From: Candidatus Altiarchaeota archaeon
GTDB lineage: Archaea; Altiarchaeota; Altiarchaeia; IMC4; SCGC-AAA252-I15
Direction of reading: 5' to 3'
Assembly (NCBI GenBank): GCA_028712125.1
Contig: JAQTQS010000001.1
Coordinates: 3,526-67,525 of the forward strand
DNA length: 64,000 nucleotides
A program made the translations under genes and the position numbers. The number at the start of each line of letters is the position of its first letter. Within the stretch, counting starts at the first letter, position 1. Shown here in pieces: positions 1 to 64,000 of the stretch. Under the pieces are notes generated by a model. That model saw nothing but the letters and a program-made list of their open reading frames with translations, made no database searches and was not told where the DNA came from.

Positions 1-365
1 TCGCGGCCGGCCTTGCGCCGAAGCTGTGCGTCTATGACGGACTGATACAGCGCAGGATTGTGGCGATACCTGCGGAAATCAGCGGTTTCGACGCGACTGA
101 GATTAAGGTCGCGAACAAGCCGGGGACGCTCTCGGACGAGGCGTTTTCGGCCGTTAAGCGGGCTCTTTCGTCGGAAGGCCGTTTCAGGATTTTGGTCGAC
201 GGGGAGGAGGACCTGCTGGCGCTGGCTGCGATAATCCATGCCCCAGAGGGAGCAGTGGTCTTGTACGGCCAGCCGAACGAGGGCCTTGTCGGGGTCCTTG
301 TTGACGGTAGGAGCATTGGCAACGCGCGTTCACTAGTTGATGAGATGGTTGAAAATGGATGTTGA
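1..365 (+). CDS. 5'-truncated CDS; COG1909/DUF359-like protein (archaeal GTP-dependent dephospho-CoA kinase family)
   Basis: The reading frame is open from base 3 (no upstream stop), so the gene begins outside the window. The C-terminal sequence ...RILVDGEEDLLALAAIIHAPEGAVVLYGQPNEGLVGV resembles DUF359. It sits immediately upstream of the S24e-S27ae pair, which is the conserved archaeal neighbourhood for COG1909. The family assignment is from memory, not from a search. Confidence 0.45.
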   Translation, partial: AAGLAPKLCVYDGLIQRRIVAIPAEISGFDATEIKVANKPGTLSDEAFSAVKRALSSEGRFRILVDGEEDLLALAAIIHAPEGAVVLYGQPNEGLVGVLVDGRSIGNARSLVDEMVENGC

Positions 366-690
366 GATAATAAGCCAGCGGGATAACAGCCTGTTGGAGC
401 GCAAGGAAGTGAGGTTTAGGGTATCCTATCCCGGAGCCGGTGTTCCGGAGAGGCAGGAGGTGCGTAGCAAGCTTATAGCGGTCTTGGACGCGAGCAAGGA
501 TTTGACCGTGCTGGACCACCTGAAGCCGGAATACGGACGCAACTCCGCGGTAGGTTATGTCAAGATCTACGCGAACGCTGACGCCATGAAGGCCGAGCCC
601 GCCTACATGAACAAGCGGAATTTCGCCCCGAAGGAGAAGAAGGCTGCTGCCGAATCCGCGCCTGTAGCTGAAAAGAAGGAGGGCAAGTAG
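355..690 (+). CDS. rps24e: 30S ribosomal protein S24e
   Basis: [27 protein letters not shown]... is a typical S24e N-terminus. The size is right, and S27ae follows 3 bp downstream, which is the conserved archaeal operon. The track ORF begins at 337; the ATG at 355 is more likely. Confidence 0.85.
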
Positions 691-692
691 AG

Positions 693-1001
693 ATGGCCAA
701 GGATGTTAAGGACTCTAAGGACGCCAAGAAGAAGCCGGCTTTGGGCAGGGGCAAGTGGGACTTGTATGACACTTCTAAGGAGCTGAAGCGGGAGCGCAAG
801 TCGTGCCCGAAATGCGGGAGCGGCGTGTTCATGGCCCAGCATGAGGACAGGGTGTCCTGCGGAAGATGCGGCTATACCGAGTTCACGAAGGAGAAGCTGA
901 TTAAGATATTCCCAGAGCACCACAAGAAGGAGAAGCCGAAGGAGGAGAAGAAGGAAGCTCCAAAGGCAGTGGAAGAAGCTCCGGCGCCGAAGAAGAAGTG
1001 A
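693..1001 (+). CDS. rps27ae: 30S ribosomal protein S27ae (C4 zinc ribbon)
   Basis: [27 protein letters not shown] is a C4 zinc ribbon. The ends are Lys-rich and the gene is directly downstream of S24e. Confidence 0.85.
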
Positions 1002-1093
1002 GCGCTTGTCGCAGGGGTTTTGCATCCAGTTTTCTTTTTATCTGGCCTCTGCGGCCGACTTTATTTAAATCCTTGTAGGCTAATTATTCTGTC

Positions 1094-1645
1094 ATGAGGG
1101 TGGTGGGCGTTGATTTGGCCGGCTGCAGCAGGAACGAGACGGGTGTCTGCGTTCTTACTGTTGAAGGCAGTCGCAAGCATGTTGCGACGCGCCTGTTGCT
1201 TGAGGATGCTGAGATTCTATCGGCGATAGAGGAGTCAAAGCCAGACCTTGCTGGAATCGACGCCCCGCTGACGTATGCGGGGGTCAGGAGGGATTGCGAC
1301 GAGCTTCTTCGCGAGTATGGCGCTCTGCCTGCGACTCTGCCCGGGATGGAGACGCTCGCAAGGAGGGGCTGTATTATCGCAAAGGAGCTTGCTTTGCGAA
1401 AGGTGCCGTTTATAGAGGTTTACTCAAAGGCCAGCGCGAAGATACTGGGCGTTTACAGCAAGGACGAGTTCTCGATGCAGAAGAGCATGATGGCGCTTGA
1501 CTTGGACGGGGACATCAACACGAGGCTGCTTACACGGGACGAGCTTGACGCCGTCAGCGCGGCAATGACGGCTTATCTGCACCTGCTCGGCCGTACGTCC
1601 CTTGTCGGCGGCGAGGGCGGGTCGATTGCGATACCGTCTGTTTAG
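1094..1645 (+). CDS. predicted RNase H-fold nuclease (DUF429/COG2410-like), hypothetical
   Basis: The N-terminus MRVVGVDLAG...GVCVL and the GIDAPL motif resemble the DUF429 predicted-nuclease family. This is a weak, memory-based assignment. Confidence 0.35.
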   Translation: MRVVGVDLAGCSRNETGVCVLTVEGSRKHVATRLLLEDAEILSAIEESKPDLAGIDAPLTYAGVRRDCDELLREYGALPATLPGMETLARRGCIIAKELALRKVPFIEVYSKASAKILGVYSKDEFSMQKSMMALDLDGDINTRLLTRDELDAVSAAMTAYLHLLGRTSLVGGEGGSIAIPSV

Positions 1646-1680
1646 GTTATTACCCATGTTTCTCATATTTGTAATCTAAT

Positions 1681-2196
1681 ATGAAGGTCGTAGTTTTGCG
1701 TCTGGGGCACAGGTATGGCAGGGACAAGCGTTTGAGCACCCATGTCGCCTTGACCGCGCGGGCTTTTGGCGCGAAGGAGGTTGTCTTTGACGCTGTTGAC
1801 CGCGAGGTCGAGGAGAGTATCAATGCTGTCAGCTCGTCATGGGGCGGGTCCTTCAAGGTGTCGTTCACCGACGGCTGGAAGAAGTACGTGAAAAATTTCA
1901 AGGGCGACATAGTACATTTGACGATGTACGGGCTTCCTGTGGGCAAGGTCGTCGGGAAATTGAGGAAGTCCAGGAAGGACAAGCTTGTCATCGTGGGCAG
2001 CCAGAAGGTGCCTTCCGAGGTCTACCAGATGGCGTCATACAACGCGGCCGTCGGGAGCCAGCCGCACTCGGAGGTCGCGGCCTTGGCTGTTTTTTTAGAC
2101 CGGTTGTTCGCCGGCAGACAGCTTATGAAGAGGTTTGGTGGCAGGATTGAGATTGTCCCGCAGGCTCGCGGTAAGAGGATGGTTGAGAATCGTTGA
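1681..2196 (+). CDS. trm56: tRNA (cytidine56-2'-O)-methyltransferase aTrm56 (SPOUT)
   Basis: LRLGHRYGRDKRLSTHVALTARAFGA is the hallmark aTrm56 (COG1303) N-terminus. The ~170 aa size fits. Confidence 0.75.
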   Translation: MKVVVLRLGHRYGRDKRLSTHVALTARAFGAKEVVFDAVDREVEESINAVSSSWGGSFKVSFTDGWKKYVKNFKGDIVHLTMYGLPVGKVVGKLRKSRKDKLVIVGSQKVPSEVYQMASYNAAVGSQPHSEVAALAVFLDRLFAGRQLMKRFGGRIEIVPQARGKRMVENR

Positions 2197-2206
2197 TTTC
2201 CAGTTA

Positions 2207-5200
2207 CTATCTTTCTTCTTCCAGGGCTGTGAGGAAGTCTTCCCTTTCCGGGGCCCTGTGGCCGCCGCCTTCCAGTATGGCATCTTTCAGCCCCCGGTCT
2301 TTGTCGCGCCTGTCGCGGATTTCGTCTGCGGACATGCCCCGGTCCATCATTGACTGCTCGCCCTGTGTGGCGCTTCGGGTTGTTGCCTCTATTGCGCCGT
2401 CGCGCATGCTGGATAGCTCGTCTTTAGTGTAATTCTGGCTCATGCCGTGGGCCGGGTCGCTGCTCATCCTTACCATGCGGTCCATCTGGTCGTCTGTCAT
2501 GTTAGCGAGCTCGCCCCGCGTCTGGATGCCCGCCTTCTCAAGGTCTTTGGCTGTGTCCTCTGTCATCCCATGGTGGATAGTCCCGTTCCTGTCGGCCCAG
2601 TCTACCGGGTTTTTCTCCTTCTCAGCGCTTGCAGCCTCTAATGCCGCGTTTCTATCGCCCCCGGTCTCGTATTGAGCCAATTGGCGGTCGGTCTCGGCCT
2701 TGTTGCCGTCGGTCTTGGCGTCTTCCCTTAGGCTCTTGTTCGCCAGGCTCTTGTCCTCGAACTTTTCCCCATAATCGCCCGTGCTGTATGTCTTGTCTAT
2801 GCCGTCCCTTACTTTGTCGAAGTGGTCATTTGACTTTTCAAGCATATCGCCCGTCTGGGTCTGCATTCCTAGGTCTCTCTTCAGCTGTTGTTCCCAGCCC
2901 GGTTGTGTAGTGTCTATGCCTGCGATATATGCAAGCTCCTTTTTGTCGCCGTCTTTTAGCTTGTCGAAGCCCTCGCCTTTATTGTCTATGACATTATTTA
3001 TTTTATTTCGCGAGCGCTCTGATTCACGCCGCGATCGCGCGCCACCGCCCCGTTTCTCTAGGGCCGCGACCTGCGAGTCCGTGAGATTTAATGCCTTCTG
3101 CGCCGCCCTGCGGGCTAGGGAGCCTATCAATGCCCTGTTCTTCCCGACCGGGCCGCCGCTTTGGAACTGGCCTTTGCCTTTCAACTTGTCGGTGTAGCGG
3201 CCGAATTCCTGGTCGCCTAGGGCCTTGTGTACTGCCGCTCTTGCCGCATGTTGTACGCCGGTCTTGATGGCCTGTCCGAGGCCTTTCCGGCTTTCGATGC
3301 GCGAGAGGGCGCTCACGCTTCGCCCCATTGCCGTGCGTTTCATCATGTCCCATGCGGCTTTGGCTGTTGTTTGCACCTTGCGCAGGGCCGCGCCGCGGCC
3401 GGTCTTGGATGCGAGTAATCCGCCTGCCGCAAGTGTGGCCGCTGCTGCGGTGGCTGGCATTAGCAGGCTCAGTCCCGCGCCAGCCGCAAGCGCAAGAGCG
3501 CCGATTCCTAGGGTCTTGCCTACGCCTTTAATGGATAGATTTTTAGCTCCCTGCCATGCCTTGCCTATGGCTGCTTTGCTGGCCTGCAGGCCGCTTTGGA
3601 CTGCCATCTTCCCGCCGGCATATGCGGCTCCGGCAAGGGCGCCGATGGACCTGCCTTTCGCCATCAATGCGGCCGGTAGGGAGCTTATTTTATCGCCGAT
3701 GGACTTGCCAAGCCCCTGGAACATGTCGCGCCCGGTAATCAGGCCTCCGGTCGCCTTTTCCATGACCTTGCCCAATGCCTTTCCGATGGAGACCTTTGCG
3801 GCGAATCTCAGGCCCTTGGCCATGAGGCCTCCGATTTTTCTCCCGAATCCGGCCTTAAGCCCTATGCCGAGCGCGCGGCCTAACTGGCCTCTCAACAGGG
3901 CTTTTCCTGCGACCCTGCCGGTACGTCCTAAGAGGCTCCATCTTCCTGCTACTGCGCTCGGGCTGAACGGGGAGACAGCCGACTTCATCAGTGACCCGCC
4001 GCCCATAAAGCCTTTTCCGACGCTGGAAAGGCCGCGTTTGCCCATCCCGTATGCCATGGACCCGAACGCGCCCGCTCTCCCCCTGCCGGAAATTTTAGCT
4101 GATGCGTAATCGCCCAAGGCCTTGCCTAAGCCGATACTAGCCGCACCCCGTGTTAAGGCCGAACTGCCCATCATGCCGAACATCATGCCCCTGCCGGTTC
4201 CTCCGGCCATTCCTGACGCCATGGATGCGGCCCGGGATACTGTTTTTGCAATGCCGCTGAACGGCCGCTTGACTGCTTCGACGAAACCCGCCTTCCCGCC
4301 GAACACCGCCGCGCCCATAAGGGCTTTCCCGCCCTTCAGCATCTTGCTGGCTGAGAATTTGGCTGCGGCCATTGACATTGCCGACGCCCCCTTTCCCTGC
4401 ATCAGGCTTCCGGCGGCGACCATTGCCGTGCCCCAGAAGCCAGGTACGAACTGGCCGGCGGATGTGATTATGCCGCCGATGACGTTGAGCATTCCTGACA
4501 GCGCGAGCGGTGAGAAGCTTACCATCATTGACATGAGGATGAGCAGGAAGAGGCTGCTGAAATAGTTGCTGGATGACCGGGTGTATGGCAGCAGCGCCAA
4601 TGCGCAGGCCAGCCACATCGCCATTATGAAGGGGGTGAAGATGAATATGAATGTGGCCTTGAACATCTTCCTTCCGGCGTTCCTTGTGAACTCGAACATG
4701 TAAAGGCTGACTGTGAGGGGGAATATTATGCCGAGGAATGTCGTTGCTGTGTACCTGAACATCGCGACCATTATGGCGAGAATCCAGAATACCGCGGTTA
4801 GTGCAAGCACGATAATCGCCATCATGACCTTGGGCATGTCGAATGCGCGAAGCATGTCCTCGTTCGGCGGCCATAAGTCGGGGAAGGGCATGATGTTGTG
4901 CGTGAATGCGAAGATTAGCCTGTCACGTATGGTGCCCGCGCCCGGTATGATGGACACGTCTATGACGTTGAGCACGCCGTCTGTCAATGAGCCGCCAACT
5001 ATCAGGAGCACTTGGTACACTATCGGCGAGAGGCTTGCCAGTACCATCCCGATAAGCAGCTTGAGGAGCATCTGCTTGGCCCTTGCCCGGTGCGGCGGGC
5101 TGTTGGCCATGAACACAAGGTAGGCCCCCAGGAAGACGAGTGCGAGGAGGAACATGGGGTACATTATGGCGAGGAACAGGCGTATCATGTTTGTGAGTGC

Positions 5201-5515
5201 GTCGGCCCGGACTCCTGCGGCCGGAAGCATGCATATTCCATTGTAGACTGAGGTGAATCCGGGAGCTTCGAACGTTGGGTTTATGAGGAGGGCGCAGAAC
5301 AGCGATGAAACCAGGAATCCGTTGATTACCTTGATTATGGCAAGGGCTATCCATGCGAATATGACGCCCATGAACCCGATTACTGCGGATAGCAGGAGGC
5401 CCACGTATGTCGTCCATGGCAGTGCGAGCACCGTGGGCGGCAGGACTGATATGACGAACAACAATGTTAAGGCTAATGCTATGAACCGCCTTCCATTGCA
5501 ACCCTTTATTTTCAT
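2207..5515 (-). CDS. polytopic membrane protein (~10 TM helices at the N-terminus) with a ~430-aa Gly/Ala/Lys-rich low-complexity region and a ~250-aa acidic C-terminal tail; unknown family
   Basis: The start is assigned to ATG 5515-5513 (MKIKGC...), which overlaps the TGA stop of the upstream giant gene as ATGA. The track's earlier start at 5617 lies inside that upstream gene. The N-terminal third is hydrophobic with many predicted helices. The middle is repeats of GKALG/GKxxG type. The C-terminus is D/E/K/R-rich. Confidence 0.6.
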   Translation of the reverse strand: MKIKGCNGRRFIALALTLLFVISVLPPTVLALPWTTYVGLLLSAVIGFMGVIFAWIALAIIKVINGFLVSSLFCALLINPTFEAPGFTSVYNGICMLPAAGVRADALTNMIRLFLAIMYPMFLLALVFLGAYLVFMANSPPHRARAKQMLLKLLIGMVLASLSPIVYQVLLIVGGSLTDGVLNVIDVSIIPGAGTIRDRLIFAFTHNIMPFPDLWPPNEDMLRAFDMPKVMMAIIVLALTAVFWILAIMVAMFRYTATTFLGIIFPLTVSLYMFEFTRNAGRKMFKATFIFIFTPFIMAMWLACALALLPYTRSSSNYFSSLFLLILMSMMVSFSPLALSGMLNVIGGIITSAGQFVPGFWGTAMVAAGSLMQGKGASAMSMAAAKFSASKMLKGGKALMGAAVFGGKAGFVEAVKRPFSGIAKTVSRAASMASGMAGGTGRGMMFGMMGSSALTRGAASIGLGKALGDYASAKISGRGRAGAFGSMAYGMGKRGLSSVGKGFMGGGSLMKSAVSPFSPSAVAGRWSLLGRTGRVAGKALLRGQLGRALGIGLKAGFGRKIGGLMAKGLRFAAKVSIGKALGKVMEKATGGLITGRDMFQGLGKSIGDKISSLPAALMAKGRSIGALAGAAYAGGKMAVQSGLQASKAAIGKAWQGAKNLSIKGVGKTLGIGALALAAGAGLSLLMPATAAAATLAAGGLLASKTGRGAALRKVQTTAKAAWDMMKRTAMGRSVSALSRIESRKGLGQAIKTGVQHAARAAVHKALGDQEFGRYTDKLKGKGQFQSGGPVGKNRALIGSLARRAAQKALNLTDSQVAALEKRGGGARSRRESERSRNKINNVIDNKGEGFDKLKDGDKKELAYIAGIDTTQPGWEQQLKRDLGMQTQTGDMLEKSNDHFDKVRDGIDKTYSTGDYGEKFEDKSLANKSLREDAKTDGNKAETDRQLAQYETGGDRNAALEAASAEKEKNPVDWADRNGTIHHGMTEDTAKDLEKAGIQTRGELANMTDDQMDRMVRMSSDPAHGMSQNYTKDELSSMRDGAIEATTRSATQGEQSMMDRGMSADEIRDRRDKDRGLKDAILEGGGHRAPEREDFLTALEEER

Positions 5516-8500
5516 TTCTTCCCTTTCCACTCGTCCCACATGTCCTGGAAGTCCATCCGTCTGGCCTCGAAGAATCTGTAGGACATCAGGGCTAGGAACA
5601 CTACAATTATGACCCATGCATTCTCTAGCAGGTAGTCTAGGAAGTTCTTGTAAGCGACCTCGATTTCAAGCTCCTTTAAGGAGGTTTGGTAGCCGGCTTG
5701 CCCAGATGCCGGGCCGTATCCGAAGTAGTCTGCATTGAAGGTTATGCGCCTGCTTCGCTTTTCAATACAGGTCGGTGCCCGTATTATCTGCCCTATCGAG
5801 TATATGCCGGAATATTGGGTGTAGGGGAAGTTGAAGTCTAACTTATACCGTCCCATGCGGAGTTCGCTTCCATCGCATTGGTCTGTTCCAGTGACCCTGA
5901 AGCAGATGTGGGTGGGGGTTTCACTTACCGGCTCGACATCCAGTTCGACTGGGTGTCGCATGTACACGTTCTTCCAGACCGAGCCGACCGCCTCTGTAAT
6001 GTGGTCGTTGCCGCAGCTTAATGCCTGGCCGTCTTCAGTCCTGAACGGGTGTATTTCTATGTGCCTGAAGTCGCTGTATATCCGTAGGATTGAGTCCTCG
6101 AACTTCTCGGACTCTATGCTCTGTGTGCTGAAATTAAGCGTGTAGAGCTTTGTTTGGGGGCTGAATGCTATCTTGGAGGAGATGGCACTCTCCTCTTCGG
6201 CAACCTTTTTAAACTCGAATGTCTCGCTGCCCGAAGCCTGTTTTCCGCCCATGCTCGTTTCGGATTCTTGCAGGTCTTTCGGCTGGGAGTAGAAGCCCAC
6301 AAGGTCCCAGTATTTGGCTTCATCCTCGTGGAAGTTCCTGAACAGCCCGACCTGCTCCTTGGACGGGTCTTTGAACCATGTCCCGTCGTCGCATGTGAGC
6401 TGCACGTCCCAGCTGTAAGGCTCTCCTATAGCCATGAAGAATGTCCGCGTCTTGCCGTTCTTTTCCTGGATTCTGCCTTGTGTCCCGTAGTAGTATTTCT
6501 TGAAGGGGTTTATCATGTAGTGCCAGTAGTCTTCTGACCCTCCCTTGCATGGTTTGAGGAAAAGCATGTCCTGCATCTTGCTGTTTATCGTTATCACCTC
6601 TTTTGATATCGTCGAGTCGAGTATGTAGAGCTCGTGGATTGGCGGGTAATCCTTGGCTATGAAGTTCACCATTGTGGAATCCGGGACTACCATGTCAAAT
6701 CCGCCAATCAGGTCGTTTTGTCGGAGGTCAATAGAGCCTATGCGCAACGAGCCATTAACGCGGTATCTGCGATAGTCTGCGTCGCTTGGAGAGCCACCCC
6801 AGTTGTAGTCGATGAACCCGTACACATTCACGAATGCGTGAGAGCCGGGATTGCCCAGCGGACGGCTTGTTTCAAGGTGGCCGCCGTAGGGTTTGGCATA
6901 AACCGAGGAGGTGTCGTTGATTTCCTCAAGCGCGTCGGGTCTGGCTTGCTGAAAGCCGCCTAACGGGTCTTCGCTAGATACGGGGTAAGCACAGGGATTG
7001 TGAGTCCACGCACCCCAGCAATGGATGCACCCCCTCCACCGGTAAATTACCTGGCAATTGACGACTATTGGACCAGTTGGTGTGTTGTGAACCTCAGTGC
7101 CCAAATCCAGCGGATAGTTACAATTTTCCCATAGTATGCAGGTTCCGTTGGGATAGTACCCTGACGGGCAGCATGGGTAAGTACCTACCTCGCACTCCCC
7201 GCAGGGACTATCGCAATCCTTGTAATAAAAACCATTCATGGGAAATTCACCGTCATCACATAGTTTATAATAATCTATCCAATGGCAGTATTGGTATGCG
7301 TTACATCCGTACCAAAAGCATTCCTGGGCTAGCGGCTGTCGGATTATTGTATGGAGGGCCGAATAATTCATTGTAATTTGGAATGATGTGGTTTGGTCAT
7401 TCAGATTGTGAGTAAGCACACTCGCCCCAACATGCAAAAAGTTCCAAGGGGCTTCAAGCGGCAGGACGTTCGGCCCGGCTGGCATCTTGCCATTTGCGCC
7501 GGCGCCGCTGTTTTCGGATATCATATAGTCGAACCATGCAAGAACCGGATATGAGAGGTACTCAGGTTTCATTAACAGCTTCCTGCAGGACTTGCCGCAT
7601 GATTCTGGCGGTTCGGGGGTCTTCCCATCAGGATTTTGCAGTGCTCCATCGCAAACCCAGTATGGGTTTTCGCCGCTCTGGGGAGCTATACGATTCGTCC
7701 AATCGCCCGGACCGGTAAGGGTTGCGTAATTCGGGTAACAGTTGCAGCCTTCCAGGTTGCTGCACCAGTAATGCTGCGGCGTCCAGACATTACAACCGGT
7801 TGCACCATCAGGATTAGGGCCTGTTTGAGACCAGATATCATCGACAATGACATCCTCTCTGACCCGGTCGTTCCCAAGGTTCTTCGACTCGTCCCAGATG
7901 CCGCCTTGGTCGCGCATATAGTCCCATGCGTAGGGACATATCTGTGTGTTAAAGTATGAGCCGAAATCAGGATCTGAACTCATCCAACCGCCATCGTCAC
8001 AACCGCTTCCGATAAATTTCTGGCAGTACTCGGTGGCAGTGTATGTTCCTCCTGCTTCGGTCTCGTTCGGGAGGTTTCCTCCTGCTGCAAAGTGGAACCA
8101 TATGGGTCCGCCGCCGCGTTCTTTAACGCCGGACAGCGCATTCCCGCGCGTACGGGTGTAGATGGTTGCATCCTTTTGGATTACGGGAGTTCCCGGCGCC
8201 GGAACGCACTCTATCCCGTTCCACAAGAGGGCATCTGCCGGACAGCAAGCCTTGTTCCAGTTTCCGCATCCGCCAAAGCAGTGGACATAGGGATTTGCTG
8301 TACAATTCAGGCCAGGCATGCATTCGTCGTTGTTCCGGCAGCCGCCTTCAGCCTTGCCGCAACGGCAGTCATTCCCCCACCGGTTGCCGTTCTGTATCTT
8401 GTATCGGCAGTAGTCGTTATGGTGTATCTCCCTCTGATATACGCCGCACGTCTGGCAGCATCCGGCTGACGTATCCCAGGTGGTGCCGTCCTCGCAGCAG

Positions 8501-11172
8501 AAGTCCTCGCCCCAAATTGTGCCGTCGCAATGGCCGCTTATACATTTGGCGTCAAACCAGCCGCAGTCGCCGTGGCCGTTGCCGAGCATATCACCCTGGT
8601 TGTCGGTCTCAGCTGCGCATAAATTGTCTTTAGCTTCAAAGTCTGGTATTATGTGGAATTCAGGCGTCACCTTGAATACCATGTCCCAGAGCATCCTCTT
8701 GTTGAACTGGCGGTAGTACTTCAGCTCGGACCTAGTCTCGCCCTCGTTGAACGGGTCTATCCGCCACATGTCTCCGACAACCGTGGAACCGCCGGGATTG
8801 TGGTAATACAGCGGATCCTCGTCATTCCGCTTTAAATCGCCCTGATGGGCCGGCCGCGTAGCCTCGACCTTCGGTGCATTCCAATTTGTGGTCTTTGGGC
8901 TTACAAACCAGTAACGGTCGGTAGCAGCAGGGTCGAAATAATCGATAAGCCTGGGAGGGGACAGCTTCCAGTAGATTATGGGATTGTTGACGGTATTTTC
9001 TAAAGGCCATGCGGCGGGCGATCGCCAATCCGTGACTTTTGGATATTCCGTGTAATTGTAGATTCTGTTTTGCATCGTGTAGTTATACGTTGTGCCGCCG
9101 TGCCAAGGTCCTTGCGTATAGTAATCAACCGCACCGGCACAACCAGAGCTGGTTCCGTCACTGCTATTGCCCCATGGAATTAGGTAAAACTTAGTGGACC
9201 AGCAAGTATTCGGGCGGCAACCTAGGTTAAAGGCTAAACGATAGTCGAATCCTTTCCAGTGTACTGTCGAATGGTTCACAAACGACGCGCTGACGTTGGA
9301 GCTGATTGATTCTATCGACTCGTTGACGATGTGCTTTCGGTCTGGAATACCGAGCTCGAAGTCGAACGCCTTGTCGTCGTACTCCTCGTCAGTCCCGAAA
9401 AACCAGCTCAACCAGCCGCCCCTCTTCCACGGATTCCCGTTGTCATCCTCGTCGTCAATGTCGTTAAACTGGAAGTAGTCGGCTGTCATGCCGGGCGTTT
9501 CGGACGGATCCGGCTGCTCCCACTCGAAGTAACCGCACTTCTGGCTCATAAGCGGATTTCTGAGCGAGCTGTCCTGGAAGCCCATTTCGTAGGAGGCAGC
9601 AAGCGCGGCCCCATAGCTGCATGTGAAATTCCCGGGACCGCACTTGTCGCTCCAGAAGGCGTCTGAGTCTGTCCGGCAGCCGAGGAGCCTGCCCGCGGAC
9701 TTTAAATTCCAATCCCGGAGCGTATAGACGTTCGATTCCCGTATCCTTTGCAGGTCTGACGGGTTTACCATGTGGGTTGAGCCTCTCGACTGCATCGACG
9801 TGGTGTAGTAGTACATCAAGCCCAAGTTCGCGCCATGCCTGGATTTGTTCAACACGGTTATGTAAACCATGGGGAAGTCAAATAGCTTGCCGGCGTCGAT
9901 GGCTTCCCACTGGCAGTCATTAAAGCCGACGTCTTTAATCTGCGCATCGTAAGAGGTGGATGTGGTGGTCCATTGGAGGCGAACGTTTTTGCACATGTTT
10001 GTAACGTTCACGTTGTAAGGCAGGTCGCAAGCGCGCACAAGTATGTAATCCATGCAGTAGTCGTAGTACCCCTCGTCGGTTGGCGTCCCGACCCCCGTGA
10101 CCGGGTTGACGCAACCCTGGGGGGTGTTCCGGCAGGCGTCCATGGCAGCGGCGATGTCCTTGCGGACATCGATTAACTCCCTGTCATCAACCGCTATGGG
10201 CGAGTAAACCCCATCAACAACGGTCAGGTTCAGGTACTCGCTTGGGAGCGTCCCATCTTCATAGGCCCGGTCTACCTTCATCAGGACCAGATACCTCTTC
10301 GGCTCGTCCTCCTCGCTGGAGCGGGCGCAATAGGGTACGTAATCGTTCTCGATGGCAGTCTTCCTGTCGCGGTTGGCGGCATTGTCCTCGCAGTAGCTGG
10401 CGCTATAGGTGAACTGGACTTCATCGTCGGTAATGCCGGTAACCTCTCCGCATTCGATGGTGCCGTCGTTACAAACCTTGACTGCGCGTATGTAACTCTT
10501 GAAGCTGTCCGGAGAAACTGGCATCGGGTCGTGGTCGACATCGAAGCCCATCGTCCCGCGCCCAAGCAACTTGCCCATTTTGCTGACGTTCAGACGCACA
10601 TACCAGACTGTCCCGCCGGCCCCGGCGCCGGACTCGCTCGGCGGGTCGACCGACCCGCGGAATCCGTCAACGTAATCCGGCACGTATTCGGGCGGCTTGC
10701 CATTGCACGTGTCTTTCATGGGGGCGCAGCAGCACAATGATTTCTTGAACGATCCCTCGTACTCGCCTGCCATGCAGCTTGCATCCCCGTTAATGTCGTG
10801 CATCCAGCCTTCGGGGCACATGAATTCCGACTTGTCGTCGCTGTTGGAGTAGATGCACTCCCCCCCGTCAGCGTCCGGGTCCATCGGGTCGTCCAACGTG
10901 GACCTGACGCAAGTCCCGTCTCCGCTCGCGTCGCACGTGAGGAAATCACAGCACTTCGCATCCGGCGGAAAGTCGGGCAGATTCTGGCAGAAGTCGTTGC
11001 CATCCGGCATCTCCCGCTGGCAGTACACGCCGCAGTCCCCGGGCTGGCAGTCCGGGCTTATACTTTCCGGCAGCGATTCATCGCACGGTGTCTGGGCGCT
11101 AGCGATTTGACATGCTGCGAGAAGGAGACCGGCTATTGCAAGGAAGGCGATTGACAGTTTCCGTGCATTCAT
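5512..11172 (-). CDS. giant (1886 aa) secreted cysteine-rich surface protein with a C-terminal TM anchor; unknown family
   Basis: The N-terminal signal peptide is MNARKLSIAFLAIAGLLLAACQIASA. There are over 100 Cys in clustered C-x-C / CC motifs, and the protein is Trp/Tyr/Asn/Asp-rich with many N-x-S/T sequons. The C-terminus has one hydrophobic helix (AWVIIVVFLALMSY) followed by a basic tail. The ORF is uninterrupted. Confidence 0.7.
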   Translation of the reverse strand: MNARKLSIAFLAIAGLLLAACQIASAQTPCDESLPESISPDCQPGDCGVYCQREMPDGNDFCQNLPDFPPDAKCCDFLTCDASGDGTCVRSTLDDPMDPDADGGECIYSNSDDKSEFMCPEGWMHDINGDASCMAGEYEGSFKKSLCCCAPMKDTCNGKPPEYVPDYVDGFRGSVDPPSESGAGAGGTVWYVRLNVSKMGKLLGRGTMGFDVDHDPMPVSPDSFKSYIRAVKVCNDGTIECGEVTGITDDEVQFTYSASYCEDNAANRDRKTAIENDYVPYCARSSEEDEPKRYLVLMKVDRAYEDGTLPSEYLNLTVVDGVYSPIAVDDRELIDVRKDIAAAMDACRNTPQGCVNPVTGVGTPTDEGYYDYCMDYILVRACDLPYNVNVTNMCKNVRLQWTTTSTSYDAQIKDVGFNDCQWEAIDAGKLFDFPMVYITVLNKSRHGANLGLMYYYTTSMQSRGSTHMVNPSDLQRIRESNVYTLRDWNLKSAGRLLGCRTDSDAFWSDKCGPGNFTCSYGAALAASYEMGFQDSSLRNPLMSQKCGYFEWEQPDPSETPGMTADYFQFNDIDDEDDNGNPWKRGGWLSWFFGTDEEYDDKAFDFELGIPDRKHIVNESIESISSNVSASFVNHSTVHWKGFDYRLAFNLGCRPNTCWSTKFYLIPWGNSSDGTSSGCAGAVDYYTQGPWHGGTTYNYTMQNRIYNYTEYPKVTDWRSPAAWPLENTVNNPIIYWKLSPPRLIDYFDPAATDRYWFVSPKTTNWNAPKVEATRPAHQGDLKRNDEDPLYYHNPGGSTVVGDMWRIDPFNEGETRSELKYYRQFNKRMLWDMVFKVTPEFHIIPDFEAKDNLCAAETDNQGDMLGNGHGDCGWFDAKCISGHCDGTIWGEDFCCEDGTTWDTSAGCCQTCGVYQREIHHNDYCRYKIQNGNRWGNDCRCGKAEGGCRNNDECMPGLNCTANPYVHCFGGCGNWNKACCPADALLWNGIECVPAPGTPVIQKDATIYTRTRGNALSGVKERGGGPIWFHFAAGGNLPNETEAGGTYTATEYCQKFIGSGCDDGGWMSSDPDFGSYFNTQICPYAWDYMRDQGGIWDESKNLGNDRVREDVIVDDIWSQTGPNPDGATGCNVWTPQHYWCSNLEGCNCYPNYATLTGPGDWTNRIAPQSGENPYWVCDGALQNPDGKTPEPPESCGKSCRKLLMKPEYLSYPVLAWFDYMISENSGAGANGKMPAGPNVLPLEAPWNFLHVGASVLTHNLNDQTTSFQITMNYSALHTIIRQPLAQECFWYGCNAYQYCHWIDYYKLCDDGEFPMNGFYYKDCDSPCGECEVGTYPCCPSGYYPNGTCILWENCNYPLDLGTEVHNTPTGPIVVNCQVIYRWRGCIHCWGAWTHNPCAYPVSSEDPLGGFQQARPDALEEINDTSSVYAKPYGGHLETSRPLGNPGSHAFVNVYGFIDYNWGGSPSDADYRRYRVNGSLRIGSIDLRQNDLIGGFDMVVPDSTMVNFIAKDYPPIHELYILDSTISKEVITINSKMQDMLFLKPCKGGSEDYWHYMINPFKKYYYGTQGRIQEKNGKTRTFFMAIGEPYSWDVQLTCDDGTWFKDPSKEQVGLFRNFHEDEAKYWDLVGFYSQPKDLQESETSMGGKQASGSETFEFKKVAEEESAISSKIAFSPQTKLYTLNFSTQSIESEKFEDSILRIYSDFRHIEIHPFRTEDGQALSCGNDHITEAVGSVWKNVYMRHPVELDVEPVSETPTHICFRVTGTDQCDGSELRMGRYKLDFNFPYTQYSGIYSIGQIIRAPTCIEKRSRRITFNADYFGYGPASGQAGYQTSLKELEIEVAYKNFLDYLLENAWVIIVVFLALMSYRFFEARRMDFQDMWDEWKGKK

Positions 11173-11179
11173 TTTTAGA

Positions 11180-11245
11180 CTTGCGTATATTAATGCCGAC
11201 GCCGCATGGCTTATAATTTATAATATAATATACTATTAATTTTCG
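11180..11245 (-). promoter_or_regulatory. AT-rich putative promoter (TATA-like boxes) upstream of the giant surface-protein gene
   Basis: The 116-bp intergenic region between the S2P stop and the giant-gene start is very AT-rich (tataatttataatataatatac, ttaatatac) in an otherwise GC-rich locus. Confidence 0.3.
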
Positions 11246-11288
11246 CCCTATATAACCGTCATAAACACCACCGCCAGGTTTGAGAAAA

Positions 11289-12401
11289 TCATCGACGCCC
11301 ACGCGATAAAACCGTTTTATAATAAAGGTTGTAAAAATGCGTTAATTCCGCAAAAAGCTCCGGCGTAACGTACCCAACAACAACCGAGCCGTCGACAACA
11401 AGCGTAATATCCCTCGCCAAAAACTCCCTCATCCCGTCGGCAACGCTGGCCCCGGAGCTGACAACGCCATAGCCGTCCTGCGCGACCGCGCCAACAGTAA
11501 GGGCATCGCGCCCGGGCGCCAGACGCCCAAGACTTTGGACGTCCAAGACACCGCGCAGGCTGCCGTCCGGATTCACGACAAGATAAAACCGTTCCTCAGG
11601 CCGGGCGACCACACGCAGGAATTCCGCCACCTTAAGCCGGCCGTCAACGACCGGCAGCTTGTGACCGGAGGAGACCAGTTCGCGCATCGACATGCCGGAA
11701 AATGTGTTTCTGAGCATTACGAACTGCACTTCAACGCTGCTGGACTGGGATAAGAACCAGCTCATGACTATCAGCCATATGCCCCCGGAAAAGAACGTGA
11801 GCAAACCCAGGACAAACATCGCCATGAAGATGAGATTGCCGAAGGCTCCGGCTATCTTCGTCGCCCTGACGTAATCAAACCACAATGCCAGCATGGACCT
11901 GAGCACCCGCCCGCCGTCCATCGGAAACGCGGGAATCATGTTGAATGTGCCGAGCACAAGGTTTGACATGACAAGCATGCTCATCACGAACGACGGCGTG
12001 AAGACGCCCATATTCCCGGAATCAAGCATGTTCAGAACGTCGAAATAGCCAATAAGCCCAAGACCGGATAATTTCATCAACAGCAGGCAGACGCCGGCAA
12101 GGAAGAAATTGAAGAAAGGCCCGGCGAGGGATATCCTTAGCTCTTTTACGGGGTTCTCCGGGATTTCGATGCTGGAGAGGCCTCCGAAGGGCAGGAGGAT
12201 TATCCTCGGCACCTTGATGCCGGAGAGAATCGCCGCAATGGAATGACACAGCTCGTGCGCGAGGACGAGCGAGAAGACCACAAGGATGAAGAGCATGTTG
12301 GGGAAGCCCAATAATGCAAAAAGCAGGAAGAACAGGATGAATGTCAGGTGGACTTCTACCGAAATGCCGGCCACGCGAAAAAGCCGAAAAGAGCTGCGCA
12401 T
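11289..12401 (-). CDS. site-2 protease (M50 family) with C-terminal CBS domains
   Basis: The HExxH motif (AHELCHS) lies in the first TM region, there are several TM helices, and the C-terminal ~120 aa have a CBS-pair-like pattern. Confidence 0.8.
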   Translation of the reverse strand: MRSSFRLFRVAGISVEVHLTFILFFLLFALLGFPNMLFILVVFSLVLAHELCHSIAAILSGIKVPRIILLPFGGLSSIEIPENPVKELRISLAGPFFNFFLAGVCLLLMKLSGLGLIGYFDVLNMLDSGNMGVFTPSFVMSMLVMSNLVLGTFNMIPAFPMDGGRVLRSMLALWFDYVRATKIAGAFGNLIFMAMFVLGLLTFFSGGIWLIVMSWFLSQSSSVEVQFVMLRNTFSGMSMRELVSSGHKLPVVDGRLKVAEFLRVVARPEERFYLVVNPDGSLRGVLDVQSLGRLAPGRDALTVGAVAQDGYGVVSSGASVADGMREFLARDITLVVDGSVVVGYVTPELFAELTHFYNLYYKTVLSRGRR

Positions 12402-12407
12402 TTTGAC

Positions 12408-12896
12408 CTAGCCCCGCTGGACCGCAGTGACGCCGGTGCGCGCGACCTCCTTGATTCCGAAGCCCTTCACGACGTTGATGAAGGCCTCAACCTTCGCCGA
12501 ATCCCCGGTAAGCTCGACCGAAAGCGACTTCGGGGAAACGTCGACCACGCTTCCGCGGAACACGTCGGCGTACTGTATGACATGCTCCTTCGTCTTGTTG
12601 TCGGGCGTGTGAATCTTGACGATGCAAAGCTCCCTGCAGACCGACGTCTCGGGCGAAAGCTCTACGACCTTAATCACATTGACGAGCTTGTTCAACTGCT
12701 TCTCAATCTGCTCGACAATCCTGTCCTCACCGCGCGTGAGGAGGGTCATCCGGGATATCGACGGATTCTCCGTAGGCCCGACCGAGATGCTGTCTATGTT
12801 GTACCTTCTGCGGGAGAAAAGCGACGAAACCCGCTGGAGCACGCCAGGCCGGTTCTCGACCAAGACCACGAAAATATGCTCGCTTCCTTCGGTCAT
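12408..12896 (-). CDS. ilvH: ACT-domain protein, acetolactate synthase small subunit (IlvH/IlvN)-like
   Basis: IFVVLVENRPGVLQRVSSLFSRRRYNIDSISVGPTE is a typical IlvH ACT domain. The protein is 162 aa. No ilvB is adjacent. Confidence 0.65.
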   Translation of the reverse strand: MTEGSEHIFVVLVENRPGVLQRVSSLFSRRRYNIDSISVGPTENPSISRMTLLTRGEDRIVEQIEKQLNKLVNVIKVVELSPETSVCRELCIVKIHTPDNKTKEHVIQYADVFRGSVVDVSPKSLSVELTGDSAKVEAFINVVKGFGIKEVARTGVTAVQRG

Positions 12897-13014
12897 AAGT
12901 ATAACTTACAACTTGGCCTTTAATAATCACTAGGGGAAAAACCAAGACAGGGGAGGCATGTATGACGCCGTGGAACACTCTTTATTTAAACGAAAAACGA
13001 ATCATTATTCCAAG

Positions 13015-13791
13015 ATGTATCCAAACGAAGGGGAGTTTATACTCGGCACGGTCCAAAGCCTGTTCAAGCAGGGAGCGTTCATAACCCTCGACGAATACCC
13101 GGGCAAACGCGGGATGCTGCCGCTGTCGGAGATATCGCTCAAATGGGTGCGCAACATCCGCGACTACGTGAAGGAGGGCCAAAAGGTCGTACTGCTGGTG
13201 CTTCGCGTGGACCCGGAGAGAGGCCACATCGACCTGTCGCTGCGCAGGGTTAACGACGCACAGAGAAAGCAGAAGCTGCAGGACATCAAACAGGAGCAGC
13301 GGACTAAAAAGATTCTCGAAATGGTGGCGGCCGAACTGAAGGTCAGTTTCCAGGAAATCTCGACGAAGGTCACATGCGAACTCACACTGGAATACCCGAG
13401 CATCTACAAGGCGCTTGAGGCCATAACGCTGGACAAGGCTGCGGCAGACAGGTTCAAGATTCCGGACAAATGGAAGGCCAAGCTCGTCGAGATAACATGC
13501 AAGAGCATAAAGCCGCCGTACGTCGAAATCAACGGGTATGTGGAGCTGCACAGCTACGAGCCTGACGGGATTGACGTCATAAAGGAGTCGCTCCAGAGGA
13601 TGTCCGGCAATACGAGCGACGCGGAGATAGGCATAAGCTACATATCGGCGCCCATCTACCGCATACACGTCAAGGCGCGCGACTACAAGACAGCGGAAAA
13701 GGCGCTCCAGCATTCCGCGGACTTGGGCATTGCCTACGTTGAGGAAAAACACGGCACCGGCGAATTCCACCGGGAGCTCAAGAAACAATGA
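13015..13791 (+). CDS. translation initiation factor 2 alpha subunit (aIF2alpha)
   Basis: There is an S1 domain (GEFILGTVQSL...GMLPLSEIS) followed by a helical domain. Nop10 follows, which is the conserved archaeal arrangement. The track ORF begins at 12958; the internal ATG at 13015 gives a canonical length. Confidence 0.85.
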   Translation: MYPNEGEFILGTVQSLFKQGAFITLDEYPGKRGMLPLSEISLKWVRNIRDYVKEGQKVVLLVLRVDPERGHIDLSLRRVNDAQRKQKLQDIKQEQRTKKILEMVAAELKVSFQEISTKVTCELTLEYPSIYKALEAITLDKAAADRFKIPDKWKAKLVEITCKSIKPPYVEINGYVELHSYEPDGIDVIKESLQRMSGNTSDAEIGISYISAPIYRIHVKARDYKTAEKALQHSADLGIAYVEEKHGTGEFHRELKKQ

Positions 13792-13943
13792 GCATGAAAA
13801 AATGCACGTCCTGCGGGACATACACGCTCAAGGCTGAATGCCCGGCATGCGGAAAGATTGCTGCAAGCCCCCACCCCGCCCGGTACTCGCCAAACGACAA
13901 ATACGGCGAATACCGCAGAAGGATGAAAAAAGAAAACATTTGA
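13788..13943 (+). CDS. nop10: H/ACA ribonucleoprotein complex subunit Nop10
   Basis: This 51-aa ORF is absent from the track because it is under 60 aa. MSMKKCTSCGTYTLKAECPACGKIAASPHPARYSPNDKYGEYRRRMKK is a Nop10 zinc ribbon. Its ATG overlaps the aIF2alpha stop as ATGA. Confidence 0.8.
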   Translation: MSMKKCTSCGTYTLKAECPACGKIAASPHPARYSPNDKYGEYRRRMKKENI

Positions 13944-13946
13944 ACG

Positions 13947-14711
13947 ATGGAAAACTCGATCATCACAATCCTGGAAAAACCCGACCTGAAAAATCCGATA
14001 CTCATAGAAGGATTGCCCGGCATCGGGCTTGTCGGAAAGCTTGCCGGCGACCACCTGCTTGAAGAGCTCAAGGCGAAAAAGATAGCCGAACTGCACTCCC
14101 CGTACCTGCCCCCGCAGGTGAACATACAGGAAGACGGCACGATAAAGCTCGTGAACATGGAATTCCACAGCTGGACCAACGGCACGCAGGAGGTAATACT
14201 ACTCACGGGCGACTTCCAGGGGATAACCCCGGACAGCCAGTACCAGATGGCTGAAAAGACCATTGACTTCGCAAAACAACTGAACGTCAAACGCATCTAC
14301 ACGCTCGGCGGGCTGGCCACCGGGAACATCACTCAGAAACCAAGGGTGTTCGGCGCCGCAACCAGCAAGAAAACCGTCGAGGAGCACCAGAAATACGACA
14401 TAACGTTCAAAGGAGACGGCGCGATATTCGGAGCCTCCGGACTGCTGCTCGGACTCGGCGCAAGAAGCGGCCTAGACGGCGTCTGCCTGATGGGCGAGAC
14501 GCACGGCCAGATAATAGACGCAAAATCCGCAGAAGCCGTGCTGCGGGTGCTTACCAAGATACTCGGAATCGAAGTGGACATGACAGCCCTCGAGAAAAAG
14601 GCCAAGGACACTGAAAAACAGATGAGCCAGATAACCAAGATGATAGCCGGCCACCAGCAGAACCGCAAGAGCGAGGACTACCCCGGCGAGGCCACCAACT
14701 ACATACGATAG
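13947..14711 (+). CDS. PAC2-family proteasome assembly chaperone (COG1938/DUF75)
   Basis: ILIEGLPGIGLVGKLAGDHLLEEL matches the family. It occupies the conserved position after aIF2alpha and Nop10. Confidence 0.6.
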   Translation: MENSIITILEKPDLKNPILIEGLPGIGLVGKLAGDHLLEELKAKKIAELHSPYLPPQVNIQEDGTIKLVNMEFHSWTNGTQEVILLTGDFQGITPDSQYQMAEKTIDFAKQLNVKRIYTLGGLATGNITQKPRVFGAATSKKTVEEHQKYDITFKGDGAIFGASGLLLGLGARSGLDGVCLMGETHGQIIDAKSAEAVLRVLTKILGIEVDMTALEKKAKDTEKQMSQITKMIAGHQQNRKSEDYPGEATNYIR

Positions 14712-14734
14712 GCATTTCGCGCTCATAGGAAAAG

Positions 14735-15130
14735 ATGGACGCCGTCAGCGTGCTGGAAGAGTACAACAACATCCTTTCCGACAGGACGGCTTTCGCCGTG
14801 CTCCTCGTTCTCGCCGCCCTCGTCGTAGTCGCAAGACAGCAGGAATTCCGAGCCCGCACGAGGATGGTGCTCCTATCCTTCATGCTCTTCATGGCCTTCC
14901 TCCGGACGGCCCCTTTCATCTACGAAAAAACCCAGTCGATTATGGCAGTCTACGCCGCCGGGGCGCTCACAGTAATAATAATTTATACGCTGCACAGGCA
15001 TACCACCACAGCCGCAACCAAAGCGCTGGACAGGGAATTTACGGATTGGAAAAAACAATCAAACGTGAAAAACGCCAGGTCGCATCACGGCGTTGACGGT
15101 GCTGAAACGAGCCGGCATGAGGCCGAATAG
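14735..15130 (+). CDS. hypothetical membrane protein
   Basis: The ORF has three hydrophobic helices and no recognisable motif. Confidence 0.35.
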   Translation: MDAVSVLEEYNNILSDRTAFAVLLVLAALVVVARQQEFRARTRMVLLSFMLFMAFLRTAPFIYEKTQSIMAVYAAGALTVIIIYTLHRHTTTAATKALDREFTDWKKQSNVKNARSHHGVDGAETSRHEAE

Positions 15131-15197
15131 GTTAACGATGCTTGCGAAAGTTGGCATACGCCGCTAGTCAAGCACTCTTGTGCAGTCGTAAACTGAA

Positions 15198-15261
15198 TTT
15201 TTCTTTCTTTGAACCCAAGGGCCTTTCTTTCTTTTTTCGCAAAAAAGAAAGAAAGGGGCTT
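15198..15261. repeat. 64-nt direct repeat, copy 1 (the tRNA 3' trailer); copy 2 is 15324-15387 inside the intron
   Basis: tttttctttctttgaacccaagggc[c/a]tttctttcttttttcgcaaaaaagaaagaaaggggctt occurs twice, 126 bp apart, and the copies are identical except for one substitution. Copy 1 abuts the tRNA discriminator base and supplies a T-tract on the minus strand, which looks like a terminator. Confidence 0.85.
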
Positions 15262-15305
15262 GCGGGGGACGAGGTTCGAACTCGCGCAGGCCTTCGCCAC
15301 AGGAT

Positions 15306-15387
15306 AACTTAAGTTCCTTGGGTTTTTTCTTTCTTTGAACCCAAGGGCATTTCTTTCTTTTTTCGCAAAAAAGAAAGAAAGGGGCTT
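15306..15387 (-). other. tRNA-Leu intron (82 nt) containing two hairpins
   Basis: The interruption falls between anticodon-loop positions 37 and 38. The intron holds the perfect 16-bp inverted repeat CCTTTCTTTCTTTTTT-GCG-AAAAAAGAAAGAAAGG and a second hairpin CCTTGGGTT...AACCCAAGG. Confidence 0.6.
15324..15387. repeat. 64-nt direct repeat, copy 2 (the core of the tRNA-Leu intron)
   Basis: See copy 1. This copy forms the 5' two-thirds of the intron. Confidence 0.85.
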
Positions 15388-15448
15388 CCTAAGTCCTGCT
15401 CATTTGACCAACTCTGACACCCCCGCGTAAGTAAAATTGGGATGTTCC

Positions 15449-15460
15449 CGCTTTTTATCG
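15449..15460 (-). promoter_or_regulatory. putative TATA box for tRNA-Leu
   Basis: On the minus strand ATAAAAAG lies 25-32 nt upstream of the tRNA 5' end at 15426. Confidence 0.35.
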
Positions 15461-15818
15461 GGACTTCATATTATAGGGATTCCAGTGAATAAAAGCCTAT
15501 TACGAGGCTTCTGTATGCGTTTTTTCGTTTTCCAAGCCCGCTGGTTTGGGTTGGAGTATCAAGCACTGTGCTTGATACTAAGGAGAATCAAACACCCTGC
15601 TTGATTCTCCTCTTTCAGCCTTTTCAGTAAGGTATTTAGACAACGAAAAATAGAAGACGCAAGCCCTAAAAACAAAAAAACGTCTACATGCCCTGTTGAA
15701 TCCTTACTCTGAGAAAGCCAAAACCTATCAAGAGGCTAGGTTGCACCAGAACAAACAAACGACTTACAGAAACAAACGAAAGGGCTTGACGTTGTATCCG
15801 GTTGGGTGTACATTAATC

Positions 15819-16289
15819 CTACTTTGGCTTTAATTGCTTATCTTTGGCTGACTTTCTGCATGGAGATTTACTTTTTTTAAATGCTGTTAAGATAGTTTTT
15901 TGGTCAAAGGAATTAAGCTCTAGCCTATTGAATTGCTGAAATACATAAACCTGGTATCTAGGAGTTTCTTTCTTTTCTTTGGATTTCTTTTTTATCAGCT
16001 TCTTTAAGGTATCTAGTATTATCGTAATAATGCCTGCCTTGGCAAGTTCTCCTAAAAAATCAGAAATAATTTCTGGACCACACTCATGCCGGATTAATGT
16101 AATACGAATTCTGTCTTTTGGACTAATTACTTCAATATTCTTGTAATCAATATCCTTTACGTTTAAATCGAGTTTTTCAAGCTCCTGAACAAATTCATCA
16201 AATTGCGCTCCTTTTAAGTCTAAGTAGTGATCTTTTGTTTTGAACCATATTGCCACACCCGGACTTTTACATTTATCACAATAGTCCAT
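15819..16289 (-). CDS. hypothetical protein (island)
   Basis: The ORF is AT-rich with a Lys-rich C-terminus and no motif. Confidence 0.4.
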   Translation of the reverse strand: MDYCDKCKSPGVAIWFKTKDHYLDLKGAQFDEFVQELEKLDLNVKDIDYKNIEVISPKDRIRITLIRHECGPEIISDFLGELAKAGIITIILDTLKKLIKKKSKEKKETPRYQVYVFQQFNRLELNSFDQKTILTAFKKSKSPCRKSAKDKQLKPK

Positions 16290-16464
16290 AAATAGAATAT
16301 TCTACCTAAAGAAGATAAGACAGTTTTCGAGTAAACCACCCCGAAGGGAATAGACGTCCGTCAGGATAGGTAGGACATATTATCCTTGGGAAGTCGATGC
16401 TGTATGCCCGGTTTAGCCGTTAAGGGCGTCCAGCATTTAGCAGGGAATAGAAGCTATTCGCTGG

Positions 16465-17040
16465 TTAGCTTTTGGTTGAATCCGGGCTTGAACCGTGCTT
16501 TGTTTTTGATTCTAGGCTTGAATCGCCTTGAAAATATGAGGCGATTTTATCTTGAACCGTTCGCCTAGTAAAAGTCGCACCGTATTCTTGATAATGCTCT
16601 AAATTATCCCAGTTGGTGACAACAAAGAAGTAATCAGCATAATTCCCTAAGACAACCATCTTAGGCATAAGCTCTTTTTCGCTTTTTCGGGTGGCTTCGA
16701 CCTCCACAGCTATCCAGCGACCTTCATCCAAACCGAATGTAACGTCCGGTAATCTCGTAAGATTGTATTCTACCTTAGGAGTGTATTTCCGAATCTCGTC
16801 GTATATTATGTTCCAAAGGATGAAATGGGCGTCCGACTCGCCAGTCTCATTCCTTACCAGAAAAGCAGTCCCATTGCCTTGAGAAAACCCCGGATCCCGG
16901 ACTTCATGAAAACCCAGACTTTTAAGTATGTCAAGCCGGACCTTATTCAACTCACTCTTAACATGAATCTTCCGCTCTGTATTAAACCGCGTATGGTCTA
17001 TACCTGCTATCCTCGCCATAAATATAACACTAGACGACAA
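16465..17040 (-). CDS. hypothetical protein, possible PD-(D/E)xK nuclease fold
   Basis: DVTFGLDEGRWIAVEVEATRK gives a D...EVE..K spacing like restriction-endonuclease-like cores. This is a weak assignment. Confidence 0.3.
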   Translation of the reverse strand: MSSSVIFMARIAGIDHTRFNTERKIHVKSELNKVRLDILKSLGFHEVRDPGFSQGNGTAFLVRNETGESDAHFILWNIIYDEIRKYTPKVEYNLTRLPDVTFGLDEGRWIAVEVEATRKSEKELMPKMVVLGNYADYFFVVTNWDNLEHYQEYGATFTRRTVQDKIASYFQGDSSLESKTKHGSSPDSTKS

Positions 17041-17168
17041 ACGACTTGTCGATTAAGAGAAAGCAAATTGACATTATCCAAAAGTACAACTCAAAAAATA
17101 CAAACTAGCATCGTACGAAATACGATAATACGAAAAAGGCAAATTTAAGGCCGCATGTAACTTAACTA

Positions 17169-17747
17169 ATGGGAAATAATATGCAAATAGCATGTTTGGG
17201 TTGGGGCTCTCTAGTTTGGGATCCTAGGGAACTGCCCATAAGAGGGATATGGTTTGAAGACGGCCCCTTCTTACCGATTGAATATGCACGACAATCCAAA
17301 GACGGGAGAATCACTCTTGTTATTGTTGAGGGTAGAACCTTAGTTCGTTCTTTGTGGACACTCCTCAATTGCAACGATTTAACTGGAGCAAAAAAAGCAT
17401 TAGCAGATAGAGAAGGGATAAAAGAGGATGATATCCCTAAAGATATTGGCTTTTGGCCTAGTGATGATAAGAAAAGCGGTAAATGTACTGATTCCATACC
17501 TTTGTGGGCTAAATCTCACTCTCTTGATGCAGTTGTATGGACAAACTTACCCCCTAGATTTGATGGCATAAATGGCAAAATACCAACTGTAGACGAAATA
17601 CTAAATTACTTTAACAGTAGTCTAATGCCAATAGAAAAAAGACGTCTTGCGGAGGAGTATATTACGAAAACCCCGCCCCAAATAGATACAGAATATAGAA
17701 GGGAGATGATATTAAGATTAAACTGGATAACTCGGCGTACGTGTTAA
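17169..17747 (+). CDS. hypothetical protein, ChaC/gamma-glutamylcyclotransferase-like N-terminus
   Basis: IACLGWGSLVWDP resembles the ChaC/GGCT motif (FGYGSLMW). This is a weak assignment. Confidence 0.3.
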   Translation: MGNNMQIACLGWGSLVWDPRELPIRGIWFEDGPFLPIEYARQSKDGRITLVIVEGRTLVRSLWTLLNCNDLTGAKKALADREGIKEDDIPKDIGFWPSDDKKSGKCTDSIPLWAKSHSLDAVVWTNLPPRFDGINGKIPTVDEILNYFNSSLMPIEKRRLAEEYITKTPPQIDTEYRREMILRLNWITRRTC

Positions 17748-17841
17748 GTAAGGGATATCCACACTACAGAGCATTATGTGTATCAGATAAAACAAGGGAT
17801 AAACTGGTGTTAGTGAAGGAATTATTTATACCTACTCCATA

Positions 17842-19392
17842 TTGCTATTTAGGTGTGGTGTGGGTCTGAAAGAATTAGGGGCTTCGGGGAGTAACTCTGT
17901 GGATTCTGGTGTAGAGAGGCGTATCCCAAATTTTAAGCTTGTAACTGTTATCTTATTTTTGTTATTTTCATTAGCTGTTCTATTCGCTATTCTGTTGTCT
18001 TATTTTATTTCATCTGATCTTGGAGATGTGGTGTTGGTAGTGTTTATATCATTGTTTCTATTACTCGCCATACCCGGTAGTGCTATTATCATTATAAGTT
18101 ATATCATAAGAGAGATTGTAAGAGAGAGAAGATTTGAAAAAGAACGAAAAGCAAAAGGATTAGTTAATTTTTGGGGTAAGTGGGGAACTCCAAAAGAGGT
18201 TGAAGAGTGGCGAAGGCAAGAGCAAGATAAACAACAAAAACAAAAAGAAACAATGGGGCTTGACATTGACATCATAGACAATACTGACGATATTCCCTTG
18301 AGGATTGAAAAGGCTCATGAAATATTAGAAAAATATTCTTCTGAACAACCGTATATTAAAGGTTTTGCAGAGAAGTATTACGATAGGATAGAGCAGTATA
18401 TTGATGATATTGGACATAATAAGATATTCCATAAAAGATGGTACCTTGATAAAATTAAAAGTTATGATAAGCAGAAATCCAAGAAAAATAAATGGGATAA
18501 CTGGGAGAAGTCCTTGATTGCGTCTAATAAAAAGGAATATCTCAAGGCTATTGAATTATGTTCAAATCCGTTGGAGATTCTTTTTCATTCTAATCCCCTG
18601 CCTTTCTATGTTAATGAAGAAACAACATCGTATAACGAAAAAAAATCGTATGAAGACAATGAATCATACTATAATGCTGAGCATCTGCGAGGGGAATTAT
18701 TAAAGTTACATCTGCTGCTACAAAATAAAGGATTTGATATTAATTACCACGATTTAGGGTTACTACTGCATTTCCAATTTCTAAATGCAGGGGCGAAACA
18801 ACTGTGGGATAAATTGAAATCTTACAACCCCTCTACATTTGATGATTATATTGATGCGTTTTTGGAGTATTATGGTGAATCCTATCTGCGGAAGACTACT
18901 CCATTTATAGTACTGCTGAGTTCAAAAGGTCTACCGTGTGACGATGAAATAGTGATTCTTGCATTAATGAATAAACATGACGAAGACGACCTCAAACAAC
19001 TTGAAAAATCGTTACTTTCTCGAAATAAAACAGTAAATATGTCTGAAATTGATGCATTATCTGGACACGAATTTGAGAGATTTCTAGGGCGGTTATTTGA
19101 TAAAATGGGTTACAAGGTGACTATAACCCCTAAATCGGGTGATTATGGAGCGGATTTGATACTCGAAAAACACGGTGAAAAGACTGCAGTACAGGCTAAA
19201 AAATGGGGCGGCAACATAGGAATTGAAGCGATACAACAGGTTGTGACATCTAAGAAGTTTTATGATTGCGATAAGGCTATGGTTGTTGGAACTAGCATCT
19301 ACTCAAAAAATGCCGAAGAATTGGCTTTTAGGAATAAGATAGAACTTGTTGACAGGGACAAACTACAGCGATTGATAGAGAAATACATGTAA
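17842..19392 (+). CDS. membrane-anchored protein with a C-terminal Mrr-type restriction endonuclease catalytic domain (Mrr_cat)
   Basis: There are two N-terminal TM helices. The C-terminal ~130 aa read HEFERFLGRLFDKMGYKVTITPKSGDYGADLILEKHGEKTAVQAKKW, which matches Mrr_cat on the D and QxK motifs. The middle ~300 aa are Lys/Asp-rich with no assignment. Confidence 0.6.
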   Translation: MLFRCGVGLKELGASGSNSVDSGVERRIPNFKLVTVILFLLFSLAVLFAILLSYFISSDLGDVVLVVFISLFLLLAIPGSAIIIISYIIREIVRERRFEKERKAKGLVNFWGKWGTPKEVEEWRRQEQDKQQKQKETMGLDIDIIDNTDDIPLRIEKAHEILEKYSSEQPYIKGFAEKYYDRIEQYIDDIGHNKIFHKRWYLDKIKSYDKQKSKKNKWDNWEKSLIASNKKEYLKAIELCSNPLEILFHSNPLPFYVNEETTSYNEKKSYEDNESYYNAEHLRGELLKLHLLLQNKGFDINYHDLGLLLHFQFLNAGAKQLWDKLKSYNPSTFDDYIDAFLEYYGESYLRKTTPFIVLLSSKGLPCDDEIVILALMNKHDEDDLKQLEKSLLSRNKTVNMSEIDALSGHEFERFLGRLFDKMGYKVTITPKSGDYGADLILEKHGEKTAVQAKKWGGNIGIEAIQQVVTSKKFYDCDKAMVVGTSIYSKNAEELAFRNKIELVDRDKLQRLIEKYM

Positions 19393-19460
19393 CTGTATAT
19401 AGAACCGTTATAGAGTAGTTGGTTTTGTTGTCCTTGTCGTTTTTATAGTCGTGTGTCCAC

Positions 19461-19913
19461 GTGTGTACGTGGAAGATGAGCAAGAATGCGCCTAGCAACC
19501 GGGTTAATGAGCTTCGTATTGAGAAGTTGTTCTTACGCAGGGGCTTGGTTGAGAAATTTGAGTCCAAACGGCTTCTGGGGCTTGAGGATTTTGTTTCCTT
19601 CATCTGGCACAACCACCCTAATTACGTTTCTGAGATTACCTTGGAGTTCTTGAAAGAGCTTATTGTATACCGTCGGGAGGGCAAACCCTATACCCAGGAT
19701 GATTGGGTTAGGTTTTGCGGTAGGATGAGTAGTAGCAAGAGCAGCAGGGACATTGTCTTTCGTAAGCTCCTGTATCTTGGCTTGATTGAGAAGCATAATA
19801 AGACTCTCATGCGGTATGAGGTTAGGTTAAGCGACAAGTGGATTAACTACCTAGATTATATGGCTCAGAGCTGGATAGCGATTTGCGAGAATGAACCGAA
19901 GGTCAAACGATAG
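19461..19913 (+). CDS. uncharacterised winged-helix-like family protein (paralogue 1 of 4)
   Basis: It carries the family motifs: an N-terminal W..(D/E)F(I/V)..(I/F)..P block and a C-terminal (K/R)LLYLGLIEKHNKT block, shared with 19891, 20264 and 41409. Confidence 0.45.
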   Translation: MCTWKMSKNAPSNRVNELRIEKLFLRRGLVEKFESKRLLGLEDFVSFIWHNHPNYVSEITLEFLKELIVYRREGKPYTQDDWVRFCGRMSSSKSSRDIVFRKLLYLGLIEKHNKTLMRYEVRLSDKWINYLDYMAQSWIAICENEPKVKR

Positions 19914-20301
19914 CGTATTCATGAAGGATGAGGTCTTTAGGAGGGCTGACGAGAAGCAGCAGATTAGGCTCTGGGAGTTCATGCAACTGTTCTTCCCGGA
20001 AGAAACTAACAAGAAGCAGTTCGAATGCGCATTCACGTTCATGAAAACGCTCTTGGAAGCCAAAAGCGTTGAAAGCACCGGATTAAGGGATATTGTCGAG
20101 TCGGACTATGTGAACCTTACGACTATCGTACTGCCGAAGCTGGAGAAATTCGGCTTAATCAGGGTTACCGGCGAGCGGGGCAAGGGCAAAACCTATAAAA
20201 TAGAGCTGGACAAAATCTTTTCAGACCGGATACGATACATGGGCTTGGAATGGTTCAGAATTTATGCTAAATACGGTGATGTCTATGGTGGGCAATCATG
20301 A
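19891..20301 (+). CDS. uncharacterised winged-helix-like family protein (paralogue 2 of 4)
   Basis: IVLPKLEKFGLIRVTGERGKGKTYKIEL matches the family. It overlaps the preceding gene by 23 bp. Confidence 0.45.
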   Translation: MNRRSNDSVFMKDEVFRRADEKQQIRLWEFMQLFFPEETNKKQFECAFTFMKTLLEAKSVESTGLRDIVESDYVNLTTIVLPKLEKFGLIRVTGERGKGKTYKIELDKIFSDRIRYMGLEWFRIYAKYGDVYGGQS

Positions 20302-20851
20302 GGGCAAGGGCATACCCTCAAGGCATGCCCTATATTTCCCGGAAAAAGGAGGACGCAAGTATGGAACCAAAATATGGGACTACTCCTACCGCTGGAACAT
20401 TGACGACTTACTGGGGTTCGTGTTCCCTGGTGAATTCAGCCCAGTATGCCATAAAATAGCAGTAGACTACCTGGAATACCTGGTTGAAAAAGGCGAAGTA
20501 ACCTACCAAGACAAAGTCGAATTCTGCAACCAACACAATTACAGCATAAACACGCTCAACAAACACATAATACCCAAACTATACCGATTCGGACTGATTC
20601 ACAGGACCAGGGAATTCCCTAAAACCACAGCTTGGAATATCAAAAGCAAAAGACGAAGCTATGAACACGAAAGCCAGCAATTCAGCTCATTCCTAAGGAA
20701 AATAGCAGACGAATGGGAAGCCATACTCAACACCGGAAGACTTAAAAGAAAACACGAAAACCAAAAACAAAAAGAAACACAAAAAGAAATCGAAAAACAA
20801 GAAAAACAGGACTGGGAACGATGGGAAAAGGAACGGGCTTTAGGATGTTAA
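20264..20851 (+). CDS. uncharacterised winged-helix-like family protein (paralogue 3 of 4) with a Lys/Glu-rich C-terminal tail
   Basis: WNIDDLLGFVFPGEFSPVCHKIAVDYL...NKHIIPKLYRFGLIHRTREF aligns along most of its length with the 41409 ORF. Confidence 0.5.
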   Translation: MLNTVMSMVGNHEGKGIPSRHALYFPEKGGRKYGTKIWDYSYRWNIDDLLGFVFPGEFSPVCHKIAVDYLEYLVEKGEVTYQDKVEFCNQHNYSINTLNKHIIPKLYRFGLIHRTREFPKTTAWNIKSKRRSYEHESQQFSSFLRKIADEWEAILNTGRLKRKHENQKQKETQKEIEKQEKQDWERWEKERALGC

Positions 20852-20891
20852 TATTAGATTACCACGCTTCTGAATATACCCAACGTGTTTT

Positions 20892-21146
20892 TTATTCTTC
20901 TGAACGTAATACGCCGGTTTCTCCTAAAAACTTTTTATCCGAATCATCTAAAGGCTTTTTCTTCAGCAATTTTTTAATAATTCCCTTCAACTCCACATTC
21001 TCCTGTTCTAAACTGCGACTGTGACTTAAAGCTTCTTCAGTTTTCTTTTTTTGCTGAATATACCCCCAAGGTGTCCCATCCATAAAATATTTATTATATC
21101 CATGACATATAAGCTTAAACGACAAAAATCGAGCTTCCACAAACAC
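20892..21146 (-). CDS. hypothetical small protein with coiled-coil character
   Basis: The ORF lies at the right edge of the island and has a Lys/Glu-rich heptad-like stretch. Confidence 0.3.
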   Translation of the reverse strand: MFVEARFLSFKLICHGYNKYFMDGTPWGYIQQKKKTEEALSHSRSLEQENVELKGIIKKLLKKKPLDDSDKKFLGETGVLRSEE

Positions 21147-21338
21147 CTTGCTTGATTCTTCCCTGAAAAGAAGTAGATTAAAACACCTTGCTTGATAGTC
21201 CGATAGGAGAAAAAGTAGTCTTGACGTTGAACCTAGCCGTGGTGGACGTCCGGTACGCCACTGGCGCTGTGGTATTGTGTGTTTTTTTGGGTGTCTTAGT
21301 ATATGAAACAGACGAATAAATATACTATTGCAGCAGGG

Positions 21339-21785
21339 TTATTTCTTTAGCATTTCTTCGAGTATTTCGGCTGCGTCTTTGACGTATTTAGGGCATTTGG
21401 TGGTTATGGCGTTTGTTTCGCTTGCTTTTTTAAAGCCTTCTGGCGTGCTTAGGTCGCAGCCGAGGAGGTCTTTGCAGTATAGCGAGCCGTTCCGGGCTTT
21501 GAATTCTTCGCTGAATTTTTTGACTGCATCGTATGTGTTTTCTTTCCTTTGCATGCCCGGCTCGTTTCCCAATGTGTGTTTAAGGCTTAGTACCATGAAT
21601 GCGCCGGTTACCGCGCCGCAAGTCAAGCCCATCCGGCCCATGCCGGCGCCGAAGGCGAGCGCAAGCCTGAGGGCTTCAGCCCGGCCAAGACCGTATTTCG
21701 GGCTGTATGTCGAGAGTATCGCCTGCGCGCAGTTCATGGCCGTTCCTTCCTTGAACGCGGTGACCGCGTCTTCGGGGGTTGTCAT
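21339..21785 (-). CDS. C_GCAxxG_C_C family protein (putative redox-active)
   Basis: MNCAQAIL...GAFGAGMG...TCGAVTGA...CPKYVKDAAEILE matches the C_GCAxxG_C_C pattern. GC-rich sequence resumes here. Confidence 0.55.
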   Translation of the reverse strand: MTTPEDAVTAFKEGTAMNCAQAILSTYSPKYGLGRAEALRLALAFGAGMGRMGLTCGAVTGAFMVLSLKHTLGNEPGMQRKENTYDAVKKFSEEFKARNGSLYCKDLLGCDLSTPEGFKKASETNAITTKCPKYVKDAAEILEEMLKK

Positions 21786-21845
21786 GGTCGTTTAATACTA
21801 GGCGTGCAGCTAATAACTTGGCTGGTACATATCCTTATTTTTATA

Positions 21846-22904
21846 TCAGTTGACTTCCAGGTAGTGGGTGTCGGATTTAGCACTTTCGATACAGGCGTCC
21901 ACCATCATTTGTCCGGATTGCACCTTGTTTATCATATCGCATATCCCGGGTTTGTGGAGGGCGAGAGCGAATGTCTTATAGCAACGATCTCTGTCGAATA
22001 TGTCTTTTAGGGCGTCGCATGTTGTAGGGTCGTTTTTGGATATGCCCACTTCCCTGCTGCAGAGTTCTTTGTAATCCTTGCTTATGTTACTGCAGTATTT
22101 TTCGTCTGCCGTAACTGCGGCTAAGCAGATTGCGGTATAGGGCTGTATACGCTGGCCGCGTTCCGTTACGTTCTCGCTTATAAGGTCGCACAGTTGGATG
22201 TCTTTCTTTGTCCTCGCTGCGGACATTATGCAGAGGTTTTGGTCGTCTTCATAGTAGAGGGACTTGCATATTGTTATGTTCATCGTCTTTAGCGCGATTG
22301 CCTTATAGCATCTCCTCTCGGTCCATTCGTAACCCGGCTCTCCTTCGGTGACAATTTCACAGAGGTTCAAGTCTTTGCGGGTTTTGCCGTTTTCCCTAAA
22401 GCATTCCTCCTGCGAGCCGTAGGTATGGCCGTCATAGACGTATCTGCCGTCATCCGGCGTACTGCGTTGGCAGATTATGCTGGAATTGAACGTCGTGTGA
22501 CATAATTTTAGGCTGTCTGTGGCGTTCATGTAGTTGTAACACATGCATTTATGGCTTATGTCTTTTATCCTGTCGCATTTAACCTGGAGGGTGCCGCCTT
22601 TAGGCTGCATCGCCTTCAAGCATTCCCTTTCCAGGTATTCCGAGAATATCTGGCAAAAGAAAGGGTCTTCTTTTTCGAGGACGTCTAAGTACTCTTGAGG
22701 GTGACGCATCGCCGGATGCCCGATTCCAAAACCGTAATATGTGGTTATCCCTTTGCATTCATCGATATTCTCGGCATTCAGGCAGTCAACCGAAGGGCGC
22801 GCGTAATGCTTGGGCATTATTTCAGAGCACAGGCAGCCAGAAAGGCATATGACGTAAACAAAGAGGAGGGGCAGTCTACAGAGTTTTCGAGTCATAATTA
22901 ACAT
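21846..22904 (-). CDS. secreted/lipoprotein-like cysteine-rich repeat protein, hypothetical
   Basis: The signal peptide is followed by the Cys cluster CLSGCLC. There are about 30 Cys with recurring ...K(D)xxLC(D/E)(I/L)... modules (KDLNLCEIV, KKDIQLCDLI, DQNLCIMSA, PGICDMI). Confidence 0.5.
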   Translation of the reverse strand: MLIMTRKLCRLPLLFVYVICLSGCLCSEIMPKHYARPSVDCLNAENIDECKGITTYYGFGIGHPAMRHPQEYLDVLEKEDPFFCQIFSEYLERECLKAMQPKGGTLQVKCDRIKDISHKCMCYNYMNATDSLKLCHTTFNSSIICQRSTPDDGRYVYDGHTYGSQEECFRENGKTRKDLNLCEIVTEGEPGYEWTERRCYKAIALKTMNITICKSLYYEDDQNLCIMSAARTKKDIQLCDLISENVTERGQRIQPYTAICLAAVTADEKYCSNISKDYKELCSREVGISKNDPTTCDALKDIFDRDRCYKTFALALHKPGICDMINKVQSGQMMVDACIESAKSDTHYLEVN

Positions 22905-22928
22905 TTATTTTTAATCATTAAATCCTCC

Positions 22929-23480
22929 TCAAGACCATTTCAGTATCTCTGGTTTGTTTCTTTTCCCACCCGCCAGCTTGCCTTTTGGGTGGCCGAGTAT
23001 TATCGGTACTTGTAGTTCGTATCCGTCTGGTATGCCGATTTTTTTGAGGATTTCTGGTTTGCTGTTGAGGTATGCTATGAATCCCATGTAGCATGTTCCG
23101 AGGCCGATTTCGTATGCTTTTAGGAACATATTTTGTGCGGCCAGCACGCTGTCGAGGAGGTTGACTTGGCCTGTTCTTTTGTCGGTTTGCGTGCAGATGA
23201 GTATTAGTACGGGTGCGTTGTAGCAGATGATGTCTTCTTCTGTTTCGAATCGTTTTGCAAAATCCGGCATCATCTCGCGCAGTAGTTTTTTAGTCTCGTC
23301 TGAGACGTATTTGATAAGGTTTTTGTCTTCTATTATGACGAACCGCCAGGGCTGGCGGCCCATTCCTGTGGGCGCCCAGACGCCGGCTTCGAGGACTGCT
23401 TCAATCTGCTCCTTCGAAACTTTCTCGCCGGTGTACGCCCGCACGCTCCTTCGTCCTTTGATGCATTCGTCGAGTTCCAT
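22929..23480 (-). CDS. nitroreductase-family NAD(P)H:FMN oxidoreductase
   Basis: CIKGRRSVRAYTGEKVSKEQIEAVLEAGVWAPTGMGRQPWRFVII is a nitroreductase N-terminus. Confidence 0.7.
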   Translation of the reverse strand: MELDECIKGRRSVRAYTGEKVSKEQIEAVLEAGVWAPTGMGRQPWRFVIIEDKNLIKYVSDETKKLLREMMPDFAKRFETEEDIICYNAPVLILICTQTDKRTGQVNLLDSVLAAQNMFLKAYEIGLGTCYMGFIAYLNSKPEILKKIGIPDGYELQVPIILGHPKGKLAGGKRNKPEILKWS

Positions 23481-23486
23481 GGTTTT

Positions 23487-24245
23487 TCAGACTTTGATGT
23501 TCTTGAACAGGTGTTGTCCGAGTATTATGGTGAGGAGCATGAAGCTTGTGAGGAATATGAAGCTTGTGACCGGGCTTATGTCGGATACGCCCAGCAGGCC
23601 GTAGCGTATTCCTTCGACTCCGTATGTCATGGGGTCGAGGTATATGAGGGGCCTTATGGCGGCGGGCACGTTTTCTATCGGGAAGAGGGCGCCTGAGAGG
23701 CCGAATATGGGGAAGATTACGAAGTTCATTATGAGCTGGAAGCCGTGCATGTCGTCCATCTTGGAGGCCATTGCTATTCCGAGGGCTGTGAAGGATATGC
23801 CGACGAGCACCATGAATACTAGCGCGATAAAGAATCCGGTTAGGGTGAATGAGAGGCCGCCTCCGAGGAGGAATGCGATGAGGAGGGTTAACAGGCCTTG
23901 CAGGAGCGATGTCGTGGCGCCGCCGAGGGTTTGTCCTATCATTATCTCAACGCGTGAGACGGGGGCGACTAGCGTCTCCTTGAGGAAGCCGAACTGCTTG
24001 TCCCATATCACCTGTATGCCTGCGAACATGGAGACGAAGAGGACGCTCATGGCGACTATTCCCGGCGATACGAACCCGAAGTAGCCCTTGTCGACGCCGG
24101 CCATCTGTATGCTCGGGTTTAGGCCGAATCCGAGGAGCAGGAGGAAGAATAACGGCATGCCGAGGCTTCCCACTATCCTGCTTTTAGAGCGCAGGTAGCG
24201 CTTGACCCACCTCAGCCAGATTATGTAGATTCCTCTGCCCCTCAT
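23487..24245 (-). CDS. ABC-2 type transporter permease
   Basis: It has six predicted TM helices and the ABC-2 pattern. Its start overlaps the ATPase gene stop. Confidence 0.7.
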   Translation of the reverse strand: MRGRGIYIIWLRWVKRYLRSKSRIVGSLGMPLFFLLLLGFGLNPSIQMAGVDKGYFGFVSPGIVAMSVLFVSMFAGIQVIWDKQFGFLKETLVAPVSRVEIMIGQTLGGATTSLLQGLLTLLIAFLLGGGLSFTLTGFFIALVFMVLVGISFTALGIAMASKMDDMHGFQLIMNFVIFPIFGLSGALFPIENVPAAIRPLIYLDPMTYGVEGIRYGLLGVSDISPVTSFIFLTSFMLLTIILGQHLFKNIKV

Positions 24246-24247
24246 TT

Positions 24248-25240
24248 TTATCTCCTTGTGAACATCCTGTGGCGCATGCGCATCGCCTCGTTAGTGTCTG
24301 CCTCGCGCTCGCGTATAGTCTTGCCCGTGTAGTAGAGGAAGACGTCTTCCAGCGTCGGGTTGTGTATCTTGAGCGACGTTATGCTTATCTTGTTTTCGTG
24401 CAGGAGGTTCATCAGCTCGATGACGTTCCTGTTCGCCTCGCTTACGTTCAATGTGATTACGCCGTCATGCTCCTTTGCCGAGGAAAGCCATGGCATCTTT
24501 TCGATGACTGGCATCAGCCTCCCGCCGTCCGGCGACTCCAATGTTATCACGTCGCCGCCGATGGTCTCCTTCAGCTCGTCGGAAGTGCCAAGCGCGATAA
24601 TCCGGCCGTGGTCTATGATAGCCACCCGGTTGCACAATCTATCGGCCTCCTCCATGTAATGCGTCGTAAGGATGATGGTTGTGTGTTTTTCTTTGTTGAG
24701 CTGCCGGATGTAATCCCAGATGTGGTTTCGCGTCTGCGGGTCGAGCCCCAACGTAGGCTCGTCAAGGAACAACACCTTAGGCTCGTGAAGCAGTCCCCGG
24801 GCTATCTCAAGGCGCCTTTTCATGCCGCCCGAGAACGTCTTGACGAAATGGCCCTGCCGGTCGTCCAATTCGACCAGTTTTAGAAGTTCCGGTATCTTCT
24901 TTTTCCTGACCTCGCGGGGGACGTTGTAAAGCCACCCGTGGAAGTCCATGTTCTCATAGGCCGTCAGCTCTTCGTCAAGGCTGGGGTCCTGGAAGACGAT
25001 TCCTATGGACTTTCGGACGTTATCCCTGTCGGTCTTGATGTCATAGCCGTTGACGGTCGCACCGCCGGAAGACGGCTCAAGAAGCGTGGAAAGCATGGAA
25101 AGCGTCGTCGTCTTGCCCGCGCCGTTCGGGCCCAGAAAGCCGAAAATCTCGCCCTCCTCAACGCTGAAGCTGATGCCGTCCACGGCCGCAAGGCCGTTGA
25201 AACGCTTTGACAGGTTGTGGATGGAGACTACTTCAGGCAT
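24248..25240 (-). CDS. ABC transporter ATP-binding protein (DrrA-like)
   Basis: Walker A is GPNGAGKTT, the signature is LSGGMKRRL, and Walker B is LFLDEPT. Confidence 0.85.
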   Translation of the reverse strand: MPEVVSIHNLSKRFNGLAAVDGISFSVEEGEIFGFLGPNGAGKTTTLSMLSTLLEPSSGGATVNGYDIKTDRDNVRKSIGIVFQDPSLDEELTAYENMDFHGWLYNVPREVRKKKIPELLKLVELDDRQGHFVKTFSGGMKRRLEIARGLLHEPKVLFLDEPTLGLDPQTRNHIWDYIRQLNKEKHTTIILTTHYMEEADRLCNRVAIIDHGRIIALGTSDELKETIGGDVITLESPDGGRLMPVIEKMPWLSSAKEHDGVITLNVSEANRNVIELMNLLHENKISITSLKIHNPTLEDVFLYYTGKTIREREADTNEAMRMRHRMFTRR

Positions 25241-25478
25241 GTGAACCCCCCGAGCGGCAGGCTGCTTTTTTCCGGCGTTTACGCCGGGATTTGCCTGTTA
25301 GAAATAGAGTTATGCGCTTATAACGGCTTGAAAAACGTCAAGGTGATGCCGGGAGGAGGTATTATTTCTTGAAGCCATAAACTTTCAAATCATGCTGTGA
25401 TAGGGGTGTACGGACCTTTTGGGCATGCTGGGTATAAGCCTTAAGGTTTTATCAACCAAACGCCCCTTATTTATTACG

Positions 25479-26624
25479 ATGATGCGCCAGAGGAAGACGC
25501 CTGCCGGCCGTGTTGACTTGTCTGACGAGACGTTGAGGATAGAGCGTTTTATGGCCGCCGGTTGGGATAAGCCGGAGATTGCGAAAGGCTTGGACAGGGC
25601 TTTGGACACTGTGGACCGGCGTATCCGTGACTCTAGAGGCATGTCTTTCGAGAGCAGGAAGGATGTTATCGCAAGCGAAGTCTTTAAGGCGGCAGTCGGG
25701 ACGGGCAGGAGCGTAGGCAGGATATTTACCATGCTTCAGGTAGACGAGGCGAAATTGCATGAACGGCTGAGGAATGGCGCAAGCCTCATGCGAGCTCGGG
25801 ATGGAACAGCGCATAAGAGGCTGACTGCGGATGAGGCGGCCGCCACCGTAACATTGGTTGACCGCCTTATGGCCGTGGGGCTTCGGAAGGATGATTTGGC
25901 GAAATCTGTGGGCAAGAGCGTGGGAGGCCTTGAAAAACTATTTACACGGGCTGCGGGCACCAACTTCAGGACAAGGGATAATGAGATTGCGCTCGAGGTT
26001 GCTGAAGCGTCAATTCGGGCCGGCAGGACTACCAAGCAAATCCTTGAGCAGCTTGACATTGACGAGACGACTCTGAAGGACCGTTTGAAGAGGGAGGGCG
26101 TCCGTCTTGCGGACCTGCAGGAGCGCATCAAGAGAGAGATGCTGGACAAAACCCGGGCGAGTATAAGGGAGTATTTGGGCACTGAAGGATTGCAAACCCC
26201 GCAGGGAGCAGAGGGACGATGGCAGGCGATAAACGGGCAGATAGAACCAACCTTATACGCCAAAGCCTTTCACCACCTGCTTCAGGGAGGTACTGTTACA
26301 GACTTCATGAAGTCGAACGGGATTCAAAAGGATATGGCAACGCAGGTCGTGGAAGTCGTACTCCCGACAGTGAGAGCCCGCAGGCAGGAGCTCACATGGA
26401 CGGTGGACGGATTCCTCCAGCCGCCGGTGGTGACCCAGAAGGAAAAGGACGTTTTCAGGCTGGTGGCAGTGGAAAATAAAACGGACGTTGAGGCATCAAA
26501 GGCCCTCGGAGAGGACCATGCCGGCATAACCGCGATTAAGATACTCCTGCTTAAGAAAATCCCGGAGCTGACGGGACTGCTCGTTTATCACGGAAGGGCG
26601 CTGGGAGAGGAGGGAAAGCAATAA
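25479..26624 (+). CDS. hypothetical protein with at least three tandem HTH-like repeat modules
   Basis: Three modules of about 35 aa recur: RFMAAGWDKPEIAKGLDRALDTVDRRIRD, RLMAVGLRKDDLAKSVGKSVGGLEKLFTRA and ASIRAGRTTKQILEQLDIDETTLKDRLKRE. The start is uncertain; the track ORF begins at 25419. A TATA-like ccttatttatta lies at about 25461. Confidence 0.45.
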   Translation: MMRQRKTPAGRVDLSDETLRIERFMAAGWDKPEIAKGLDRALDTVDRRIRDSRGMSFESRKDVIASEVFKAAVGTGRSVGRIFTMLQVDEAKLHERLRNGASLMRARDGTAHKRLTADEAAATVTLVDRLMAVGLRKDDLAKSVGKSVGGLEKLFTRAAGTNFRTRDNEIALEVAEASIRAGRTTKQILEQLDIDETTLKDRLKREGVRLADLQERIKREMLDKTRASIREYLGTEGLQTPQGAEGRWQAINGQIEPTLYAKAFHHLLQGGTVTDFMKSNGIQKDMATQVVEVVLPTVRARRQELTWTVDGFLQPPVVTQKEKDVFRLVAVENKTDVEASKALGEDHAGITAIKILLLKKIPELTGLLVYHGRALGEEGKQ

Positions 26625-26686
26625 TAGAGGGGGTGTTAGAATCATACTGAGGCAATGATTAATAGGATAGAACGTAGTATATCGAT

Positions 26687-27364
26687 TTAGCCAACCAATT
26701 TTACTAGAAAATCTAGTGTATCTACTATTGCGGTCTTTGTTAATGTATTTTCAACGCTAGTGTCTTCGTAGTATATTATTTGGTTTCCAGTTATTTTGAG
26801 TATTGTATAATTTAGGTTCTTATCGAGTTTCTTTAGTAGTAAATCAGTTCTGTAAGGATTCATAATATTCTGAGCTTGGGTAAGGTTTGTGGTTTTTACA
26901 AAGAATTTTTCATCAAATGCTTTGCTATTTGTTTCATAATACTGGAAGTCAGTCATCTTAAATTTTGGCATACTGCGAACTTCATGGACATGACCTTTCC
27001 TGAATATTAGCGTGCTGCCATCACCAATATTCATTTTGTTTGGGAGGGTAATCTCAAGAGTTGGCTTGTATCGGCTAGTAGAAATATAATCCGTTGCCAC
27101 ATACTGCATTTTACCTTCAAATGAAAGGATAATTGTTATTGTTCTACCCTGATAGTTACCTTCTACCATTATGACTTTATTACCCTCTTGTATACTCCAC
27201 GTACCGCCTAACTCTTGAAATATCTTTCTTACATCTGTTTGAGCCTTTTGCTGTCCTTTCTTCTGCCATCTCCTTGCAAGGAGTAATATTGCAAGTACTA
27301 TGGCAACTTGTGCTATAACAGATATTACTTTCTTTAGTGTGGTTTCACCTATCAAAACAACCAT
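26687..27364 (-). CDS. hypothetical membrane-anchored protein in a small AT-rich islet
   Basis: It has one N-terminal TM helix. The low-GC segment runs about 26640-27460. Confidence 0.4.
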   Translation of the reverse strand: MVVLIGETTLKKVISVIAQVAIVLAILLLARRWQKKGQQKAQTDVRKIFQELGGTWSIQEGNKVIMVEGNYQGRTITIILSFEGKMQYVATDYISTSRYKPTLEITLPNKMNIGDGSTLIFRKGHVHEVRSMPKFKMTDFQYYETNSKAFDEKFFVKTTNLTQAQNIMNPYRTDLLLKKLDKNLNYTILKITGNQIIYYEDTSVENTLTKTAIVDTLDFLVKLVG

Positions 27365-27460
27365 TTTGATTATTCTTTTAACTTAAGAATTAAACTATGA
27401 GTATAAGCTTCAAACGGCAGAAATTTAATCTATCGTGGTTTCCCAAAGTTGTAAAAAATC

Positions 27461-28579
27461 TTATTTTCCTTTATCTTCTATCAGCTTTTTAATATTTTTC
27501 GCCCCGTCTAGTCTTTTTGCGTATTCCTTCAGTCTCTGGCAGTTTTTCCTTACAGCGCTGTCATCCAAAAGTTCCTTAATTGCGTCGCTTATCATGAACG
27601 CGGGCGTGTGGTAGCTCAGACGCCGGCCGACGTTGAGAATATCCAGCTGTTCGGCGTTGTTTGCCTGCTCGCTGTGGTTCATGTCCGGGAAGGATATGAG
27701 CGGGACGCCGTAGGTCATGCATTCCATCATGGTTGAGTGGCCGCCGGGGGCGATTACGACGTCGGTTGATTTCAGGTAGGATGCTATGTTCGGCAGGTAG
27801 TCTATTACGGTGACGTTCTTGGGGTGGTTTTTCAGCTTTTCCGGGTTTACATTCGGGCCTGCGAGCATGGTGAAATTCAGCTTCGGGTTTTCACGCGCGA
27901 CTTCCAGGAGGTTTACTAGTAGTTTTTCCCTGTAGCCGAATCCGCCGACGAGCGAGAGCACGTGCGGCCGCGCTAGTTCAGCGGCTTTCACGTCCTCGGG
28001 CTTGTTCATGACGAGCGGGCCTGAGTAGTTTAGTATCTCGCCGAGCTCTTCGACGTTGCTCTTGCAGATGGTCCAGGGCGGCGGAAAGTCGGGGATGATT
28101 ACTTTTTGCACGTTGTTGAAGACGGCGTCCATGAAATGGCGCAGGAGCTTTCCCGCGAGTTCCGCGCTCACGCCGCGGTTCTCGAAGAACTTGTAGGTGT
28201 TGGTCTGGTTTGCAATGAGATAGGCTGGGACGCCCTGCAGCTTCGCCGCGATTATCGCAAGGAAATAGCTGTCTGAGATGAGCATGTCGGGCCGGCCTTC
28301 CCGCACCTGGTTTATCACCTTGGGCAGGCCGAGCGGCTCCATATCCGTTATGGAGGCCTTCATGCTCTCGTTTATGTCGAGGGAGCCTGCTTTACCGATG
28401 AGCTTTATCTCCGAGGGTATTTCGATGGCCGGATAGCCGTTCTTTTCTATATGGCTTTTGGAGGAGCCGTAGGCGTGGAAGGTCAGTTCATGGCCGGCGT
28501 TCAGCAGTTCCTTCCCGAGAGCTAGGCATCTGGACGTGTGGCCGAGGCCTTCTCCGCACATGTAGAGCTGGATTTTCAT
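27461..28579 (-). CDS. glycosyltransferase, GT1/GT28 (MGT/MurG-like UDP-sugar transferase) family
   Basis: The N-terminus is GEGLGHTSRCLALGKEL. The C-terminal donor-binding region GGHSTMMECMTYGVPLISFP...EQ..NA matches the GT-B UDP-glycosyltransferase pattern. Confidence 0.65.
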   Translation of the reverse strand: MKIQLYMCGEGLGHTSRCLALGKELLNAGHELTFHAYGSSKSHIEKNGYPAIEIPSEIKLIGKAGSLDINESMKASITDMEPLGLPKVINQVREGRPDMLISDSYFLAIIAAKLQGVPAYLIANQTNTYKFFENRGVSAELAGKLLRHFMDAVFNNVQKVIIPDFPPPWTICKSNVEELGEILNYSGPLVMNKPEDVKAAELARPHVLSLVGGFGYREKLLVNLLEVARENPKLNFTMLAGPNVNPEKLKNHPKNVTVIDYLPNIASYLKSTDVVIAPGGHSTMMECMTYGVPLISFPDMNHSEQANNAEQLDILNVGRRLSYHTPAFMISDAIKELLDDSAVRKNCQRLKEYAKRLDGAKNIKKLIEDKGK

Positions 28580-28741
28580 CTGGGTTTCTTGTTTATTCTA
28601 TTGTATTAACGGATTTATTAGGCGGGTTTCGTGAATGAACTATGAGTAGGGGGGGATGTCCCGGTTGGTTTACTATCTTGGCCTTGATGGTTGTCATCGC
28701 TTGCGGGTGCTTTCCGGCATTTTTCTGCCAGTCCTGCGTAA

Positions 28742-30379
28742 TTGTTTACATTGAAAAGGGAAGTGCATAGACCGGCAGGGGAGATTATCGCGCGCGGGCA
28801 GTTGGACGGCCAGCTGTCGATTCAGGGTTTGGTCGACCCCATATCTACTTGGGAGTTGAAGGTGAGGAATCTTGGCGCAAAACGCCTTCTTACGATAAGC
28901 AAGCCGGACCCTGCTCCGCAGGATGTTATGCGGTTTTTTGACGAGACGCCGCACCCGGCCGTGATGGAGGATTCGGGCTCACGCCTGCTGCAGGGCTCCA
29001 GGGCTTTAAGGGAGCGTCTGGTCGAGGTGGACAGGAAGTTCGGCACTGACTATTCCAAGGACGACGCTGACCGGCTTTATCTCACCGAAGGGGTCTCAGG
29101 CGCGCTCAGTTTCACATTAAGCCTTTTTAGCGGCTCCGATGTGCTAATCCAGCGGCCGGGGTGGGGTACGGTGTACACGATGGCCCGTGTCGTGGGCTGT
29201 AATCCCGTTCCCTGCGACTTGTTCGAGGGCGGCGTCTTCAACCCGGAGAAGGCGGACTCTGCTGTGACGAAGAGGACGAAGGCCGTTTTCATGAACATGC
29301 CGTCTAATCCTGAGGGCATGATACTGCCCGACGGCGAGGTCAGGAAGTTCGCTGAATACTGCGTCGACAGGAAGCTTCATGTCGTAAGCGACGAGGTCTA
29401 CAAATACCTCCGTTACGTGGGGAGGAACTACAGCCCGCTGAACGCCCCCGGAGCCTCCGAGAATGTGACGGTCGTCTCCAGCATGAGCAAGGTTTACGGC
29501 GAGAAAGCAAAGCCGGGCTATGCCAGGCTTTCACCCGCACTGCTCAGGGAGGCGGGACGGGACCGGATAGCCGACGCCTTCGGGAAGATGAACCAGACAC
29601 CGTCTCCGGAATCACAGTCCTCCCTGCTGAATGCGATAGAACACCACGAGGATTTGGCATTCATGTACAGGATTGTTGACGGCTATTTCCACAAGACCAG
29701 TTTCATGGCAGACTACCTGGAAGGCTTGGGCTGCACGGTGCCCTACAGGCCGAATGCCGGCTATTTCGTGTTCGCCAGGGCGCCGGAGGGCATGGACGGC
29801 GCGTCGTTCGTCGAGCGGATGGCCGGCGAGAGGGGTGTCGGCATGCTGCCGGGCGTGTGCTTCGGCGGAGGCGACCGCAGGTACGATGATTATTTCAGGG
29901 TTTCGCTCGGCGACGGCGTCACATACAGGGAACTGGACAAACTGCTGGGCGATGCCCTGCCGGACACCAAGGTTGCAGGCGCCATTGTCAAGCCTGATTT
30001 GACAGGCAAAACGGTTTTTAATGGCGTTAAGCTGGAGCGCGGGAGGAAGGATGTCACAATCACCAGCTCGTCAATGATACACCCGAAAAACGTCGGCTGG
30101 GTGGTAAAACAGGGAATAACCGACATAATCTCACTTGAGCCGATGCAGGCCGGCACGAAGACCGCGCTCGCAAGCCGCGGGGTAAAAACCTATGATTTCC
30201 CTGTTAGAGACGACACGGACGTCGTGTTTGGCGAGAGCGATGTTAGAAGCCTGGTTGGCCTTGTGAAGGGCATACTCGAAAAAAACCAGAAAGGCAGCAT
30301 ACTCATACACTGCGAGCACTGCAACAACCGGACGCCTGAGGCCATAAGGGTGCTCACAAGAGAGCTAGGCCGAAAGTAA
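28742..30379 (+). CDS. fusion protein: class I/II PLP aminotransferase-like domain plus C-terminal dual-specificity/tyrosine phosphatase-like domain
   Basis: Aminotransferase-fold motifs are NMPSNPEG, SDEVYKY and SMSK (the Schiff-base Lys is present). The C-terminal ~150 aa have FPVRDDTD (general acid) and HCEHCNNRT (a CX5R P-loop with Gly replaced by Cys). The N-terminal start is uncertain; MRFF at about 28931 is possible. Confidence 0.5.
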   Translation: MFTLKREVHRPAGEIIARGQLDGQLSIQGLVDPISTWELKVRNLGAKRLLTISKPDPAPQDVMRFFDETPHPAVMEDSGSRLLQGSRALRERLVEVDRKFGTDYSKDDADRLYLTEGVSGALSFTLSLFSGSDVLIQRPGWGTVYTMARVVGCNPVPCDLFEGGVFNPEKADSAVTKRTKAVFMNMPSNPEGMILPDGEVRKFAEYCVDRKLHVVSDEVYKYLRYVGRNYSPLNAPGASENVTVVSSMSKVYGEKAKPGYARLSPALLREAGRDRIADAFGKMNQTPSPESQSSLLNAIEHHEDLAFMYRIVDGYFHKTSFMADYLEGLGCTVPYRPNAGYFVFARAPEGMDGASFVERMAGERGVGMLPGVCFGGGDRRYDDYFRVSLGDGVTYRELDKLLGDALPDTKVAGAIVKPDLTGKTVFNGVKLERGRKDVTITSSSMIHPKNVGWVVKQGITDIISLEPMQAGTKTALASRGVKTYDFPVRDDTDVVFGESDVRSLVGLVKGILEKNQKGSILIHCEHCNNRTPEAIRVLTRELGRK

Positions 30380-30428
30380 CATGCAAGACGCAAGACTGAC
30401 GCCAAGCAACAGCGGAAAAGCTTACCGC

Positions 30429-31073
30429 CTATTTCACCCTCTCATGTTGTTTCAATGCCCTTGCTATGTCCAAGGGGCCGCCGGCCTGCTTGTATGTTTG
30501 TCCGAGCCTTTCCATGGTTTCCCTTCCTTCGGTAATCAGGCCTGACGGGAATTCCGCACTAAACGGATTTTTCGGCCTTGCCACCGCCCTGTCGAAGTGG
30601 TTTAGCACGCTTTGCGTTATTATGTCGGCCGTCAGCCCTCTTTGAACCAGCTCGGCCAGACTGATGTTCTGTGAACGCCTGAAATCGGCGGTCCCTAGTT
30701 TGAATTTTATGGGCAGGCGCCTGTCCAATTGCGCTTCGGCAAACACGTACCAAGATCCTTCCGGCGGGTTTTCCATCGCCCCCTCGGGAACAATCTTGTA
30801 GTCATACTTCACGGACCTTGCCTTGTCGAGTGGGAACTGCTGGCCGCTGCCCTGCTCGGGTACGACAACCGCCACCACCAGAGGCTGCCGCGGGCGGTTA
30901 TTCAGGCGAGTGTGGGCTATGAAGTATAATGCTTTCTCCCAGTCCGGAGAGTTGGCGAATTCAGCTAACGATTGCATGCGGGGTGCGACCCCAAGAGCTG
31001 CAACTTTCTCTGTGACTTGGGCGTCAGGTCCCGTCGGGCTGACCTTTATCTGCCTTCTCTGCTCTTGCGCCAT
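30429..31073 (-). CDS. hypothetical protein
   Basis: The ORF is clean with no motif. The internal start MAQEQRR at 31073 is preferred over the track start at 31151. Confidence 0.35.
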   Translation of the reverse strand: MAQEQRRQIKVSPTGPDAQVTEKVAALGVAPRMQSLAEFANSPDWEKALYFIAHTRLNNRPRQPLVVAVVVPEQGSGQQFPLDKARSVKYDYKIVPEGAMENPPEGSWYVFAEAQLDRRLPIKFKLGTADFRRSQNISLAELVQRGLTADIITQSVLNHFDRAVARPKNPFSAEFPSGLITEGRETMERLGQTYKQAGGPLDIARALKQHERVK

Positions 31074-31217
31074 CAATAATATACATGGGGTTAATGTTAA
31101 TAAGCATGCACGGCGGCGTGACGCGCGATTTGGCTTTATAGGAGTTCGCATATGGCTTTGACTCGCTTTCGCCTTTCCATGGGGGTATATTAAACCGTCC
31201 GGCCTGTATCTTATTGT

Positions 31218-32105
31218 ATGGCATCTGTCAGGCGCGTCGAGCCGAGGGGGGAGTTTGTCTCAAGGCTTGACGGCAGGGTTGACGAGGTCTTGAAGAGCAA
31301 TTTCCCGGACGGCATCGGGTTTTCCTCGGTTGCGGACAGCGAGCGCAAGAGAAGCGGGTTAAGCGTTGGCGTCCTCCGGTTCGTGAGGGAAAGCCTCGGC
31401 CTGTCGGCAGACACCGTCGGGCCAAAAGGGCTCGCTATTCTAAGAGAAGTCGAATCGCAGGACAACCGGCTGGGATGGATGGGGGGCGCGTTCGGGATGA
31501 TTCTCCATGCCGGCCTTATTATGAACGACCCCAAACCCGATGTAGCCAGGCGGTTTTTCGAGACTATTAGGGACGACCTTGCAAAGTACGGCGACATATA
31601 CCCAGACCCCACGAAGAGGAGGCTTGCCGCGGCCGTCAACGGAAAGCTGGGCGAACTGGGCAGCATGCAATTGGACGACGTCATGGCGGACCCGGTCGTG
31701 GGAGAGCTTCTCAATGCTTCCAAGGCTCTCAGCGAGCGGAAGGTCGAGTCCGTCATCGGCGGCGACTCAAAGGAGTACTATGAGAGGTTCAAACTCGGCA
31801 TGAGGGCTGCGGGCGGCAAGGTGAGGGCGCACGCCCCGCCGTTTGAGAGGCAGACAGGCGATAAAGACCAGCTGATAAGCGTGATAGAAAGAAGGCCCGA
31901 CGCCGAGGTCGGCGCTGTGGCGGACTTCGAAAAACTAAAGGGGGAACACCCGCCGGATTCGTCAATAAAATTCAGGGATTACAGCAGGGAGTTCATATAC
32001 CTCGAGCAATGGGAGGGGGCCGTCGCCTCACGCAGGATGAACCAGGCGAGGAGGATAATACCAAAGGCCGACGCCGCAGAGGTCGAGAGGAACCTGTTGG
32101 CGTAA
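31218..32105 (+). CDS. hypothetical protein
   Basis: This 295-aa ORF has GC-rich codon usage consistent with its neighbours. No motif was found. Confidence 0.35.
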   Translation: MASVRRVEPRGEFVSRLDGRVDEVLKSNFPDGIGFSSVADSERKRSGLSVGVLRFVRESLGLSADTVGPKGLAILREVESQDNRLGWMGGAFGMILHAGLIMNDPKPDVARRFFETIRDDLAKYGDIYPDPTKRRLAAAVNGKLGELGSMQLDDVMADPVVGELLNASKALSERKVESVIGGDSKEYYERFKLGMRAAGGKVRAHAPPFERQTGDKDQLISVIERRPDAEVGAVADFEKLKGEHPPDSSIKFRDYSREFIYLEQWEGAVASRRMNQARRIIPKADAAEVERNLLA

Positions 32106-32394
32106 CGCTCTTGGGCGCGGGAAGCCTTGAGGCCGCACTTAAGGCCGGGAAAGGCTGCTGAGACGGTCTCGATGGCGGACAGGGGTGCCGACATATCCAT
32201 CATGGACTTTTACCGCCTCCATCCGGACGGCGCCACCATAGAGAAACGGCAGGAGTACATAGCATCAACCAAAGGCGTCGGCATGCCGAAAGGCCACGTC
32301 CTGTTCTCGACCCACTGGGTTACGATGGATGCCGAAGGCCGGCTTAAGTACGGCCAGGAGTCGAGGAACGTGCCTAAAGAAAAGTTGAGGTAGG

Positions 32395-32934
32395 TTAGTG
32401 TCTTGTTTCTCTTATTTTTTTCGCAAGCGCAAGTAAGCCAGTGAGTATCTGTTTCGGCGTCGGGGGGTTGCCGGGTATCTTCAGGTCTACCGGGAGTATC
32501 TTGTCGGCCCCGCCGAGGACTGCATAAGTGCCTTTGTAGATTCCGCCGTCGCATGCGTCGTCCCCGACCGCGATTACGAACTTCGGGCCGGGCATGGCGT
32601 CGTATGTCTTTTTGGCCGCTATTGCCATGTTGTGCGTCACCGCGCCGGTTACGATGAGTACGTCGGCGTGGCGCGGCGATGCGACGAAGGTTATGCCATA
32701 GCGTTCGATGTCGTAGTGCGGCGTTGTCAGGTTAACTAGCTCTATCTCCGCTGCGTTGTCGCTTCCGGTGTCAAGCTCGCGTATTGCGAGGCTGCGGCCG
32801 AATATAGCGTCCGCTTCCTTTTTCAGCTTGATGCCGAGTCGTTCGAATTCCCCGTCACTGATTGCGAACGATTCCGTCTTCTTCGGCCTTAATAGCCTTG
32901 CTAGCGTGTTTTCCATTTTATCTAAAGGTCGCAT
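32395..32934 (-). CDS. NuoB / [NiFe]-hydrogenase small-subunit-like protein lacking the Fe-S cluster cysteines (Ehr-type)
   Basis: RHADVLIVTGAVTHNMAIAAKKTYDAMPGPKFVIAVGDDACDGGIY aligns with NuoB RQSDLMIVAGTVT...[20 protein letters not shown]. The CC motif is absent and PGCPP has become PGNPP. Confidence 0.65.
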   Translation of the reverse strand: MRPLDKMENTLARLLRPKKTESFAISDGEFERLGIKLKKEADAIFGRSLAIRELDTGSDNAAEIELVNLTTPHYDIERYGITFVASPRHADVLIVTGAVTHNMAIAAKKTYDAMPGPKFVIAVGDDACDGGIYKGTYAVLGGADKILPVDLKIPGNPPTPKQILTGLLALAKKIRETRH

Positions 32935-34493
32935 CCTGCGTATGAGAGGTTTAGGCTCTTGTTTATGAGCGGGAAGTCCGGCACAATGTTCCCGAGGACC
33001 GCGTGCTCTATCGCCTGCCAGTTGCAGTAGGACGCCGTCCGTATCTTATAGCGGTCTATCAGGCCGTCTTTGATGGACACGTAGTGGAGATTCTGGCCGC
33101 GTGCTGATTCCACGAGCGCGAGCGCGTGGCCGTCAGCTACCGGCTGCAGGGATAATATTTCGCCTTCCGGCATTTCCTTTATCGACTTTTTTATGATTCT
33201 TGCAGAATCGTTTATCTCGTGGAGCTTGAGCTCGAACCTTGAGAGGACGTCGCCGCCGTCGGAAGTCTTCAAGTCCGGCTTGATTGCGCCGTAAGTGCCG
33301 TAGGGGTGGTCTATGCGCGTGTCTGCCGGCGTTCCTGACGCTCGGGCTATCGGGCCGGTCAGGTTGAGCGGCTCGATTAGCTCTTTTTTGATTAAGCCCG
33401 TCTTTTCAAGGCGGTCTATGACTGTCGTGTGGGATTTGCAGTGTTCGGCGGCTTTGGCGAGCCGGCCTGTGAAGGAGTCAATGAATAGGGATGTTTCCCT
33501 GAGGCGCGAATCGTCGATGTCTCTTGCAAGCCCGCCTATCGTTATGGCGTTTTTCATGAACCTAGAGCCTGTGAGCCTTTCGTTCTGGCGCAGCGCCTCC
33601 TCGCGCAGGACGTAGAAATCGCTCGCCCCGGCCGGGTATGCGACATCGGTTATGATGCCGGCAACGTCGCCGAGCAGCGAGTACATGCGCTCCATCTCCA
33701 GTAGTATTGTGCGAAGGTATTGCGCTCTCTCAGGCACGGCAATCCCGGATATTTTCTCCACCGCCGTGCAATACGCGACCGAGTTCGTGACAGTCTCGTC
33801 GCCGCTGATTGACTCCGAGATTCTGACGCAGTCCTGCGGCCGCAGGCCTTCGGCCAGCTTTTCAATCCCCCGGTGGGTGTAGAACATGCGCACCTCAAGG
33901 TTGAAGATGGTCTCCCCGATGACGCTGAACCGGAAATGGCCGGGCTCGATTATGCCAGCGTGCACGGGGCCTACTGGGATTTCGTATACTCCTTCGCCTT
34001 CGACTTTTTTGAATTTGTATTCCTGTTCGGGAGGTATATTCGCATTGGTTTGTATGTCTGCGTTCTTGAAGGATTTAAGCAGGGGGTGGAAGTTCTCGGG
34101 ATAACCTTCGTGCAGGAAAAGCCGCCGTTTGTCGAATGCGTCCTCGAACTCTACTCCGAAGCCGTCGCGAATCTCCCGCTCGTACCAGCATGCCGACGGG
34201 AACGTTTCGGCGATGGACGACGCCCTGCCGCCGGCCGCATCGCGCGCAAGGACGAGAATTTCAGGAGCGCCGCGCTTTTCAAAGACGTAGAGCAGCGTGA
34301 AGGATGCGCGGCCTTCGAAACCTTGGACGCAGAACAGGCTGATTAGTATGAAGCTCTCTTTGGACAACGTCTGGATTGTGCTGTCGAACGCGCCTTCATG
34401 GACGTTCGCGTACAGCTCGCCGTTCCTGCCGGCCCGTATCCCCGATATCCCGCCTTCCAGCAGGCTTTCTATGCGTCTTTTAAGTTCGTCCAT
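32922..34493 (-). CDS. fused NuoC-NuoD / hydrogenase large-subunit-like protein without [NiFe]-binding cysteines
   Basis: The N-terminus is a 30-kDa-subunit-like domain and the C-terminus a 49-kDa/HycE-like domain (GPVHAGIIEPGHFRF). The N-terminal RxCGxC motif has Ser in place of Cys (RISESISGDE). The protein ends YAGCDL rather than DPCxxCxxH. Confidence 0.65.
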   Translation of the reverse strand: MDELKRRIESLLEGGISGIRAGRNGELYANVHEGAFDSTIQTLSKESFILISLFCVQGFEGRASFTLLYVFEKRGAPEILVLARDAAGGRASSIAETFPSACWYEREIRDGFGVEFEDAFDKRRLFLHEGYPENFHPLLKSFKNADIQTNANIPPEQEYKFKKVEGEGVYEIPVGPVHAGIIEPGHFRFSVIGETIFNLEVRMFYTHRGIEKLAEGLRPQDCVRISESISGDETVTNSVAYCTAVEKISGIAVPERAQYLRTILLEMERMYSLLGDVAGIITDVAYPAGASDFYVLREEALRQNERLTGSRFMKNAITIGGLARDIDDSRLRETSLFIDSFTGRLAKAAEHCKSHTTVIDRLEKTGLIKKELIEPLNLTGPIARASGTPADTRIDHPYGTYGAIKPDLKTSDGGDVLSRFELKLHEINDSARIIKKSIKEMPEGEILSLQPVADGHALALVESARGQNLHYVSIKDGLIDRYKIRTASYCNWQAIEHAVLGNIVPDFPLINKSLNLSYAGCDL

Positions 34494-35957
34494 TCATGTC
34501 ACCTGAAACCCGAGTTCAGTAGCGATTGTGTTGAGCGAGTTTTCAAGAAAGTCCGGGAAGTAAAGGCCGACGGCGATGATTACGACCACGAGGACTGCAA
34601 GCGATATCTTCATGCCGGCGGTAATTGCGTATGGCTTCTCCTGCGCGTGCTCGCCCCCCGTCTGGGAGAACGCGGTCAGGAGGAATATCGCGAAGGCCGA
34701 CGACGCTGCGAGGAATAGCAGGAGCACGATAGCGAGGAGTATCGGCGAGGCACCCCCTATCTGGATGAGGAGCGACAGCTTCGAGAGGAACACCATGGAG
34801 GGCGGCATGCCGGTTATGGCCGCGCTTCCGATAATCAGGCACCATGAGGCCAGCGGCTGCAGCCTGAACAGGTCTTTCATGCGCTCTATCCTGCTGCTCG
34901 CGTACTGGCTGTGCAGTATCCCGGCCGAGAGGAATATCAGGGCCTTTGTGAGGGAGTGGGCGAGCGTGTGGAAGAGCGCCCAGAAGATTGACAGCGGCGT
35001 CCCAATGCCTACGCCCATGAGAATCAAGCCCATGTTCTCGATGCTTGAGAATGCTATAAGCCGCTTCAGGTTCTTCTGCTGGAGCATGCTGAATGCGGCA
35101 ATCAATATGCTCAAAAGGCCGAATGCTATGAGAAGGCTTGATATCATGCCTGCGGCCATTGTCTGGCGGGCTATCGAGTACATCCTCAGTATGCCGTATA
35201 GCCCGACATTGAGGAGTACCGCGGACAATACCGCGCTTATCTGGGATGGCGCCTTGGAGTGGGCGTGGGGAAGCCAAGTGTGGAAGGGCGCGATGCCCGC
35301 CTTCGCTGCGAAGCCGATGAAGGTGAATGCGAATACAACCATCATGATGTTTTGGGGGAGCGCCTGCGCGTGAAGCATTAGAACGCTCCACGTCAGGGTG
35401 CCGGCGCTGAAATAACGCTGGGTGAAAGCGAAGAGGAATATCAGGCCTATGAACGAGAAGAGCATGGCTATGGATGTCACGAATATGTACTTGAGCGACG
35501 CGTCTATGTTCTTACGGGAGTTTCGTATCGCTATGAGAAGGGCTGAGAAGAAGGTCGTAAGCTCGGTGAAAATCCAGAACAATGCGAGGTTGTTTGACAT
35601 GAAAGCCATGGCCGTGACGAAGAGCAGTATGTTGAAGCCTATATAGAAGAGCTTGATGCTGCCCTTGCCGAATTCCCCGTGGCGGGCGAGGCTTTCTACG
35701 TAGCCGCCGGAGTAGACTGCCGCAAGCAGGAATATGGCCGCGGCGATGAGTATCTCATAGGCGCCCAGGTGGTCGATGAAGAGGTATTGCTCCGCGGAGT
35801 AGTACTCCGGGAGGCCTGCGTATAGGAGTGCGTAGAGCGATAACGCGAGGTAGGCTGCGGAGTGGGCTATGGAGAGCGCGTTCATCGTCCGGCAGGAGCG
35901 GGCGAGCGAGAGCGCAATCAGCGCCAGCAGGCTTGACACAACGTAGTATTGCAGCAT
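34494..35957 (-). CDS. NuoN/NuoM/MrpD-family antiporter-like membrane subunit (HyfF/HyfD-like)
   Basis: It has about 14 TM helices and the PF00361 pattern (GIAPFHTWLPHAHSKAPSQISA). Confidence 0.65.
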   Translation of the reverse strand: MLQYYVVSSLLALIALSLARSCRTMNALSIAHSAAYLALSLYALLYAGLPEYYSAEQYLFIDHLGAYEILIAAAIFLLAAVYSGGYVESLARHGEFGKGSIKLFYIGFNILLFVTAMAFMSNNLALFWIFTELTTFFSALLIAIRNSRKNIDASLKYIFVTSIAMLFSFIGLIFLFAFTQRYFSAGTLTWSVLMLHAQALPQNIMMVVFAFTFIGFAAKAGIAPFHTWLPHAHSKAPSQISAVLSAVLLNVGLYGILRMYSIARQTMAAGMISSLLIAFGLLSILIAAFSMLQQKNLKRLIAFSSIENMGLILMGVGIGTPLSIFWALFHTLAHSLTKALIFLSAGILHSQYASSRIERMKDLFRLQPLASWCLIIGSAAITGMPPSMVFLSKLSLLIQIGGASPILLAIVLLLFLAASSAFAIFLLTAFSQTGGEHAQEKPYAITAGMKISLAVLVVVIIAVGLYFPDFLENSLNTIATELGFQVT

Positions 35958-35959
35958 TC

Positions 35960-36640
35960 TTAATCGTCCTCCCTGAAGAGCACGCCCAGCCTGCGGAGCC
36001 GGTTCTGGAACTCTTCGATGCTTGAGTCTATGCCGATTGCCAGCACCGCCGCAAGCAGCACCAGCATTATCAGGTCTATCATGACAAGGACCTCTATGAT
36101 GAACGGGAGCTCGATGAGGAATATGCTGAACAATAGTACGCCGTTCTCAATCATCAGGTAGCCCAGTATCTTGGTGACTATCTTCGTCCTGCTGAACGTG
36201 ACCATCATGCCCATAAGCGAGAGCGATATGCCGAAGACCGCGCCGAGGTAGAAAAGGTTGCTGAGCGAGAACTCCCGGAGTATCACTGAAAAGGAGCCGT
36301 AGACAATGAGCACCAGCACAAGCGTCACGAAAATTGAGCCGACCGGGCCGATGTAATGGAACTCTATGTCCCGGCGTATGCTGATCTTCCTCTGCACCCT
36401 GCGTATCACATAGGGGATTGCGACGACCTTGCTGGCAAAAGTCAGGACTGCAAGGTACAATAGGAGGCGACCGCCCTGGCCGAGGTAGAGGGAAAGCGCG
36501 AGCAATGCCAGAAGGAGCGACTGCGTTGCGTAGGTCGAAACCAATGACAAGAGGTCCCGGCGGGTCACGATGAACGCGCCGGTCACGAGCACGAGGGCCA
36601 GGAGGACTTCTATCGCGCCCTCGACCGGAACGCTGGTCAT
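35960..36640 (-). CDS. small membrane subunit of the complex (HyfE/NuoK-like)
   Basis: This 226-aa protein has about 7 TM helices. Its position between the NuoH-like and NuoN-like genes matches the hyf operon order. Confidence 0.45.
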   Translation of the reverse strand: MTSVPVEGAIEVLLALVLVTGAFIVTRRDLLSLVSTYATQSLLLALLALSLYLGQGGRLLLYLAVLTFASKVVAIPYVIRRVQRKISIRRDIEFHYIGPVGSIFVTLVLVLIVYGSFSVILREFSLSNLFYLGAVFGISLSLMGMMVTFSRTKIVTKILGYLMIENGVLLFSIFLIELPFIIEVLVMIDLIMLVLLAAVLAIGIDSSIEEFQNRLRRLGVLFREDD

Positions 36641-37587
36641 TTGAACACCTCCAGTAGTATGGTTACCGAAGAGAGGAAGAACACCATTGCGAACAGGCCG
36701 GGCAGGCTGAACAGCCTGAACTTGGCGAGCGAAGACTCGAAAAGCCCGACAAGGACCGAAAGGAGCGAAGCCTTCGCTATGAACAGAACCGCGGCGACGA
36801 TAATGCCGCCTGCGGCAAGCCCTTGCGACAGCCCGAACGGGAGGAGGATGTTGATGAGTATGCCCATCAGGAGCGTCTGCTTGAGCGCGTGCGCAACTTC
36901 CATCAGCGCAAGGTCGCGTCCCGAGTACTCGAGGAGCATCGCCTCGTGTATCATCGTCAGCTCGAGGTGGGTTTCGGGGTTGTCTATGGGAATGCGCGCG
37001 GTCTCAACGATGAGGATGAGGAACAGCGACACCGAGATGAGGACGACTGCCGGATTTAGGAAGGGCACTGAGGAAGACGTCCTCTCGAACATCTCGTGTA
37101 TGCTCGTGGTGTTGAGCGTGAACGCGAGGGCTGCAAAGGCGATGATAGTTATCGGCTCGATTACCGCGGAAATGCTCATCTCCCGCGAGCTCCCCATGCC
37201 CCCGAACGTGCTGCCGGCGTCCAAACCCGCGAGGGCCATGAAGAACCTCCCGGCCGCAAGGTTGTATTTCAGCAGTATGATCTTGCCGATGCCCGCCATC
37301 GGCGATGGTATGAACAGGAATGGGACGAAGAGTGTTGCGGCCAGCGTCGACGATATGACGATATAAGGCGTCGCCCGCATGAGCCACGACGAGTTGGAGG
37401 AGTACACGCGCTCCTTTCGGAAAAGCTTCGCGATGATGTAGTAGAATTGGAGCAGCGGCGGACCCTGCCGGCCCTGGGTGAACGCCTTCACCTTCTTTAT
37501 CATGCTTACGAACAGCGGCGAGAATGCGAGCGCGAACGCCGTGTTGACTAGCGCATAGGCGATGAAGGAGTGGTTCATGCGTACCAC
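36637..37587 (-). CDS. NuoH/HycD-like membrane subunit
   Basis: GRQGPPLLQFYYIIAKLFRKE matches the NuoH motif R.GP...GLLQP..D..KL..KE. It has 8 TM helices. Confidence 0.6.
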   Translation of the reverse strand: MVRMNHSFIAYALVNTAFALAFSPLFVSMIKKVKAFTQGRQGPPLLQFYYIIAKLFRKERVYSSNSSWLMRATPYIVISSTLAATLFVPFLFIPSPMAGIGKIILLKYNLAAGRFFMALAGLDAGSTFGGMGSSREMSISAVIEPITIIAFAALAFTLNTTSIHEMFERTSSSVPFLNPAVVLISVSLFLILIVETARIPIDNPETHLELTMIHEAMLLEYSGRDLALMEVAHALKQTLLMGILINILLPFGLSQGLAAGGIIVAAVLFIAKASLLSVLVGLFESSLAKFRLFSLPGLFAMVFFLSSVTILLEVFK

Positions 37588-39518
37588 CCCAGTATCACGA
37601 TGAACAATACCACCGCTATGAAGCTGTAGGCGATGTAGGAGTCGAGGCTCCCGTTCTCAAGCCGGTTGAACGCCTTTGAAACCAATTCCCCGAGACGCGC
37701 GACCGGCAGGTACAGATACTCCTCGAAGAAGCGCATGAGCTTGATTTCGCCCCTGCCCGAGCGGAAGATTACCTTGTGGAGGTCGTAGAACAGATTGTGG
37801 CTTTCCTTTTTGGTATGGTAAATGGGCTTGAAAATAGTGACGACCGGCTCTGAAAAACCGGAAGCGGTATACTCCATGCGGCTGTCCTGCGAGAGAATGC
37901 CGCAGCCCCACGTCTCGGCTACCCTCGACGCGTTGTTAGAGAAAACGCGGACAAATAAATAGACCACTGCAAATGACGCAAGCATGAGCAGCCCTATTAC
38001 GAGCATGTCAGGCATGGGCACATTAAATCCGGCAAGCGCGAAAAGCTGCGGGGAAAACAAACCGAGCAGCGCGCACGACAATGCAAGAACCAGCGGCCCG
38101 GCGAGCATCGGCAACGGAGCTTCCACCGCCTTTTTCGCGCACTCGGACCTCGGGGCTGCGAGGAAGGTTATCCCGAACGCCTTGACAAAGCAGGCTGCGG
38201 CCAGCGCGCTGGTGAGCGCGAAAGCCGAAAGGCAGAGCATCATCACAAGCTGGATTACCTTGCTGCCGATGAGGTACGACTGCAACAGGGCCTGGAATAT
38301 CAACAGCTCGCTTGCGAAACCGTTGAACGGCGGCAGAGCTGATATCGAGACTGAACCTACGAGGAAGAACAGCGCGGTGTAAGGCATGCGCCTTGCGAGC
38401 CCGCCCATCTCCTCGATGTTCCGCGTCTTCGCGGCCTCGACGACCGAGCCGGCAGTAAGGAAAAGAAGGCTCTTGAAGACCGCATGGTTCAGCACGTGGA
38501 AGAGCGAGCCTGCGAGCGCGAGGAATGCGATTTCAGGAAGGCCGTAGCTCCGAAAGAGTATGCATGCGCCAAAGCCGATGAGTATGATACCGATGTTCTC
38601 TATGCTGTGGTACGCGAGCAGCCTTTTGATGTCGTGCTCCTTGAGCGCGTATATCACCCCGAGGAACGCTGAAACGGTGCCGGCAAGCAGTATGAACGTG
38701 CCCCACCACGAATCCGGCGCAAGGACGTCCAGGACGAAGCGCATCAGGCCGTAGACCGCAACCTTTATCATCACGCCGGACATCAACGCCGAGATGTTGG
38801 AAGGACTTGCGGGATGCGCATAAGGCAGCCACTTGTGGAAGGGTATGACGCCGGCCTTAACCCCGAAGCCGGCGAACAAAAGCAGGAAGACAACAGTCAT
38901 GACGCGCGAACTTAGATAAGGCATGGGCTGGATTGCGAACGAGCCGCTGTGGCCGTAAAGCATGAGGAAAGCCGCAAGCAGGAACACGGTGGAAAGCTGC
39001 GTCATCACGAAATAGAATATGCCGGCCCTTCGGGATTCAGGCTTCTCATAGTCATAGACCACCAGCAGGAAGGATGCGAGCGACATCGCCTCCCAGAAGA
39101 ACATGAAGGAGAACGTGTTGTCGGACGCGACGACAAGAATCATGGACAAGACGAATACGCTCAGGAGAGAAGCCAGCACGCTCTTGCGCTTCTCATGAAC
39201 GCCGTGCTCCGCATAAGCGATGGAATACACGCCGACGCAACCCGACACAAAAGAAATCGCCAGCATGAAAAAGGCCGAAAGGCGGTCCACGAAAAAAGAC
39301 AAACCAAAGCCGGGCAGCATCCCAAAACCGGGCAAACGCAAACCCAAATTGCCGTACAAAACCAAGGCCGAAAACGCGAACATCAAAACAGAACCTGCAA
39401 CCGCGAACAGGAAGGACATGCTCCGCGACACCCTGCCGCCCAAACGGCCGAAAACCAGCGGCCAAGCTGACCCAAGCAAAAGCAAAGCAAGACTTGCGTA
39501 AAAAAGGAATGAAAGCAT
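37575..39518 (-). CDS. NuoL/MrpA/HyfB-like antiporter-type membrane subunit
   Basis: This 647-aa protein has about 16 TM helices and the PF00361 pattern (GVIPFHKWLPYAHPASPSNISALM). Confidence 0.65.
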   Translation of the reverse strand: MLSFLFYASLALLLLGSAWPLVFGRLGGRVSRSMSFLFAVAGSVLMFAFSALVLYGNLGLRLPGFGMLPGFGLSFFVDRLSAFFMLAISFVSGCVGVYSIAYAEHGVHEKRKSVLASLLSVFVLSMILVVASDNTFSFMFFWEAMSLASFLLVVYDYEKPESRRAGIFYFVMTQLSTVFLLAAFLMLYGHSGSFAIQPMPYLSSRVMTVVFLLLFAGFGVKAGVIPFHKWLPYAHPASPSNISALMSGVMIKVAVYGLMRFVLDVLAPDSWWGTFILLAGTVSAFLGVIYALKEHDIKRLLAYHSIENIGIILIGFGACILFRSYGLPEIAFLALAGSLFHVLNHAVFKSLLFLTAGSVVEAAKTRNIEEMGGLARRMPYTALFFLVGSVSISALPPFNGFASELLIFQALLQSYLIGSKVIQLVMMLCLSAFALTSALAAACFVKAFGITFLAAPRSECAKKAVEAPLPMLAGPLVLALSCALLGLFSPQLFALAGFNVPMPDMLVIGLLMLASFAVVYLFVRVFSNNASRVAETWGCGILSQDSRMEYTASGFSEPVVTIFKPIYHTKKESHNLFYDLHKVIFRSGRGEIKLMRFFEEYLYLPVARLGELVSKAFNRLENGSLDSYIAYSFIAVVLFIVILGWYA

Positions 39519-39887
39519 TTTAACACCAACGGAAATTATCTAGGAGCATGCAAGACGAAAGGGCGAGGCACAAGGGATCTACGGCAAACGCTGGAACAGA
39601 CGCCCGACTGCGGGCGTAAAAAGCTTCCCGGACAACAACAACTGCTTACGATTTCCATGCAACGCGCCTTCGATACCCTGCTTAAACTCCCATACGGAAT
39701 TTAATTCTAATCAATAGGGGTTATTCGCTTAAAAAGGTCTAACCAGACAATAAAAAATACCATTCATACCGCATACGGGAGCACCAATGATTAATGTTCC
39801 CTGAGCACTTTCATACATCTTGGATTCAAGGTACTCTTGAAAAGACTAATTTAAACTTAACTACTCGTCTGCCCCCAGGTCTTAGAT

Positions 39888-40241
39888 TCATCTCATAATA
39901 TTACCAAGGGATATGAGGACAATTAACGACCAAACAAACGAGGTCATAAAACAAGATAAAATACCTCCAACAATAGCTCTCTTTAATATTCTATTAAAAT
40001 TGTAATCAGTGATGAGAGATATCAAAAATGAAAATGAAAAGATAATGCCAACAAGGTTACCTGGGAATACATCAATGAGACCACCTAAATCTTTTTCTAT
40101 ATAATATGAGAATAAACCAGACAGGAATATAAAGTACGTCAAAGCAACTCCTACTAGGATTGCCAATATAGAGTATTTATCCTCCTCTTTTCCTTTTGTA
40201 TTACTTTGTTTATTGTTCATAGTCAGACTGTGCTGCTCCAA
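39888..40241 (-). CDS. hypothetical small membrane protein in an AT-rich islet
   Basis: It has three TM helices. The low-GC segment runs about 39700-40250. Confidence 0.35.
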   Translation of the reverse strand: MEQHSLTMNNKQSNTKGKEEDKYSILAILVGVALTYFIFLSGLFSYYIEKDLGGLIDVFPGNLVGIIFSFSFLISLITDYNFNRILKRAIVGGILSCFMTSFVWSLIVLISLGNIMR

Positions 40242-40253
40242 GGTTTAATCGCA

Positions 40254-41390
40254 TCATCCTTCGTATCCCTTGTCCAATGCCGCCTCTATGAGCGTCTCAT
40301 CCAGTTGTTCTTCTATCTTTTTTACTGTCGCAAGGTCTGCCTTTGTTTCCGGGTGCTGCGGGAGGAGGAAGTTGCAGCAGTCGGTGTATTGTTGTATCGA
40401 GGTTTCGTATGTCCCGATTTTGTTCGCGATGTCTATGATTTCCCTTTTGTCAAATCCTGCGAGCGGCCGTATCGTCAGCACGCCTGCCGCTTCGTCTATG
40501 ACGTTGAGGTTGTCGAGGGTTTGTGATGCAACCTGGCCGATGTTGTCGCCGGTGACTATCGCCTTTGCGCCGGTTTTATGGCATAGCCTGCTTGCTATTC
40601 GCATGAAGATTCTTCTTAGCAATATTATGCGGTATTTGGACTGGGCGTTCATGACGAGGTCTTTTTCGATTTTACCTGTCGGTATGTAGAGTAGCTTTAT
40701 GGATGGGTGGTATGCCGCAAGCTTTTCCTGGAGTTCCTGGATTTTGCCCGGCTTTGGGTTTTTCTCGTCGTGGATGAAATGTAGTAATGTCACGTCGCAG
40801 CCGCGCTTTAAGGCAAGGTAGGCCGCTACTGGGCTGTCTATGCCGCCTGAGAAAAGGCATAATACTTTCCCTGAGACTCCGACCGGCAGGCCGCCGACGC
40901 CCTCGATTCTATGCGTATGGATGTAGGCGCCGTCCTTGGCCAGGTCGATACCGATGTCGAGTTCCGCGCCCCTGAGCCTGACAGTGCAGCCGGTCTCATC
41001 TTTGAGGTATCCGCCGACGGTGTTGTTGACTTCTACTGAAGTCATCCTGAATGTCTTGTCAAGCCTGCCTGCCGTAACCCTGAAGGAAGAGGGTTTCACA
41101 TCCCGGATTATTTCAAGAGCGGCAGCCTTGATGTCCTCAAGAGCCGGCCGTATCTTCAATGCGGGACTGGCTGACGTCACGCCGAACACACGGGCCGCGG
41201 ATGATGCTGCATTAGGGTTTTTGGCGTTAAGGACGAAGCGTCCTGAAATGCGCTCAATCGTGCATTCGCCGATGCCGTCTCTCTCAAGCATTTTTTTGAT
41301 GTTGTCTTTCAGCCTTCGTTCGAACATGCCCTTGTTGCCGCCCTTGAGGGCTATCTCGCCGTACCTGACGAGAACGCACGACTGCTCCAT
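40254..41390 (-). CDS. thiI: tRNA sulfurtransferase ThiI (THUMP domain plus PP-loop ATPase)
   Basis: The N-terminus MEQSCVLVRYGEIALKGGNKGMFE is a THUMP start. SGGIDSPVAAYL is the PP-loop. The track start at 41624 adds an unlikely 78-aa extension. Confidence 0.8.
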   Translation of the reverse strand: MEQSCVLVRYGEIALKGGNKGMFERRLKDNIKKMLERDGIGECTIERISGRFVLNAKNPNAASSAARVFGVTSASPALKIRPALEDIKAAALEIIRDVKPSSFRVTAGRLDKTFRMTSVEVNNTVGGYLKDETGCTVRLRGAELDIGIDLAKDGAYIHTHRIEGVGGLPVGVSGKVLCLFSGGIDSPVAAYLALKRGCDVTLLHFIHDEKNPKPGKIQELQEKLAAYHPSIKLLYIPTGKIEKDLVMNAQSKYRIILLRRIFMRIASRLCHKTGAKAIVTGDNIGQVASQTLDNLNVIDEAAGVLTIRPLAGFDKREIIDIANKIGTYETSIQQYTDCCNFLLPQHPETKADLATVKKIEEQLDETLIEAALDKGYEG

Positions 41391-41408
41391 TGGTACTGTT
41401 ATTTTTCT

Positions 41409-41948
41409 TTGTTGCTTTTTAATAGTATCCTGATGGCAAGAGGGGGGAATCCCAATCCACGGCCGCCTTCCAGCGGGGGCATTCCGTCGGGCGAGAGCCT
41501 GTGGCTGCCTTCGCACTACGGCAGGGACGTTAAAGCGAAGGGGGGTTTGGACAAGACCGTGTTCTGGAACGTTTCGGACGTCTTGGACTTCATTTTTCCG
41601 AAAAAGTACCAGCCGACCTACCATGCGGTCTCCTGCAAGCTGATGGATTTAATATTGACGAAGGGCTATGTAGGCAAGAAGGACATCGGCAAGTTCATGA
41701 AGGACAACGCGGTCAGCAAGTCCACGCTGGAGAACAAGGTCATACCCAAGCTCGTAAGGCTCGGATTGCTGAAGCGCGAACGGGAGTTCAAGGCGGGCCT
41801 TGGCAAGGGGCGGGGGCTGGTCTTGTCCGAGTCTTTGACTTTCACGGCGTATCTGGACAGGGTGGGGTTCGCGTGGAACATGCTCGTATCGACAGCCCGG
41901 AAGAGGAAGCAGGATGACGCGATGGAGGGGCAACAGCTCACTCTTTAG
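41409..41948 (+). CDS. uncharacterised winged-helix-like family protein (paralogue 4 of 4; outside the island)
   Basis: TVFWNVSDVLDFIFPKKYQPTYHAVSCKLMDLILTKGYVGKKDIGKF...NKVIPKLVRLGLLKREREF aligns with the 20264 ORF. The true start may be at M9. Confidence 0.5.
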   Translation: MLLFNSILMARGGNPNPRPPSSGGIPSGESLWLPSHYGRDVKAKGGLDKTVFWNVSDVLDFIFPKKYQPTYHAVSCKLMDLILTKGYVGKKDIGKFMKDNAVSKSTLENKVIPKLVRLGLLKREREFKAGLGKGRGLVLSESLTFTAYLDRVGFAWNMLVSTARKRKQDDAMEGQQLTL

Positions 41949-42543
41949 AATCTCCGCTCTTTTTCAGCTTGCTGATTCTCGCCTCAAGCTCGATTAATTC
42001 CTTCTGTTTCTGGGTCATGATTTCGCCGTAGCTGTTTTCGTCTATCTCGCCGCTTACGCGCTTGCGCTTGGTTATTTGTATGATATCGTCTATGTCGCGC
42101 TTTTTCGCATCAAGCACGGTAAGATCGGACGCCGCGGATTTTCGTATCGTGGACTCAAGCCGGTCCCAGTACAATCGCTTGGTATACTGCTCGCGCATGG
42201 TGGCCTTGGAGTCCTCGGCGACCTTCTGCGAGCTCACGGCGGCAATCTCGCTTTTTTCGGGTATCTTCTTTGCCGGCTCGATGTGCTCCTCGTGCATGCT
42301 GACGTATTCCGCAAGCTTGCTCTTGTAACGCGCAGCCTCCTCTTTCAGGCGCAGATTATCCTTCTGCAGCTTGTAGGAGTACGCGAACAACAGGATAAGA
42401 AGCAGCCCGACCGCGGCTACGGGGAGCATGCCCGGCGGGATGGAAGACATGACGGCTTCCGGGTCCAATGCGCTCACACTGCCGGCAAATGCGATGGACA
42501 GGAACGGCAACGACAGTATATGCGTAATGTTATGCCTCATCAT
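41938..42543 (-). CDS. hypothetical membrane protein with a SHOCT-like C-terminal domain
   Basis: It has a signal/TM segment, a coiled-coil, and the C-terminal RVSGEIDENSYGEIMTQKQKELIELE, which is like the SHOCT short C-terminal domain. Confidence 0.35.
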   Translation of the reverse strand: MMRHNITHILSLPFLSIAFAGSVSALDPEAVMSSIPPGMLPVAAVGLLLILLFAYSYKLQKDNLRLKEEAARYKSKLAEYVSMHEEHIEPAKKIPEKSEIAAVSSQKVAEDSKATMREQYTKRLYWDRLESTIRKSAASDLTVLDAKKRDIDDIIQITKRKRVSGEIDENSYGEIMTQKQKELIELEARISKLKKSGDSKE

Positions 42544-42863
42544 TGCTGCGGCTCGGATGTCTCAGCCGGCTCCCTGCGGTCTTCCGATGCCTTGTCAAGC
42601 TGCCGGACCAATCCCTCAAGCTCGTGCGCTATGTCCATTCCCTTGTCGGTCAGCTCGACGATTTTAGTCCGGCCCTCCTTCTTGAAGCGCACTACGCCGA
42701 ACTCCTGCATCTGGTTCAGTACTTTTAGTATGTGAGTGTAGGTGCAGTTGGTCTCCTTGGCGAGTACCGACGCGTATTTGCCCTTCGAACCCTTCAGGCT
42801 TAGAATGACGCCTGCCGGCTTTTCATGGAGTATCAGATTCGCCATGCCCTTTATTGCTTCCAT
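42540..42863 (-). CDS. winged-helix transcriptional regulator (ArsR/MarR-like)
   Basis: This 107-aa protein has an HTH (ASVLAKETNCTYTHILKVLNQMQEFGVV) followed by a wing. The C-terminus is acidic. Confidence 0.55.
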   Translation of the reverse strand: MEAIKGMANLILHEKPAGVILSLKGSKGKYASVLAKETNCTYTHILKVLNQMQEFGVVRFKKEGRTKIVELTDKGMDIAHELEGLVRQLDKASEDRREPAETSEPQQ

Positions 42864-43038
42864 TTTTATTTAATCGGGATATTACTTGCGCCTCACGAGC
42901 CTCTGGCCTGCTTGCTGCCGGGCTTTTCAACGGCCGCATCTTCCTGCGGCGTTATGTTGATGACTGCCGGCATGTGCTTCCTGTGCTTCTTGAAGAAGCG
43001 CGTTTCTATGCACCGCTCGACTGTCGGACTTTTCAATT

Positions 43039-43302
43039 TCAGCCTCCCTTAAGGCCTTTTAGGAGCTCTTTCTTGATTTCTTCCCAGTCGCCCTCGATTG
43101 TGTTTATCGCTTTTTTGAGTTTTTTAATCGGGTCTTCCCCTGCGATATGGAGCCGGTAGCCCGGGAACAGCGGGTGTTTTTCGTAGACGTAGGCGTCCAC
43201 GCCCCCCTTGGAGAGTTCCTTGACGAGGACTGCGGGCAGAGTCTTGTCGTCGAATTCTATTTCAACAACGTCTTTTTTGTTTTCAATTATCTTTATTTCC
43301 AT
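43039..43302 (-). CDS. rpoL: DNA-directed RNA polymerase subunit L (Rpb11 homologue)
   Basis: MEIKIIENKKDVVEIEFDDKTL...YEKHPLFPGYRL fits RpoL. The protein is 87 aa and adjacent to csl4. Confidence 0.75.
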   Translation of the reverse strand: MEIKIIENKKDVVEIEFDDKTLPAVLVKELSKGGVDAYVYEKHPLFPGYRLHIAGEDPIKKLKKAINTIEGDWEEIKKELLKGLKGG

Positions 43303-43315
43303 TTCATGTCCCCCG

Positions 43316-43864
43316 TTAGAGTTGTGCGACGTTTCCGTAGTCTGCCGCGATTTTGCGCTTTTCCTTGTGCTTGCAGGACGGGCATTCCATGTTGATGTCG
43401 TCCTTCTTCTCCAGCGGCGTCCGGCATACCCTGCAGAACGCCTTTACGACGCCAAAGTCGCCCCGTGTCTCGATGTCCACGAGGTCGTTGTCTATCTTCA
43501 GGATTCTGGCTTTGACTATGTCGCCGATGCCGAACATCTCCTCGACCTTCTCGACGTAGCTGTTCGAGACGTTCGAGACGTAAAGGCCCGTCTTGAACTC
43601 GATTGACTCCTTAAGGCCTTCTATCTTGGATACGATGACGTTGACCATGTTCTTGCGCGCTCCCTGGACTTCGCCGAATACGATTTGGCCGGGCTTTATG
43701 TCGGGCATGGGTTTCCCCTTTACTGCGACGCTGTGCCTGTCCGGGTCCATTATCTTCTCGCCTATTACGGCCGCGTATATCTTCCCGTCTTCGGTGTATG
43801 TTCCGTCTCCTGCGAGGTATTCTTCTGTCGTTCCTAGGTAGTCCCCTATCAGTGTCTTGTCCAT
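43316..43864 (-). CDS. csl4: exosome complex RNA-binding protein Csl4 (S1 domain plus zinc ribbon)
   Basis: An N-terminal beta-domain and S1 domain are followed by the C-terminal C4 ribbon CRVCRTPL...CPSCKHKE. Csl4-RpoL linkage is conserved. Confidence 0.75.
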   Translation of the reverse strand: MDKTLIGDYLGTTEEYLAGDGTYTEDGKIYAAVIGEKIMDPDRHSVAVKGKPMPDIKPGQIVFGEVQGARKNMVNVIVSKIEGLKESIEFKTGLYVSNVSNSYVEKVEEMFGIGDIVKARILKIDNDLVDIETRGDFGVVKAFCRVCRTPLEKKDDINMECPSCKHKEKRKIAADYGNVAQL

Positions 43865-43937
43865 TCTGTGGAATAATACATGGATTATGCGTTTAAAAAA
43901 AGTTTTATGATGTAGATATTACAGTATATAGGAGGCT

Positions 43938-45182
43938 TCAGGTCCCTTCTTCCCAGCCGGAAAGATACTCCTTCTGCCTTGCAGTAAGCGAGTCAATCCG
44001 GATGCCCATGGTCGCAAGCTTCATCTTCGCAACCAGGGAATCAATCTCAACAGGCACGGGATAAACGCCGGGAGCAAGCTTATTCTTGTTTATATACGCA
44101 CAAGACAACGCCTGGTCGGCAAAACTCATGTCCATCACCTCGGAAGGATGGCCTTCGGCTGCCGCAAGGTTTACAAGCCTTCCTTCGGCAAGCAGGTAAA
44201 TCCTCTTTCCGCCCTTCAGCGTGTACATGACTACGTTATCCCGCATGACTTTTTTTCCGGCTGAAAGCTTCTCCAAATCCGGGACGACTATTTCCACGTT
44301 GAAATGACCGGAATTCGCAAGTACCGCGCCGTCCTTCATTTTCCTGATATGCCGCTCGCAGATGATGTCAATGTCGCCCGTGGCGGTGATGAAAATGTCG
44401 CCTATGCTGCTGGCCGAATCCATCGGCATGACACGGTAGCCGTCCATCGCGGCCTGCAATGCCTTGACCGGGTCGACCTCGCAGACGATGACGTTCGCGC
44501 CCATGCCCTGCGAGCGCATCGCAATGCCCTTCCCGCACCACCCGTAGCCGGCCACGACCACGGTCTTGCCCGAGAACAGTATGTTGGTAGACCGCAATAT
44601 GCCGTCGAGCGTGGACTGGCCCGTGCCGTAATGGTTGTCGAACATGTGCTTGGTGTCGGCGTCGTTGGTCGCTATGACCGCGTATTCCAAGGCGTTGTCT
44701 TTTTCCATGGCGCGCAGTCGGATGACGCCGGTAGTGGTCTCTTCACAGCCGCCCTTCACCACGGACAGAAGCTCGCGACGGTGCTTGTGTATCGTGAAAA
44801 CCAAGTCCCCGCCGTCGTCAATCGTAATCTGCGGCTTATGGTCGAGCACCTTGTTCAGGTTCTCGTAATACTCCTTGGCAGACTGGCCCCGCCAGGCGTA
44901 TACGTCGACGCCCTCCTTCGCAAGGGCTGCCGCAACGTCGTCCTGCGTGGAGAGCGGGTTGCATCCGGCTATGGCGACCCTCGCCCCGCCGGCGACTAGA
45001 GTGCGCACAAGGACTGCAGTCTCCTTTGTGACGTGCAACGCGAAACCGACCGTGACGCCTCTGAGAGGCTTCTTGGCCGTAAACTGCTTCCTGATTTCCA
45101 TCAAGACCGGCATGTGGCTTTCGGCCCAGTCGACCTTCAGCGCGCCCTGAGCGGCCAGCCTGATGTCCTTTACTTTGCTCAT
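43938..45182 (-). CDS. ahcY: adenosylhomocysteinase (S-adenosyl-L-homocysteine hydrolase)
   Basis: The NAD-binding GxGxxG is [12 protein letters not shown], and the substrate-domain motifs (HMTKETAVL-like, GVSEETTTGV-like CEETTTGV) match. The track start at 45215 adds 11 aa. Confidence 0.85.
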
Positions 45183-45280
45183 GTTGAGAACGAGAATACT
45201 ATGCGATTTGCGCAATAAAACATCTGTCGCTATCTGGCAATCGCTTGTTTAAAACGCGAAATTCACAGTAGTATTCAGAA

Positions 45281-45793
45281 ATGAGCGACATGGCAAAACC
45301 GCCTTTAATCACATTCCGAAGTGTCGGGAGTAAGGACCTTACGCGCCTCAACGAAATCGTGAATCACCCGCAGGTGGCCCGTTTTCTAAACCTGATACCG
45401 CCGGTGTCAATGAAGTCAACGGTGGAATTCTACGAGCAATGCAAAAAAGGCAACGCACTGCTTTACGCAATCATCGTCAACGGCATCCTTGCCGGCTCGG
45501 TCTGCCTTACGCCCCGGAAAAAAGACGGCAAGCAGGCCCACGTCGCGGAATTCGGAATAAGCATCGATAGGGAGTGCTGGGGCATGGGCGCAGGCGCTAA
45601 GGCGATAGACAGGATTATTTCGGAAGGCAGGAAGCGGGGAATCAAACGCGTCGAATTCGAAGTCGTGGCCGGCAATACCCGGGCCTTAAGGCTCTACCGC
45701 AGGAAAGGCTTCAAAGAGGAAGGCGTGAAGGAAAAGTCCTTCAAAATCAACGGCCGCTATCACGACACGCTCGTAATGGCAATGCTCCTCTGA
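45281..45793 (+). CDS. GNAT family N-acetyltransferase
   Basis: ECWGMGAGAKAIDRIISEGRKRGIKRVEFEVVAGNTRALRLYRRKGF is an acetyl-CoA binding motif. Confidence 0.7.
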   Translation: MSDMAKPPLITFRSVGSKDLTRLNEIVNHPQVARFLNLIPPVSMKSTVEFYEQCKKGNALLYAIIVNGILAGSVCLTPRKKDGKQAHVAEFGISIDRECWGMGAGAKAIDRIISEGRKRGIKRVEFEVVAGNTRALRLYRRKGFKEEGVKEKSFKINGRYHDTLVMAMLL

Positions 45794-45835
45794 AAAGCCA
45801 GGACCGATGATACGAGCGCCTGACGCCCGATAAAG

Positions 45836-46210
45836 TCAACCGCACGAGCCGACGGGGCCCGTCCTCCTCGTGCGGCACGTCTCGATGATGGATACCTCAT
45901 CATCGCTGGATAATTGAGGCCTCTTGGCATGCCCGGCCAAACCGCTTTCGTTCGCAGGGACTGTTCCCTCGAGGATGTGGTAAATCGAACCGGAGTCTTC
46001 GACAATCAATGACGCGCCTGGCACGACAAGGAGCTCGTCGCCCTCGCGATGGATGTAAAGCTCTATAAGGCAGTCCTTCCCGAACTCCACAAAGGAGACG
46101 TCAAGCCCGACCACGCTCCCGCGGCGCAGCTCTCCGGCCGCAACCGCCTTGTCGGTCAGCTCCTCGGGAATGCCCTTCACATACCTAATCTTCTTCACCA
46201 ATACACGCAT
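45836..46210 (-). CDS. hypothetical protein
   Basis: The ORF is about 125 aa with no confident motif. The start is probably MRVLVKK. Confidence 0.3.
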   Translation of the reverse strand: MRVLVKKIRYVKGIPEELTDKAVAAGELRRGSVVGLDVSFVEFGKDCLIELYIHREGDELLVVPGASLIVEDSGSIYHILEGTVPANESGLAGHAKRPQLSSDDEVSIIETCRTRRTGPVGSCG

Positions 46211-46366
46211 CTTAAAACCACCTCTCAAAAAAAATGAAGTAATGAATTTGACGACTTAGTATAAAAATCAAAGAAAGGATTTTGCTTTGTTTCAAAATTC
46301 GGAGGGTCTGCGGGACTATTTATTGCAGGTTCTTTAATCATGAAGCCAAATGGGTAATCAGAGGGT

Positions 46367-47365
46367 TTGTTTCAAACGATGAAAGTCAACGGAAAATCCT
46401 ATAGGACGGTCTGGATGGAGGGCAATATTGTCAGGATGATTGACCAGCTAAGGCTCCCGCATGAATTCAAGATACACGAATGCAAGACTTACCTTGAAAC
46501 CGCCGACGCCATCAAAAACATGACAATTCGGGGCGCGCCGGCCATCGGCGCGACCGCGTGCTATGGGATGGCGCAGGCTGTATCAGCCGGCGTTTCTATT
46601 GACGTTGCCGAACGCGAGTTAGGCGCTACACGTCCGACCGCCCACGACCTCTTTGACGCCATCGGATTTTTCAGAAAGCGCTATAACGGCTCTAACGCGG
46701 CTGCCGTCGCATCCTCATACGCGGACGCCTCGGTCGAACGCTGCAGGAAAATAGGCGAATTTGGCCAGCGGCTGATTAAGGACGGCATGCGGGTCCTGAC
46801 GCACTGTAATGCCGGATGGCTGGCGTGCGTGGACTACGGCACGGCCACAGCCCCGATGTACGTCGCGCATGAGAAAGGCAGGAAGTTCTTCGTCTGGGTT
46901 GACGAGACTAGGCCGAGGCTCCAGGGCGCGAAGCTGACGGCTTGGGAGCTGTCACAATGCGGCATTGATCATGCGGTGATAGCCGACAACGCGGCCGGCT
47001 ACTTCATGCGGCGCCGCGAAGTGGACATTGTCATAGTCGGCGCGGACCGGATTGCGGCGAACGGCGACGTTGCGAACAAGATAGGGACCTATGAGAAGGC
47101 AGTCCTTGCGAAAGAGAGCGGGATACATTTCTACGTCGCCGCGCCGGCTTCCACATTCGACCTTGAGGCGAGGACCGGGAGCGACATCCCAATAGAGGAG
47201 CGAGGCGGGGATGAGGTCGCCTTCATCGAAGGCGTCCGCATAACGCCCGAAGGCTCGAAAGCAAGGAATCCCGCCTTTGACATCACGCCCGCAAAATACG
47301 TAACCGGCATCATCACTGAGGAGGGAATCCTGAACCCGTGGGAAAAACCTGCCAGCCTTGTTTGA
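46367..47365 (+). CDS. mtnA: eIF-2B alpha/beta/delta-like family isomerase (methylthioribose-1-phosphate or ribose-1,5-bisphosphate isomerase)
   Basis: GNIVRMIDQLRLPHEF...TIRGAPAIGATACYGMA and the C-terminal DxxIVGADRIAANGDVANKIGTY match the family. Confidence 0.75.
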   Translation: MFQTMKVNGKSYRTVWMEGNIVRMIDQLRLPHEFKIHECKTYLETADAIKNMTIRGAPAIGATACYGMAQAVSAGVSIDVAERELGATRPTAHDLFDAIGFFRKRYNGSNAAAVASSYADASVERCRKIGEFGQRLIKDGMRVLTHCNAGWLACVDYGTATAPMYVAHEKGRKFFVWVDETRPRLQGAKLTAWELSQCGIDHAVIADNAAGYFMRRREVDIVIVGADRIAANGDVANKIGTYEKAVLAKESGIHFYVAAPASTFDLEARTGSDIPIEERGGDEVAFIEGVRITPEGSKARNPAFDITPAKYVTGIITEEGILNPWEKPASLV

Positions 47366-47397
47366 ATTTTTTAAACCAGAACGCCCAATACTCATGG

Positions 47398-47844
47398 ATG
47401 AACGGAGGGATAGTCGAGAAGAACGGCCAAAACGGCATAGTCCCTGCTCCCGACCCAGCCAAGGAACTGCCGGCCGAGAAGGCCGTGCCGTTGACGGCCG
47501 ACGAGGCGCAAGCCGTTGAACGGGTTAGGAAGGCGCTGTACTACGGGGAGTATTATAGGCTGACGGCGGCCGCACCGTATGATTACCAAAAAGTAGCGGA
47601 ATCCACGGACCATGCGAGGGATGCGCTTTCAAAGCCGACCAGGGCGGGGATTCTACAGGCGGTCGGGAAGCTTACAGACCATGAGAAGACGCTGATTTCA
47701 ACGGCGGCGCACAGGGCTGATGCGACCGACGCGCATCTGATTCACGCCATATACGGCGGCGCGCTCCCGGGAAAAGACCCTTCAAGCCAAAGGTACAAAA
47801 TCATCGGCGAGATACTTGCCGCGGTCAGGAGAACGGATAAGTGA
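47398..47844 (+). CDS. hypothetical protein
   Basis: The ORF is downstream of and partly overlapping mtnA. No motif was found, and the start is uncertain. Confidence 0.3.
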   Translation: MNGGIVEKNGQNGIVPAPDPAKELPAEKAVPLTADEAQAVERVRKALYYGEYYRLTAAAPYDYQKVAESTDHARDALSKPTRAGILQAVGKLTDHEKTLISTAAHRADATDAHLIHAIYGGALPGKDPSSQRYKIIGEILAAVRRTDK

Positions 47845-47905
47845 TTCGCTTTTGGCCGAAACAAAACATTCTCCTTTTTTAAAACGCCTATTAATGTAAT
47901 ATTGT

Positions 47906-50647
47906 ATGAATAAGACTCCAGCATTACTGGCCCTGCTGCCACTGGCTTTGATAATTTCGGCAGGCTGCATCAGCCAGATGAACAAGACCGTAGAATGCTA
48001 TTCGGCTGTGGATTGCGAGGGAAACAGCCACGGCACGTGCAATGGAAGCTGGGACTGCGTCGAAGGCAAGTGCGCATGGGACTGCGGGCCTGCGACGACC
48101 ACCACCATCCCGCCGGGCTCGAAAAACGGCCATTGCGGCGGGCCGGACGGCGTGCGATGCAAAGACGGCCTTACATGCATTTTTGACAGCCCTTGCGTGA
48201 ACTGCGTCGGCGTCGGCGGGATATGCCAAGTCGACGAGTCGGCCGTCTCGCTTGAGCGATTGTTCGCCACTTACTATGAGCCGGTGGAATACGAAGTCCG
48301 GTATAATCCGCCGGATTACAGGCTTCCATTGGATGCCGCGCGAATTTACAACATAAACCACGTGGAGACATTCCTTAAGTTGGATGCGGGCGAGAAGAGC
48401 TCGCTTGCCCATAACGGCGTCATTGTCATTAGAAATCCGTATAATCCGCGCGAGGACGGCATAACGGACGTCTATACCAACCTGAAGGACGCTGAAATCC
48501 CGGTGTTCATCACGAGCGACAGCCTCCTGCACCTCTATCACATACAGTTCGACGAGACGCTCCGCACTGTCGAGGAGCAGCAGTTCTACGATTTCGCGTG
48601 GAACATAAGCCGGAGGCTTCTGGAGGAGAACAACCGCGGCTATGCGCAATCCAGCGGCGAAATCAAGGAGGCTTACCGCAGGAACATGGCCTTCTTCTCG
48701 GTCGCAATGAGCCTGCTCGCGCCCGCGCCAGACCAGTCGTGTTTGGAAGACGAATACGGGCAGGGTTATTCGGATAAATGGGAGTGCATGAACGATGAAA
48801 GCAAGTTCCCGCACGCAGAGTACGTGCTCTACCGCTTCAACGCGTCGCCTGAAGTGAAAGACAATGTGGACGCGGAGCTCGCGCTCATAAGAAGGCATGA
48901 TGGTTTCAGCGCGTCGCCGCTGTTCGGCTACAAGGAGGACTACAGCCAGTATGTCCCGCGGGGGCATTACACCCGCAGCGAAAAGCTGAAGAACTACTTC
49001 AAGGCGCTGATGTGGTACGGCAGGATGAGCTTCCTGCTGAAGGAAAGCCCCATCATATCAAAGGAAGACGCGAGAATGCAGACCCTACAGGCGTCGCTCA
49101 TAGCAAGCCAGCTCATGACCGACCCGGACGCGAAGAGGATGTGGGACAACATATACGCAGTCACCTCATTCTACGTCGGCTTCAGCGACGACCTAGGGCC
49201 TTATGAATACCGTGAGGCGTTAGGCAAGGTCTTCGGCGGACAAGTCCCCTGCGAGAGCGGCTGCCCGCTGGGCGAGACGTGCTACAGCTCGCAACTATGC
49301 TCCACCGGGCCTTCGGGGACAGTCTGCGGAAAGCAGACCGGAGACCTACTCTGCCACAAGCCCTGCTCAACCGACCAGGACTGCCCGGGCGGCCAGTACT
49401 GCCGTACTGTGACGATGTGGAGCGGCGACACCGGCTCAGACGCGCGACTGTGCTTATCAAAGCCTTTCGCGCCGGAAGATTTGAACGAATCCTCGCTCGA
49501 ACAATTGAAAGCGGAACTCGCAACCTACCGGGCGCCGAAGATATACGGCGGCACCGGAGACTGCGAGGTTACGCCGGGCTCGCGCGACGGCATACTCGCC
49601 TGCCTTGAGGCCACAAAGGGCCTGAGGCTGATGGGCCAGCGGTTCATCCCGGATTCCTACATGTTCCAGAACCTTGTGAACAGCGGGAACGTCGGCTTTT
49701 ACACCGGGGCGCAGCCGGTGCCGTTCACCTACGGCGAGTCTACGAGAGTGTTCCCAAGGGGATTGGACGTGATGGTGCTGCTCGGCTCCAAACGCGCGAG
49801 AGATATTGAGAAGTCGGCGAAGGACGACGCCTACCAGAATTACTCTACGGCCTACGGACGCCTTGAGGATGAGTTCAACGGCTTTACGCCGGAAGAGTGG
49901 AACCGCAACCTCTACTGGAGCTATCTATACAGCCTCCAGCCGCTGCTTGCGGACTTCAACGAGAGCCATCCCGCATTCATGCGCTCGGACGCATGGAAGG
50001 ACAAGGAGCTCTTGACTGCGCTCGCCGCATGGACTGAACTGCGGCACGACACCATCCTGTACGCCAAGCAGAGCTACACGATGAGGGAGACCGCGATGCC
50101 GGACATTTTGCCTGAAAAGCCGGTCGTCGGCTACGTCGAGCCGGTGCCGGAATTCTACGCCCGCCTGCTTGCGCTCACCCGCATGACCACGCGCGGCCTG
50201 GACGACTTGGGCGCGATAGACGAGACAAGCCGCTACAGGCTGAAAAAGCTGGAATCGGTGCTCAAACGCCTGCTGGACATATCGGCGCAGGAGCTCAGGA
50301 ACAGGGAGCTCTCGCAGGAGGACTACGATTTCATCAAAAACTTCGACGCAAGCCTGAACGGCGTCATACAGGACGTTGACGAGAAGGCAAAGAAGACAAC
50401 GATAATCGCGGACGTGCACACGGACTCAAACTCCGGCCAGGTGCTGGAGGAAGGCGTCGGCTATGTGAACATAGCGGTCGTCGCCTACCAGTTGCCGGAC
50501 GGCAGGGTGCTTGCGGGCGCAGGGCCGGTCTTCACGTATTACGAGTTCAAGCACCCTATGGGTGACCGGCTGACTGACGAGGGATGGCGCACGATGCTTG
50601 AGACGAACCCGCCGTCACCGCCGGAATGGGCTTTGAATGCAACATGA
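47906..50647 (+). CDS. secreted lipoprotein-like protein with N-terminal Cys-rich modules, DUF3160-like
   Basis: A signal peptide is followed by a Cys (LALIISAGC). Two Cys-rich modules read CEGNSHGTCNGSWDCVEGKCAWDC and PCESGCPLGETCYSSQLC...CSTDQDCPGGQYC. The large conserved body (YVPRGHYTRSEKLKNYFKALMWYGRMSF) is recalled as DUF3160, at low confidence. Confidence 0.45.
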   Translation: MNKTPALLALLPLALIISAGCISQMNKTVECYSAVDCEGNSHGTCNGSWDCVEGKCAWDCGPATTTTIPPGSKNGHCGGPDGVRCKDGLTCIFDSPCVNCVGVGGICQVDESAVSLERLFATYYEPVEYEVRYNPPDYRLPLDAARIYNINHVETFLKLDAGEKSSLAHNGVIVIRNPYNPREDGITDVYTNLKDAEIPVFITSDSLLHLYHIQFDETLRTVEEQQFYDFAWNISRRLLEENNRGYAQSSGEIKEAYRRNMAFFSVAMSLLAPAPDQSCLEDEYGQGYSDKWECMNDESKFPHAEYVLYRFNASPEVKDNVDAELALIRRHDGFSASPLFGYKEDYSQYVPRGHYTRSEKLKNYFKALMWYGRMSFLLKESPIISKEDARMQTLQASLIASQLMTDPDAKRMWDNIYAVTSFYVGFSDDLGPYEYREALGKVFGGQVPCESGCPLGETCYSSQLCSTGPSGTVCGKQTGDLLCHKPCSTDQDCPGGQYCRTVTMWSGDTGSDARLCLSKPFAPEDLNESSLEQLKAELATYRAPKIYGGTGDCEVTPGSRDGILACLEATKGLRLMGQRFIPDSYMFQNLVNSGNVGFYTGAQPVPFTYGESTRVFPRGLDVMVLLGSKRARDIEKSAKDDAYQNYSTAYGRLEDEFNGFTPEEWNRNLYWSYLYSLQPLLADFNESHPAFMRSDAWKDKELLTALAAWTELRHDTILYAKQSYTMRETAMPDILPEKPVVGYVEPVPEFYARLLALTRMTTRGLDDLGAIDETSRYRLKKLESVLKRLLDISAQELRNRELSQEDYDFIKNFDASLNGVIQDVDEKAKKTTIIADVHTDSNSGQVLEEGVGYVNIAVVAYQLPDGRVLAGAGPVFTYYEFKHPMGDRLTDEGWRTMLETNPPSPPEWALNAT

Positions 50648-51290
50648 GATGGACGAGAGGGACAAGATAACGATAGACCGGGAGACGTTCAAGGCGCTGG
50701 CAGCAGACAGCAGGATAGAGATTTTAAAGCGCTTGGAAGAGCACAAGCTGACGCTGACAGACCTTGCAGAAAAGCTGAAGATGAGCCCCTCCACGGTAAA
50801 GGAGCACTTGGACAGGCTCTCAGCGGCCGGCCTGATAGAGCAATTGCCCGGCGACGCGAAATGGAAGTACTACAAGCTCACCAGGAAGGGTAAGAACATC
50901 CTCAATCCCTATGAGACGAGGGTCTGGTTCGTGCTCGCGGTCTCTGCGATAGGGCTGATAGGCATCCTAATCGACCTCTTCGGGAGGATGACGGTCTTTA
51001 ACACATCCATCATGTCTCGCATGGAAGAGACGCTGCCGCAGGCGGGGGGGACGCGCATGCTCTCAGACGCGATGAAGAACGTCACATCAGAACCTGAAGT
51101 CATGCTAAAGGCCGCATCGGAAGCGGCCGACACGGCAACCACGACCCTCGCAACCGCCCTGGAATCAGCATCCCACGCACGCGGCATAATCGAGACCATG
51201 CCGACCGGAGAAATCGCCCTCGCGCTCGTCCTGACGCTGGCGGTAGGCCTATGCATCGGCCTTTTGATGAAGAAGAAAAGCATGCTATAG
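50637..51290 (+). CDS. ArsR-family winged-helix regulator with C-terminal TM helices (membrane-tethered)
   Basis: The HTH is LADSRIEILKRLEEHKLTLTDLAEKLKMSPSTVKEHLDRL. Two hydrophobic helices follow at about residues 85-110 and 190-212. Confidence 0.55.
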   Translation: MQHEMDERDKITIDRETFKALAADSRIEILKRLEEHKLTLTDLAEKLKMSPSTVKEHLDRLSAAGLIEQLPGDAKWKYYKLTRKGKNILNPYETRVWFVLAVSAIGLIGILIDLFGRMTVFNTSIMSRMEETLPQAGGTRMLSDAMKNVTSEPEVMLKAASEAADTATTTLATALESASHARGIIETMPTGEIALALVLTLAVGLCIGLLMKKKSML

Positions 51291-51352
51291 GGCGTATGCA
51301 GACTTTTTACCTTCAAGTCGAATGTATAGGTAAGTTCTATCGGGGTGCATGA

Positions 51353-53101
51353 TTGGCCAAAAGAAAGAAAGCTGCAAGCATCGAGACAACGGATGGCGGG
51401 CAACCGGACGCCGGCCAGCACGTCGCCTCCGCCGGGAAAGGCCAGACGCCCAGGCAGGACTGGTATCTCGCAGGCGGGCTGTTCCTCATCGCACTCCTCC
51501 TGAGACTTCGGTTCGTAAACGCCGGACTATTCTACACGGACGCGGTGATAGCCGCACAGAACGCGGAAGCGACCTACAACACGCTCAGCATACACTACAT
51601 GCACGGCGTAGGCTACCCCGGCCACGTGATTATGATAGCCGTGCTTTACGCAATCGCCAAGCTCTTCTTCGGCGTCGCGACGGCGGAATCCTCGACATTG
51701 TTCATCTCGCTGTTCACCGCTGCGCTTTCGGTCGGACTGCTCTATCTGCTGGTCAGAAAAATGGGCGGCTCCAAGTTCGCAGGCATCTCCGCAGCGCTCG
51801 TCCTAAACACGCTTCCCGTATACCTTTCGACCTCGACATTCGGCATGAGCCACCAGCCGGCAGGCCTGTTCATGCTCCTCTCGTTCTACCTCGCCATGCT
51901 TGCGGCCGAAACAGGGGACGTCAGGCTGAAGCTTGCCGCGCCGCTGTCGCTCGGCTGGGCGGCCGCGATAAGGCTTGAGACTATCCAGATGCTCCCCCTC
52001 ATGCTGCTGTTCTACTGGATTAAACGCCCGCCCGCATCAATCGGCATAAGCGAGGGATACCTCAAATTCAGGCTGAAGACAGGAAAGGACGAGCTCGTAA
52101 AGGACGCAGCCTACGCAATAATTCCCGCAATCATAATGCTCGCCATCCCCTACATACCCATGCTGCGCGAAAGCGGCCTGAAGACGCTGATAGACGCATT
52201 TGAATACAACCGCTGGCTGGGACTATGGGTCAGCGGCCTGACAGAGCTGGTGATAGAGTGGGTGACAATCTCGCTGACGCAGTATGGCTGGCTGCTCGTG
52301 CTCTTCGGGATGGCCGCGCTGTTCGCGCGAAAGGAGAAGGGCCCGTTCATCGCCATGCTCCTGTGGTGCTTCTACTTCCTCGTGCTCGCCAATACCCTGA
52401 CCGTGGAAGACCGCCACACGATACCCGCATTAATCGGTTTTACGGTCGCCATCGGCTTCGCTCTGGACTGGGCATACAGGAGGATACACGCGATAGCAGG
52501 CATTGCGATAATGCTCGCGCTCCTCGGAATCATGCTCTCCACAATCTACCCGATACTCGACTACCGGGCCAACTTCTGCGGGCCGAAATCGTTCACATTC
52601 GCGATAAAGGACATCATCGAGAAAAACTCGGTGGTAATCGTAATGGACGAGGCGCCCCACCTCCAGTACTACGGCGGCCTCGACACCATCGGCCATCCCC
52701 TCGACGGGGACATGGTTAAGATTGAAAAGAGCCTTGCCGAGCTTCACGGCTACCTGGCGAACGGCACGAACGTCTATCTAGTCTCCAGCGCCTTCGTCTA
52801 CGACTCAGGCGCCGGAATCTCCTACGATCAGTCTTCAGGAAGGCTGTACAACACCCAGACGAGAAAGGTCTTCGAAAACCTGCAGCTGAACAAGGACGGG
52901 AAGTCCATGACAGACACGTCAACAGGCGTCAGCATACCGATATACGGCATATGGCAGATGGAACTCTTCTCGGAATTCACAGTCCTGCCTCTCAAGTCCA
53001 TCGAAAACGAAGACTGGCACAAGCGCAACGTCATAACCGGAAAATACGACGAGACACTGTTCAGGATAACAGACCGTCCGGCCAATCAGAGAGGAACATG
53101 A
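51353..53101 (+). CDS. GT-C fold glycosyltransferase (PMT/ArnT-like, GT39/GT83) membrane protein
   Basis: It has 12 or more TM helices with an N-terminal loop bearing acidic residues, the architecture of dolichyl/undecaprenyl-phosphate-sugar transferases. Confidence 0.5.
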   Translation: MAKRKKAASIETTDGGQPDAGQHVASAGKGQTPRQDWYLAGGLFLIALLLRLRFVNAGLFYTDAVIAAQNAEATYNTLSIHYMHGVGYPGHVIMIAVLYAIAKLFFGVATAESSTLFISLFTAALSVGLLYLLVRKMGGSKFAGISAALVLNTLPVYLSTSTFGMSHQPAGLFMLLSFYLAMLAAETGDVRLKLAAPLSLGWAAAIRLETIQMLPLMLLFYWIKRPPASIGISEGYLKFRLKTGKDELVKDAAYAIIPAIIMLAIPYIPMLRESGLKTLIDAFEYNRWLGLWVSGLTELVIEWVTISLTQYGWLLVLFGMAALFARKEKGPFIAMLLWCFYFLVLANTLTVEDRHTIPALIGFTVAIGFALDWAYRRIHAIAGIAIMLALLGIMLSTIYPILDYRANFCGPKSFTFAIKDIIEKNSVVIVMDEAPHLQYYGGLDTIGHPLDGDMVKIEKSLAELHGYLANGTNVYLVSSAFVYDSGAGISYDQSSGRLYNTQTRKVFENLQLNKDGKSMTDTSTGVSIPIYGIWQMELFSEFTVLPLKSIENEDWHKRNVITGKYDETLFRITDRPANQRGT

Positions 53102-54324
53102 AGGAATACAACGCCGACTTCCACATGCACTCGAAATACAGCGGCGGAAGCTCTGACGCCATGGTCCTGCCGGAAATCGCAAGACAGGCCGTATTAAAAG
53201 GCCTGGACCTTGTCGGGACTTCGGATGCGACCAATCCCAACTGGCTCGAACACCTCGAAGAGCACCTCACCATGGACGGCGACGGGGCATACGCCATCAA
53301 GGGATACAAAACGAAGTTCATCGTCACTACCGAGATAGAAGACTCATACCGCGTACACCACTTAATACTCCTCCCGACGATAGACGCCGCAAAGGAGCTG
53401 AGGAGGAAACTTTCGCCCCACTCCGTCGACATAGACCGGGAAGGCAGGCCCCACATACAGCTCGCAGGCGAAAAGCTTGCGGAATTTACGGCGGATGTTG
53501 GCGGGATGCTCGGCCCGTCCCACGCCTTCACGCCGTGGACAGCGGTGTACAAGGAATACCGGACGCTTGCGGAATGCTACGGCGGCATGCTCCATCACGT
53601 CAAATACCTCGAGCTCGGCCTTTCCGCAGACACCGACATGGCGGACCGCATCGGAGAGCTGCAGGAACTGACGTTCATGAGCAACTCGGACTGCCATTCC
53701 CCGTCCCCGCACAGGCTGGGCAGGGAGTTCAACCGCGTGCTGATGAAGAACCCGGGCTTTGACGAAGTAAGGCAGGCGATAGAACGCCACGGAGGACGGA
53801 GATTCACCCTCAACGCAGGCCTCAACCCCCGCGAGGGCAAGTACCACCTCACCGCCTGCAGCCGGTGCTTCACGAAATTCATGATGACTGATGCCGTGAA
53901 CCTTAGATGGAGATGCCCGGAGTGCGGGGGGATTATCAAGAAGGGGGTCGCGGACAGGATATCGGAGCTCGCGTCATTCTCAGAAGTCCGCCACCCAAAG
54001 CACCGCCCGCCCTACATACACTCGCTGCCCCTTGCGGAATGCATCGCCCTCGTCCTCGGCATCAAGACGCTGACCAGCGGCAGAGTGCAGGAGATGTGGC
54101 ACAGGTTCGTTGAGGCATGCGGCAGCGAGATTTCGGCCCTGATAGACGCCCCGGTTGAAGACCTGAAGGCTGTCGACATTGGCGTTGCGGGCGTGATAGA
54201 CAGATTCAGGAGGGACCGTCTGGACTACGTCGCGGGAGGGGGCGGACAGTACGGCAGGCCCACGCTCACGGGCGAAAAGGACGAGTTTTACGGAATCGGC
54301 CAGAAGAAGCTGGGCGACTTCTGA
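53098..54324 (+). CDS. PHP-family phosphoesterase with zinc ribbon (COG1379-like)
   Basis: ADFHMHSKYSGGSS is a PHP motif I. The C4 ribbon is CSRCF...CPECGG. The start ATG overlaps the preceding stop as ATGA; the track start at 52951 is antisense-overlapped. Confidence 0.6.
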   Translation: MKEYNADFHMHSKYSGGSSDAMVLPEIARQAVLKGLDLVGTSDATNPNWLEHLEEHLTMDGDGAYAIKGYKTKFIVTTEIEDSYRVHHLILLPTIDAAKELRRKLSPHSVDIDREGRPHIQLAGEKLAEFTADVGGMLGPSHAFTPWTAVYKEYRTLAECYGGMLHHVKYLELGLSADTDMADRIGELQELTFMSNSDCHSPSPHRLGREFNRVLMKNPGFDEVRQAIERHGGRRFTLNAGLNPREGKYHLTACSRCFTKFMMTDAVNLRWRCPECGGIIKKGVADRISELASFSEVRHPKHRPPYIHSLPLAECIALVLGIKTLTSGRVQEMWHRFVEACGSEISALIDAPVEDLKAVDIGVAGVIDRFRRDRLDYVAGGGGQYGRPTLTGEKDEFYGIGQKKLGDF

Positions 54325-54480
54325 CAATGAGCAGTCATGACATTTCGCACCATGCTTTTTGAGAGTCACGCGCGTTTTCCGGCACACTCCGCATGATTCC
54401 CGTGATATAGGCCGCAGCAGTCTTATTTTATGGTTTTTTTGCGGGCGATGGGTCATAATGCCCCATAGAAAGATTTTTAT

Positions 54481-54494
54481 ATAGTCATGACTAT
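54481..54494. promoter_or_regulatory. 14-bp perfect palindrome ATAGTCATGACTAT (putative operator) 12 bp upstream of the 54507 gene; a second GTCATGAC core lies at 54336-54343
   Basis: The palindrome is seen directly in the sequence and is positioned over the promoter/start of a wHTH gene. Confidence 0.4.
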
Positions 54495-54506
54495 ATCATA
54501 ACACTC

Positions 54507-54956
54507 ATGACAGATACAGATTATAAACAGGAATTCAAAAGCCTGACAAGCGAACTCACAAACGCAGTGCATGAGATACAAGACCCAGTGGCAATAGCCA
54601 CAATGCTGTACTCCATAGCAGAGGAAAAGAAATCCTCAAACCTAGTCACAAGAAACATCAACGCAAAACTCGACACCATCGCGCTAAAGATGGAGCAGCT
54701 CAACAAAACGCTCGAAAAACTCAACGTCTACCTCGAAAAAAGAGAGCAAACACCCGCAGCCAAGACATCCAAACGCGACAACGAGGTAATCAGCTTCGTA
54801 AAGCAAAAAAAGAAGATATCCGCAAAAGAACTCCAGGAAAAATTCAAATACAGAGGCCGGAACGCGGCAAGCGCAAGGCTATCCAAGCTCTTCAAGGAAG
54901 GCGTGCTCGAAAAATCCTTCATCGGCCGCGAAGTATACTACGTGAACAAAACGTAA
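54507..54956 (+). CDS. hypothetical DNA-binding protein with C-terminal winged helix
   Basis: ISAKELQEKFKYRGRNAASARLSKLFKEGVLEKSFIGREVYYV is a wHTH. The N-terminus is coiled-coil. The region is AT-rich. Confidence 0.4.
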   Translation: MTDTDYKQEFKSLTSELTNAVHEIQDPVAIATMLYSIAEEKKSSNLVTRNINAKLDTIALKMEQLNKTLEKLNVYLEKREQTPAAKTSKRDNEVISFVKQKKKISAKELQEKFKYRGRNAASARLSKLFKEGVLEKSFIGREVYYVNKT

Positions 54957-55187
54957 GGATCACATCACCCCAACCACCCCGTCGTCCCGGGTCCACTGAA
55001 ACGACCCGGGACGAACCCCCTCACCACTCCAAGAAAAACACCAGCAGACCGCCGTAGACATCCGCAATGTAGGGATTGCGGATGAAATTCTCAACCGTCC
55101 CGCCCCAAAAACGGGATTCAGGGGATGACGCCTTTATGCCAGTGGGGTAAAAGACGTTATAAATATCCTGTCAATTAATAGGTAAAT

Positions 55188-55868
55188 GTGGAGGATAATC
55201 CTATTGTAGTTGATGGGACAGGCTCCAAGGTAGTTCATTCGAAGGGCTATAGCCTGGGTTATTTTATTGGTTCTTTTTTCCTCGGAGTGGTTTTACTTTT
55301 ATTAATCCTTTATTGGCAACTGGGGATTTTCGAAATGGCCAAGCCGGTGATTTATCTTTACCCGACCGTTGCTGGCCAAGTCAAAGTTACCCTTGTTACT
55401 CCTGGCAGTATTACCGTGTCTGACCCCCCGTATAATGGAGCCTGGAACGTCTTAGCGACCCCTGAGGGCAGAATAGACGGAGCATATGACTATCTCTTCT
55501 ATGAGGCGGATGTCGGAAGGGGTGCGGATTTATCGGAGGGATGGATTGTGGAAGGCGAGAAAATCGGTGAATGGTTCGACCTGAATTTGCCTGTCTTCGG
55601 ACTAAACGAAAATGAAGAGAAGGACTTCATGGAGTACTGGATGGTTCACCTGCCAAAAGCAGACTACTACAAGGTCGTATTGCTATCGGACGAAGACCTT
55701 GACGAGATGGTAAGGTTGGACATCGAGCCTAAACCTGACACCATAATCAGGGTCAACCTGTACATAAAGCCGATAAATGAGAAAATCGTAATCCCACATC
55801 CCAGGATAAAGGAAAAACAAAGGGAAGGATTCACTGTTGTGGAATGGGGGGTGATTCTTGATGACTGA
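55188..55868 (+). CDS. hypothetical membrane-anchored protein
   Basis: It has one TM helix (FFLGVVLLLLILYW) and a predicted extracytoplasmic domain. Confidence 0.35.
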   Translation: MEDNPIVVDGTGSKVVHSKGYSLGYFIGSFFLGVVLLLLILYWQLGIFEMAKPVIYLYPTVAGQVKVTLVTPGSITVSDPPYNGAWNVLATPEGRIDGAYDYLFYEADVGRGADLSEGWIVEGEKIGEWFDLNLPVFGLNENEEKDFMEYWMVHLPKADYYKVVLLSDEDLDEMVRLDIEPKPDTIIRVNLYIKPINEKIVIPHPRIKEKQREGFTVVEWGVILDD

Positions 55869-56352
55869 AACCGGGAAAAAGGAGCCGGGATTCATTCAAG
55901 GCCTGTGGGATGGACTGATGAAACACAAAACTGTGAATTTCATCATTATGGTAATTATAATCCTCATCATATGGGATATTATGCAGAAACCGCATTATTC
56001 GGGGGTGATGATAACCGCCTCGGGTTTTGCAAAGATTAAACCCCAGCTTTACGCTACAAGTTTAAGGGCTGATGGAAACTTCACTGGAGTATTCACTGAT
56101 GGAGCGGGAGCGAGGATAACTGTCATGACTGCGACCGCGACATTGGATAATGGTGACACATGTACGTTGACTGCTATTCCAACACAGGCATCTGCTGGAG
56201 ACAACTTCATATTATCAGGCTCGAGCTGTGATGCAGGCGGCGACAAAGGGGATATGTACATGATGACTATCTCAATCCCCTACACGATAGTTATCGGAAA
56301 TATAACCTCAACACACAATGATACCGGAAGGATAAACGGGCCACTAATGTGA
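55858..56352 (+). CDS. hypothetical membrane-anchored protein (possible pilin-like/surface protein)
   Basis: An N-terminal TM helix is followed by a Thr/Gly/Ala-rich beta-like domain. It overlaps the previous gene by 11 bp. Confidence 0.3.
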   Translation: MMTETGKKEPGFIQGLWDGLMKHKTVNFIIMVIIILIIWDIMQKPHYSGVMITASGFAKIKPQLYATSLRADGNFTGVFTDGAGARITVMTATATLDNGDTCTLTAIPTQASAGDNFILSGSSCDAGGDKGDMYMMTISIPYTIVIGNITSTHNDTGRINGPLM

Positions 56353-56463
56353 ATTTTGTTCTTTAAAATTGTTTGTTGAATATTTTTACAATAGCTAGTG
56401 AGTTTAGTGTATTGATTGCGGAGGGGGGAGAAAACGTTTTTGATCTGAGGTAATTGGTTGCCC

Positions 56464-57138
56464 TTAACTTTTCAGCATGTCCATAAGCCGCACCGGCTTC
56501 TTCTTCAAGAGAAACTCCAGGTTCTTCACGTAATTCTCCCGCTTGTAGCCGAAGACCGCCATCTTCCTGCGCCTCTTCGCAATCAGCGAAAAGTCCATCC
56601 CGCCGAACTCCCAAGGGTGCGCGAAATAAACCTTGTCCTCAAGCGGGAAATCAAGAGTCCTTTTGAACAAGGAAGGCCGCACGCCCATCATCTTCCCGCC
56701 CGTGAAAATCGGGACTTCAGGAATCTCTACGCCCTTCGGCAAACTCTGGTAGAACAACAAGGAAGAGTCATAAGAGAAATACTTGGATACGACCTTCAGG
56801 ACGCGCTCATTGACGCTTGCATACGGGGCCCGGAAACCCCTCGCGTCCAGCCCGTACTCCTCAAGGCACTCCACGGCTTCGAGTATTTCCCCCTCAAGCT
56901 GCAATGGGCTTAGTTTTGTAAGGTCTATGTGCCTTAGGCTGTGGCAGCCGAGCTCAAAGCCTTTTAGCAAATCGATTATTCCGGGATTCTTGTCTAGATA
57001 GTCCGCGCAAATGAAGAACGTGGCGTCTGAACGATGCTTTCGAAGAATCTTCGTTATCGCCCCAAGGCCCTCGACTCCCTTGCTCGTGTCGTAATGCGGG
57101 GGAAAGTCCGGCTCGACGTCGAAGGAAAGGCCTATCAT
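56464..57138 (-). CDS. polysaccharide deacetylase (NodB/CE4 family)
   Basis: GLSFDVEPDFPPHY, the TFFICADYL motif and HS...H match the family. Confidence 0.65.
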   Translation of the reverse strand: MIGLSFDVEPDFPPHYDTSKGVEGLGAITKILRKHRSDATFFICADYLDKNPGIIDLLKGFELGCHSLRHIDLTKLSPLQLEGEILEAVECLEEYGLDARGFRAPYASVNERVLKVVSKYFSYDSSLLFYQSLPKGVEIPEVPIFTGGKMMGVRPSLFKRTLDFPLEDKVYFAHPWEFGGMDFSLIAKRRRKMAVFGYKRENYVKNLEFLLKKKPVRLMDMLKS

Positions 57139-57182
57139 GGTAAACTCTGGGGGCGAGCGCTTAAAATCCGAGGAAGGCTTTC

Positions 57183-58154
57183 CTAGGCCGCTGGTATTAT
57201 GCTGTCCACGAACCAGTTCCTGTCGAACTCCTTGAGGTCGCCGTAGCCCTGGCCCGTGCCTATGAGTATTATGGGTTTTTTCGTCTCGTGGGTTATGGAA
57301 AGCGCGCTCCCGCCTTTCGCGTCGGCATCCATCTTAGTTAGTATGACGGCATCGATGCCCGCATTGTCGTTGAACGAGCGCGCCTGCTCGACGGCGTCGT
57401 TACCGGTCAGCGCGTCGCCGACGAAAATCTTCAAATCCGGCTTTGCGACCCTTATAATCTTCTTCATCTCGTCCATCAAATTGACGTTCGTCTGCATCCG
57501 GCCGGCGGTGTCGGCGAGCACGACGTCGATTCCCCTGGCTTTCGCGTGCTCTATGGCGTCGAATATGACTGCGGCCGAGTCGCTGCCTTTCTGCTGCTTG
57601 ACTACGCGTACGCCGACCATTCCGGCGTGCTTTTCAGCCTGCTCTATGGCGCCGGCCCTGAACGTGTCGCCTGCCGCTATTACCGGGCTTATGCCGTTTT
57701 TCAAAAGGTAGGCCGCGACCTTTGCTATCGTCGTCGTCTTCCCGGTGCCGTTGACTCCGAAGAAGACTATCTTGACGGGCTTCTCTTTCCTGCGTATGAA
57801 TTCTATGAGATTGAACTCGCTGCCGGTGGATAGTGTCTCCAGGAGGACTTCCCGCACGGCCTTGCTGACGAATTCATTGACCTTGCCATGCTCGATGTCC
57901 ATGCCGACGAGGCGCTCCTTCAGCCGGCCTGTGAGGTACTCCACCGTCTCAGAAGCGACATCGTTTTGCATGAGCTCGAGCTGCAGATTCCAGAGCACGT
58001 CCTCGAGGTCGGAATCGGAAAGCCTTATCGCGCCCGACAGCATTCCCCTGACCTTGGTCGCGACCGACAATTCGACCTCATGCTTTCTTGCTGAGTCTTC
58101 GACCGTCCCCATGAACGACGCTATCTTCTTCCTAAGAATTTCGAACATCTTCAA
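57183..58154 (-). CDS. ftsY: signal recognition particle receptor FtsY
   Basis: GVNGTGKTTTIAKVAAYL is the G1 motif. DTAGR and TKMD motifs are present. Confidence 0.85.
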   Translation of the reverse strand: MKMFEILRKKIASFMGTVEDSARKHEVELSVATKVRGMLSGAIRLSDSDLEDVLWNLQLELMQNDVASETVEYLTGRLKERLVGMDIEHGKVNEFVSKAVREVLLETLSTGSEFNLIEFIRRKEKPVKIVFFGVNGTGKTTTIAKVAAYLLKNGISPVIAAGDTFRAGAIEQAEKHAGMVGVRVVKQQKGSDSAAVIFDAIEHAKARGIDVVLADTAGRMQTNVNLMDEMKKIIRVAKPDLKIFVGDALTGNDAVEQARSFNDNAGIDAVILTKMDADAKGGSALSITHETKKPIILIGTGQGYGDLKEFDRNWFVDSIIPAA

Positions 58155-58591
58155 TCGTGATCGTGGCCCGTGTGCGCGCCGCCCATAAGGTGCTGCGCCC
58201 GGTGGTTCAGTTCCTCAAGCTGGCCGTTGAGCGAGATGATGCCCTGCTGCGCCTGCGAGAGGGCGCGCTCAAGCTCGGCCGCCCTTTCCTTCAGGACTTT
58301 AATTGCGTCTTCGGCTTTTTTATCGACCGAAACCTTAGCCCCGACGCCGAATATGACGCTGCCGGCGTCCTTCAGCGAGGCCGAAATTAGGCAGTCGCTG
58401 CCTATGGGCACGAGTATTTCATCGCCTTTCTTCGCCGTCTTAAGGTTCTCCAAAGTCTCGATTGTGGCGTTTGTTTCCGCGAGAGCGCCCTCCATCATCC
58501 TCCCCTGCTTTATGAGCGCCTCAAGCTGCTTCTTCCCGGCCTCGAACTGCACAAGGGCCGCCTGCAGGTCGGCCTCCTTTTTTTCGGTCAT
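58151..58591 (-). CDS. pfdA: prefoldin alpha subunit
   Basis: This 146-aa protein has a coiled-coil, beta-hairpin, coiled-coil layout. The ATGA overlap with ftsY gives the conserved ftsY-pfdA linkage. Confidence 0.75.
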   Translation of the reverse strand: MTEKKEADLQAALVQFEAGKKQLEALIKQGRMMEGALAETNATIETLENLKTAKKGDEILVPIGSDCLISASLKDAGSVIFGVGAKVSVDKKAEDAIKVLKERAAELERALSQAQQGIISLNGQLEELNHRAQHLMGGAHTGHDHD

Positions 58592-58592
58592 T

Positions 58593-59282
58593 TCACATCT
58601 CGTATACCCTGAATTCCTTTCCCTTGCCCATGATGACCATGTCCGCGTTTCGTATCGCGAATATGCCGTTCTCTATGAGCCCGGGGATGTTGTTGAGCAT
58701 GCCTTCCATGTCGAGCGGGTCAGACAGGTCGAGGCCCGTCACGTCCAGTATGACGTTCCCGTTGTCGGTGGTGAAGCCCTCCCTCAGCATCGGCGTCCCG
58801 CCGAGTTCGCGTATTTCGGATTCGACGAACTTCTGGGCGAACGGCAGCACCTCAATCGGAAGCGGGAACTTGCCTATCTTTTCCACCCATTTGGTCTCGT
58901 CTATGCAGACGATAAAGGTCTTGGACGCCGAAGCGACAAGCTTTTCCCTCGTGAGCGCGCCGCCGCCGCCCTTGATGAGGTTCATCCTCTTGTCGGCCTC
59001 GTCCGCGCCGTCGACTGCCAGGTCTATCTGGGGTATCTCGCCGTACCTTGCCTTGCCCAGCGCCGAGTTGAGGTCTATGACTTTCAGGTTGAGTTTGACG
59101 GCGAGCGTCTCGGTGGCGCGCGACGATGGAACGCACGTGACGTCAAGTTTGGCGTTCGCAAGCTCTTCGATGAAATAGCGCATGGTAGTCCCGCTGCCAA
59201 GCCCCAGCTTCATGCCGGGTTTCACGTATTCCAACGCCTTCAGGACCGCAGTACGCTTCGACTGCTCCGTGTCTGACGCCAT
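58593..59282 (-). CDS. rpiA: ribose-5-phosphate isomerase A
   Basis: LGLGSGTTMRYFIEEL, DGADEAD and KGGGGAL are RpiA motifs. Confidence 0.85.
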   Translation of the reverse strand: MASDTEQSKRTAVLKALEYVKPGMKLGLGSGTTMRYFIEELANAKLDVTCVPSSRATETLAVKLNLKVIDLNSALGKARYGEIPQIDLAVDGADEADKRMNLIKGGGGALTREKLVASASKTFIVCIDETKWVEKIGKFPLPIEVLPFAQKFVESEIRELGGTPMLREGFTTDNGNVILDVTGLDLSDPLDMEGMLNNIPGLIENGIFAIRNADMVIMGKGKEFRVYEM

Positions 59283-59344
59283 TTTTTAGTGTGTTAATGA
59301 TAGCTATTGCGCTTATTTAAATTCGAGCGCAGCAACGCGCTCTT

Positions 59345-61228
59345 TCACGCAACACCAGAGAACTTCGGCCGGCCGGACAGGTTTCTCGGCAGCGGGAGGG
59401 GCCTGAACGGCTTTTTCTGCGTCTGGCCGAGTATGCCGGCCGTCAGCTCTTCGATGGTCGTCTCCTCCTGTTTTTTCGTCTCCCTTGTCCTGACCTGCAG
59501 GCGTTTGGACTCGCGCTCCTTCGCGCCGACGACAACGATTCTTGGAATCCATTCCCGTTCCGCGTCCCTTATCTTGCCGCCCAGCGGTTCTGAGCGGTCG
59601 TCAACGTCTACGCGTATGCGCTCTTTGCTGATTCGGTCCGCGACTTCGTTCGCGAATGCAAGGTATTCTTCGGATACGGGTATTACGCGGACCTGCGTCG
59701 GGCATAGCCACATCGGGAGCGTCGGCACGCCGCCCGCTTCCTTTGCCATGTACGCCTTTTCCAGCAGGGCGTAGATTATGCGCTCGACCGCGCCTGAGGG
59801 GCTGCAGTGCAGTATTATCGGGTTCCTCTTCTGCCCGTCCCTGCCTGTGAACCGAATGTCGTATCTTTCGCCGTTTTCGACGTCTATCTGGTCTGTGGAG
59901 AGCGCCGACGACTTGTCCAGCGCGTCGACGAAGTTGAGCTCGTACTTCAAAACGAAGTAGAATATCCTCGCATCCCACATCTCGACGAGCGCGGGCTTGC
60001 CGAACTCCTTGACGAGGTACAGCACGAAGTCCTTGTTGCTCTCGTAGAACTCCCTTGTGACGCGTATTCCTATTTCAACGTCGTCCTTCGATATTCCAAG
60101 GCCGTCAAGCGTCCTGATGCAGAGGGCGAAACGTTTCCTGTACTCGTCCATCGCCTGCGTCATGTCCTCGCAGAGCGCGTGCACGTCCGGCATGGTGAAA
60201 GCCCGGAGCCTTCGCAGGCCCGTGAGCTCGCCGGACTTCTCCCTGCGGAATGCGTATCTTGCAAGCTCGTAGAGCCTTAGCGGGAGGTTCTTGTAGCTTA
60301 TTGTCGCGTCGTGGGCCATGAGGAACTGGCCGAAGCAGGCTGCGAACCTTAGGAAGAACTTCTTGTCTTCGGATTCTACGAGGTATTGCCTTGCCGGGAA
60401 GCGGTTCAGGTATTTCGCGAGCGTCGGGTGCTCGAGGTCGTACATTATGGGCGTCTCGACTTCTATTCCCCCGTAGTCTAGGATGTTCTCTGTGACGTAC
60501 TGCTCGATGAGCGCTTTTACCATCCTGCCTTTCGGGTAATAGCGGAAGTTCCCGGGGTCGCTGCCGGGCTCGTAGTCCGCAAGCTCGAGCTTTCGCATGA
60601 GCTCGATATGGGGCGGCGGCCTGTCGACTGTCCGGTCCTTCTCCTTCTCATAGAAGCTGAACTTTTTCAGGTTTTCATGGCTTGCATAGTCGAATTCGCT
60701 GATTTCGTGGAGCGTGCCGTCTTCTGTTAGTATGTGCCAGGTGGACTTGAGTTTTTCTTCGCCCTTCAAGGCTTCGGAAACTGCCTTCTCGTCAGCCTTC
60801 GGCTTCTGGCCTTCGGGCAGTATCGTGCGCGACAATTCGCTCAACGGATGGCCTTTGCACTTCAATTCGAAGCTCTTGTACCAGCCGAACGGCGCTTTAA
60901 CTACCTTGTAATCGCCGCGCAATTCGTCATAGAGGTCGTCAATCAGCTTGCTTGCGAGCTTTGGATTTCCTAGGTTCGAGGACAGGTGGGCGTACGGATA
61001 GAGGACGATGCTTTGAGCCTTGACCTTTCCATAGGTGTCTTTTATGCCGTCGATGAGCTGGCGCTTTACGGACTCGACGTCCTGCTCGTCGGGCTTTTCG
61101 AATGCCATGAAGACCACGAGCGCGTCGTCGGACCCGCCGGTCGTCTCCTTCAGTTCTTCGGCATCCTTTAATGCCTTTTTCTTCGCCTCGAAGCGAAGGT
61201 AGTCAGAGTGTATTAAAAGCACGCGCAT
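59345..61228 (-). CDS. thrS: threonyl-tRNA synthetase (archaeal type with N-terminal editing domain)
   Basis: The class II motifs are present, and the anticodon-binding C-terminus and the archaeal-type N-terminal domain (MRVLLIHSDYLRFEAKKKA) match. Confidence 0.85.
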   Translation of the reverse strand: MRVLLIHSDYLRFEAKKKALKDAEELKETTGGSDDALVVFMAFEKPDEQDVESVKRQLIDGIKDTYGKVKAQSIVLYPYAHLSSNLGNPKLASKLIDDLYDELRGDYKVVKAPFGWYKSFELKCKGHPLSELSRTILPEGQKPKADEKAVSEALKGEEKLKSTWHILTEDGTLHEISEFDYASHENLKKFSFYEKEKDRTVDRPPPHIELMRKLELADYEPGSDPGNFRYYPKGRMVKALIEQYVTENILDYGGIEVETPIMYDLEHPTLAKYLNRFPARQYLVESEDKKFFLRFAACFGQFLMAHDATISYKNLPLRLYELARYAFRREKSGELTGLRRLRAFTMPDVHALCEDMTQAMDEYRKRFALCIRTLDGLGISKDDVEIGIRVTREFYESNKDFVLYLVKEFGKPALVEMWDARIFYFVLKYELNFVDALDKSSALSTDQIDVENGERYDIRFTGRDGQKRNPIILHCSPSGAVERIIYALLEKAYMAKEAGGVPTLPMWLCPTQVRVIPVSEEYLAFANEVADRISKERIRVDVDDRSEPLGGKIRDAEREWIPRIVVVGAKERESKRLQVRTRETKKQEETTIEELTAGILGQTQKKPFRPLPLPRNLSGRPKFSGVA

Positions 61229-61268
61229 GGTAAATTAATAGAAGCAGCCGTATAAATTAAATCCTTAC

Positions 61269-62033
61269 ATGAAACTTGTGGCATTTTCACGGGAGGACGC
61301 GGCCGGGAGCAACATAGCTTCGATTCTTTTGAAGGAATTCGGATTGGACGACAAACAGGTGATGGCCTTTGACAAGACGATGACGAATGCTACATTTCCC
61401 CAGGACTTCAGGCCTGAAGTCTGCATTGTCGCATCAAGGCACAGGTCAGAGTCAGGCCAGCCGACGTTGACGGCGCACGTTACAGGCAACTTTGATGCTG
61501 CCGAGCTTGGCGGCAGGGAGAAGGAGCTTGCAATCGCGCCTGCGCTCTATTTACGGGAGGCTATTAGAAAACTATTATTGTACGGCGCGGGAAGCGGCTA
61601 CTCCGTCTCGCTGGAAGTCACCCATCACGGGCCTACAAGCCAGCCGTTCCCCTTGCTGTTCGTCGAGGTCGGCAGCGGGCCGGTCCAGTGGAACGACCTG
61701 TCGGCCTGCAGGATTGTCGCGCGGGTGATTAGCGAGCTTTTGTCCGGCGAGCCGGAACGAGTGCCGGTGGCTGTCGGATTCGGCGGCCCGCATTATGCGC
61801 CGAATTTCACGGCGGTTATTGAGAAGGTTGCGGTGGGGCATATCGCGTCCAAGCACGTTATCGAGTCTATTGACGAATCCATGTTAAGGCAGATGGTCGA
61901 GAAGACCGTGCCGAAGCCGGATTTTGCCTTGTTCGACTGGAAGGGCTTGCGGGGAGAGGAGCGCGGAAGGATTGCAGGGATGCTTTCTAAGATGGGCTTG
62001 GAGTGCAAGCGGACGAGCGAGTTCAAGGATTAG
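61269..62033 (+). CDS. dtdA: D-aminoacyl-tRNA deacylase, archaeal type (DTD2)
   Basis: MKLVAFSREDAAGSNIASIL... together with VTHHGPT and GGPHYAPNF fits the archaeal Dtd family. It is adjacent to thrS. Confidence 0.65.
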   Translation: MKLVAFSREDAAGSNIASILLKEFGLDDKQVMAFDKTMTNATFPQDFRPEVCIVASRHRSESGQPTLTAHVTGNFDAAELGGREKELAIAPALYLREAIRKLLLYGAGSGYSVSLEVTHHGPTSQPFPLLFVEVGSGPVQWNDLSACRIVARVISELLSGEPERVPVAVGFGGPHYAPNFTAVIEKVAVGHIASKHVIESIDESMLRQMVEKTVPKPDFALFDWKGLRGEERGRIAGMLSKMGLECKRTSEFKD

Positions 62034-62074
62034 AGTTCTTTATAGTTTTTTAAGGAGTAGGCCCAAAGTATAAT

Positions 62075-62641
62075 GTGGAAAAAAGGACCACATACATACT
62101 CGCAGGAATAATCATCGGCATCATCCTAGGCGTCGAAGCCATACAATACGCAGACGCCCGGATATGCCCCTCCAAAACATGCGTCGAAACCGCAGAGATA
62201 ACCCCAATCTCAGACCGCGGCTACTTCCCGCAGGCCCACAAAGCCCTCCAAGCGGCCAGAGAGACCATACACATGGCCCAGTTCGAGCTGAAATACTATA
62301 AAAATTATCCCAACAGCAGCGCTACGATACTGGTACAAGACTTAATAGAGGCGAAAAACCGCGGAGTCGAAGTGATAATACTGGTAGACGAATTCTCAAC
62401 CGAAAGCAACGCATTCCAGCTCCTCAAAGACAACGGAATCGAAATAAAAATGGACTCTGAGAACGTAACAACCCACGCCAAACTAATCATAGTGGACGGC
62501 GAAACGGTCATCCTCGGAAGCACAAACCTGTCGTTCTACGGACTTGAAAAGAACAACGAGATTAACGTGGAAATAAAAGACAGAAAGACCGCGGAATACT
62601 ACGAGCAATACTTCTGGGAGCTATGGAACGGAGAATACTAG
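62075..62641 (+). CDS. phospholipase D-like (HKD motif) protein with N-terminal TM anchor
   Basis: THAKLIIVDGETVILGSTNLS is an HxK...D...GSxN HKD motif. The N-terminal helix is ILAGIIIGIILGV. Confidence 0.65.
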   Translation: MEKRTTYILAGIIIGIILGVEAIQYADARICPSKTCVETAEITPISDRGYFPQAHKALQAARETIHMAQFELKYYKNYPNSSATILVQDLIEAKNRGVEVIILVDEFSTESNAFQLLKDNGIEIKMDSENVTTHAKLIIVDGETVILGSTNLSFYGLEKNNEINVEIKDRKTAEYYEQYFWELWNGEY

Positions 62642-62726
62642 AAAGACCTGACACACGCAAGCGAACCATACTGAGTTTTTATCCTCACACGGCCCAAGAT
62701 TAAACACAGATAAGGAGGCGGATTAA

Positions 62727-63176
62727 ATGACCTTACATAAGCCAAGAGCGAAAGACAGAATCACCGACGCCACAATCCTCGGCGAAGTGAGAGAGCTTGC
62801 AGGCAGCGTTCAAATCTATCTTGGCAGAGATGGAAATGACCAAATCAAGCCCGCGTTGGAAGTATCCGGAGACCATGTCAAACTGTCAATGGAAAAGTCA
62901 GTTCACGCGCACGACCCCAACTTTGACCTGAAAGTAAATGTAAAAAGCCACACCGGCCATCAGTTCTCTACCGCATTACGCACGCACGACCTCGTGCTAA
63001 CAGACTTCAGGACGAAAGAGCTGGTGATGCGAACGCCAATCGACGGCGGGACGGCGATGCTAAAAGACGTACCGCCGGGCAAATACGGAATAGAAGTGGT
63101 GAAAAGAAATGCTAAACCGCCCGGGCCGAACATGGACATCCAGCCTAAAGAGCTGGGAAGACAGGCAATACGTTAA
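62727..63176 (+). CDS. hypothetical protein (tandem paralogue A, C-terminal KPPGP motif)
   Basis: It shares ...LG.V..L.G.V...L......KP........G..V.V... and the C-terminal KPPGPNMDI with the next ORF. Confidence 0.4.
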   Translation: MTLHKPRAKDRITDATILGEVRELAGSVQIYLGRDGNDQIKPALEVSGDHVKLSMEKSVHAHDPNFDLKVNVKSHTGHQFSTALRTHDLVLTDFRTKELVMRTPIDGGTAMLKDVPPGKYGIEVVKRNAKPPGPNMDIQPKELGRQAIR

Positions 63177-63250
63177 TGCGACAGACAGGCACCCCCGCTT
63201 TTCATCCCAATACCGCTCAAAAATAACAATACAATACAATGTGACAAACC

Positions 63251-63670
63251 ATGACCATAGCGCAAAAACCCCAGCAACCGGAACAAACGATTTTAGGAGA
63301 CGTTAACACGCTAATAGGCCGCGTTAGGGTTAATTTAAATTACGGCGACAAACCGGACATCCTGCCATACCCGGAAACAAAAAATCTTGACGGCAGCGTC
63401 AGAGTCAGCGTAACGGCCTCGCAAAACCCACAAAGCTACTCAAGGAGCATAGGAGTAGGCGTAATAGGAAAAGACGGCCAGCCCATCAAAATGCCAGACC
63501 ACCTTCTCGCGCTGATAGACATGAGGACAGGCAAGGACGAAGCCATCCAAAGCCTTGAAAACGGAAGGGCATCATACACCGGCGTAAAATCGGACAGATA
63601 CAGACTGGAAATAAGGCCGAAAGAAGGGAGGAAACCGCCGGGACCGATGTTGGACGTAGGACTAAAATAA
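63251..63670 (+). CDS. hypothetical protein (tandem paralogue B, C-terminal KPPGP motif)
   Basis: It ends RKPPGPMLDVGLK, like the upstream paralogue. Confidence 0.4.
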   Translation: MTIAQKPQQPEQTILGDVNTLIGRVRVNLNYGDKPDILPYPETKNLDGSVRVSVTASQNPQSYSRSIGVGVIGKDGQPIKMPDHLLALIDMRTGKDEAIQSLENGRASYTGVKSDRYRLEIRPKEGRKPPGPMLDVGLK

Positions 63671-63684
63671 AATAAAACGCGCTA

Positions 63685-64000
63685 TCACTGAGCCATCGGC
63701 CTTCTAAGCCAGTCTCCAAGGAGGTCTGCGCGGTACTCCACCGCCTTGAGGAACTCCCGGTAGCCCCAGGTGAGGCTCCTCTCGCCGTAAGGCTCGCCAG
63801 TCTCCCTGTTGTATTGCTCCGGAATCCTCCTGTCTTCCAAGTCCTCCGTCATATGCACGATGCCGGATGGATGGGGGTTGAACCTCCTCGTAATCTCCGA
63901 AAACCTTCTATCGCCCCACCCCCAGACGCCGGAGATAATTGTGTCGAACAACTTGGGGTCTTTGGCCCGCTCTATAACAACATGCTTTTTCAGCGAACCG
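63685..64000 (-). CDS. 3' part of a CDS that continues beyond the window end; hypothetical
   Basis: The minus-strand ORF is open to the window edge and its codon usage resembles neighbouring genes. Confidence 0.3.
   Translation of the reverse strand, partial: GSLKKHVVIERAKDPKLFDTIISGVWGWGDRRFSEITRRFNPHPSGIVHMTEDLEDRRIPEQYNRETGEPYGERSLTWGYREFLKAVEYRADLLGDWLRRPMAQ

Follow-up and report, generated by a model that had tools for sequence, protein, structure and literature searches.

Three overlapping winged-helix paralogues form a promoter-bearing gene cassette in Altiarchaeota and have a fourth relative in the core genome

Four small genes in a 64,000-nucleotide stretch of DNA from a Candidatus Altiarchaeota archaeon (this whole stretch is called the window throughout) were confirmed to be true paralogues, which represent the four subfamilies A, B, C and D of one protein family. 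Genes A, B and C overlap each other and form a cassette with its own conserved promoter, and the location of this cassette varies between genomes. Gene D stands alone. A role of the family as regulators is plausible. With somewhat better than even confidence we regard A-B-C as a hetero-oligomeric, autoregulated DNA-binding regulator from a family of small winged-helix (wHTH) proteins which has D as its core copy.

All four genes are located on the plus strand. Gene A (19476..19913, 145 aa) encodes the wHTH paralogue of the PF27297/AF_0843-like subfamily and gene B (19891..20301, 136 aa) the paralogue that links A with C and D. The product of gene C (20285..20851, 188 aa) comprises an N-terminal GIPS/FPEKGGRK arm, the wHTH and a charged C-terminal helix of approximately 55 residues. 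Gene D (41433..41948, 171 aa) is the solo core-genome paralogue of C. These are the four open reading frames described in an earlier note on this DNA, and all of them exist, with three of the starts now corrected by the alignment of homologues. Gene A starts at 19476 (MSKNAPSNR) instead of 19461 according to an alignment with 15 homologues, gene C at 20285 (MVGNH) instead of 20264 and gene D at 41433 (MARGGNP) instead of 41409; the alignment of gene B comprised 17 homologues. With the corrected starts 23 nt are common to A and B and 17 nt to B and C, which agrees with the tandem overlapping arrangement reported before. The public data contain a protein (P0245) that is identical to the product of the window gene A. 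For gene C 50 homologue clusters with 55-87% identity were found and for gene D 112 clusters, every named one of which belongs to Altiarchaeota.

The relationship between the four subfamilies was analyzed with A, B and C proteins taken from 30-odd related loci and with C and D homologues from database clusters. BLASTP aligned C with D over 157 aa (E 1.7e-27, 31% identity), the pair for which the earlier note had described an alignment. B matched C with an E value of 1.5e-5 and D with 3e-4, the match between A and B was marginal (E 0.08), and the direct comparisons of A with C and of A with D gave no match. Using family alignments, hhalign yielded 99.9% for C-D, 97.6% for B-D (E 5e-12), 97.2% for B-C (E 3e-11), 94.5-94.7% for A-B (E 6-8e-8), 71% for A-D and 9% for A-C. 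The profile alignments are collinear over 100-150 columns, and in them the two sequence blocks that had been recognized in all four proteins, one N-proximal and one C-proximal, pair with each other. The cross-family HMM matches were seen again in each related locus. Gene A is the weakest link of the family; it is joined via B and via predicted structure, without direct similarity to C.

The empty BLASTP comparisons of A with C and D and the A-B match of merely E 0.08 would fit a similarity due to chance or low complexity, or open reading frames that are not genes at all. This explanation can be practically dismissed. Each open reading frame has dozens of full-length homologues with 50-89% identity, and the structure models of C and A described below are confident and congruent. 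Moreover, the real profile scores of 36-75 are far above the scores of 10-23 obtained with reversed and column-shuffled targets, which rules out low complexity as the origin of the shared blocks.

Scans of all four proteins against Pfam (in a copy without PF27297), NCBIfam, PHROGs and PADLOC revealed no significant match, and the C+D profile found none among the PDB sequences either. Weak similarities to Lrs14, Sta1, MarR and TrmB, all below threshold, were located over the recognition helix and the wing. None of the MarR, PadR, TrmB and Lrs14 models of Pfam and NCBIfam reached its curated cut-off; the best values were E 0.063 and 13 bits for Lrs14 (cut-off 90) and E 0.004 and 17.5 bits for TrmB (cut-off 25.6), the latter on one homologue of A. 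The Orc1/Cdc6 model Cdc6_C was unmatched by all four proteins, which also do not possess an AAA+ domain, and the scans of A, B, C and D detected no enzymatic domain. A TrmB-like or Orc/Cdc6 wing domain, considered before as a possible known identity of these proteins, therefore received no significant match in Pfam, NCBIfam, PHROGs, PADLOC or the PDB.

The only named family touched by these proteins is PF27297 ("AF_0843"), for which precomputed matches exist on A-type proteins including P0245 and on none of the B, C and D proteins. When the A profile was compared with a PF27297-bearing protein of 125 aa from a related locus (L007), 97.2% was obtained (E 4e-11, 33% identity over 98 columns), and phmmer matched A to a PF27297-bearing protein with E 1e-11. 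The precomputed matches and the profile match to this one protein suggest that subfamily A is linked to PF27297. Signs of such a link were obtained for subfamily A only; the earlier statement that the family is assignable to no named domain probably needs qualification for the A-type proteins. PF27297 is a recent Pfam entry of the function-unknown type and consequently leaves the three-gene cassette unexplained. In the literature on AF_0843 and on winged-helix proteins in Altiarchaeota or DPANN nothing relevant was found.

Structure models were calculated by AlphaFold2 from a 127-sequence C+D alignment for C (pLDDT 89) and from 21 sequences for A (pLDDT 75). In the model of C an extended N-terminal arm is followed by a wHTH (H53-69, b71-72, H74-84, H88-102, E105-109, wing loop, E125-129) and by a single long helix from residue 132 to 185. 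The model of A exhibits a wHTH composed of H53-67, b72-73, H74-84, H88-101, E104-108 and E114-118, three N-terminal helices and a C-terminal helix that is shorter than in C. The order of the secondary structure elements is equal and their positions are nearly equal in both models, and both have the wHTH topology H1-(b1)-H2-H3-b2-wing-b3. The N-proximal block mentioned above corresponds in the models to a short helix with an "FP" cap ahead of H1 and the C-proximal block to the end of the recognition helix and the first wing strand. The most conserved block of the family (IPKLxRFGLIxRxR) maps to H3 and b2, that is to the recognition helix and the wing. In each of the proteins the wHTH core is preceded by a conserved N-terminal arm and followed by a C-terminal helix in which a Trp is conserved.

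A Foldseek search of the PDB with the model of C gave P. furiosus TFE-alpha as the best match (6xjf_B, E 9e-4, TM-score 0.37 for the query and 0.62 for the target), followed by HsmR/MarR, AbfR2 (Lrs14), TFIIE-alpha, PadR and RPC82. Tfa1 and the T. kodakarensis RNAP-TFE were also among the matches. With the model of A the top matches were MarR and ArsR/SmtB regulators (best E 6e-3), and TFE was not among them. Almost all matches of C and A are wHTH proteins, and the top ones are DNA-binding. The models and their matches thus bear out the winged-helix-like character assumed in the earlier note. Judged from the models, these weak structural matches firmly place the family in the broad wHTH class, which includes members without DNA binding, and in no specific family.

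The family of A to D is very small. Only 75 matches were obtained when 1.84 billion representative proteins were searched exhaustively with a profile, and gene C is present in only 5 GTDB species genomes. The named relatives of C and D all originate from Candidatus Altiarchaeota or Altiarchaeales MAGs, and the named divergent members from Candidatus Micrarchaeota and Aenigmatarchaeota. These divergent members keep the RGIPSxxxLxLP arm, the motifs W..D..F(I/V)FP and STxYNxV(I/L)PKLxRxG and the C-terminal helix with the conserved Trp. The distant DPANN relatives are single genes, and no conserved neighbour was detected in their gene contexts.

Gene D belongs to the chromosomal core and lies within a block of conserved synteny. 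Downstream of D in three other Altiarchaeota genomes a convergent KaiC-like ATPase, a membrane/coiled-coil protein of approximately 185–200 aa and a wHTH protein of approximately 110 aa are encoded; the block extends to Csl4 in two of these three genomes and to AdoHcy hydrolase in one. The window shares this downstream block without the KaiC-like ATPase. The upstream neighbour of D varies and is the divergently transcribed ThiI in the window. This conserved setting agrees with the previous view of the fourth copy as the chromosomal relative of the host.

Instead of a gene-specific regulator, the family could represent an accessory basal-transcription or chromatin factor. D would then be a DPANN-wide core protein with an extended winged helix similar to that of TFE-alpha/TFIIE-alpha and A-B-C an alternative multi-subunit version of it. 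TFIIE and the C82/C34 proteins of Pol III are multi-winged-helix hetero-oligomers. Consistent with such a factor, D occurs in Altiarchaeota as a single core copy with conserved synteny, single relatives occur in Micrarchaeota and Aenigmatarchaeota, and docking to another protein would be a conceivable use of the conserved N-terminal arm. TFE-alpha, the top single structural match of C, is a winged helix with extra helices, and TFIIE-alpha, Tfa1, RNAP-TFE and RPC82 were found besides. However, the TM-scores are low (0.37 for the query, as given above), and MarR, PadR and Lrs14 regulators score nearly equal. The proteins also lack the sequence features of these factors: none of the four matched a TFE-alpha/TFIIE-alpha signature in Pfam, nor did the C+D profile among the PDB sequences, the C-terminus of C is a single helix rather than a zinc ribbon, and the family alignments contain no Cys pairs. 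Finally, A-B-C is patchily distributed. The cassette is missing from many Altiarchaeota that carry D, and C, with its 5 GTDB species, is represented by 50 clusters in comparison with 112 for D. Such patchiness is not expected of a basal factor. We consider this explanation quite unlikely.

The A-B-C unit was found in at least 14 loci, the named ones of which all belong to Candidatus Altiarchaeota. The order A-B-C is kept in each locus with enough upstream sequence, one locus having the arrangement A-B-B-C. Wherever the overlaps were measured (14 loci), neighbouring cassette genes share 4–50 nt. The members of a separate clade of C genes occur solo, without A and B, and possess another conserved upstream region, which contains the palindrome TCGAC-AA-GTCGA.

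Approximately 50 bp ahead of A are kept in 15 of 15 loci, and the DNA further upstream is unrelated. This region contains a TATA box (TTTTTATA, 19440..19447, plus strand) with the heptamer TTTTTAT, which is invariant in all 15 aligned loci and separated from the start codon of A by 25-32 nt. The extended motif is found a single time in the window, where 0.07 occurrences were expected. In archaeal promoters the distance from the centre of the TATA box to the start site is approximately 26 nt. Together with the observed spacing this suggests an mRNA with a very short leader or none. Between the TATA box and the start codon three GT-rich boxes (GTGTG..GTGTG..GTGG, 19450..19472, plus strand) constitute a candidate operator. 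Both GTGTG boxes are kept in the 15-locus alignment, and the third box reads GT(G/T)G. The GT-box pattern was found once in the 64 kb of the window versus 0 expected; its exact form is present in 10 loci, in each of them a single time and at the cassette promoter. Beyond the cassette promoter, the motif is absent from the window and from the related loci, where other members of a regulon were sought.

The boxes of the window include a dyad (CCACGT-GTGT-ACGTGG, 19457-19472). Its function as an RNA hairpin was considered and rejected: the element is located 3-25 nt past the TATA box and thus mostly upstream of the expected start site, and the direct GTGTG boxes are conserved, whereas the perfect dyad is not kept in all loci. 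At the other end of the cassette a T-run (20888..20893, plus strand), located approximately 37 nt past the stop codon of C, may serve as an archaeal terminator. A scan for sigma-70 promoters and terminators added no usable information for this archaeal DNA. The 3' flank after the stop codon of C shows no conservation between loci. Consequently, the mobile or conserved unit extends from the TATA box to the stop codon of C.

We propose that A-B-C forms a self-contained operon which would be transcribed from its own strong promoter into a nearly leaderless mRNA. The gene overlaps suggest translational coupling, by which A, B and C would be made together. The three proteins would most likely join via their C-terminal helices to a hetero-oligomer; in MarR, PadR and Lrs14-type regulators the equivalent C-terminal helix mediates dimerisation. 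This hetero-oligomer would then repress its own promoter by binding to the GT-rich boxes, and probably also other targets that lie outside the window. With a nearly leaderless transcript the boxes would span the stretch at which archaeal repressors commonly prevent recruitment of the polymerase. The same boxes could instead be ordinary core-promoter or initiator elements.

The proposed regulator resembles the MarR, PadR, Lrs14 (AbfR) and ArsR-SmtB families in several respects. Proteins of 100-190 aa with a wHTH core, a recognition helix and beta-hairpin wing as the most conserved part, a terminal helix suited to dimerisation and a dyad or repeat element adjoining the gene's own promoter are common to both. 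In contrast to these families, A to D have no significant match to the respective Pfam and NCBIfam models, carry a conserved extended N-terminal arm (GIPSxxxLxFP...) and, in the case of C, end in a charged single helix of approximately 55 residues. Furthermore, a regulator of the known families is a single homodimeric protein encoded by one gene, whereas three divergent paralogues are combined here in one overlapping operon.

In the window the cassette is found at the right end of a segment of low GC (about 15.4–21.3 kb, GC 0.33–0.46 versus about 0.55), the left edge of which is marked by an intron-containing gene for tRNA-Leu(UAG) (15261–15426, minus strand). A 25-nt direct repeat brackets this island, with one left copy at 15589..15613 and two right copies at 21140..21164 and 21180..21204 (all plus strand); these 3 matches in the window compare with 0.01 expected. 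The repeat was sought in the other cassette loci and is absent from all of them. An Rfam scan of the island gave just spurious miRNA matches on a hairpin repeat. The low GC, the tRNA-Leu edge and the direct repeats lend some support to the mobile island postulated in the earlier note, but an integrase is absent from the window island and the cassette is not bound to it. The latter follows from the presence of the promoter and the three genes in unrelated neighbourhoods elsewhere.

The neighbours of the cassette differ in every genome, with many genes for restriction-modification, nucleases, toxins and ATPases among them. In the window a TM–Mrr_cat nuclease is encoded directly upstream on the same strand. 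In other loci RM methylases, GmrSD, PLD-SNF2, PDDEXK, Fic/DOC-HTH, AAA_14-DUF4143 and MJECL32/33 were found, and some loci contain ordinary metabolic genes beside the cassette. The GC content of the cassette is steady at 0.43-0.49, whatever the GC content of its flanks.

On the basis of such surroundings the cassette could serve defence or mobile islands as a module for regulation or sensing, by which restriction, toxin or defence genes nearby would be turned on and off, or it could itself be part of a new defence system. The recurrence of defence- or mobile-type neighbours, with the Mrr_cat nuclease in the window, the GC content that is independent of the flanks and the position of the window copy in a low-GC, tRNA-adjacent and direct-repeat-flanked island all point in this direction. 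However, no recurrent partner gene exists among the cassette loci, and a fixed effector is therefore missing. PADLOC found no match, the GT-box motif is located just at the cassette's own promoter in the window and the related loci, and the metabolic neighbours in some loci are of the ordinary kind. A defence module is thus unlikely in our view, though not far-fetched.

Maintenance proteins of an integrated plasmid or virus, involved in partition, replication or copy control, were also considered. In archaeal plasmids small wHTH proteins act as centromere-binding or copy-control proteins. The location of the cassette varies between genomes, and in one locus (L001) it adjoins genes with homologues on the extrachromosomal element of M. 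jannaschii. Nevertheless, neither ParA nor Rep nor an integrase is linked to the cassette in any related locus, and D, the paralogue of its genes, belongs to the core of the chromosome. No relatives were detected among the IMG/VR viral contigs with the C+D and A profiles, gene C had no match in the PLSDB plasmids or in INPHARED (GenBank phages), and the BFVD structures gave no significant match. The virus and plasmid homologues for which the earlier note had suggested a search were hence not encountered in these four collections, and its idea of replication or partition proteins finds neither an ATPase or Rep partner nor a viral or plasmid homologue. We judge a maintenance function to be highly unlikely.

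A more far-reaching version of the regulator combines several of these elements. A-B-C would form an obligate hetero-oligomeric, possibly heterotrimeric winged-helix complex. It would be encoded on a portable cassette that has its own promoter, regulates itself and relocates among variable and defence islands of Altiarchaeota, and D, instead of being an ordinary repressor, would act DPANN-wide and in the manner of TFE on the basal transcription machinery. We regard this combination as very unlikely and retain the autoregulated hetero-oligomeric regulator as the preferred reading. What is already familiar in it is the fold and the general logic, in which a small wHTH protein has its operator at the promoter of its own gene. 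New are the family itself, which is unannotated save for the function-unknown Pfam entry touching subfamily A, the conserved N-terminal arm, and the way in which three divergent paralogues are packed, with overlaps and a promoter of their own, into a unit that occurs at unrelated genomic sites.

Most lineage-specific genes of Altiarchaeota and other DPANN archaea, which are uncultivated or can hardly be cultivated, are unannotated. For about 200 "hypothetical proteins" the present analysis gives an annotation handle in the form of four subfamilies, diagnostic motifs, a predicted fold and a conserved promoter. With three proteins and one 40-bp promoter the cassette also offers a small test system for hetero-oligomeric wHTH regulation in archaea. 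If it proves to be just one more family of autoregulated repressors, this will be a useful annotation and no surprise. If the cassette is truly transferred as a whole from one defence island to another, it would also bear on the regulation of archaeal variable regions. And if a portable heterotrimer together with a TFE-like D turned out to be true, the family would add to transcription control a layer that is peculiar to this lineage and unmatched in model archaea.

An intron-containing tRNA-Leu(UAG) gene (window 15261-15426, minus strand) marks the exact left boundary of the low-GC island. This gene was absent from the default tRNA scan and was detected by ARAGORN only when introns were allowed. 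The mature tRNA has a length of 84 nt; the 82-nt intron is located in the anticodon loop and was placed by ARAGORN between positions 39 and 40. A repeat search revealed two copies of a hairpin-forming 64-nt repeat at this site (window 15198-15261 and 15324-15387). The copies are 98% identical, one being situated within the tRNA-Leu intron and the other immediately 3' of the tRNA gene. An Rfam scan of this repeat region yielded only spurious miRNA matches. The repeat may represent a small mobile element of hairpin type, or a terminator that has been duplicated.

The island itself is flanked by a 25-nt direct repeat (CAAACACCYTGCTTGATTCT...), which was found by repeat search at window 15589-15613, 21140-21164 and 21180-21204. 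These three copies in the window compare with an expected number of 0.01, and the repeat was found in none of the other loci searched. No integrase gene is present between the direct repeats, which may represent att-like scars.

The cassette of overlapping winged-helix paralogues A, B and C is adjoined on its upstream side by a gene on the same strand encoding a protein of 516 amino acids (window 17842-19392, plus strand). In this protein N-terminal transmembrane segments are followed by a long charged middle part, and the C-terminus is formed by an Mrr_cat restriction-endonuclease domain (Pfam, E 7e-31). PADLOC matched the protein to the nuclease end of ZorD and PDC-S02. Two further island ORFs of 191 amino acids (window 16465-17040, minus strand) and 192 amino acids (window 17169-17747, plus strand) gave no family in Pfam or PADLOC. 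Judged from the amino acid sequence, an E-V-E...K stretch in the 191-aa ORF resembles a PD-(D/E)xK nuclease motif. The stretch from the cassette to the right-hand direct repeat contains an ORF of 84 amino acids (window 20892-21146, minus strand), the C-terminal part of which is coiled-coil-like. An unannotated minus-strand ORF of 66 amino acids occupies the equivalent place in the related loci L003 and L004.

Outside the island, an ORF encoding a Cys-rich protein of 1886 amino acids was read at window 5512-11172 (minus strand). It carries a signal-like segment at the N-terminus and a membrane anchor at the C-terminus and is predicted to be secreted or surface-located.

D, the solo core-genome paralogue of C, is followed downstream by a conserved block (window 41938-42863, minus strand) with equivalents in loci L005 and L006. 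This block comprises a membrane/coiled-coil protein of approximately 200 amino acids and a 107-aa wHTH protein (HTH_27, DUF6293_C-like). In other Altiarchaeota a KaiC-like ATPase (PF06745), which is missing in the window, separates D from this downstream pair.

Cassette organization and flanks were also compared among the related loci. One metagenome locus (L013, 264-1068) contains a tandem duplication of B, giving the order A-B-B-C; its two B genes are divergent from one another and show 59% and 79% identity to B of the window. In L030 (2445-2555), L031 and L032 the sequence 3' of C is identical, including a GC-rich hairpin (GAAGAACCCCACAGCAAGTTGTGGGGCATCC...). In two loci C is directly followed by a convergent gene for an HTH-Fic/DOC protein of 396 amino acids (L024, 3737-4927, and L029, 6543-7733, both minus strand). 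This HTH-Fic/DOC gene is the sole directly abutting cassette neighbour observed more than once among the related loci.
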